A DNA stretch of 25,119 nt. Source: a virus. Its lineage: Duplodnaviria > Caudoviricetes. The notes beneath the pieces are model-generated. The model was not told where the DNA came from. It saw only the letters and a list, made by a program, of their open reading frames with translations, and did not search any database. A program made the translations under genes and the position numbers. Where the stretch lies: the IMG/VR virus record IMGVR_UViG_3300032303_000331, positions 1-25,119 of that record; one strand, written 5' to 3'. This document shows positions 1-25,119 of this stretch, piece after piece (positions within the stretch are counted from its first letter, which is position 1; each line of letters begins with the position of its first letter).

Positions 1-1
1 C

Positions 2-673
2 GGCGACCAATACAACCTTATTGACCCGACTGAATTTCCTGTTGCTGAACAAATGCTTATGTTTTACGGCAAACAATTTAACGACGAAGTGCAAAAGAAC
101 TTGACTAAAAGCGGTTCAATTGCTTCAGGTAAAATTGGTGATTTGGTTGTACCAAAGGTTACAAAGTTTGGAAATAATTATGAAATGTGGCTTGGATATG
201 ACAAAGACAATCCGGCTTCAGTTTATTATAAGTTTATAAATAAAGGCGTTCGTGGTTATGGCGGGGAAAATGCAAGACCTAAAAAGGTTTCTTCAAATTC
301 ACCGTATGAATATAAAACACCATATCCAAATAAAAAAATGGCAACGTCAATTTTGCAATGGTACAGATTAGGCAAAGCAAAAACGACAAATGAAACACAG
401 ACAAAAAAGTTAAGTAAAACACAAAGAAAAAACAAAAAGCTTAAACAGGTTGTAAATAAAGCACCTTCATTAAAAACTTTGGCTTATGCTACGGCTGCGG
501 CAATCAAAAGGGACGGTTTAAAAACAACGTCATATTTTGACAATGCAGTTAAGGCGGTATTTAATAAAGAATTCTTTGCAACAATGGCAACGGCTTTCGG
601 CGGTGACGTTCAGCTTCAAATTAGACAAATAGGAAATAAAATAGAATCAAACAATGGCAATAACAGTAAATAG
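2..673 (+). CDS. Putative phage neck/tail-completion (virion morphogenesis) protein, 5'-truncated
   Basis: The frame of the 53..673 ORF is open back to position 2 (GDQYNLIDPTEFPVAEQ-MLMFYG), so the start probably lies outside the window. Basic protein with YYKFINKGVRG and AIKRDGLK motifs, upstream of tail genes. Function inferred from context. Confidence 0.45.
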   Translation, partial: GDQYNLIDPTEFPVAEQMLMFYGKQFNDEVQKNLTKSGSIASGKIGDLVVPKVTKFGNNYEMWLGYDKDNPASVYYKFINKGVRGYGGENARPKKVSSNSPYEYKTPYPNKKMATSILQWYRLGKAKTTNETQTKKLSKTQRKNKKLKQVVNKAPSLKTLAYATAAAIKRDGLKTTSYFDNAVKAVFNKEFFATMATAFGGDVQLQIRQIGNKIESNNGNNSK

Positions 674-1868
674 TGTACCGGCTACATATCCAAGTATGCA
701 CGAAGACCTTTGGTTTGTGGCTTCTTCAACAAACGTTGGGGTTACAAACTTTAAATTTGTGTATGACGTATATGTTAACGGTACACAGGTAAGCAGAAAT
801 AAAGTATTCCCTGCACCAAGTGGCGAAGGTAGTTACGGCGTATTTAACGCGTCACCAATGGTGCGCGCATACGTAACCAATTACTTTGAACCTTCAGGAA
901 GCAGCGTTTTAGTTGCGTCAAATAATAAAATAAAGGTTGACTATCAAGTGCGTATTGGTGAAGAAGTAAGCGGTGCAGTTACTGCAAACTTGGCTTCAGG
1001 TTCTTATTCAGCATACAACTATTATGCACCTTTATTTGGGGATATATTCACAGAAAATGGCGACGTACCTTTGGTATTGTCTGACTATTATGACAATTTA
1101 CTTATTGAGAATTATACGGACGATTGGTTATCTGACCGTGACAATGGGGATATACCTATTGAATACGGCGACCAATTCTTTATTACATTCTTAAAGATTA
1201 CAGGCGGGACATATAAACTTTGGGTTCAGCCAACAAATGCAAACGGAACTTTGGGAACTGCGGTAAGTGGCGGAATTACAATGACCGGACAATTTAATTT
1301 GTTCAATTTTCAAGCTGCGGCAATCAATGCTTGGGCGGGTTCAACAATAATAACAGAAAATACATACGGTTACAATGTTTATATTTCACTTGGCGCAGGC
1401 ACAACAAGGGTACTACAATTCAGGCAGGTATGTAACCCAAAGTACAGACAATATAACCTTCACTTTCTCAATAGACTTGGCGGATATGATACAATGGCAT
1501 TCAGATTGGTTAACAAAAGAAGAAGCCAATTTGAACGGTCTTCATACAGACGTAACCCATATCAGTTATCAGGTAGTCAAATGAAGAATATTGATACGTA
1601 CAACAAATACAATGAAACTACGTACAATTTTGCAATTCAACATACTGACTACTATATGTTGACTTCAGATTGGGTTAATGACCAAGATTATGCTTGGCTT
1701 GCTCAATTAATAGCGTCACCAATTGTTTATATGGAAGTACAGGGCGCATTTTTCCCTGTAACAATTAACAATACAAATTATCAATACAAATACAAAGTTG
1801 CTGATAAATTATTTAATTTTGATTTAGAAGTTGAAGTTGGTAAATATTTAAACAGTCAATTCAGATAA
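654..1868 (+). CDS. Phage structural (tail-associated) protein
   Basis: 404 aa, beta-rich; C-terminal FLNRLGGYD...LIASPIVY pattern typical of tail proteins in Bacteroidota-type phages; TAATG overlap with the next gene. Confidence 0.6.
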   Translation: MAITVNSVPATYPSMHEDLWFVASSTNVGVTNFKFVYDVYVNGTQVSRNKVFPAPSGEGSYGVFNASPMVRAYVTNYFEPSGSSVLVASNNKIKVDYQVRIGEEVSGAVTANLASGSYSAYNYYAPLFGDIFTENGDVPLVLSDYYDNLLIENYTDDWLSDRDNGDIPIEYGDQFFITFLKITGGTYKLWVQPTNANGTLGTAVSGGITMTGQFNLFNFQAAAINAWAGSTIITENTYGYNVYISLGAGTTRVLQFRQVCNPKYRQYNLHFLNRLGGYDTMAFRLVNKRRSQFERSSYRRNPYQLSGSQMKNIDTYNKYNETTYNFAIQHTDYYMLTSDWVNDQDYAWLAQLIASPIVYMEVQGAFFPVTINNTNYQYKYKVADKLFNFDLEVEVGKYLNSQFR

Positions 1869-3928
1869 TGATAAGAACAGAAATTTATATTGAAAATCAA
1901 TTAGTCGATTTGTTGCAAGATATTGGGACAAACTTTACATATACAATTGACGACGTTAACGACTTTGGAAGTCGCAATACTTCGTTTAGCCGTACAATTT
2001 CAATTCCTGCAACGTCAAGAAACAATATAATATTAGGTTTTGCTTTTCAATTAGGTATGGCTTCAGAACACAATATGGAATTGCCTAACGTAAATACAAA
2101 CTTTACGCCTTCACAGGCTGCTAAATGCGAAGTATTTATTGATAAAATACAGATATTTAAAGGCGTTATTCGCATACTTGAAATAGTTTCAAATAATAGT
2201 GCAACAGAATATCAATGCGCCGTGTTTGGTGAATTAGGCGGATTTATTACCGAATTAGGTAACAAACGTTTAGAAGACTTGGATTTTAGCGAATACAATC
2301 ATACGTACAATGTTACTTCAATACAAAACAGTTGGGATTCAATTACAGGTTCAGGTTACTATTATCCATTGATTGATTATGGCAACGTGTCAACAAATAA
2401 AGATGATTTCAACGTAAAAGCTTTCAGACCTGCATTATATGCAAAAGAATATATTAAAAAGATATTTGAAGGCACTTCATATACTTTAAATTGCGACTTT
2501 TTTAATACAGATTTTTTTAAAAAGCTTATAATTCCAAATAATAGTCAGGGTATTCAGGGTACAAATGACCGCTTTATACTTGCAACTATTGCAGCAACTA
2601 AAACAATATTAAACAGTAACACACCAACCGCACGAAATATAAATGTACCTTTTGATTCTACAACTTTACTTTACTTTACAGAAAATGGTTCAAAAAGTAT
2701 TTTTACTTATACTGATACTACAAAGACGGTTAGGGCATTAGCTACTATAACCGGAGTTTATCAAACAGACGCCGCTTCATCAATTACTGCAACTTTATAC
2801 GTTGGCGGTATTGCAGTACAAACATTAACGCAAGCAACTATTTCAGCAAATAACCCTTATCAATTCAATTTTGATTATACGGGTAATATTTTAAATACAA
2901 ATACAGTTTACATAAATATAAGCGTACCGGGTACTGCGAATACTTATATTGTAACAATAACAAATGCAAACTTTACTTTTACTCAATTAGCTGCGCAATT
3001 AACAACTGTTGCTTATAATGGTACTGTTTCAATTAATAACAATTTACCAAAAGGAATATTTCAAAAAGATTTCTTTTTAAGTATTGTTAAAATGTTTAAT
3101 ATGTACGTTTATCAGGATAATATAAACGACAAACAAATAAATATTGCACCTTATATTGATTTTTATTCTGACTTTGCAACTGATTCTTTGGATTGGTCAC
3201 AAAAAATTGATATGAATTCAACGCTTTCTATAAAACCAATGTCACAATTGAATGCGCGTTATTATGCTTACAGATATTCTGACGATTCTGACTATTATAA
3301 TGAAAACTACAAAAAGAAATATGGTCAAACATATGGTGATTTTTTATATGATTCACAATTTGATTTTGTAAAAGATACTGCATATTCTCAAATATTATTT
3401 GCACCAACTGTTTTAAAATTATATACAGGTCAAGATAAATACCAACCTGCAATATATAAATTGTCAAATTATAATACAACTGAAGATTCTATGGATTCAG
3501 TATTACGTATTTTAATGGCTAAAAAAATTACAGGTGTTTCGTCTTGGAAAATTCAAGATGACGCATTGACTACATTGGCAACATTAACTTCATATGGATA
3601 TGCAGGACATTTAGATAGTCCAACAACGCCAACCGTTGACTTAAATTTTGGTGTACCAAAGGAATTGCAATTTCCTGCGTCAACTTACCCAACAAATAAC
3701 TTATTTAATACATATCATTTGCCGTACATTTTAGAAATTACAGATATGGAATCAAAACTTTTGACGTGTCGTGCTTATTTAAATACGCTTGATATATATA
3801 ATTTAGATTTCAGCAAATACATTTGGATAAATGGCGTATTATTTAGATTGAATAAAGTTGAATCATACGACCCTTTGGCATATAGAACGACACAAATTAG
3901 TTTACTTAAAGTAATAAACACGAATTAA
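1868..3928 (+). CDS. Phage minor tail / baseplate hub-like protein
   Basis: 686 aa; N-terminal SFSRTISIPAT, YYYPLIDYG, central Thr-rich beta domain; lies directly before the tape measure-like gene with a TAATG overlap. Confidence 0.6.
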   Translation: MIRTEIYIENQLVDLLQDIGTNFTYTIDDVNDFGSRNTSFSRTISIPATSRNNIILGFAFQLGMASEHNMELPNVNTNFTPSQAAKCEVFIDKIQIFKGVIRILEIVSNNSATEYQCAVFGELGGFITELGNKRLEDLDFSEYNHTYNVTSIQNSWDSITGSGYYYPLIDYGNVSTNKDDFNVKAFRPALYAKEYIKKIFEGTSYTLNCDFFNTDFFKKLIIPNNSQGIQGTNDRFILATIAATKTILNSNTPTARNINVPFDSTTLLYFTENGSKSIFTYTDTTKTVRALATITGVYQTDAASSITATLYVGGIAVQTLTQATISANNPYQFNFDYTGNILNTNTVYINISVPGTANTYIVTITNANFTFTQLAAQLTTVAYNGTVSINNNLPKGIFQKDFFLSIVKMFNMYVYQDNINDKQINIAPYIDFYSDFATDSLDWSQKIDMNSTLSIKPMSQLNARYYAYRYSDDSDYYNENYKKKYGQTYGDFLYDSQFDFVKDTAYSQILFAPTVLKLYTGQDKYQPAIYKLSNYNTTEDSMDSVLRILMAKKITGVSSWKIQDDALTTLATLTSYGYAGHLDSPTTPTVDLNFGVPKELQFPASTYPTNNLFNTYHLPYILEITDMESKLLTCRAYLNTLDIYNLDFSKYIWINGVLFRLNKVESYDPLAYRTTQISLLKVINTN

Positions 3929-6300
3929 TGGCAACAGAAGAAATAATTGGTATAAAGGTCACCACAGATGCCGCACAGGCAACCGCAGACGTTCAGAAAT
4001 TAGACAAAGCATTTACCGAAACTGACGATTCAGTAAAAAGTTTAAGAACCCAAATGAGGGAAGCGCAAGCACAGGTTGGTTTAATGGCTGATAAATTTGG
4101 TGCAACTTCAAAAGAAGCAGTAAACGCAGCAAAAAAAGCAGCAGAATTAAAAGACCGAATCGGTGACGCAAAAGCATTGACAGATGCGTTTAACCCCGAC
4201 GCAAAGTTTAAGGCAGTCGCTTCTTCTTTGGCAGGTGTTGCCGGTGGATTTAGTGCGCTTCAGGGTGCAATGGCATTGTTTGGAAATGAAAATAAAGACG
4301 TTGAAAAAGCTTTATTAAAGGTAAATGCTGCAATGGCATTGTCGCAAGGTTTACAGGCAGTTGGTGAAAGCGTAGATTCATTTAGACAATTAGGTGCAGT
4401 AATTAAAAGTACAACAGTTTATCAAGAATTAAATAATGCTGCAACAAAAACGGCTGCGGTTGTGCAACGTGCTTTTGGTGTGGCAACAGTTGAAACAAGC
4501 ACAGGTTTTAAAGTTTTAAAAGGTGCTATTGTTGCAACAGGAATAGGTGCATTGGTTATTTTATTGGGTGAAGTAATAAATAATTTTGATGCTATTTCTG
4601 ATTGGATAAAGAAAAGTCCATTAGGTGCATTGGCAAAAGGCGTTGGTGAATTAGTTACACAATTTACAGATTTTATTGGTGTAACAAGCGAAGCAGAACG
4701 TAATTTAGTAAAATTATCGGCTGCCAATAAGCGTGGAAATGAAGACATTGAAAATAGAATTAAAGTATTAAAAGCGCAAGGCGGTTCTGAAAAAGAAATA
4801 TACGATTTAGGGCAAAAAAGGGTTGAAAATGAATTAAGCACTTTACGTGAAAGCTTAAAAACAAAAGGTAAATTAACAGATGATGAAGCTAAACAATTCA
4901 GGGATTTAAAAACAGAACAATTAGTTTTAACGGCTGATTACAATAAAAAGACGGCTGACACAAATAAAAAAGCAGCAGAAGACGCAAAGAAAAAATTTGA
5001 TGAAACAAATAAACAAGTTGTTGCAGATACAGAAAAAGCAAATGAATTATTGCTTAAAATGCAAAATGAAAAAGTCATTGCTGAATTAAAAACGCAAGAA
5101 GAAAAAGACCTTGCAGTATTAGCACAACAAGAAAAACAACAACTTGCAGAAGTTGACAAATTGAAGGTAAATGAAAAATTAAAAGGTGAATTAAAAGCTG
5201 CAATTATTGCAGATTATGACGCAAAAGAAACTGAATTAAAAGATAAACAAACAAAAGACAAAGCTGAAAAAGATGCTGAAAAATTAAAAGTTGAAAAAGA
5301 TTTTAACAATAAAGTTTCTGAAATTAAAGCAAATGCAATTAAAGATGACGTTGAACGTGCAGAAGCACAAAGATTAGTTAAACTTGAAAAAGACCTTGCA
5401 GATTTAGATACAGACAAAGAATTTATTAAAAAATCTGTAACTGAACAAGCTGAAATTAAAAAAGCATTAATTGATGCGTCTGAATTAGAAGGGCAAAAGT
5501 CTAAAAATGAAATAGTTGCAAAAGGTTTACAAGATGAAATTGCTTTATTACAGGCACAACAAAAAGGTTTAAGTCAAGATTCAGAAGCATATTGGAAAAA
5601 TGTAAATGAAATTGAAGACAAGTCATATCAGGCTAAACTTATTGCTGCAAAAGGAAACGCAAAAGAAATTGAAAAGATTGAAAAAGAACATTCATTAAAT
5701 AAACAAGAAATTGCAAAACTTGAAAAAGAGGCACAATTACAAATAATAAAGCAACGTATAAATGATATACAAACTTTTGGAAGTAATTTACAAGTGATTG
5801 CAGGTAAAAATAAAAAATTAGCAATTGCAGGTTTATTAATTGAAAAGGGTGCTGCGGTTGCAGACGTTGTAATGAATACTGCAAAAGCAACTACAAAAGC
5901 AGTTGCAGCTTCACCTTTGACATTAGGTTTACCGTGGTCGGCTTTAATTATTGCCAATGGTGTTTTGCAATCTGTTGCAATTATCAAGTCAGCAATTGAC
6001 GGTATTGCTGCAATTAATAGCGCAGGTAATTCAGCAGGTATTTCAGAAGGTTCAGAAATTGGTTCAGGTGGTGGTGTACCTTCAATTCCAAGTCCGGGCG
6101 GTGGTGGTGGTGCTATGCCTGATTTGGGTGGTGGTGATGGCGGCGGTGGTGCTGCACCTGATTTAGGTGGCGGTGGCGGAAGCACAGGCGGTGGTGGTGG
6201 TGGCGGAAATAATGCAATTCGTGCATACGTTGTTGAAAGTGATATTTCAGGTACACAAAAGCGCGTTCAGCAAATACAAGACCAAGCAAGATTTGAATAA
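3928..6300 (+). CDS. Tape measure-like protein
   Basis: 790 aa, Ala/Lys/Glu-rich helical and coiled-coil sequence with hydrophobic segments (IVATGIGALVILLG; LGLPWSALIIANG), Gly-rich linker and C-terminal IRAYVVESDI motif. Confidence 0.7.
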   Translation: MATEEIIGIKVTTDAAQATADVQKLDKAFTETDDSVKSLRTQMREAQAQVGLMADKFGATSKEAVNAAKKAAELKDRIGDAKALTDAFNPDAKFKAVASSLAGVAGGFSALQGAMALFGNENKDVEKALLKVNAAMALSQGLQAVGESVDSFRQLGAVIKSTTVYQELNNAATKTAAVVQRAFGVATVETSTGFKVLKGAIVATGIGALVILLGEVINNFDAISDWIKKSPLGALAKGVGELVTQFTDFIGVTSEAERNLVKLSAANKRGNEDIENRIKVLKAQGGSEKEIYDLGQKRVENELSTLRESLKTKGKLTDDEAKQFRDLKTEQLVLTADYNKKTADTNKKAAEDAKKKFDETNKQVVADTEKANELLLKMQNEKVIAELKTQEEKDLAVLAQQEKQQLAEVDKLKVNEKLKGELKAAIIADYDAKETELKDKQTKDKAEKDAEKLKVEKDFNNKVSEIKANAIKDDVERAEAQRLVKLEKDLADLDTDKEFIKKSVTEQAEIKKALIDASELEGQKSKNEIVAKGLQDEIALLQAQQKGLSQDSEAYWKNVNEIEDKSYQAKLIAAKGNAKEIEKIEKEHSLNKQEIAKLEKEAQLQIIKQRINDIQTFGSNLQVIAGKNKKLAIAGLLIEKGAAVADVVMNTAKATTKAVAASPLTLGLPWSALIIANGVLQSVAIIKSAIDGIAAINSAGNSAGISEGSEIGSGGGVPSIPSPGGGGGAMPDLGGGDGGGGAAPDLGGGGGSTGGGGGGGNNAIRAYVVESDISGTQKRVQQIQDQARFE
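6058..6210 (+). repeat. Low-complexity GGT/GGC repeat encoding a Gly/Pro linker with duplicated PDLGGG
   Basis: cctgatttgggtggtggt and cctgatttaggtggcggt within runs of GGY codons. Confidence 0.8.
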
Positions 6301-6328
6301 ACGATAAATTAAATAAAATAAACTATTT

Positions 6329-6928
6329 ATGGGTATGAATACAGATTTACCAATATATATGTTGGACATAACTGACGACATTGAAGACGATTCACAGGTT
6401 GACTTCATTGCATTGGTTGACCGTCCTGCAATACAAAAGAATTGGAACGCATTTAATAAAACACAGAAATTTGAAATTGTTAATGAAGACCGTCGCATTA
6501 TTTCGGGCGCTATTATGTTGGCTGATACGCCAATTTTTAGGTCTGACGCTACTTATGGCGACTACTATGTGGCTTTTAGTCGTGATACTATTCTTAAAAT
6601 TGTACAAAAGTTTTTCAAAAAAGGATTCCAAAGCAATGTCAACTTAATGCACGATTCAAGCGCACAGTTTGAAAATGTAACATTATTTGAAAGCTTTATT
6701 TCTGACCCTTCACGTGGCATTATGCCAATGAAAGGATTTGAAGACGCGCCTGTTGGTTCTTGGTTTGGTTCAATGATTGTTGACAATGAAGAAGCTTGGC
6801 AAAAGGTCAAGAATGGCGAAATAATGGGTTTTAGTGTTGAAGGGTTATTTAATTACAAACCAAAGGAAGTAAATAAGGTTTCTTCAATGGTTGAACAGAT
6901 TAAAAAAATATTGTCACAGGTTAAGTGA
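6329..6928 (+). CDS. XkdF-like putative prohead (serine) protease; start may be ATG 6335
   Basis: IALVDRPAI, RRIISGAIMLAD, NLMH, GSWFGSM, W..VKNGEIMGFSVEG motifs; sits upstream of the scaffold and capsid genes. Confidence 0.75.
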   Translation: MGMNTDLPIYMLDITDDIEDDSQVDFIALVDRPAIQKNWNAFNKTQKFEIVNEDRRIISGAIMLADTPIFRSDATYGDYYVAFSRDTILKIVQKFFKKGFQSNVNLMHDSSAQFENVTLFESFISDPSRGIMPMKGFEDAPVGSWFGSMIVDNEEAWQKVKNGEIMGFSVEGLFNYKPKEVNKVSSMVEQIKKILSQVK

Positions 6929-6965
6929 TAAACATTTTATTTTTTAACTATATAATAAAAAAAGT

Positions 6966-7586
6966 ATGAACGCACAGGAAGCGATTTTAAAAATCAAAGC
7001 TTTGTTTGATGAAAACATTGCTGCACCTGTTGAAGAAGTGAAGGCTGAACCAATTGTTGAAGAAACAAAGGTTGAAATGTCTGAATATTCTTTAATGGAC
7101 GGCACAAAAGTTGAAATTTCAGCTTTGGAAATTGGCGGTTCAGTAACCATTGACGGCGCACCTGCACCCGCAGGCGAACACCAATTAATGGACGGGACTA
7201 TGATTCAATTAGACGAAAACGGTATTATCATTGAACTTTCTTCAAAAGAAGAAGACGTAACACCGGAAGAAGTGGCTGCACCTGCACCTGAAGATATGGG
7301 TAAGGAAGCAGACAAAAAAATGCAAAATATGGCTGAAGAATTTGAAGCACAAATTGCTGAATTAAAAGCAGCAAAAGAAGTTTCAGACGCTAAGGTTGTA
7401 AATTTAGAAAACAAGGTTAAGCAAGGATTTGCACAGGTAGCTGAATTAATAGAAGCACTTTCAAATACACCAAGCGAAGACCCGATTTCAAGACCAAATT
7501 CTTTTAATTCTTATGTGCAAACAAAAGATATTAAAGAAGCAAGATTAGAAAAATATAGAAACGCAATTTTAAACATTAAAAATTAA
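6966..7586 (+). CDS. Capsid scaffolding protein
   Basis: 206 aa, very acidic, repeated LMDGT (APAGEHQLMDGT), C-terminal coiled coil; located between protease and major capsid genes. Confidence 0.65.
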   Translation: MNAQEAILKIKALFDENIAAPVEEVKAEPIVEETKVEMSEYSLMDGTKVEISALEIGGSVTIDGAPAPAGEHQLMDGTMIQLDENGIIIELSSKEEDVTPEEVAAPAPEDMGKEADKKMQNMAEEFEAQIAELKAAKEVSDAKVVNLENKVKQGFAQVAELIEALSNTPSEDPISRPNSFNSYVQTKDIKEARLEKYRNAILNIKN

Positions 7587-7592
7587 TAAAAA

Positions 7593-8543
7593 ATGTCATT
7601 TTCAATTAGTTCATTAGCAAACTACACAAAAGAGAACGAAGCACAGTTAGTGACTTCTTCTGTTTTAGGTGCAAAAACTGCGGCTTTAATAAAAAGCGCA
7701 GGTAACGTTATGGTTGGTGTAAAATCAGCACAAACAATTAACGTTATGGATACAGATGCTTTCTTCCAAGCAGGTGGAACTTGCGGTTGGAACGCTTCAG
7801 GTACAACTTCTTTCACACAAAGAACTGTAACTATCGGAAAAATTAAAGTTCAAGAAGCTTTATGTCCAAAAACTTTGGAATCTAAGTATTTACAAAAAGC
7901 ATTGCCAACAGGTTCTGTTTACGATTCTATTCCTTTTGAGCAAGATTTCACAGACAAAAAAGCAAAAACAATTGCTTCGCAATTAGAAACTGCAATTTGG
8001 CAAGGTGATACTGCTTCAGGTAGTGGTAACTTAAATAAGTTTGACGGTTTAATTAAATTAATCGGTGCTGCAAGTGGTGTTGTTGACGCAAATACTTCAA
8101 CTTACATTAGTGGTGCGCCTTTAAGTTCAATTACTGCTGCTAACGTTATCAGTTTATTTGACGGTGTTTACAAAGCAATCCCTGCAAAAGTTGTATCTTA
8201 TGACGATATGGTTATTTTCTGTGGTGTTGACACTTTCAGAACTTACACTATTGCATTAAAGAATGCAAATATGTTCTCATACGCATTTGACGGAAAAGCT
8301 GATTCTGAGTTTGTATTACCGGGTACTTCAATCAAAGTTATTGCAGTAAATGGTTTAAATGGTACAAATGATGTTTATGCAATGCGTTTAAGCAATATGT
8401 TCTTAGGTACAGATTTATTGAACGAAGAAGAAAAGTTTGATATCTTCTTTGCAAAAGAAGCTGACGAAGTTCGTTTTGCTGCGGAATTCAAAATGGGTGT
8501 GAACGTTGCATTCCCTGATGAGATTGTAAAGGTAGTAATCTAA
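7593..8543 (+). CDS. Major capsid protein
   Basis: 316 aa; CGWNASGTTSFTQR, LCPKTLE, IWQGD, FDGLIK motifs; follows the scaffold gene and is followed by a terminator hairpin. Confidence 0.8.
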   Translation: MSFSISSLANYTKENEAQLVTSSVLGAKTAALIKSAGNVMVGVKSAQTINVMDTDAFFQAGGTCGWNASGTTSFTQRTVTIGKIKVQEALCPKTLESKYLQKALPTGSVYDSIPFEQDFTDKKAKTIASQLETAIWQGDTASGSGNLNKFDGLIKLIGAASGVVDANTSTYISGAPLSSITAANVISLFDGVYKAIPAKVVSYDDMVIFCGVDTFRTYTIALKNANMFSYAFDGKADSEFVLPGTSIKVIAVNGLNGTNDVYAMRLSNMFLGTDLLNEEEKFDIFFAKEADEVRFAAEFKMGVNVAFPDEIVKVVI

Positions 8544-8550
8544 TTATAAT

Positions 8551-8576
8551 GGGGGTGAAATATCCCCCCTATTTTA
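8551..8576 (+). terminator. Probable intrinsic terminator/attenuator after the capsid gene
   Basis: GGGGG-TGAAATAT-CCCCC hairpin followed by CTATTTT. Confidence 0.6.
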
Positions 8577-8597
8577 TAAAATTTAAAATTTAACATT

Positions 8598-9119
8598 ATG
8601 CCGTGCGCATTAACTCAAGGATATACTTTAGATTGTCGCGATAGTTTAGGCGGAATCGTTGAAGTTTACTTTACTGAAGCTGCAAACGTAACAACAACAA
8701 CCGAAGCAAGTGGTGTAATTACCGCTTTGACTAAGGCTGCGGGAAAACGTTTTTGGAAATATGCTTTAGTAAAAGATACTTCAATGTTTAACCAAACATT
8801 AAACGCTTCTGTACAAAACGGAACTGTTTTTTATGCGCAAGAACTTCAGATTATCCTTAACAAATTACAGACCAATACAAGAAATGAATTATTGTTATTG
8901 GCACAAAATAGTTTAGTTGCAGTCGCAAAAGATAGCAACGGAATTTATTGGTATTTAGGAAAAACACGTGGTATTGATATGACTGCAAATGCAGCTTCAA
9001 CAGGTACTGCGCAAGGTGACAGAAGTGGTTTCACTTTAACTTTCACAGGTTCTGAACCTGCTTTAGCGCCAAGTGTAACTTCAACTGTTTATAATGCGTT
9101 GGAAACACCGGGTGCTTAA
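8598..9119 (+). CDS. Major tail tube protein (putative)
   Basis: 173 aa; MPCALTQGYTLDCRDSLGG, NGTVFYAQEL, GTAQGDRSGFTLTFTGSE; follows the capsid gene. Confidence 0.65.
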   Translation: MPCALTQGYTLDCRDSLGGIVEVYFTEAANVTTTTEASGVITALTKAAGKRFWKYALVKDTSMFNQTLNASVQNGTVFYAQELQIILNKLQTNTRNELLLLAQNSLVAVAKDSNGIYWYLGKTRGIDMTANAASTGTAQGDRSGFTLTFTGSEPALAPSVTSTVYNALETPGA

Positions 9120-9148
9120 AACTTTGTTTTTCATAGGTTTATAGGTTT

Positions 9149-9183
9149 GCCGCCGGTCATTAATTTGGTCGGCGGTTTTTTTT
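9149..9183 (+). terminator. Intrinsic terminator
   Basis: GCCGCCGGTCA-TTAATT-TGGTCGGCGGT 11-bp stem (with G-U pairs) followed by a T run. Confidence 0.85.
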
Positions 9184-9200
9184 GTTCTGTCTTTTTACTT

Positions 9201-9420
9201 GTTCACGGGCGGTGAACGTTCACGAATACGTGAACATAAAGTAAGGGTATAACTTGACTTTTGTTATAACATAGTAAAGTTATAACTTGACAAAATCAGT
9301 AGTAATACTGCGACAATTACGGAAGTTATAAACACTTATTCGTACCATAAAATGTCATAAAACGCACTTTTTGATACGTATTTGTACCATATAAGTCATA
9401 TTTATACTTAATGTGCAACA
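9201..9420. repeat. Array of heterogeneous palindromes and inverted repeats (operator-like sites)
   Basis: GTTCAC-N5-GTGAAC (9201-9217) abutting GTTCACG-AATA-CGTGAAC (9218-9235); GTAAGGGTATAACTTGAC (9241-9258) and GTAAAGTTATAACTTGAC (9274-9291); TGTTATAACA (9262-9271); CAGTA-GTAA-TACTG (9297-9310); two 38-bp units at 9341-9378 and 9383-9420. Confidence 0.8.
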
Positions 9421-9446
9421 AATTACAATTTTGGCTATTTACCTAT

Positions 9447-9821
9447 ATGATTAGGTTCACGAAAGGACAGACACAAAATATTATACTTACTTTAACTGAA
9501 AAGCAGTTATTGACAAACCCAAATTACCTATTTGTCTTTAAAAATAGAAGCGCAAATACAGAAATAAAGTTTGTTAAATTAAATGCCACAGACGTAAGTT
9601 TGTACAAAGATAGGTACAATGAATTTAGCATTGTAACGAACACAAATTTTGGTTCTTCTTTAAATGGACAATATGTATATCAGGTTTACGAACAAGCAAG
9701 TACGTCAAATACCAACCCAACCGGATTGAATTTATTAGAAACGGGGATAATGGAATTAGTCGGAACGCCGTTTGAATTTACTGAATATTCAACAACAGAC
9801 ACATACACAATTAGACAATAA
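9447..9821 (+). CDS. Conserved phage virion-associated hypothetical protein (124 aa)
   Basis: ATG 9447 (MIRFTKGQTQNIILTLTEK) is preferred over 9411, which overlaps the palindrome array; GQYVYQVYEQ...LLETG motif; TAATG overlap with the portal gene. Confidence 0.6.
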   Translation: MIRFTKGQTQNIILTLTEKQLLTNPNYLFVFKNRSANTEIKFVKLNATDVSLYKDRYNEFSIVTNTNFGSSLNGQYVYQVYEQASTSNTNPTGLNLLETGIMELVGTPFEFTEYSTTDTYTIRQ

Positions 9822-11608
9822 TGGATTTACGCGTATTATCATTTGCAGAAGCACGTCAACCTGAATTTAAGGAAAAAAAGGGTGAAGGATATATTCAGTA
9901 TGGCGACCGTAACGATTACCCAATTTATTTGGTTGAATTATTTAATAAGTCAGCTAAACACAATGCCATTGTAAAAAGCAAGGTGCATTATATTACAGGT
10001 AACGGTTGGAAGGGAAGCGACCAAGCTGAAACATTTATTCAGAAGGTTAATAGAATGGAATCTTTGGACGATTTGACCCGTAAGGTTTCATTGGACACAG
10101 AATTGTTTGGTGGCTATTATTTAGAAATTATTTGGTCAGTTACAAACCAATTGGCTGAAATATGGCATTTAGATTATACAAAAGTTCGTACAAATAAAGA
10201 CAATACGCAGTTTTGGTATAAAGAAGATTGGACAGATAGAACTGAAAAAGCTTTAATATACACGGCATTCAATCCAAACAACCCAACAGGTAAGCAAATT
10301 CTTTATGTTAAGGAATACCGCCCAAATATGGGTATTTATAGTTTACCGGGTTATTTTGGTGCTTTAAATTATATTGAATCAGACATTGAAATTTCCAAGC
10401 ACGTTTTAGGAAACGCACAAACAGGATTTAGCGCAAGTAAATTAATTACTTTGCCAAATGGCGAACCTTCAGACGAAGAAAAGCGTAATATTGAAAAGCG
10501 TTTCACAAATAGATTTAGCGGGTCAGACGGTAAGAAGTTCATTTTGGCTTTTGTTAACGATAGCGCAAGAAAGCCAATTGTTGACGATTTAGGCGCGTCG
10601 GATATTACCAAAGAAGACTTTGGACGTGTGGACACATTAATACAAACTAATATATTTAGCGGTCACCAAATTACAACGCCTTCAATATTCGGTATTGCTG
10701 AAGCGGGTAAATTGGGCGCACGTTCTGAAATGCGCGACGGTTACGAAATATTTAAAAATACTTACGTTAATAGTAAGCAAATGCACCTTGAAGGTGTATT
10801 TAATATGCTTGCGAAATATCGTGGTGTTGTTGACCCTGAATTAAGTATTATTCCAACTGAACCAATTGGCTTTGAATTTACTGAAAACTTATTAAAAGAA
10901 ATTGCACCAAAGGAATGGTTATTAGAAAAAGCAGGTATTGATATTACCAAATATCAAACAGTTGCACCTGTGGCACAACAAGCAGCATTTGCAGACGATT
11001 TTAGCGCATTTTATGATTTTGGCGAAGCAAAGGACGGTTTCAATGTTTGGAAGCAAAAAACACGCTTTAATGACGATTCTGAATACCAAATGTTTGCAGA
11101 CGTAAGCCAATTACAGGCAAACGTGCTTGATTTGATTGCAAAAGACAAAAGGGTAACGCCTGAAGTATTGGCAACAACGCTTGACCAAAATGTTGACACT
11201 ATTTCATTGGTTATAAAAGATTTAATTGACAAAGGGTATATTAATTCAAATGAATATACAATTGGCGAAGGAATTGACGGAAATACAATAATTGAACATA
11301 CTTTAACAGAACCAATTGGCGATATTTTAACAAAAATTCAGCCACAAACAAAGGAATTGTTAATTCGTTATTCTTATGAATGGAAAACAGGTTTTTCAAA
11401 TAAGGATAAAAAAACAAGCCGTCCATTTTGTGTTGCTTTATTAGACGCAAATAAAATGTATTCACGTTCTGAAATTGAATCAATAAGCGCACGTTTAGGA
11501 TATTCAGTTTGGGATAGGAAGGGCGGTTGGTACACAGTACCGGGAACGAACGAACACGAAGCAAGTTGCCGCCACCAATGGGTTTCAAACATAGTAACAA
11601 GAAAATAG
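9821..11608 (+). CDS. Portal protein with C-terminal extension (wHTH-like plus RPFC...CRHQW domain)
   Basis: YGDRNDYP, SAKHNAIV, FGGYYLEIIW, YSLPGY, IFSGHQITTPSIFGI portal motifs in the first ~380 aa; about 200 additional residues follow. Confidence 0.8.
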   Translation: MDLRVLSFAEARQPEFKEKKGEGYIQYGDRNDYPIYLVELFNKSAKHNAIVKSKVHYITGNGWKGSDQAETFIQKVNRMESLDDLTRKVSLDTELFGGYYLEIIWSVTNQLAEIWHLDYTKVRTNKDNTQFWYKEDWTDRTEKALIYTAFNPNNPTGKQILYVKEYRPNMGIYSLPGYFGALNYIESDIEISKHVLGNAQTGFSASKLITLPNGEPSDEEKRNIEKRFTNRFSGSDGKKFILAFVNDSARKPIVDDLGASDITKEDFGRVDTLIQTNIFSGHQITTPSIFGIAEAGKLGARSEMRDGYEIFKNTYVNSKQMHLEGVFNMLAKYRGVVDPELSIIPTEPIGFEFTENLLKEIAPKEWLLEKAGIDITKYQTVAPVAQQAAFADDFSAFYDFGEAKDGFNVWKQKTRFNDDSEYQMFADVSQLQANVLDLIAKDKRVTPEVLATTLDQNVDTISLVIKDLIDKGYINSNEYTIGEGIDGNTIIEHTLTEPIGDILTKIQPQTKELLIRYSYEWKTGFSNKDKKTSRPFCVALLDANKMYSRSEIESISARLGYSVWDRKGGWYTVPGTNEHEASCRHQWVSNIVTRK

Positions 11609-11609
11609 A

Positions 11610-12197
11610 ATGAGCAAAAACACATTATTTATATCAGTACAGACAATTAAGGATAGAACAGGGTTACACGCTAACGTGGACGAAAAATTGGTTTTGCCTG
11701 AAATTAAGACCGCGCAGGATATGTATATTTTGCCGGCTTTGGGTTCAGCATTGTACAATGAATTACAAGCTGCGGTTGTTGCGAATACTTTTACGGGTTT
11801 GCAGACAACTTTATTGGACGATTACCTTGTTGACTGTTTAGTTTATTTTGTTATGTCTGAACTTCCAATGGGTTTATCATATCAATTCTATAATAAGGGA
11901 TTGCTAAGAAAAACAGGGGAAAATCAAGATAGTCCGTCAATGCAAGATATGATTGACGTGGCAAATAGATACCGCGCACGCGCTGAATTCTATAAACAAA
12001 GACTTATAAAATACTTAAAACAAAACAATGCTTCATATCCAAGTTACTTAAACTTTGGTTCAGGCATTGATTCAATAAGACCGGATAACGAAGGGTATTC
12101 TGTTTCAATGTATTTAGGGGATAGCACGTATTATGACGACGAACGAAATAGAAAAAGTTTAGAAGACCGTTATCAGGGAAACATTGGTTGTTGTTAA
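11610..12197 (+). CDS. Putative head-tail adaptor protein
   Basis: 195 aa directly after portal; AQDMYILPALGSALY...AEFYKQRLIKYL helical pattern. Confidence 0.55.
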   Translation: MSKNTLFISVQTIKDRTGLHANVDEKLVLPEIKTAQDMYILPALGSALYNELQAAVVANTFTGLQTTLLDDYLVDCLVYFVMSELPMGLSYQFYNKGLLRKTGENQDSPSMQDMIDVANRYRARAEFYKQRLIKYLKQNNASYPSYLNFGSGIDSIRPDNEGYSVSMYLGDSTYYDDERNRKSLEDRYQGNIGCC

Positions 12198-12200
12198 AAT

Positions 12201-12329
12201 ATGAGTAAACAAGTAACTATTAAAAACCAAAATAAGCTGAAAGTTTATTTGGAAAAAGCAAAAAAGAATGACATTAAACCAAATAGTCAAAGAACTAACG
12301 ACGATAGGAAACCAACACGAACAAATTGA
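12201..12329 (+). CDS. Small basic hypothetical protein (42 aa, absent from ORF track)
   Basis: MSKQVTIKNQNKLKVYLEKAKKND...; ATG lies 3 nt after the previous stop, fills the gap and overlaps the next gene. Confidence 0.45.
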   Translation: MSKQVTIKNQNKLKVYLEKAKKNDIKPNSQRTNDDRKPTRTN

Positions 12330-12717
12330 TTTTGTTTATTTTGGGGACGTTTGGGAACGTATAAGCAATGGCGAAGTGACCTATCCTGCAATGTTTTTTA
12401 CATTGACAGGTGCAAGTTATGGCGCAAAAGAAATTGGTTTTTCATTTAGTCTGTATTTTATGGACAGAATGTTAAACGAAGAAACAAACGAAACGGAAGT
12501 TTTATCGGATATGACACAGGTTGCCGGCGACATAGTTGCACAATTACGTTTTCCAACAGATTATCAAAAAGTGACTTGGACATTGAATCAAAATTTACCA
12601 ATTACCTTTTACACAGAAAGCGACCCTGATTATTTAGCAGGTGTAAAATTAGACGTGACATTGACAGTACCATTTATTAACAACAGGTGTGAAGTACCTT
12701 CAAATTATACTTTTTAA
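12268..12717 (+). CDS. Putative tail terminator / head-tail joining protein
   Basis: 149 aa acidic protein, TYPAMFF...LAGV, in the head-tail joining position. Confidence 0.5.
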   Translation: MTLNQIVKELTTIGNQHEQIDFVYFGDVWERISNGEVTYPAMFFTLTGASYGAKEIGFSFSLYFMDRMLNEETNETEVLSDMTQVAGDIVAQLRFPTDYQKVTWTLNQNLPITFYTESDPDYLAGVKLDVTLTVPFINNRCEVPSNYTF

Positions 12718-15050
12718 TGGAATCAAAAAAAATTAATCAATTAGCGACAGAACTTGCGCCTGATTTAACAGATTTAACAATTATAGGCGACCCAATAACA
12801 GGTATAAGTAAAAAAATTACGCTTTCACAAATGGCGTCTTTATTTACGGGTACAGTTGAGGAATACGAAAATAAAGCAGCATTCCCTTTGGTTGGCGTTG
12901 CTGACACAATTTACGTTGCATTAGATACAAACGTAATTTGGCGTTGGAATACAGGGACAAGTGCATACGTTGAACTTTCACCTAACATTATCAATTCATT
13001 GGTATTTGGTGATGGAAGCGGATTTGACGGTACAATTAGTTTAGTTGGTTCAGTTGCAACATTAACAATTACAACTGCATTAACAACCGGTTCAGTTGGT
13101 TTTATAGGTGCTTCAGGTGCTTTATTAGAAGACAATACAAACTTTTTTTGGAATAATACTAATAAACGATTAGGTATTGGCACAAATACACCGGGTGCAA
13201 AATTAGACATACACGGTACAGGTACAATTGTACAAATAAACGGGACTACAACAAACAATGCTTTTATATCTTTTCAAAATGCAGGTGTAAACAAATGGAC
13301 TATTGGAAATGTACAGGCAGACCATAGATTTAGAATTTATAGTGAAGCAAATTCAACAGAATTAGTTTCAGTTTTACAAACAGGGGAATTTGGAATTGGT
13401 ATTGCAAACCCTTTAACAAAGTTTCATATTTTTGGCGGTGCTTCAGCATTGATTGCAAATTTAGACGCAAACGTTTCTGTTGCAAAATCAATTAGTTATC
13501 GTTCAGGTAATAGTTCAAGAATAAACTTAGAAGTTTCAGGTACAGAATCAGGCACAAACGCAGGAATGGATTTCTTTTTAAGAACTTATGCAGATGCAGG
13601 TTCTTTATTAGAAACACCTTTTTCAATAGTTCGTTCAACAGGCGTAACAACAATAAAAAGTTTAACACTTACAAATGCTTTGTCAATTTTAAATGGTGGT
13701 ACAGGTTCAACTACTAAGAATTTTGTTGATTTAACAACTGCTCAAACAGTAGCAGGAATTAAAACATTTAGTTCTAAGTTTTTAGTTTCTACTTCTGTTG
13801 CAGATTATGCAACATATATTTTACAAACAGGTGGAGTAGATGCAACTTATGGTGGTTTAAAAGTTGAAACATCTTCAACATCTGCAAAAGTATTATCATT
13901 ATATAATGCAGGTTCTGAATTAATGTTTTTAAGAGGTGACGGAGTTTCTCAATTTAATGGACAAATGAATGGTACAAGTGCTATATTTAGTGGTGGTGTT
14001 CAAGCTGCAAATATGTCTATTGGTATTGCATTACAAACTGATAAATTATTTATTTATAATGCAAGTGGAACTAATACAGGATTAACTATTCAACAAGACG
14101 GAACAGGTGATATATTTAGAGCTAATGGTAATAGTGGTACAAATAGATTTAGCATTACTCAAGCAGGTGTTGCTACATTCTCAAATAGTATAACTTCTAC
14201 TCAATTAATTACAAAATCAGGTTCAGGTGCAGCAGCTTTATTTTTAAAAGACGGTAGTGCAGTTAATAAATGGGAAATAGGTCATATATCTAATGCGCTT
14301 TATTTTTATAGTTATACTTCCAATAGTGAGGTATTACGTTTATCAAGTAGTGGAGCATTAATTGTAAAAAGCAATGACGGTTCTGAAACAATGTCTGTTT
14401 ATACAAATATATCAAGTACTAACTTTGCATTTTCAATTGGTGGTTCAGGTTCTATTAATGGTATTGCAACAGGAGCAAGTTCAGCAGCAACTATAATGAG
14501 AATGAACAAGGATTCAGGAAGTGGTCGTTCTTTAAATGCAGCAGGTTCTTTAAATGCTTCAGGGGCTGACTATGCAGAATATATATTAAAAGCAGTTAAT
14601 GATATTATCTATAAGGGCGATATTTGCGGAATAAATGCTAATGGGCAATTAACAAATATATATTCAGATTCAGTATCATTCGTTGTAAAATCAACTAACC
14701 CTTCTTATGTTGGAAATGATATTTGGGGAAATGAAGATATAGTTGGTAAAATGCCAATGGAAGAAGATTATGAAGATAAAGAACAATATGTATTAGACCT
14801 AACAAAATTTAAAGCAAAAGTTGAAGTTGAAAGAACAAAAGTAGATAGAGTTGCTTTTTCAGGTCAAGTACCTTGTAATATATTAAATACAAATGTTGGC
14901 GATTATATTATTCCAATTAAACAATCAAATGGTAAAATTGCAGGTAAAGCAGTTCAAAATCCAACTTTAGAAGAATATCAAATTTCAGTTGGTAAGGTTT
15001 GGAAAATAATGGAAGACGGTCGCGCTTGGATAGCAGTAAAAATAGGATAA
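12717..15050 (+). CDS. Tail fibre/spike with C-terminal intramolecular chaperone (Peptidase G2/IMC-like) domain
   Basis: 777 aa; repeated RLGIGTNTP / FGIGIANP fibre motifs, Gly/Ser/Thr-rich; C-terminal GADYAEY...VAFSGQVP...GDYIIP. Confidence 0.75.
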   Translation: MESKKINQLATELAPDLTDLTIIGDPITGISKKITLSQMASLFTGTVEEYENKAAFPLVGVADTIYVALDTNVIWRWNTGTSAYVELSPNIINSLVFGDGSGFDGTISLVGSVATLTITTALTTGSVGFIGASGALLEDNTNFFWNNTNKRLGIGTNTPGAKLDIHGTGTIVQINGTTTNNAFISFQNAGVNKWTIGNVQADHRFRIYSEANSTELVSVLQTGEFGIGIANPLTKFHIFGGASALIANLDANVSVAKSISYRSGNSSRINLEVSGTESGTNAGMDFFLRTYADAGSLLETPFSIVRSTGVTTIKSLTLTNALSILNGGTGSTTKNFVDLTTAQTVAGIKTFSSKFLVSTSVADYATYILQTGGVDATYGGLKVETSSTSAKVLSLYNAGSELMFLRGDGVSQFNGQMNGTSAIFSGGVQAANMSIGIALQTDKLFIYNASGTNTGLTIQQDGTGDIFRANGNSGTNRFSITQAGVATFSNSITSTQLITKSGSGAAALFLKDGSAVNKWEIGHISNALYFYSYTSNSEVLRLSSSGALIVKSNDGSETMSVYTNISSTNFAFSIGGSGSINGIATGASSAATIMRMNKDSGSGRSLNAAGSLNASGADYAEYILKAVNDIIYKGDICGINANGQLTNIYSDSVSFVVKSTNPSYVGNDIWGNEDIVGKMPMEEDYEDKEQYVLDLTKFKAKVEVERTKVDRVAFSGQVPCNILNTNVGDYIIPIKQSNGKIAGKAVQNPTLEEYQISVGKVWKIMEDGRAWIAVKIG

Positions 15051-15051
15051 T

Positions 15052-15459
15052 ATGACAATATTTTTAACTATAGTATTTTTAGTTCACTTAATTAGTTGGG
15101 TTTTATATCAAAAATATCAATTTAAAGAACGTGATTTATTTGCAAGTAAGCCGCAAGAATCATACCAACAAAATAAGAAATGGCATTTTTGGAAGGGTAT
15201 AAACCATTTGTCAGTTTATGTTTTGGTTTGGTCACTATATGATTTTTGGTCAATGTTTTTATTTGCAACTGCTTTTTGGTTTGGCTTTGACATTCTTTGC
15301 AATGTTATTATTTTAAAAAGACCTGCATTTTATGTAGGGGTAACCGCAGAAACAGACAAGTTTATTAGAAAGGTCGCTGAATTTATAAAAATAAAACCTG
15401 AATATACTTCGGCATTGATAAAAGTATTAATTTTACTAATATTAATCATTATAAAATAA
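15052..15459 (+). CDS. Hypothetical membrane protein
   Basis: 135 aa with 3-4 hydrophobic segments; KKWHFWK and FYVGVTAETDK motifs. Confidence 0.6.
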   Translation: MTIFLTIVFLVHLISWVLYQKYQFKERDLFASKPQESYQQNKKWHFWKGINHLSVYVLVWSLYDFWSMFLFATAFWFGFDILCNVIILKRPAFYVGVTAETDKFIRKVAEFIKIKPEYTSALIKVLILLILIIIK

Positions 15460-15463
15460 AACT

Positions 15464-15862
15464 ATGAAAAAGTACAAAGACCTATTGGAATTAGTAAACA
15501 ATCTAAACCAAGCAATCGTTAATCAGCAGGTAAAAGGTGAAAACACAAAAGTTTCACAAAAACTTGGTAAACTTGCTAAAAAACTTGAAAAACATTTAAA
15601 CGATTACAACGAACAAGTTGAAGAAATCAGAATTGACAATGCTTCAACCGACGACAAAGGTATTATTTTAAAAGATGAAAAAGGCGGTTATAAGTTTAGT
15701 AAAGACGGGTTGAAAAAACTATTAAACCAAATTAAAGCATTAGGCGAAAAACAATTTAATTACGAAGCAATACACGTTGTAAACCCCGCAGATTTAGAAG
15801 AATTTTCTTTTCTTAGCGAATGGCTTACAAATGTTGAATTTATAAAAGAAGAAGAACTATAA
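15464..15862 (+). CDS. Hypothetical helical protein (possible tail fibre assembly factor)
   Basis: 132 aa charged helical protein downstream of the fibre gene; function inferred only from position. Confidence 0.45.
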   Translation: MKKYKDLLELVNNLNQAIVNQQVKGENTKVSQKLGKLAKKLEKHLNDYNEQVEEIRIDNASTDDKGIILKDEKGGYKFSKDGLKKLLNQIKALGEKQFNYEAIHVVNPADLEEFSFLSEWLTNVEFIKEEEL

Positions 15863-15863
15863 T

Positions 15864-16043
15864 ATGACACCGCATAGCAATCAAGCCGACATAGGCACAG
15901 GAATAAGCGTTTTAAGCGCTATTGTAAGTATTTCAACAATTCAACCGGTTGTCACATTATTTGCCGGTTTGATTGCTATCGTTTCAGGTATAATGGCGAT
16001 TCGTTATTACTACAATGCAACCAAAAAAGTAAAAAATGACTAA
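15864..16043 (+). CDS. Putative holin (59 aa, absent from ORF track)
   Basis: MTPHSNQADIGTGISVLSAIVSISTIQPVVTLFAGLIAIVSGIMAIRYYYNATKKVKND: two hydrophobic segments and a basic C-tail, at the start of the lysis cassette. Confidence 0.6.
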   Translation: MTPHSNQADIGTGISVLSAIVSISTIQPVVTLFAGLIAIVSGIMAIRYYYNATKKVKND

Positions 16044-16578
16044 AAATATAGGCATTGCAATTTTATTGGTTGTTGTTGCTTTATTTTTATTTACAAAACC
16101 TTCGTATAAAGGTGATTCTGTAACCATTTTACGTGATACAGTTTACCAACAGAAAACTTTTACCCAATTTAAAAAGGGAAAAGATATACATTCATATATC
16201 ATTAAGACAGATTCCGTACAGATTCCTGTACACGATACAATCCGCATTTTATCCGATTATAACCGCAAATATGCGTATTCAGATACGATTCGTTTTGATA
16301 CGAATAGTGTCATATATATTCAGGACACAATAAGTCAAAATAAGATTACAGGACGTTCGGTTGGGTTAAATATTGCTGAAAAAACTATATATGTTACAAA
16401 GATAATACAACCAAAAGACAGAACTGCCATTTATTTCGGCTTTTTAGGCGATTTAAGACAGGATAACAGACAACTTGGTGTTGGTGTTGGCATAGCAATT
16501 AAAACGGCTAAAAAAGGCATTATAAATGCAAATGCAACAACTAACGGTTATTCTTTGGGATATTATTTAAAATTCTAA
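16036..16578 (+). CDS. Membrane-anchored lysis-cassette protein (spanin-like candidate)
   Basis: N-terminal TM segment, DT/DS-rich stalk, C-terminal amphipathic beta strands ending YYLKF. Confidence 0.5.
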   Translation: MTKNIGIAILLVVVALFLFTKPSYKGDSVTILRDTVYQQKTFTQFKKGKDIHSYIIKTDSVQIPVHDTIRILSDYNRKYAYSDTIRFDTNSVIYIQDTISQNKITGRSVGLNIAEKTIYVTKIIQPKDRTAIYFGFLGDLRQDNRQLGVGVGIAIKTAKKGIINANATTNGYSLGYYLKF

Positions 16579-16579
16579 T

Positions 16580-16768
16580 ATGCGTCAATTCTTTACAGAA
16601 GATAACAACCGTTTAAGTATGAAAAGACTTTGCGGGTTTTTATGTACTATTTCCCTTTGTGCTAAATTGATACATACACCAACAGAAGCATTGGTTTACA
16701 CCGTTGGTGCTTTGGCAGGTGCGGCTTTTGGTTATACAATGGCTGAAAAAATATTTAAAAAGGACTAA
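16580..16768 (+). CDS. Putative holin/antiholin (62 aa)
   Basis: LSMKRLCGFL, two hydrophobic segments, AEKIFKKD tail; immediately upstream of the endolysin. Confidence 0.55.
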   Translation: MRQFFTEDNNRLSMKRLCGFLCTISLCAKLIHTPTEALVYTVGALAGAAFGYTMAEKIFKKD

Positions 16769-16770
16769 GA

Positions 16771-17277
16771 ATGAAGGACGAAAAAACACTTGAACGTATT
16801 AAATTACTTCACCCTAAATTAAGGGACGAAGCAACTGAAATGTACGACGAAATTATTGCTGCGCTTACAGGAAATGCAGCGTGTCGTTTTGCTTACACAT
16901 TAAGAACATTCGCAGAACAGGACGGATTGTATGCGCAAGGGCGTTCTAAGCCGGGCGCAATTGTAACAAATGCAAAAGGCGGTCAATCATATCATAACTA
17001 TGGTTTGGCAATAGATATTGTTTTATTGTTGGATACAGATAAAAACGGTAGCTTTGAAACTGCAAGTTGGGATACCAAAACAGATTTTGACAAAGACGGA
17101 AAATCAGATTGGATTGAAATTGTCAATATTTTTAAAAGGTACGGTTATGAATGGGGTGGCGATTGGAAGTTTACAGATTTACCACACTTTCAAAAAACAT
17201 TCGGAAAATCAATAAAAGAATTGCAATCATTGCATTCACAAAATAAAGTTGACAAAAACGGATTCGTACTAATTTAA
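16771..17277 (+). CDS. Endolysin, M15-family (L-Ala-D-Glu peptidase-like) metallopeptidase
   Basis: RTFAEQDGLYAQGR, VTNAKGGQSYHNYGLAID (SxHxxGxAxD), EWGGDW, DLPHFQ. Confidence 0.9.
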   Translation: MKDEKTLERIKLLHPKLRDEATEMYDEIIAALTGNAACRFAYTLRTFAEQDGLYAQGRSKPGAIVTNAKGGQSYHNYGLAIDIVLLLDTDKNGSFETASWDTKTDFDKDGKSDWIEIVNIFKRYGYEWGGDWKFTDLPHFQKTFGKSIKELQSLHSQNKVDKNGFVLI

Positions 17278-17284
17278 ACCAAAT

Positions 17285-18031
17285 ATGACAAAAATAAACC
17301 TAAAAACAAAACGCCGCAGACTATTTTTTGACATTGAAACTTCACCAAACATTGGTCTATTTTGGGAAGCAGGCTATAAAAAGAATATTGATTATTCAAA
17401 CATAATTCAAGAACGTGCTATTATTTGTATCTGTTATAAGTGGGAAGATGAAAAAGAAGTTTATGCGCTTAATTGGGACGCAAAGCAGAATGATAAACGA
17501 ATGCTTGAACAGTTTATTGAAGTTGCAAATATGTCTAACGAAATGGTCGGTCACAATGGGGACAAATTTGACTTGGCTTGGATACGAACAAGGTGTTTGT
17601 TTCACGGTATATCAATGTTTCCTAAATATACAACCATTGATACGTTAAAAGTTGCCCGTCAAAAGTTTAGATTTAATTCTAATAGGTTGAATTACATAGC
17701 CGATTTTTTAGGTTTAGGTCAGAAAATTAAAACAGAATACAGTCTTTGGAAGGATATACTTTTGCGCAAAGACAAAGTTGCAATGGAAGCAATGATAAAA
17801 TATTGCAAAAAAGACGTTGTTTTGCTTGAAAAAGTTTTTAAATTGTTAAACAATCATATTGAATCAAAAACGCATTATGGCGTTATATTTGGTGAAGATA
17901 GGGGAACGTGTCCCGAATGTGGGTCAGACGATTTGACAAAAAACAATAAGGTCGTAACTGCAACAGGGTTAACCCGTATTCAATACAAGTGCAAAACTTG
18001 TAATAAATATCATTCTAAAACCGACAAATAA
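17285..18031 (+). CDS. RNase H-like DEDD (DnaQ/YprB-like) 3'-5' exonuclease with C-terminal zinc ribbon
   Basis: FFDIET, GHNGDKFD, IDTL, YCKKDV; CPECGS...CKTC. Confidence 0.8.
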   Translation: MTKINLKTKRRRLFFDIETSPNIGLFWEAGYKKNIDYSNIIQERAIICICYKWEDEKEVYALNWDAKQNDKRMLEQFIEVANMSNEMVGHNGDKFDLAWIRTRCLFHGISMFPKYTTIDTLKVARQKFRFNSNRLNYIADFLGLGQKIKTEYSLWKDILLRKDKVAMEAMIKYCKKDVVLLEKVFKLLNNHIESKTHYGVIFGEDRGTCPECGSDDLTKNNKVVTATGLTRIQYKCKTCNKYHSKTDK

Positions 18032-18235
18032 ATGAGCAAAATCCTATATACTATTATTGACGATTTATTGGCGCGTGAAGACAAAGGAATAAAAGAATAC
18101 GGCAAAACAATGGACAGAATGGATTTGACCGAAATGGATTGGTTGCAGAACGCCTATGAAGAAGCTTTGGATTTAAGCATTTACTTAAAAAAACTTATAA
18201 ATATTAAAAACAATGAAAATGCCAAAAGGTTTTAA
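18032..18235 (+). CDS. Small all-alpha protein, possibly NTP-pyrophosphohydrolase (MazG-like) fold
   Basis: R..KGIKEYG.TMDR.DL...DWLQNAYEEALDLSIYL, with an EExxD acidic motif. Confidence 0.5.
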   Translation: MSKILYTIIDDLLAREDKGIKEYGKTMDRMDLTEMDWLQNAYEEALDLSIYLKKLINIKNNENAKRF

Positions 18236-18401
18236 TAAATGGACACTTCAGCAACAAGAAGAATTTTTTATTAAAAGACTGCAAGAATTATACGCAATTG
18301 AAAGCGATATGAAAAGGAATTTGGCAAAGATACGCGGGGGAAATAGACTTAATTTTAGTGAAATAGAACGTCCGGACGAAATTGCTTTAAAAGGTTTATA
18401 A
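18213..18401 (+). CDS. Hypothetical protein
   Basis: 62 aa ORF overlapping both neighbours; start may be 18219. Confidence 0.55.
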   Translation: MKMPKGFNKWTLQQQEEFFIKRLQELYAIESDMKRNLAKIRGGNRLNFSEIERPDEIALKGL

Positions 18402-18661
18402 TGGAAGAACAAAAACCAAATACCGAACCCGAAGTTTCTGAAGAAGCCATTGAATGGGAAGAAGCGGAAGCGACCACACGTGGTGATTTAATAAGCTGCG
18501 CATATTACGCATATAGTACAGTTGAAGATATTGATTTGACGTTGCTTTCAAGAATAGAAGCAAACAAAATACGTCGCATTAGAAGACAATCATTAGACAT
18601 TATTGCCGAAGTTATTGGCGAAATGCACGCCGAAATATTTGATTTAGGCGAAGAAGAATAA
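18401..18661 (+). CDS. Hypothetical acidic protein
   Basis: 86 aa; TAATG overlap with the previous gene. Confidence 0.6.
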   Translation: MEEQKPNTEPEVSEEAIEWEEAEATTRGDLISCAYYAYSTVEDIDLTLLSRIEANKIRRIRRQSLDIIAEVIGEMHAEIFDLGEEE

Positions 18662-18699
18662 CCATTTATCAGTTTATTTTACCGTTTATCCATATATTT

Positions 18700-18732
18700 T
18701 TTGGATTGTATTGTGCATATTGTGTATATTTG
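18700..18732 (+). promoter_or_regulatory. Bacteroidota-type sigma70 promoter (-33 TTTG / -7 TAnnTTTG) for the early module
   Basis: TTTG at 18700-18703, 21-nt spacer, TATATTTG at 18725-18732, upstream of ATG 18754. Confidence 0.7.
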
Positions 18733-18753
18733 TGTTAACAAAACCAAATAATA

Positions 18754-18969
18754 ATGACAATTACAAACGAAACAATTGGCGAATTGTATTTAAGAAACAC
18801 AAACCGCGCCGCAGATTATGCAGGTGCTTTGGGGTTCAGTCGTGGAACTTTAAATTTAATTTTAAAGTATGTCAAAGAAAATGACATTGAACGTATTGAA
18901 AGCCTTGCGCACGAAGCATTAGAAGAAATTGAAAACGTATTTATTAAACATCAAATAAATTCAAAATGA
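18754..18969 (+). CDS. Hypothetical early protein
   Basis: 71 aa, first ORF after the promoter; A-rich leader; ATGA-type overlap region with the next gene. Confidence 0.6.
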   Translation: MTITNETIGELYLRNTNRAADYAGALGFSRGTLNLILKYVKENDIERIESLAHEALEEIENVFIKHQINSK

Positions 18970-19220
18970 ATCATTTACACGAATTGGACAAACTTCGTAA
19001 CAATGTTAGTTACTGCGAATGGCTTTTTGATATTAGCACCGCATCAAATGCACGTAAAAGGTTGGAAATGGTAAAAAATGCACGTCAAGATTTAAAGGAA
19101 TTTAAAGCAAAGTATTTCCCGCATTTATTAGTTCAGCCAAAAAGCAATTTTCCAAAAGAACCTTTTGTGCCTATGTCAACTTGGTCAGAAAAATTTGAAG
19201 AATACGGAGATATGTATTAA
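18966..19220 (+). CDS. Hypothetical protein
   Basis: 84 aa, tightly packed with neighbours. Confidence 0.6.
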   Translation: MNHLHELDKLRNNVSYCEWLFDISTASNARKRLEMVKNARQDLKEFKAKYFPHLLVQPKSNFPKEPFVPMSTWSEKFEEYGDMY

Positions 19221-19243
19221 ATTTATAAACCTAAAACAAACCT

Positions 19244-19864
19244 ATGAAATTAGTAAAAATTCAGGCGGAATTAAAAGCGCCCAAAGGACAATTAAACAAA
19301 TTCGGCAATTACCGTTACCGCAGCGCCGAAGATATTATTGAAGCGGTAAAACCAATACTGCACAAAAACGGTTGCGCGCTAATTATAACCGACGAAATTG
19401 TGCAGGTTGCTGACCGTGTTTATGTAAAAGCGACGGCGGCAATATTTGACCAAGACAATATTGACTTTCAATTTACTGCGCACGGTTGGGCGCGTGAAGA
19501 AGAAGTAAAAAAAGGAATGGACGCCGCACAAATAACAGGGTCAGCTTCTTCGTATGCCCGCAAATATGCGCTAAACGGACTGTTTGCAATTGATGATACC
19601 AAAGACGCAGACGCAACAAACGAACACAAAGACGAAGTCGGGAATGACAAACGTTTATATTTGTTAACTTTGTTGGAATCCACGACATACGACGAACAGG
19701 CAAAAGAAAAGTTGGCTATTCGTATTGAAGCATTAACAACAAAAGAATCATACGACAAAGCTTTATTAAACCTGCAATTAAACCAAATACAGGACAAAGA
19801 CCGTATTGCAATGGGTATGAATTACAATCAAACAGACATTAAAAAAACAACAAAAACAAAATAA
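19244..19864 (+). CDS. erf: ERF-family single-strand annealing recombinase
   Basis: IQAELKAPKGQLNKFGNYRYRSAEDI, KGMDAAQITGSASSYARKYALNGLFAIDDTKDAD. Confidence 0.9.
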   Translation: MKLVKIQAELKAPKGQLNKFGNYRYRSAEDIIEAVKPILHKNGCALIITDEIVQVADRVYVKATAAIFDQDNIDFQFTAHGWAREEEVKKGMDAAQITGSASSYARKYALNGLFAIDDTKDADATNEHKDEVGNDKRLYLLTLLESTTYDEQAKEKLAIRIEALTTKESYDKALLNLQLNQIQDKDRIAMGMNYNQTDIKKTTKTK

Positions 19865-20259
19865 TGCGCGAATATACCATTGAAGAATTAACGAGCAAAG
19901 CGGAACGAATGTTGGACTTTTTACAGAAGCCTTTGCCTAAAAACGACACGCCTGATTATCACGATTCATTAATTAAACGTTTAGATACTTTAAATATTGC
20001 AATGACACAATCAGGTGAATACAGAACCGCCGCAGAATATAAAATTGAATGCGTTATTGACGGGGAAATTGGCGACAAAATCGGTGAAATAATGGACGGC
20101 AAACTTGCAACGTCAACTGTCAATATGTGGATAAAAAGCAAGGCGCGTGAATGGTCAAGATTGAAGAACGCATTTGACAGAATAAATGCTTCTTCAGTTC
20201 ATCAAATAGACGCAATTCGTTCAATTCTTAGTTGGGAAAAAGCCAAAATAAACCTTTAA
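19864..20259 (+). CDS. Hypothetical helical protein in the recombination module
   Basis: 131 aa; C-terminal RINASSVHQIDAIRSILSWEK; TAATG overlap with erf. Confidence 0.6.
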   Translation: MREYTIEELTSKAERMLDFLQKPLPKNDTPDYHDSLIKRLDTLNIAMTQSGEYRTAAEYKIECVIDGEIGDKIGEIMDGKLATSTVNMWIKSKAREWSRLKNAFDRINASSVHQIDAIRSILSWEKAKINL

Positions 20260-20262
20260 AAA

Positions 20263-20478
20263 ATGAATCAAGAAACCTATCAAGATTACGAAAATGGAAT
20301 GCAAAATTTGCTTCCAATGGAACGTCAAATGTTATTAGCAAAAGTTTACCATTATTGTTGGTATTCACCCGAAGCTTATCAGGAATTAAGCGCATACCTT
20401 GCAAAATGGGAAAATGAATGTGAATTTAAAGCAGTATTTTTTAATCAGGAATCAGAAGATTCCACAAACCAAATATAA
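20263..20478 (+). CDS. Hypothetical protein
   Basis: 71 aa ORF that fits between neighbours without overlap. Confidence 0.55.
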   Translation: MNQETYQDYENGMQNLLPMERQMLLAKVYHYCWYSPEAYQELSAYLAKWENECEFKAVFFNQESEDSTNQI

Positions 20479-20479
20479 A

Positions 20480-20713
20480 ATGTCAGAAGTAAAAAAAGAA
20501 TCAATCGGTGCTTGGAAACGTACAACACCAAAAGGCGAAGTAATTAATTTCACAATAAACGGTCAACGTTATAATATGTGGGTAAATGGTTATAAAGACA
20601 AACCTGCGCAACCTGACTTCAAAATATATGAAGACAATTATGTTGCACCAACAGAAACAAAACCACAGTCAAAAACGGATTTTAAACCATTGTCAGAAGA
20701 CGATTTATTTTAA
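20480..20713 (+). CDS. Small putative ssDNA-binding protein (DUF736-like)
   Basis: Start at ATG 20480 (MSEVKKESIGAWKR); IGAW...NGYK...QPDFKI motif and an acidic SSB-type tail (SEDDLF). Confidence 0.6.
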   Translation: MSEVKKESIGAWKRTTPKGEVINFTINGQRYNMWVNGYKDKPAQPDFKIYEDNYVAPTETKPQSKTDFKPLSEDDLF

Positions 20714-20715
20714 TT

Positions 20716-21147
20716 ATGAATGAAGAACTTAAAAACGAATTGGTGCAATGTTATAAAAACAGTTTATCAAGCTTAAAAATGATTCATAAAACGTTAGTAA
20801 GTGCGAAAGTTATAACAGAAGATTTTGCAGTTAGTAAAGGCGCAACAGACATTAAACCGCACAGATTGATTGAATTAGTACAGGACGTATTTGAAGCAGA
20901 CGTTTTGGCTAAGAATAGGAAACAAGGTACAATCTTTGCGCGTAAGGCAAGCGCATATATTTTAAGGAAATTTACACAATTGTCTTTGAACGAAATTGCA
21001 CCTTTAATTGGGGTCGGTGACCATACAACAGTTATTTACAATATTCAAACTGCTTCAGATTTAATTGACACAGAAGATTGGTACAAAGAAAAAATTGACC
21101 AAATTGAAGAAGATATTGAAAGTTTTAATAACTTTGTAAGGAAATAA
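20716..21147 (+). CDS. Protein with DnaA C-terminal (domain IV)-like HTH
   Basis: ARKASAYILRKFTQLSLNEIAPLIGVGDHTTVIY resembles the DnaA domain IV signature; no AAA+ domain. Confidence 0.75.
   Translation: MNEELKNELVQCYKNSLSSLKMIHKTLVSAKVITEDFAVSKGATDIKPHRLIELVQDVFEADVLAKNRKQGTIFARKASAYILRKFTQLSLNEIAPLIGVGDHTTVIYNIQTASDLIDTEDWYKEKIDQIEEDIESFNNFVRK
21129..21136 (+). promoter_or_regulatory. Putative Bacteroidota -7 promoter box for the replication operon
   Basis: TAACTTTG matches TAnnTTTG; ATTG lies about 22 nt upstream; just 5' of the structured leader. Confidence 0.5.
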
Positions 21148-21152
21148 GTAAA

Positions 21153-21240
21153 TGCGTTATGCAACAACGCAGTATTAAATATATTGGGTCAAGGGTTTTA
21201 CAGGTAGTTGCATTGCCTGTTTGCCTGCGACCCTTTTTTT
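21153..21240 (+). ncRNA. Candidate cis-regulatory structured RNA (kissing-loop pseudoknot, terminator-like 3' end)
   Basis: Hairpin TGCGTT-ATGCAAC-AACGCA and hairpin ACAGGTA-GTTGCAT-TGCCTGT have exactly complementary 7-nt loops; outer stem GGGTC/GACCC is followed by T7. Confidence 0.6.
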
Positions 21241-21243
21241 ATT

Positions 21244-21939
21244 ATGGCAATATTTAGAAAAATACACGTCAGCTTTTGGAAGGACGAATTCATTGAAAGT
21301 CTGACACCTGAACAGAAGTTTTTTTATTTGTATTTAATGACAAATGACCGGACAACGCAATGCGGCATTTATGAAATTACAATAAAACAAATGTGTTATG
21401 ATACCGGGTATAATGAAGACACAATAAAAAAGCTAATTGAATTATTTACAAAATGTGGCAAAATTCAGTATTCTTTGGCAACAAAAGAAATTGCAATGAA
21501 GAATTGGCTGAAATACAATGATTCAACTTCACCAAAGGTAAAATCCTGTATAAACAAAGAACTTCTGAAGGTAAAAGATAGAGTATTGATACAGTATGCA
21601 TACAGTATGGATACACATACGCAAGAAGAAGAAGAAGAAGAACAAGAAGAAGAAGAAGAACAAGAAAAAGAACAAATTGATAATAAAATTTTGTTTTTAG
21701 ATAAAATTGAACCTTTTAAGGGTTTATTGGGGGAATCATACCAAGAATTTATTGATTATTGGTGCGAATCTTCAAAAAGTGGTAAATTGCGTTACCAAGC
21801 AGAAAAATTTTTTGACGTAAAACGCCGGGTTAATACTTGGCTTCAAAACAAATTAAAGTATGGAAATACAAAAAATACTGACCCAACCGCTTCAAGTCGC
21901 AAAAGAATGCAAGACTTACAAAATTGGGTTAATAGCTAA
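21244..21939 (+). CDS. Phage replication initiator / replisome organiser (N-terminal wHTH)
   Basis: Start at ATG 21244 (MAIFRKIHVSFWKD...LTPEQKFFYLYLMTN...CGIYEI); poly-E linker; C-terminal FIDYW...RVNTW domain. Confidence 0.75.
   Translation: MAIFRKIHVSFWKDEFIESLTPEQKFFYLYLMTNDRTTQCGIYEITIKQMCYDTGYNEDTIKKLIELFTKCGKIQYSLATKEIAMKNWLKYNDSTSPKVKSCINKELLKVKDRVLIQYAYSMDTHTQEEEEEEQEEEEEQEKEQIDNKILFLDKIEPFKGLLGESYQEFIDYWCESSKSGKLRYQAEKFFDVKRRVNTWLQNKLKYGNTKNTDPTASSRKRMQDLQNWVNS
21577..21675. repeat. Putative replication origin: four 11-bp iterons plus a GAA-rich tract inside the initiator gene
   Basis: GATAGAGTATT / GATACAGTATG / CATACAGTATG / GATACACATAC in tandem (21577-21620), then (GAA)n/CAA repeats. 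Confidence 0.55.
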
Positions 21940-22603
21940 TGAAGACCTGCCAATTATTGAAGCTTTTAAAGGCGACAAATTAAACTTGGCTTCACCTGTA
22001 ATTATAAGGGAAAATTTAGCCTATATTTTTACATTAATAGGTTTAACCCGTTTACCTGACAAAATGGAATTGGAAGTTATTGAAGACTATATTCGTACAA
22101 CATATCCGTATTTTACGGTGCAGGAAATGCGAATTGCTTTTAAAATGGCAGTTCAAGGTCGTTTTGAGTGCAATACAGACCATTACGAAAAGTTTTCACC
22201 AAAGTATATATCCCAAATAATGAACGCCTACAAAGCCAAAGCAAACGAAATACGTAAGAATTTACCGCCGCCACCTGAAACACCTGTGAAACAATTAACA
22301 GACGAAGAAATTGTTGAATTTACAAAAAACGATTGGCTGACAGGTAAGCGTCAAGACTTCAACCGTGTTTTTAATGCTGACAAAGTATTTTCAATTCTTT
22401 TAAGACAGGGTAAATTGAAATTTACACCTGAACAGATATTGGAAACAATTAAGGTTGTACGTGAAGACAACTTATACAGACTTAACCGGTTGAATCCATT
22501 AGAAGCCAAAGAGTTTACAAAAAGGGTTAAAAATGAAGACTTTATTGAATCACAATGTAAAAAATTAGCATTAGTCAAATATTTTGAAAATTTATCAAAT
22601 TAA
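21860..22603 (+). CDS. Replication-associated protein (possible helicase loader)
   Basis: 247 aa overlapping the 3' end of the initiator; EMRIAFKMAVQG...HYEKFSPKYISQIMNAYK; occupies the position of lambda P. Confidence 0.5.
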   Translation: MEIQKILTQPLQVAKECKTYKIGLIANEDLPIIEAFKGDKLNLASPVIIRENLAYIFTLIGLTRLPDKMELEVIEDYIRTTYPYFTVQEMRIAFKMAVQGRFECNTDHYEKFSPKYISQIMNAYKAKANEIRKNLPPPPETPVKQLTDEEIVEFTKNDWLTGKRQDFNRVFNADKVFSILLRQGKLKFTPEQILETIKVVREDNLYRLNRLNPLEAKEFTKRVKNEDFIESQCKKLALVKYFENLSN

Positions 22604-22784
22604 ATATACCAACTACGGAACTTTGAAATATTGTTATACAGACAATTTTATTGACTTTTATGCCAATTATCCTGAAGTAAAAACCAAAGAAAACCGATTA
22701 CTATTTACAAAATCATTTTATGAAAAAGTGCAACAGGTGCAAAAAGAACTTGGATTGGGACAAATTCAGGAAGGACAAACGTAA
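22584..22784 (+). CDS. Hypothetical protein (TTG start)
   Basis: 66 aa ORF filling the gap and overlapping both neighbours. Confidence 0.4.
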   Translation: MKIYQIKYTNYGTLKYCYTDNFIDFYANYPEVKTKENRLLFTKSFYEKVQQVQKELGLGQIQEGQT

Positions 22785-22881
22785 CCTTGACGGGTATTAT
22801 GGTTATTGCAGAATATGCAGTAAAGAAAAAACCGAAATATATAAAAACAAAATTAAAGAAGGTACAATAAAAGCATTTTAA
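22720..22881 (+). CDS. Small zinc-finger protein (53 aa, absent from ORF track)
   Basis: MKKCNRCKKNLDWDKFRKDKRNLDGYYGYCRICSKE...; CxxC...CxxC; its stop abuts the next ATG. Confidence 0.7.
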   Translation: MKKCNRCKKNLDWDKFRKDKRNLDGYYGYCRICSKEKTEIYKNKIKEGTIKAF

Positions 22882-23196
22882 ATGGACATATCCGCAAACG
22901 ACCTTACAAAATGGGCGAAGACAAACCTTGAATTAATTGGTTGGCGTTTAAATAGGGTTAACAATATACCATTTGCAAAACGAAAAGGTACAGTTCAAAA
23001 AGGTTGGGCGGACTTACAAGGTTATACTGAAAAAGGTGTTTATATAGCGGTTGAAGTTAAAAAGATAGGTGACAAATTAAGCAAAGAACAAAGGGAACGA
23101 TTAAAAGATATTTTTGAATGTGGGGGGATTGTCTATATTTGTACTGAAGTAGAAAACAAACCTGCTTTAATTGAATGGTCAAAAATAAAATTTTAG
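22882..23196 (+). CDS. VRR-NUC-like PD-(D/E)XK nuclease (possible Holliday junction resolvase)
   Basis: KGWADLQG...AVEVK...DKLSKEQ...GGIVYI. Confidence 0.75.
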   Translation: MDISANDLTKWAKTNLELIGWRLNRVNNIPFAKRKGTVQKGWADLQGYTEKGVYIAVEVKKIGDKLSKEQRERLKDIFECGGIVYICTEVENKPALIEWSKIKF

Positions 23197-23675
23197 CTGA
23201 ATTTTGGGACTTAAAAGAAGTCAACGAAGCATTTGGCAAAATGCAACCTGAAGAATTGCGGTATGACCTGAAGGCAGAAGTTTTTTTAGTTCTTTGTGAA
23301 ATGGACGAACAAAAGTTAATTGGACTGTACGAACGAAACGAATTAAGATTTTATATTGTACGTACAATGCTGAATATGATTAAAAGCGACAGAAGTACAT
23401 TTTATAAAAATTACAGAAACCATATTGAATTTGTGGCGGCTGATTTGAACAGGGAAATTAAACGTATAAATGACGAACCAACAGATTTGGTTGACAAATT
23501 AGAAAAGAATTTGGAAGGTTTACATTGGTACAATAAGGAAATATTAAAACTATATGCAATTGATTTTAAAAAGAATGCAAAAGAACTAAGCAGAAAAACA
23601 GGCATTCCATATATGTCAATTGTCAGAACTATAAATAAAACCAAAAAACAAATGAAACAAAACATACGCAAATGA
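23175..23675 (+). CDS. Sigma-70/ECF-like transcription factor
   Basis: DLKAEVFLVL (region 2-like), FYIVRTMLN, C-terminal HTH KELSRKTGIPYMSIVRTI (region 4-like). Confidence 0.65.
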   Translation: MVKNKILAEFWDLKEVNEAFGKMQPEELRYDLKAEVFLVLCEMDEQKLIGLYERNELRFYIVRTMLNMIKSDRSTFYKNYRNHIEFVAADLNREIKRINDEPTDLVDKLEKNLEGLHWYNKEILKLYAIDFKKNAKELSRKTGIPYMSIVRTINKTKKQMKQNIRK

Positions 23676-23911
23676 TTTTATCAATTTTAACCGCAGTCTG
23701 TGCATCACTATTTATTAACGATATACATAACCTTCCCTATAAATGGAAAGCGAATTTCAAGCCATTTAATTGCGGAAGTTGCTTGGCTGCGTGGCTTGCA
23801 CCAATACACTATTTCGCACCTGAATTAATACAAAATATAACTTCGTGCATATTTATTGCCGGATTTATAGCACCAATTGTTTCAAAGTTAATATGGAATT
23901 TATGGAAATAA
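23672..23911 (+). CDS. Small membrane protein with CxxC motif
   Basis: Hydrophobic segments around KPFNCGSCLAAW; ATGA overlap with the previous gene. Confidence 0.6.
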   Translation: MILSILTAVCASLFINDIHNLPYKWKANFKPFNCGSCLAAWLAPIHYFAPELIQNITSCIFIAGFIAPIVSKLIWNLWK

Positions 23912-24228
23912 AGCAAGAACACCGCGACTTTTTAGACGCCAATATTGGCAATTATGAAAGCGCACAAAATGGATATGTCCGAAACTTAGAATTGAATGTA
24001 TTGCAAATGTATGAACATATTTACCGTATGTATTTAGACAAAAATTTTTTAATGTCTGTTTGGTGCGGCGCTTGTAAATTTGATATGATTATGCGTTTAT
24101 ATAATTGGTATGTGGCACAACCAAAACAAGTTGAACCTAAACCAATACGTGAACAATTTGAAACAGTTGTAAATGCAATTGAAAAAGAAATAAAAAAACG
24201 AGGACGTAAACCCAAAGCAAATGGCTAA
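23902..24228 (+). CDS. Hypothetical protein with CxxC motif
   Basis: Likely start ATG 23902 (MEIKQEHRDFL); WCGAC; basic KKRGRKPK tail. Confidence 0.55.
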   Translation: MEIKQEHRDFLDANIGNYESAQNGYVRNLELNVLQMYEHIYRMYLDKNFLMSVWCGACKFDMIMRLYNWYVAQPKQVEPKPIREQFETVVNAIEKEIKKRGRKPKANG

Positions 24229-24703
24229 TTTTATACACCCAACCGCCATAATTGGCGACAACGTTATTTTAGGCGACAACAACTACATTGGTGCATATTG
24301 TATTATAGGCGACCCGGCAGAACATAAAAAGTATTGGAATCAAGAAAAGGGCAAAGTAATTATTGGAAACAATAATATTGTTACCGGATTGGTTACAATT
24401 GACGCCGGAACTGAAGTGCCAACGATTATTGAAGACGGTTGTTTTATTATGAAACACGCGCATATTGGTCACGATTGCCGAATTATGAATAATGTAACAA
24501 TAAGCTGCGGCGCAAAAATTGGCGGTCATTCAGTTATTGGTGAAAGTTCAAATATTGGATTGAATGCAGTTCTTCATCAATTTAGCGTTATTAAAAGGGG
24601 TTGTATGATTGGCGCAAGTGCTTTTTTCAAAGGTGAATCAGAAGTTGAAATGAAATATGCCGGTGTGCCTGCGCGCAAACTTGGTTCAAATATAAAAAAA
24701 TGA
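24221..24703 (+). CDS. LpxA-like hexapeptide-repeat (left-handed beta-helix) acyltransferase
   Basis: IHPTAII, VTIDAGT, HAHIGHDC, VLHQFSVI, AGVPAR; lacks the C-terminal helical domain of true LpxA. Confidence 0.8.
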   Translation: MANFIHPTAIIGDNVILGDNNYIGAYCIIGDPAEHKKYWNQEKGKVIIGNNNIVTGLVTIDAGTEVPTIIEDGCFIMKHAHIGHDCRIMNNVTISCGAKIGGHSVIGESSNIGLNAVLHQFSVIKRGCMIGASAFFKGESEVEMKYAGVPARKLGSNIKK

Positions 24704-25119
24704 ATATAGCCGTAATTTTACTAAACCTAAATAGAAACGATTTGGCAAAACGCGTTGTTGACCAAAATTTTAAAAATGCAGGACACAATGCGGATTGTTT
24801 TTTGGTTGACAATGGCAGCGACGAAGTGCCGTATGATATTTACAATTGGACAAATTGTAATGTTTCAACAAAGAAACGAGGTATTGCCGCAGGTGTAAAC
24901 GCCGGTTTAAATATGACCCGTGCATACGACGGGGTATGTATATTAGCAAATGACATTCTTTTACCTAACAATTGGTTGTCAAATTGGGTTATGTTTGCTG
25001 AACGTGTGTCAAAAACAGGCATTATTGGAATACATTGTGTTGAAGATTTGCCGCCATTGGTTGAAGGAATACATAAAACACATACACCATTTGGTGATAA
25101 TTATCTTACAAGGGAATTA
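24700..25119 (+). CDS. GT2-family glycosyltransferase, 3'-truncated (absent from ORF track)
   Basis: MNIAVILLNLNR...FLVDNGSDE...GIAAGVNAGL...CILANDILLP; open to the window end; ATGA overlap. Confidence 0.8.
   Translation, partial: MNIAVILLNLNRNDLAKRVVDQNFKNAGHNADCFLVDNGSDEVPYDIYNWTNCNVSTKKRGIAAGVNAGLNMTRAYDGVCILANDILLPNNWLSNWVMFAERVSKTGIIGIHCVEDLPPLVEGIHKTHTPFGDNYLTREL

Follow-up and report, generated by a model that had tools for sequence, protein, structure and literature searches.

A variable cassette of sites resembling host toxin–antitoxin operators in a freshwater phage

Antitoxins of the AbiEi and HipB types autoregulate: AbiEi and Rv2827c bind inverted repeats in their promoters (PMC7319586), and the HipB protein of Legionella binds three promoter operators (PMC10653801). 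AbiEi has further been reported to bind AbiEii and to trigger its inactivating auto-phosphorylation; Lon-mediated loss of the antitoxin is the proposed trigger of a homologous system, and S. agalactiae AbiE in E. coli gave no protection against 32 phages (10.64898/2026.01.19.700257). Tests of an anti-phage role of the Bacteroidota toxin–antitoxin (TA) systems considered here did not turn up in a literature search; the mobile mystery proteins discussed below are each mentioned once in four papers. The operators of the AbiE/MenAT and HipBST systems are inverted repeats, often several at a fixed spacing, located at the start of an antitoxin-first operon (PMC7319586, PMC10653801), and the host sites described below occupy the same position. 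Unlike these operators, the array reported here lies on phage DNA that carries no cognate gene, and it packs unrelated families of sites together.

Phage DNA resembling host regulatory or TA sequences has been described in other forms. The pseudo-ToxI repeats of phage PhiTE, also non-coding, mimic a host TA locus or derive from one, and they expand or recombine to escape abortive infection; they act as an expressed RNA antitoxin mimic directed at one type III system (PMC3475682), whereas the present array appears to mimic the DNA operators of many protein antitoxins. The Spo0A boxes of the virulent Bacillus phages phi29 and Nf are likewise sites for a host regulator on a phage genome; they overlap phage promoters or origins and repress the phage through one global regulator (PMC2731898). 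In contrast, the present array is a free-standing, variable cassette of putative sites for patchily distributed TA regulators and has no fixed overlap with a promoter or origin. RNA anti-CRISPRs and phage nucleotide-sponge proteins (the latter PMC13434031) also counter defence by mimicry or sequestration; these are RNAs or proteins, whereas the array would be genomic double-stranded DNA that yields no gene product and acts through its copy number. By analogy, the array would be closest to pseudo-ToxI in aim and to the Spo0A boxes in material, while it lacks a feature that defines each of them. In the open-access literature, no description of TA operator arrays carried by phages was found.

Borders and sequence content of the array

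The window, by which the whole stretch of 25,119 nucleotides analysed is meant, is an AT-rich phage segment containing prohead protease, capsid-like, portal, endolysin and Erf genes. The sequencing runs that contain its sequence are mostly freshwater or lake metagenomes, and one public contig, which may come from the source sample, is identical to the window over 9064-9900. Two contigs of this phage group were binned in one Chitinophagaceae MAG (G001), the sole pointer to the host, which would accordingly belong to this family.

The array is located within 9120-9446; a 173-aa gene and its terminator come before it, and a 124-aa gene, itself followed by the portal gene, comes after it (Table 1). 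The product of the upstream gene is likely the tail tube protein, and the best 80 of 260 relatives have 91-98% amino acid identity to it. The strong terminator that the first-pass annotation placed before the array was recovered, and a terminator-like hairpin followed by a T-run is present at the same place in the relatives displayed. The conserved motif at the right border is likely a phage late promoter, and similar words were found upstream of 6329 and 6966. A motif of the form CAAATT/ACATTT-N10-12-CTATWTA is common to 6301-6328, 6929-6965 and 9413-9441, before structural genes, and constitutes a candidate late promoter. RNA contigs of relatives end at 9138-9152 and resume at 9462-9465, a weak hint for the terminator and the promoter; they do not cover the array, and this gap is no evidence concerning it, since the source of the contigs is relatives at a greater distance (mostly <95% alike), whose loci may be empty at this position. 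Elsewhere in the window, the region of a replication-initiator-like gene (21148-21939) is variable among relatives: three or more unlike 5′ parts precede a common 3′ end, and a small hairpin-like element upstream of the region is conserved.

Table 1. Coordinates of the array, its modules and the flanking features within the window
Feature	Position	Strand	Remarks
Upstream gene, after major capsid gene	8598..9119	+	173 aa; phrog_19091 (unknown function); left anchor of locus
Intrinsic terminator	9149..9176	+	Fixed left border of array
AbiEi_2 site, N5 variant	9200..9217	.	Shares 17/18 bases with the core at the start of the AbiEi_2 gene in MAG G001 (L702)
AbiEi_2 site core, N6 variant	9217..9236	.	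As in hosts, a GTTCAC half-site lies 17 bp upstream
Paired mobile mystery protein A/B site	9241..9291	.	Units 9241-9258 and 9274-9291; 33-bp period
TGTTATAACA dyad in the spacer of the pair	9262..9271	.	Recurs in phage spacers
AbiEi_3-type compound site, GTTTAWAA-N13-RGTA-N7-TACY	9298..9333	-	Degenerate copy; contains dyad (c)
Conserved ACACTTATTCGTAC(G/C)ATAA stretch	9331..9354	.	In 21/79 loci
HipB/y4mF-type site, AAAGTGC-N8-GCACTTT class	9350..9371	.	One good half-site
Second XRE-like dyad	9381..9402	.	About 32 bp downstream of the 9350..9371 dyad
Conserved promoter-like motif	9413..9441	+	Fixed right border; kept, with variation, in relatives displayed
Gene before portal gene	9447..9821	+	124 aa; start at 9447 rather than 9411, from the homologous start in relatives
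Portal protein gene	9821..11608	+	phrog_11226, E 9e-33

The first-pass annotation described the array as non-coding DNA tiled by at least four families of dyads, among them (a) to (d). No ORF of at least 50 aa spans 9201-9410, which agrees with this description and led to the rejection of a coding remnant; a tRNA reading was rejected as well, there being no tRNA match. Both dyads of family (a), GTTCAC-N5-GTGAAC at 9201-9217 and GTTCACG-N4-CGTGAAC at 9218-9235, were found as described, as were the two units of (b), spaced 33 bp apart with the TGTTATAACA dyad between them. The (b) units deviate from the perfect palindrome by 3 bases and 1 base, respectively, and the perfect form is present in relatives L003, L042 and L047. 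Dyad (c) is present at 9297-9310 but belongs to a larger, 36-bp compound site. Of family (d), the two YGTACCATA words exist but the proposed 38-bp units do not: the words lie 42 bp apart within a 19-bp repeat of 84% identity, the first of them is private to the window (relatives have CGTACGATA), and the real unit is the dyad at 9350-9371. Perfect dyads with 6-bp arms and at least two G/C numbered four, against 0.58 in 500 shuffles (P 0.016), and dyad density by itself is thus modestly above chance; the plain palindrome count (6, 10 and 6 in three 220-bp bins around the array, up to 9 elsewhere) is unremarkable for this AT-rich window. The main support for the array, which is strong, comes from comparative evidence.

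Turnover among relatives and spread across viruses

A total of 79 loci with both flanking genes, namely the window and 78 relatives (from the best 80 of 260), were compared. The gap between the fixed terminator and the promoter-like motif ranges from 89 to 499 bp across these loci, and reaches 607 bp in a second set of relatives (best 80 of 409). A census of nine motifs found 34 of the 79 loci empty; a (b) unit occurs in 44 loci, the (d) dyad in 26, the (c) core in 17 and the (a) core in 3. Sisters that differ by less than about 1–2% in the flanking genes carry different modules (L029 versus L039), and among near-identical sisters one is empty (L044) whereas two contain modules (L036 and L045). 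Contigs from two studies cleanly lack 9183-9239, and one of them has that module further along. The array is therefore real and modular, and its units are gained, lost and reshuffled among related phages, an outcome for which the first-pass annotation had proposed to look. The array is also dispensable, because 34 of the 79 loci are empty and six empty relatives contain no array elsewhere in the genome portions displayed. A second small array of other dyads was observed upstream of another gene cluster in close relatives (L720:5660-5845 and L722:8196-8389, in G307 and G306), at a place beyond the part of the genome that the window covers.

This variability bears on the suggestion, made in the first-pass annotation, that the sites gate the portal operon. 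Host regulators bound to the array would in that case tune the adjacent late promoter or form a roadblock, so that the portal operon responds to the TA state of the host. The right end of the array is indeed separated from the conserved promoter-like motif by about 10 bp, and the Spo0A boxes that repress phi29 promoters supply a precedent (PMC2731898). Against this, the sites do not overlap the promoter-like motif, itself a putative promoter position, their order and distance vary freely, the portal operon of many relatives is preceded by an empty gap, and like arrays in other phages flank unrelated genes or lie in a coding frame. Gating is disfavoured by these observations, and a sensor acting in cis is regarded as improbable.

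The same comparisons largely refute a structured RNA or a set of sites for a phage-encoded protein, and we assign only a very slight probability to either. The region folds slightly better than shuffled sequences (z -1.9), yet it has no Rfam match, its modules reshuffle, and an unpairable A.G opposition occurs in 44 of 77 distinct units of the paired site in family (b), with variation that is non-compensatory; the array accordingly lacks the trait of a structured RNA repeat that marks pseudo-ToxI and Racr. As for a phage-encoded binding protein, neither an HTH_3 gene nor an integrase gene was found in five relatives searched, two of them complete, and an AbiEi_2 gene was found in none of four of these; a switch of the phage's own was rejected on the same ground, the cognate regulator and integrase genes not being found in the relatives searched.

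The paired site of family (b), referred to below as the mobile mystery protein (MMP) pair, is present in about 170 viral stretches. Grouped by their flanking genes, the first 80 of these form 15 clusters, and in 37 of the 80 the pair is accompanied by one or more other modules. No MMP-A/B or AbiEi_2 gene was found in 323 viral loci and the window. Among isolate phages, no match to the locus was found, nor any array-like match for two long arrays; the best isolate-phage match was set aside, since it sits before the cI gene of a Streptococcus prophage. Several further occurrences were observed. In the viral contig L647, the MMP pair and an AbiEi_2-like site with four half-sites lie inside a 630-aa frame, and the AbiEi_2 core of L091 is also within an open frame. 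In a second phage lineage (L081, L087, L093, L100, L104 and L732-L766), the arrays extend over several hundred bases, comprise many modules and adjoin a GTTCCA-NN-TGGAAC dyad of parS-like appearance.

Corresponding sites at host operon starts

The dyads were found at the starts of host TA operons, as the first-pass annotation had proposed to check, and matrices built from host sites alone single out the array within 25 kb for the main modules. For module (a), a host-only AbiEi_2 matrix scores 33.6 bits at 9217..9236, the next best score in the window being 0.8. The three-half-site pattern has about 290 matches in GTDB genomes, and the 120 listed span Bacteroidota, Verrucomicrobiota, Acidobacteriota and others. 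Relative to the inferred start of an AbiEi_2-like gene, as recognised with a profile built from 12 of them, 72 of these 120 matches lie at +1 to +30 bp; among the other 48 are orphans, contig ends, matches of low complexity and a single phage of this group. Pfam assigned 12 of 13 adjacent genes tested to PF09952, and one AbiEi_2 protein gave a weak HTH_Crp_2 match, below the cut-off; AbiEii-like nucleotidyltransferase genes come after the AbiEi_2-like genes in the loci viewed. Extra half-sites 17-18 bp away, a feature absent from the search pattern, flank 23 of 43 viral AbiEi_2 cores. Judged by its sequence, the N5 dyad is a genuine variant of the AbiEi_2 site, and the likeness of module (a) to the sites at AbiEi_2-AbiEii operon starts argues strongly for their identity. 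An AbiEi_2-type site was also observed between two tRNA-like sequences (by eye) in a 467-kb viral contig (L122:601-620).

For module (b), the host-only MMP matrix scores 23.0 and 27.2 bits for the two window units, against 14.1 for the next best. The paired pattern occurs in 14 of 301 genomes of the order of G001, and a reversed-pattern control in none; none of the first 5 genomes searched contained the exact pair. Seven of the 14 loci are at an intact MMP-A-like XRE gene, one is at a truncated gene, five are orphans and one is a phage. TIGR02612 scored above cut-off in four of four proteins tested and TIGR02613 (Fic protein) in two of two; MMP-A carries HTH_3, and TIGR02612 was not found in MAG G001. 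Host loci contain up to four units at 33 bp, and a period of 32-33 bp, likewise absent from the search pattern, is kept in 43 of 46 distinct pairs in the arrays. Module (b) thus matches the sites at mobile-mystery XRE-Fic operon starts, and the support for their identity is strong.

The remaining modules of the window are assigned at moderate strength or less. For module (c), a host-only AbiEi_3 matrix, built from 11 host sites and covering a second element at a distance of 13 bp, places 9298-9333 top in the window at 18.7 versus 14.0 bits, with a compound motif shape that had been chosen after the phage was seen; a simple 19-bp AbiEi_3 matrix did not rank this site within the window. An exact 15-bp AbiEi_3 core is shared by host L576 and phage L102 and is present in the AbiEi_3 promoter of G001. 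These data moderately favour a match of (c) to the site at AbiEi_3-AbiEii operon starts. A part of (d) shows a match of similar, moderate standing to a HipBST-type operon-start site: a host-only matrix from six HipBST-type promoters (L453, L490, L496, L507, L517 and L521) scores 17.0 bits at 9350..9371, where the next best is 8.3 and the host median 27.8, and a phage relative matches one HipBST-type host site at 21 of 23 bases. The AbiEi_3 and HipB-type copies of the window are degenerate, and host HipB-GTGC sites lie about 60 bp apart versus 32 bp in the window pair, so that native spacing is not kept there; the spacing is native in the phage copies of the AbiEi_2 (17 bp), MMP (32-33 bp) and AbiEi_3 (N13) sites. 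Inverted repeats at the starts of antitoxin-first operons are the common form of the AbiEi_2, MMP, AbiEi_3 and HipBST-type host sites.

Three dyads of the window (9262-9271, 9331-9354 and 9381-9402) carry no host assignment; host searches covered the last two and gave no signal. The 9331-9354 dyad had 5 matches versus 3 for the control in 151 host genomes, which is not above control. The (d) pair at a 32-bp period was found in one of 251 genomes, that one being a phage contig, and a looser form in none of 321; the single second unit had 5 non-phage matches versus 9 for the control in 201 genomes. Of 35 loci with a perfect (d)-type palindrome in a metagenome scan, 30 belong to phage-type arrays that contain other modules too, and at the remaining 5 there is no evident regulator gene.

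Further modules occur in the arrays of relatives. Promoters of DUF6088-AbiEii operons carry 30-bp dyads that are also seen there, and on alignment of promoters with arrays, 6 of 85 AbiEii-operon promoters exceeded the maximum of 170 shuffles, the best matching at 31 of 33 bases. At a fixed N16 spacing, none of 19 DUF6088 promoter dyads was counted; by eye, the TGTCCAG and TGTCAAG types agree between host and phage at N16, whereas TGTCAC is N17 in hosts and mostly N16 in phages and TGCATGA is N15 and N14, respectively, and the assignment of these last two types to DUF6088 is loose. Another HipB-type site of the relatives, TATACC-N6-GGTATA at a 40-bp spacing (L056, L073 and L187), is likewise present in HipBST-type promoters; with the HipB-ATACC matrix, the window did not stand out. 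Non-coding DNA from XRE loci (60.7 kb) gave 12 matches to the arrays and none after shuffling; most genes found in this survey of hosts were of the HipB type or were XRE genes preceded by small toxin-like genes (by eye), and no R-M controller sites came to light in the course of these searches. A GAGCCG-N16-CGGCTC module of one relative was found in one of 161 genomes, which gave no assignment. The AbiEi_2, MMP-A, AbiEi_3 and DUF6088 motifs were derived here from sequence and are candidate operators.

Orphan MMP or AbiEi_2 sites were also observed in bacterial chromosomes (L417, L418, L419, L421, L424, L208, L226 and L238), some of them adjoining an mnmE-like gene. In two Flavobacterium loci (L240 and L275), a metallophosphoesterase gene followed by an unclassified 330-aa gene and a nucleotidyltransferase-like gene lies near orphan AbiEi_2 and HipB-type sites. 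The orphan chromosomal copies indicate that such sites can persist without a cognate gene; they make up 5 of the 14 MMP loci and part of the 48 gene-less AbiEi_2 matches, and they speak against a decoy. They also favour a reading of the array as an accumulation of promoter scraps from host defence islands or co-infecting elements, piled up without function in a tolerant gap, and the MMP and AbiEi_2 remnants side by side in L417, the degenerate state of some phage copies and the many relatives without an array fit that picture as well. We nevertheless hold such neutral accumulation to be distinctly improbable, since only the dyads are kept, trimmed and overlapped, their half-sites and spacing are preserved where spacer letters vary, and the same set of modules recurs in unrelated gene contexts, even recoded inside an ORF.

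A possible decoy for host antitoxins

Neither a shared fold nor a coding remnant was found, and the association of the motifs with host TA promoters is strong; the cassette and the apparent origin of its main modules are well supported by these sequence comparisons. The host sites are very probably autoregulatory operators bound by the product of the first gene of the operon, with the phage copies bound too. On balance, the array is somewhat more probably than not a protein-free DNA decoy, which would titrate or hold host antitoxins during phage replication while toxins are kept neutralised. After replication, the many phage copies would out-compete the single chromosomal operator; the operon would be derepressed and fresh antitoxin made, while TA complexes bound to DNA would stay assembled. 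Toxins would then stay neutralised and abortive infection would fail, and the set of modules would follow the TA content of recent hosts. A counter-defence outcome of this kind is slightly favoured. Against this reading, the array is dispensable, the AbiEi_3 and HipB-type copies of the window are degenerate, S. agalactiae AbiE gave no protection in E. coli, and the single copy in each incoming genome can do little before replication. Derepression would moreover raise toxin along with antitoxin, and titration of antitoxin could in principle free toxin.

The last point is the core of an offensive variant, in which titration frees toxins or derepresses TA operons, and slower host translation or the exclusion of competitor phages benefits the phage. 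All of the sequence evidence fits this variant, which needs the same bound sites, and the toxin families involved are NTases, Fic proteins and HipA-type kinases. A small phage that lacks an integrase would presumably need host translation for its late genes, and the targeting of four to eight unrelated systems looks like broad cover rather than the use of one toxin; the offensive variant is therefore considered unlikely, and the counter-defence decoy is preferred. Extended to the group, there is about an even chance that an anti-TA library, protein-free and evolving, is present in several unrelated lineages of freshwater Bacteroidota phages, with host antitoxin operators acquired and swapped one module at a time, and that it disarms many TA defences at once through genome copy number.

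If this is true, phages would counter immunity by means of bare genomic DNA, a class that is invisible to gene-based screens for anti-defence functions, and the question of which chromosomal TA modules really act against phages would become testable. The arrays name candidates, namely AbiEi_2, AbiEi_3 and DUF6088 with AbiEii, HipBST-type systems and the uncharacterised mobile mystery XRE-Fic system, together with predicted operators for each. The contents of the arrays would then record the TA systems that restrict phages in nature, and modules without a host match would point to undescribed defence regulators. Even if titration fails, candidate operator motifs are gained for several little-studied antitoxin families.

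What the first reader, a model, noticed from the sequence alone, without database searches (positions are those of the whole stretch)
21129..21246. Kissing-loop RNA leader gating the replication initiator
Seen: just downstream of a TAACTTTG promoter box are hairpin 1, TGCGTT[ATGCAAC]AACGCA (21153-21171), and hairpin 2, ACAGGTA[GTTGCAT]TGCCTGT (21200-21220). Their 7-nt loops are exact reverse complements. Hairpin 2 sits on an outer stem (GGGTC 21186-21190 / GACCC 21229-21233, plus AGG/CCT) followed by seven Ts, and the initiator ATG follows 3 nt later (21244). Known: loop-loop pseudoknots control rep expression in IncI/IncB plasmids and occur in riboswitches. Inference: a cis-regulatory RNA (attenuator, antisense target or ligand/protein-sensing switch) controlling phage replication; it matches no RNA family I can name.
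Basis: partly seen in the sequence, partly recalled or inferred. Interest (0 to 1): 0.8.

Follow-up and report, generated by a model that had tools for sequence, protein, structure and literature searches.

The report
Kissing-loop leader gating phage replication
In front of the DNA-replication genes of many uncultured freshwater phages lies a short stretch encoding two hairpins whose seven-letter loops stay exactly complementary while their letters change from phage to phage; the loops are predicted to pair in the RNA and likely set how much transcription gets past a predicted terminator into those genes.

Summary
It reads: Bacteroidota-type promoter box, hairpin P1, a 14-nt linker, a 47-nt rod (P2/P3), a U tract, then the initiator AUG.

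A covariance model without the loop-loop pairing found 120 distinct copies. In 117 the loops pair over at least 7 bases, across about 20 loop codes. Searches that left loops unspecified gave 59 of 59 and 26 of 26 complementary. G-U versus A-C counts favour sense-strand RNA. The leader precedes several unrelated initiator families, and five near-complete relatives lack integrases.

No antiterminator helix, third site, leader peptide or conserved antisense promoter was found. Best reading (inferred): an RNA-only attenuator in which the kiss opposes closing of the terminator base. Function and polarity are untested.

Rfam gave no hit. The 3' rod is probably already listed as anonymous candidate DNAVirus_187 (PMC10690425). 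The kiss was not found in nine literature searches. This scan noted similar kissing leaders before, on other DNA.

The parts
20716..21147 (+). Upstream gene with a DnaA C-terminal HTH domain; the promoter box lies in its last codons. Not constant across the family.
   Evidence: ORF; Pfam Bac_DnaA_C E 8.6e-12; other members have other upstream sequence
21129..21136 (+). Bacteroidota-type -7 promoter box (TAHHTTTG); transcript start predicted near 21141
   Evidence: Sequence; consensus and 5-nt spacing from passages of PMC6847099; 110 of 120 members against 11 of 115 controls
21153..21171 (+). Hairpin P1; loop L1 ATGCAAC at 21159-21165
   Evidence: all 5 modelled pairs show two-sided changes
21172..21185 (+). 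Single-stranded linker, 14 nt, A-rich then U-rich
   Evidence: 13-15 nt in 93 of 120 members; base frequencies
21186..21233 (+). Rod: P2a (21186-21190/21229-21233), internal loop, P2b (about 21192-21196/21223-21226, two registers possible), internal loop, P3; predicted terminator hairpin
   Evidence: -24.0 kcal/mol; family mean -20.4; 47-48 nt in 96 of 120, two sides equal within 1 nt in 114 of 120; covariation
21200..21220 (+). Hairpin P3 at the rod tip; loop L3 GTTGCAT at 21207-21213, exact complement of L1
21234..21240 (+). U tract (7 T) directly after the rod, 3 nt before the start codon
   Evidence: At least 7 T in the 8 nt after P2 in 92 of 120; U-rich start region in 116 of 120 against 1 of 128 start regions of five phage stretches
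21244..21939 (+). Replication initiator (replisome organiser / DnaD-like), 231 aa
   Evidence: PHROG 6251 E 1.6e-48, PHROG 1701 E 7e-34; annotated relatives in cultured phages
21579..21617 (+). Three 11-bp direct repeats followed by an A/G-rich run inside the initiator gene; likely iterons of the origin (inferred)
   Evidence: Repeat families D1, D2 and palindrome I2
21860..22603 (+). Next gene, unknown function; by position a possible helicase loader (inferred)
   Evidence: ORF; PHROG 26016 unknown; Atlas gives no common family
23175..23675 (+). Sigma-factor-like gene further down the same strand; possible late activator (lead only)
   Evidence: Atlas look-alike clusters named sigma factor or carrying Sigma70_r4, score 0.97; no informative Pfam hit

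Best explanation
This is a conserved leader of about 100 bases at the head of a phage replication operon, whose two complementary 7-nt loops are predicted to form a kissing pseudoknot that likely opposes closing of a predicted terminator, so that part of transcription would read through into the initiator gene. Shown: architecture, loop and stem covariation, sense-strand bias, position before unrelated initiators. Inferred sequence of events: RNA polymerase starts just after the -7 box and P1 folds. When P3 emerges, L3 can pair with the waiting L1 before the 3' strand of P2 exists. With the kiss in place, closing the 5-bp base of the rod stretches the 14-nt linker almost fully, so kiss and terminator base compete at similar energies. 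Kiss wins: read-through and a more open start region. P2a wins: release of a ~95-nt RNA at the U tract. The result would be a set, low dose of initiator and of the genes behind it, with no phage repressor or separate antisense gene needed.
For: Kiss real: 25 of 26 pairs change on both sides, 0 of 500 shuffles reach the covariation score (that alignment was picked for complementary loops, so its kiss figures are not independent). Independent tests: L1 unspecified, 108 of 120 loci complementary, and the 12 others look like chance pattern hits; central L1 letters free and L3 unspecified, 26 of 26; neither loop specified, 59 of 59 (two loop codes only, overlapping earlier loci). Model without the kiss: 117 of 120, cross-type control 4 of 462; 41 joint and no one-sided changes on a tree of the non-loop parts. 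Pairing stops at exactly 7 in 116 of 120, as a kiss would and strand invasion would not. RNA strand: G-U 57 vs A-C 3 in P3, 21 vs 1 in P2a. Terminator signature: rod -20.4 kcal/mol, U tract absent from other start regions, with no second promoter before the AUG, so expression needs read-through. No covarying antiterminator helix other than L1-L3. Geometry: full rod uses 86-95% of linker reach at 107-134 degrees, 45-50% with P2a open; outer 5 bp -8.8, 7-bp duplex -8.5 kcal/mol (angles from passages of PMC8457670). Contigs from RNA libraries of two studies bridge the U tract (may be DNA).
Against: No experiment and no read-level data show termination, the transcript start or the kiss. The geometry is a straight-rod estimate; bends at the internal loops would remove the strain, and conserved lengths fit a fully folded compact RNA equally well. 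The duplex energy is not a kissing-complex energy. 28 of 120 members have only 5-6 T after the stem and some have 2-4 other letters before the T run. The terminator predictor used in PMC10690425 did not call DNAVirus_187, the probable catalogue match of the rod, and the simple scan here did not call the + strand hairpin a terminator. P1 shows more A-C (12) than G-U (5) and P2b 50 against 45, so the strand bias rests on P3 and P2a. No regulatory input was identified.
Confidence: 0.45

Rival explanations
1. Kiss and full rod coexist in one compact fold. The kiss stabilises the terminator or the released ~95-nt RNA, so it acts as an OFF element or yields a stable small RNA, and read-through needs a protein antiterminator or leakiness.
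For: All helices covary together; linker 13-15 nt and rod 47-48 nt are tightly kept; the linker has a conserved A-rich then U-rich pattern that could dock in a groove; the linker can just span the distance.
Against: It needs a nearly fully stretched linker along a symmetric, probably straight rod. No constant neighbouring gene that could be the antiterminator was seen: first genes and upstream sequence vary.
Confidence: 0.22
2. Translational or mRNA-stability control only: the rod ends 9-12 nt before the AUG and hinders ribosome loading in hosts that lack Shine-Dalgarno sequences; the kiss tunes this or shields the 5' end, with little termination.
For: Stem-to-AUG distance 9-12 nt in 112 of 120; Bacteroidota start regions are normally unstructured from -20 to +20 and favour A at -3 (passages of PMC6847099); A at -3 in 27 of 120 members against 76 of 128 control start regions; RNA-library contigs cross the U tract.
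Against: A long U run right after a strong hairpin is the terminator pattern and is nearly unique to this site (116 of 120 vs 1 of 128). No third site near the start codon matches either loop.
Confidence: 0.13
3. A protein- or small-molecule-sensing switch in which the kissing fold is the binding site.
For: Pseudoknot plus terminator is a common riboswitch layout (established knowledge); a few positions are nearly fixed (U at loop position 2, the loop-closing pairs, linker A and U runs).
Against: Only 2 leader positions are invariant among 27 representatives, mean column identity 57%. The same loop code precedes unrelated initiators and near-identical initiators carry different codes, so the initiator is an unlikely ligand.
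Confidence: 0.1
4. IncI-like antisense control: a promoter on the minus strand within the linker makes an RNA antisense to P1, whose loop equals L3 and competes for L1.
For: The linker read backwards resembles the -7 box; TAnnTTTG is present there in 25 of 120 members, at a spacing that mirrors the sense promoter.
Against: Only 12 of 120 meet the refined TAHHTTTG consensus, against 108 of 120 for the sense box; the window itself lacks it; one subfamily replaces the A run; no antisense box downstream of the AUG (0-5 of about 120 per window).
Confidence: 0.07
5. A DNA-level element: inverted 7-bp protein sites, or hairpins with the same loop on opposite strands acting at an origin.
For: Complementary loops are also an inverted repeat in DNA, and the element lies about 350 bp from likely iterons.
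Against: G-U far exceeds A-C in P3 and P2a; the rod is more stable on the sense strand in 98 of 120; promoter, U tract and AUG flank it in fixed order; loop code is uncoupled from initiator family.
Confidence: 0.03

Closest known systems
DNAVirus_187, anonymous candidate structured RNA (PMC10690425, supplementary tables; rows read)
   Same: 49 nt, 122 sequences, 105 freshwater, predicted Bacteroidetes host, within 25 bp upstream of DUF1376 (54) and DUF4373 (36) genes. The rod here is 47-48 nt and precedes DUF1376-like and Lin1244/DUF4373-like initiators 38 to 25. Probably the 3' hairpin of this element.
   Different: 49 nt ending near the start codon cannot hold P1, so it would not include the kiss; the main text has no occurrence of 'kissing'. 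Identity is not proven: the alignments could not be read.
IncI-alpha ColIb-P9 repZ leader with Inc antisense RNA (passage of PMC8383071)
   Same: A loop-based pseudoknot upstream of a replication-initiator gene as the switch.
   Different: There the pseudoknot activates translation and is blocked by a separate antisense RNA; it needs a leader peptide and pairs a loop with a single strand (these two points recalled). Here both partners are hairpin loops, a U tract follows, and no conserved antisense promoter or leader ORF was found.
Phage P4 immunity: CI RNA with seqA and seqC (passage of PMC4825925); c4 antisense RNA families in Rfam
   Same: An RNA from the leader itself, complementary to its own transcript, controls premature termination before replication genes.
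   Different: P4 uses it in lysogeny and has two targets flanking CI. Here there is one complementary pair and no third site, no Rfam c4 match, and five near-complete relatives lack tyrosine integrases and resolvases.
Antisense-driven attenuators of staphylococcal and streptococcal plasmid rep genes (passage of PMC8383071)
   Same: Terminator hairpin in the rep leader; dose control of the initiator.
   Different: They switch between two secondary structures on antisense binding; no covarying alternative helix exists here.
ColE1 RNA I/RNA II 7-bp kissing complex (passages of PMC8457670 and PMC4872101)
   Same: Two fully complementary 7-nt loops; pairing limited to the loops.
   Different: ColE1 pairs two molecules from opposite strands and controls primer formation; here both loops lie in one transcript about 46-48 nt apart.
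HK022 put antiterminator RNA (passage of PMC8632103)
   Same: A promoter-proximal two-hairpin phage RNA; RNA-only antitermination is the proposed outcome.
   Different: put acts by binding RNA polymerase on distant terminators; the passage describes no loop-loop pairing, and here the terminator-like hairpin is part of the element.

Membership tests
Any Rfam 15 family | Match at gathering score or a credible E-value | tested here: not met
   0 matches over the window; only two weak snoRNA hits outside the element at E up to 10; 20 related loci at E up to 1 gave two hits, neither on a leader
DNAVirus_187 (PMC10690425) | Length, habitat, host and downstream domains | tested here: met
DNAVirus_187 (PMC10690425) | Sequence match to its alignment or model | not testable with these tools
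   The two zip supplements gave no text and one spreadsheet was not searched; six short motifs found nothing in the files searched
IncI/IncB rep leader | Pseudoknot upstream of the rep gene | tested here: met
   Covariation; formation itself is predicted
IncI/IncB rep leader | Counter-transcribed antisense RNA over the pseudoknot loop | tested here: inconclusive
   Antisense box in 12 of 120 (strict) or 25 of 120 (loose); no stranded reads
IncI/IncB rep leader | Leader peptide coupled to rep (feature recalled) | tested here: not met
   27 of 120 leaders have no ATG and counts vary 0-4; P1 starts 2-5 nt after the promoter box in 64 of 110
P4 CI / c4 immunity | Two targets (upstream and downstream) complementary to the effector RNA | tested here: not met
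   No positionally conserved extra site for either loop within 250 nt in 110 members
P4 CI / c4 immunity | Temperate life style | tested here: inconclusive
   0 of 5 near-complete relatives carry PF00589 or PF00239; non-integrating carriage is not excluded
P4 CI / c4 immunity | Processed small RNA acting in trans | not testable with these tools
   Only assembled contigs were available
Plasmid antisense attenuators | Mutually exclusive terminator and antiterminator helices | tested here: not met
   Own-versus-cross duplex test on 24 representatives: only combinations holding L1 and L3 stand out
Intrinsic terminator | Stable hairpin followed at once by a U tract | tested here: met
   Rod -20.4 kcal/mol mean; at least 7 T in 8 nt in 92 of 120; not called by the simple scan
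Intrinsic terminator | Transcript release at the U tract | not testable with these tools
   No raw reads
ColE1-type 7-bp kissing complex (structural class) | Two 7-nt loops fully Watson-Crick complementary, stems kept | tested here: met
   770 of 770 loop pairs in the 110 members with two 7-nt loops; exactly 7 in 116 of 120
Riboswitch | Many invariant nucleotides forming a ligand pocket | tested here: not met
   2 invariant leader positions in 27 representatives
HK022 put | RNA polymerase binding and processive antitermination | not testable with these tools
   Needs in vitro transcription

The most novel reading that the evidence does not exclude
A self-targeting RNA timer with a 7-letter address. 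Released leader RNAs expose both loops; as they build up, their L3 captures L1 of new transcripts before the transcript's own L3 appears, forcing termination. Against it: loop positions change at about the rate of stem pairs, with no sign of faster diversification.
Probability: 0.18. Interest if true: 0.87.

Novelty: new variant of a known kind. Interest (0 to 1): 0.66.

Why it matters
RNA control of replication initiators is known from plasmids and from P4-type immunity, mostly with a separate antisense RNA. This is a compact, apparently self-contained version in abundant, probably lytic freshwater phages of Bacteroidota, kept while the initiator gene behind it is swapped among unrelated families. 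If the kiss tunes an intrinsic terminator through geometry, that is a way of attenuating without an alternative helix, which I did not find described in the searches run. The covariation is unusually clean, so compensatory-mutant tests are simple. The natural set of about 20 loop codes could serve as orthogonal RNA parts.

Tried and rejected
Rfam: no match. DNA similarity to cultured phages: none for the window's leader or a divergent member. Three annotated phage regions with related initiators gave no model match, so no cultured carrier was found. Host genomes: 0 of 151 in one family and 0 of 151 in the phylum sample, but only 27 candidates were scored per genome and there was no positive control, so this shows little. 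One of 5 genomes behind initiator hits had two copies, on short contigs that may be binned phage; that search missed the divergent copy found in locus L318. RNA evidence: only contigs were offered; in 8 of 24 listed runs laid, none covered P1, and contigs of two studies stop at 21097-21098, where strains diverge; neither was used as evidence. A third complementary site at the start codon (lead from e1-5851439): the window has a 6-bp match between the P3 3' strand and codons 1-3, but no conserved extra site exists. An 8-codon ORF over P1 (21152-21178) is not conserved. Linker length does not track rod length among 22 representatives (rho -0.10), which gives no support to a tuned ruler. Two patterns tried on held loci found 3 of 194 and 0 of 337 and were dropped. 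Initiator homologues without a model match at E below 0.01 in the fetched flank: 30 of 100 sources and 21 of 40; these include truncated contigs, non-Bacteroidota genes, mid-operon genes and other leader designs. Supplements of PMC5737381 could not be read; motifs described only there could bear on novelty.

Full report
Observation. The stretch folds at z = -3.1. A twin hairpin with complementary 7-nt loops appears in 2 of 200 shuffles of the window. The window holds one copy. The promoter box alone is at chance level.

Context. The window is a 25-kb virus record. The gene behind the leader is a replisome organiser / DnaD-like initiator (PHROG 6251, E 1.6e-48) with three 11-bp repeats inside it that are likely iterons. 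Further down the same strand lie an unknown gene, a VRR-NUC nuclease and a sigma-factor-like gene. Five relatives of 33-35 kb (97-100% complete) carry no tyrosine integrase or resolvase, and the two that were read out have nearly all genes on one strand. They are probably lytic. A Bacteroidota host is inferred from the promoter consensus (PMC6847099, passages) and from the closest cellular homologues of the initiator.

The family. I aligned the window with 26 representatives. These had been picked by a detector that required complementary loops, so the kiss figures are not independent, though the stem figures are: 25 of 26 pairs change on both sides and 0 of 500 shuffles reach the score. A covariance model that does not model the kiss was run on 100, 40 and 100 sources (the last covers 100 of the 120 pattern loci). 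Of 186 rows, 5 reverse-strand or partial rows were dropped, leaving 181 hits and 120 distinct leaders.

The kiss. In 117 of 120 the loops pair over at least 7 bases, in 116 over exactly 7. The other three are divergent, weakly scoring members whose loops the model cut short; by eye they pair over 7-8. Among 22 loop-1 strings (about 20 true codes), mismatched partners reach 7 in 4 of 462 trials. In the 110 members with two 7-nt loops all 770 pairs are Watson-Crick. On a rough tree from the non-loop parts, the seven pairs change 41 times, always on both sides, at rates like the stems. Three tests did not select for complementarity. With L1 unspecified, 108 of 120 loci have the complement upstream; the 12 others look like chance pattern hits, 11 of them unmatched by the model and one not scanned. 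With the middle of L1 free and L3 unspecified, 26 of 26. With neither loop specified, 59 of 59. The last two sets hold only two codes and overlap earlier loci.

RNA, not DNA. P3 has 57 G-U against 3 A-C and P2a 21 against 1; P1 (5 against 12) and P2b (45 against 50) show no such bias. The box precedes P1 in 110 of 120 against 11 of 115 control windows. The leader precedes DUF1376-like (38), PHROG 6251 (26), Lin1244/DUF4373-like (25) and a fourth initiator type (5), and 26 other first genes that include HTH_36 and DUF6291 proteins and HNH or GIY-YIG-like inserts. One loop code serves several initiator families, so the loops are not initiator sites. The element marks the head of the replication operon.

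How it likely works. The rod averages -20.4 kcal/mol and is followed by at least 7 T in 8 nt in 92 of 120; the AUG comes 9-12 nt after the stem in 112 of 120. Such U-rich start regions occur in 116 of 120 members and in 1 of 128 start regions from the window and two relatives, so the U tract is not the ordinary ribosome-loading pattern. A terminator here means the initiator needs read-through. No alternative helix covaries, no third site is conserved and no leader ORF is constant. An antisense box inside the linker meets the strict consensus in 12 of 120, against 108 of 120 for the sense box. That leaves the kiss as the only conserved element that could act on the terminator. L1 is made about 47 nt before L3, so the kiss can form before the rod's 3' strand exists. 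Using the 107-134 degree angles reported for the ColE1 7-bp kiss (PMC8457670, passages), a straight full rod needs 86-95% of the linker's reach, and 45-50% with P2a open; the two states differ little in crude energy. I therefore commit, at 0.45, to the kiss opposing terminator closure. This step is inference from a back-of-envelope model; the opposite polarity (0.22), translational control (0.13), a factor-binding switch (0.10), antisense control (0.07) and a DNA role (0.03) remain. Against my reading: 28 of 120 U tracts are weak, two terminator predictors did not call the hairpin or its probable catalogue match, and linker length does not track rod length.

Expression. Lake metatranscriptomes hold parts of the region as contigs only. 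Two contigs from different studies bridge the U tract (21193-21317; 21178-21404). This fits read-through but may be DNA in the library.

What is known. Rfam has no match. Nine full-text searches (seven aimed at such an element or its catalogues, two at background) listed no paper describing it; the library lacks most subscription papers. In PMC10690425 (passages and supplementary rows read) candidate DNAVirus_187 is 49 nt, mostly freshwater, Bacteroidetes-hosted and upstream of DUF1376 and DUF4373 genes 54 to 36; it is probably the rod alone, but its alignment could not be read. PMC5737381 (passages) has no occurrence of 'kissing' in its main text and its supplements were unavailable. In PMC2864571 (passages with the motif table) I saw nothing that matches. 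By function the closest systems are the ColIb-P9 repZ pseudoknot and plasmid attenuators (PMC8383071, passages), P4 CI RNA (PMC4825925, one passage) and put (PMC8632103, passages); PMC4872101 (passages) covers kissing stability. It fails defining features of the first three and is not filed under them. Earlier notes of this scan describe similar kissing leaders on other DNA; none matched this sequence. They are leads, not support.

Verdict. A real, well-supported RNA element with an apparently undescribed 7-bp kiss, part of it probably catalogued anonymously. Its role as an attenuator is likely and its polarity is open. New variant of a known kind; interest 0.66.

Noticed in passing
window 21244-21939 and L031:692-1315: Initiators in this clade share the C-terminal part (about 72-80% identical) but carry unrelated N-terminal domains behind near-identical leaders, suggesting frequent swapping of the DNA-binding half.
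   Followed up: partly
L027:707-1111, L141:876-1211, L132:554-1198, L138:772-1095: HNH (L027), weak GIY-YIG-like (L138) and unassigned genes have inserted between leader and initiator, taking over the leader's start codon position.
   Followed up: partly
L029, L165, L171 (about 150 nt upstream of the initiator) and L167:845-960: Other leader designs with 8-10-nt complementary segments and longer spacers precede the same initiator family and are not matched by the model; possibly a wider superfamily.
   Followed up: no
window 21579-21676: Three 11-bp repeats centred on a near-palindrome, followed by a purine-only run encoding a glutamate tract of variable length: likely the replication origin.
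   Followed up: no
window 23175-23675: Sigma-factor-like gene also seen in the two relatives read out; may drive late transcription, which would put lytic commitment under the same leader.
   Followed up: partly
window 18725-18732: A second -7 box in the intergenic gap before the early recombination genes, so upstream transcripts could also run into the leader and end at its U tract.
   Followed up: no
L010:1501-2850: The initiator reads on into the next gene as one 450-aa frame; a fusion or an assembly error.
   Followed up: no
L334:878-4532: A relative carries a ParB-N, PAPS-reductase/DUF3440 and nuclease cluster before the terminase, resembling a DNA-modification module.
   Followed up: no
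all members, both loops: Loops mostly read purine-U-N-N-N-A-N, so positions 2 and 6 can pair inside a free loop; U at position 2 of L1 never changed.
   Followed up: partly
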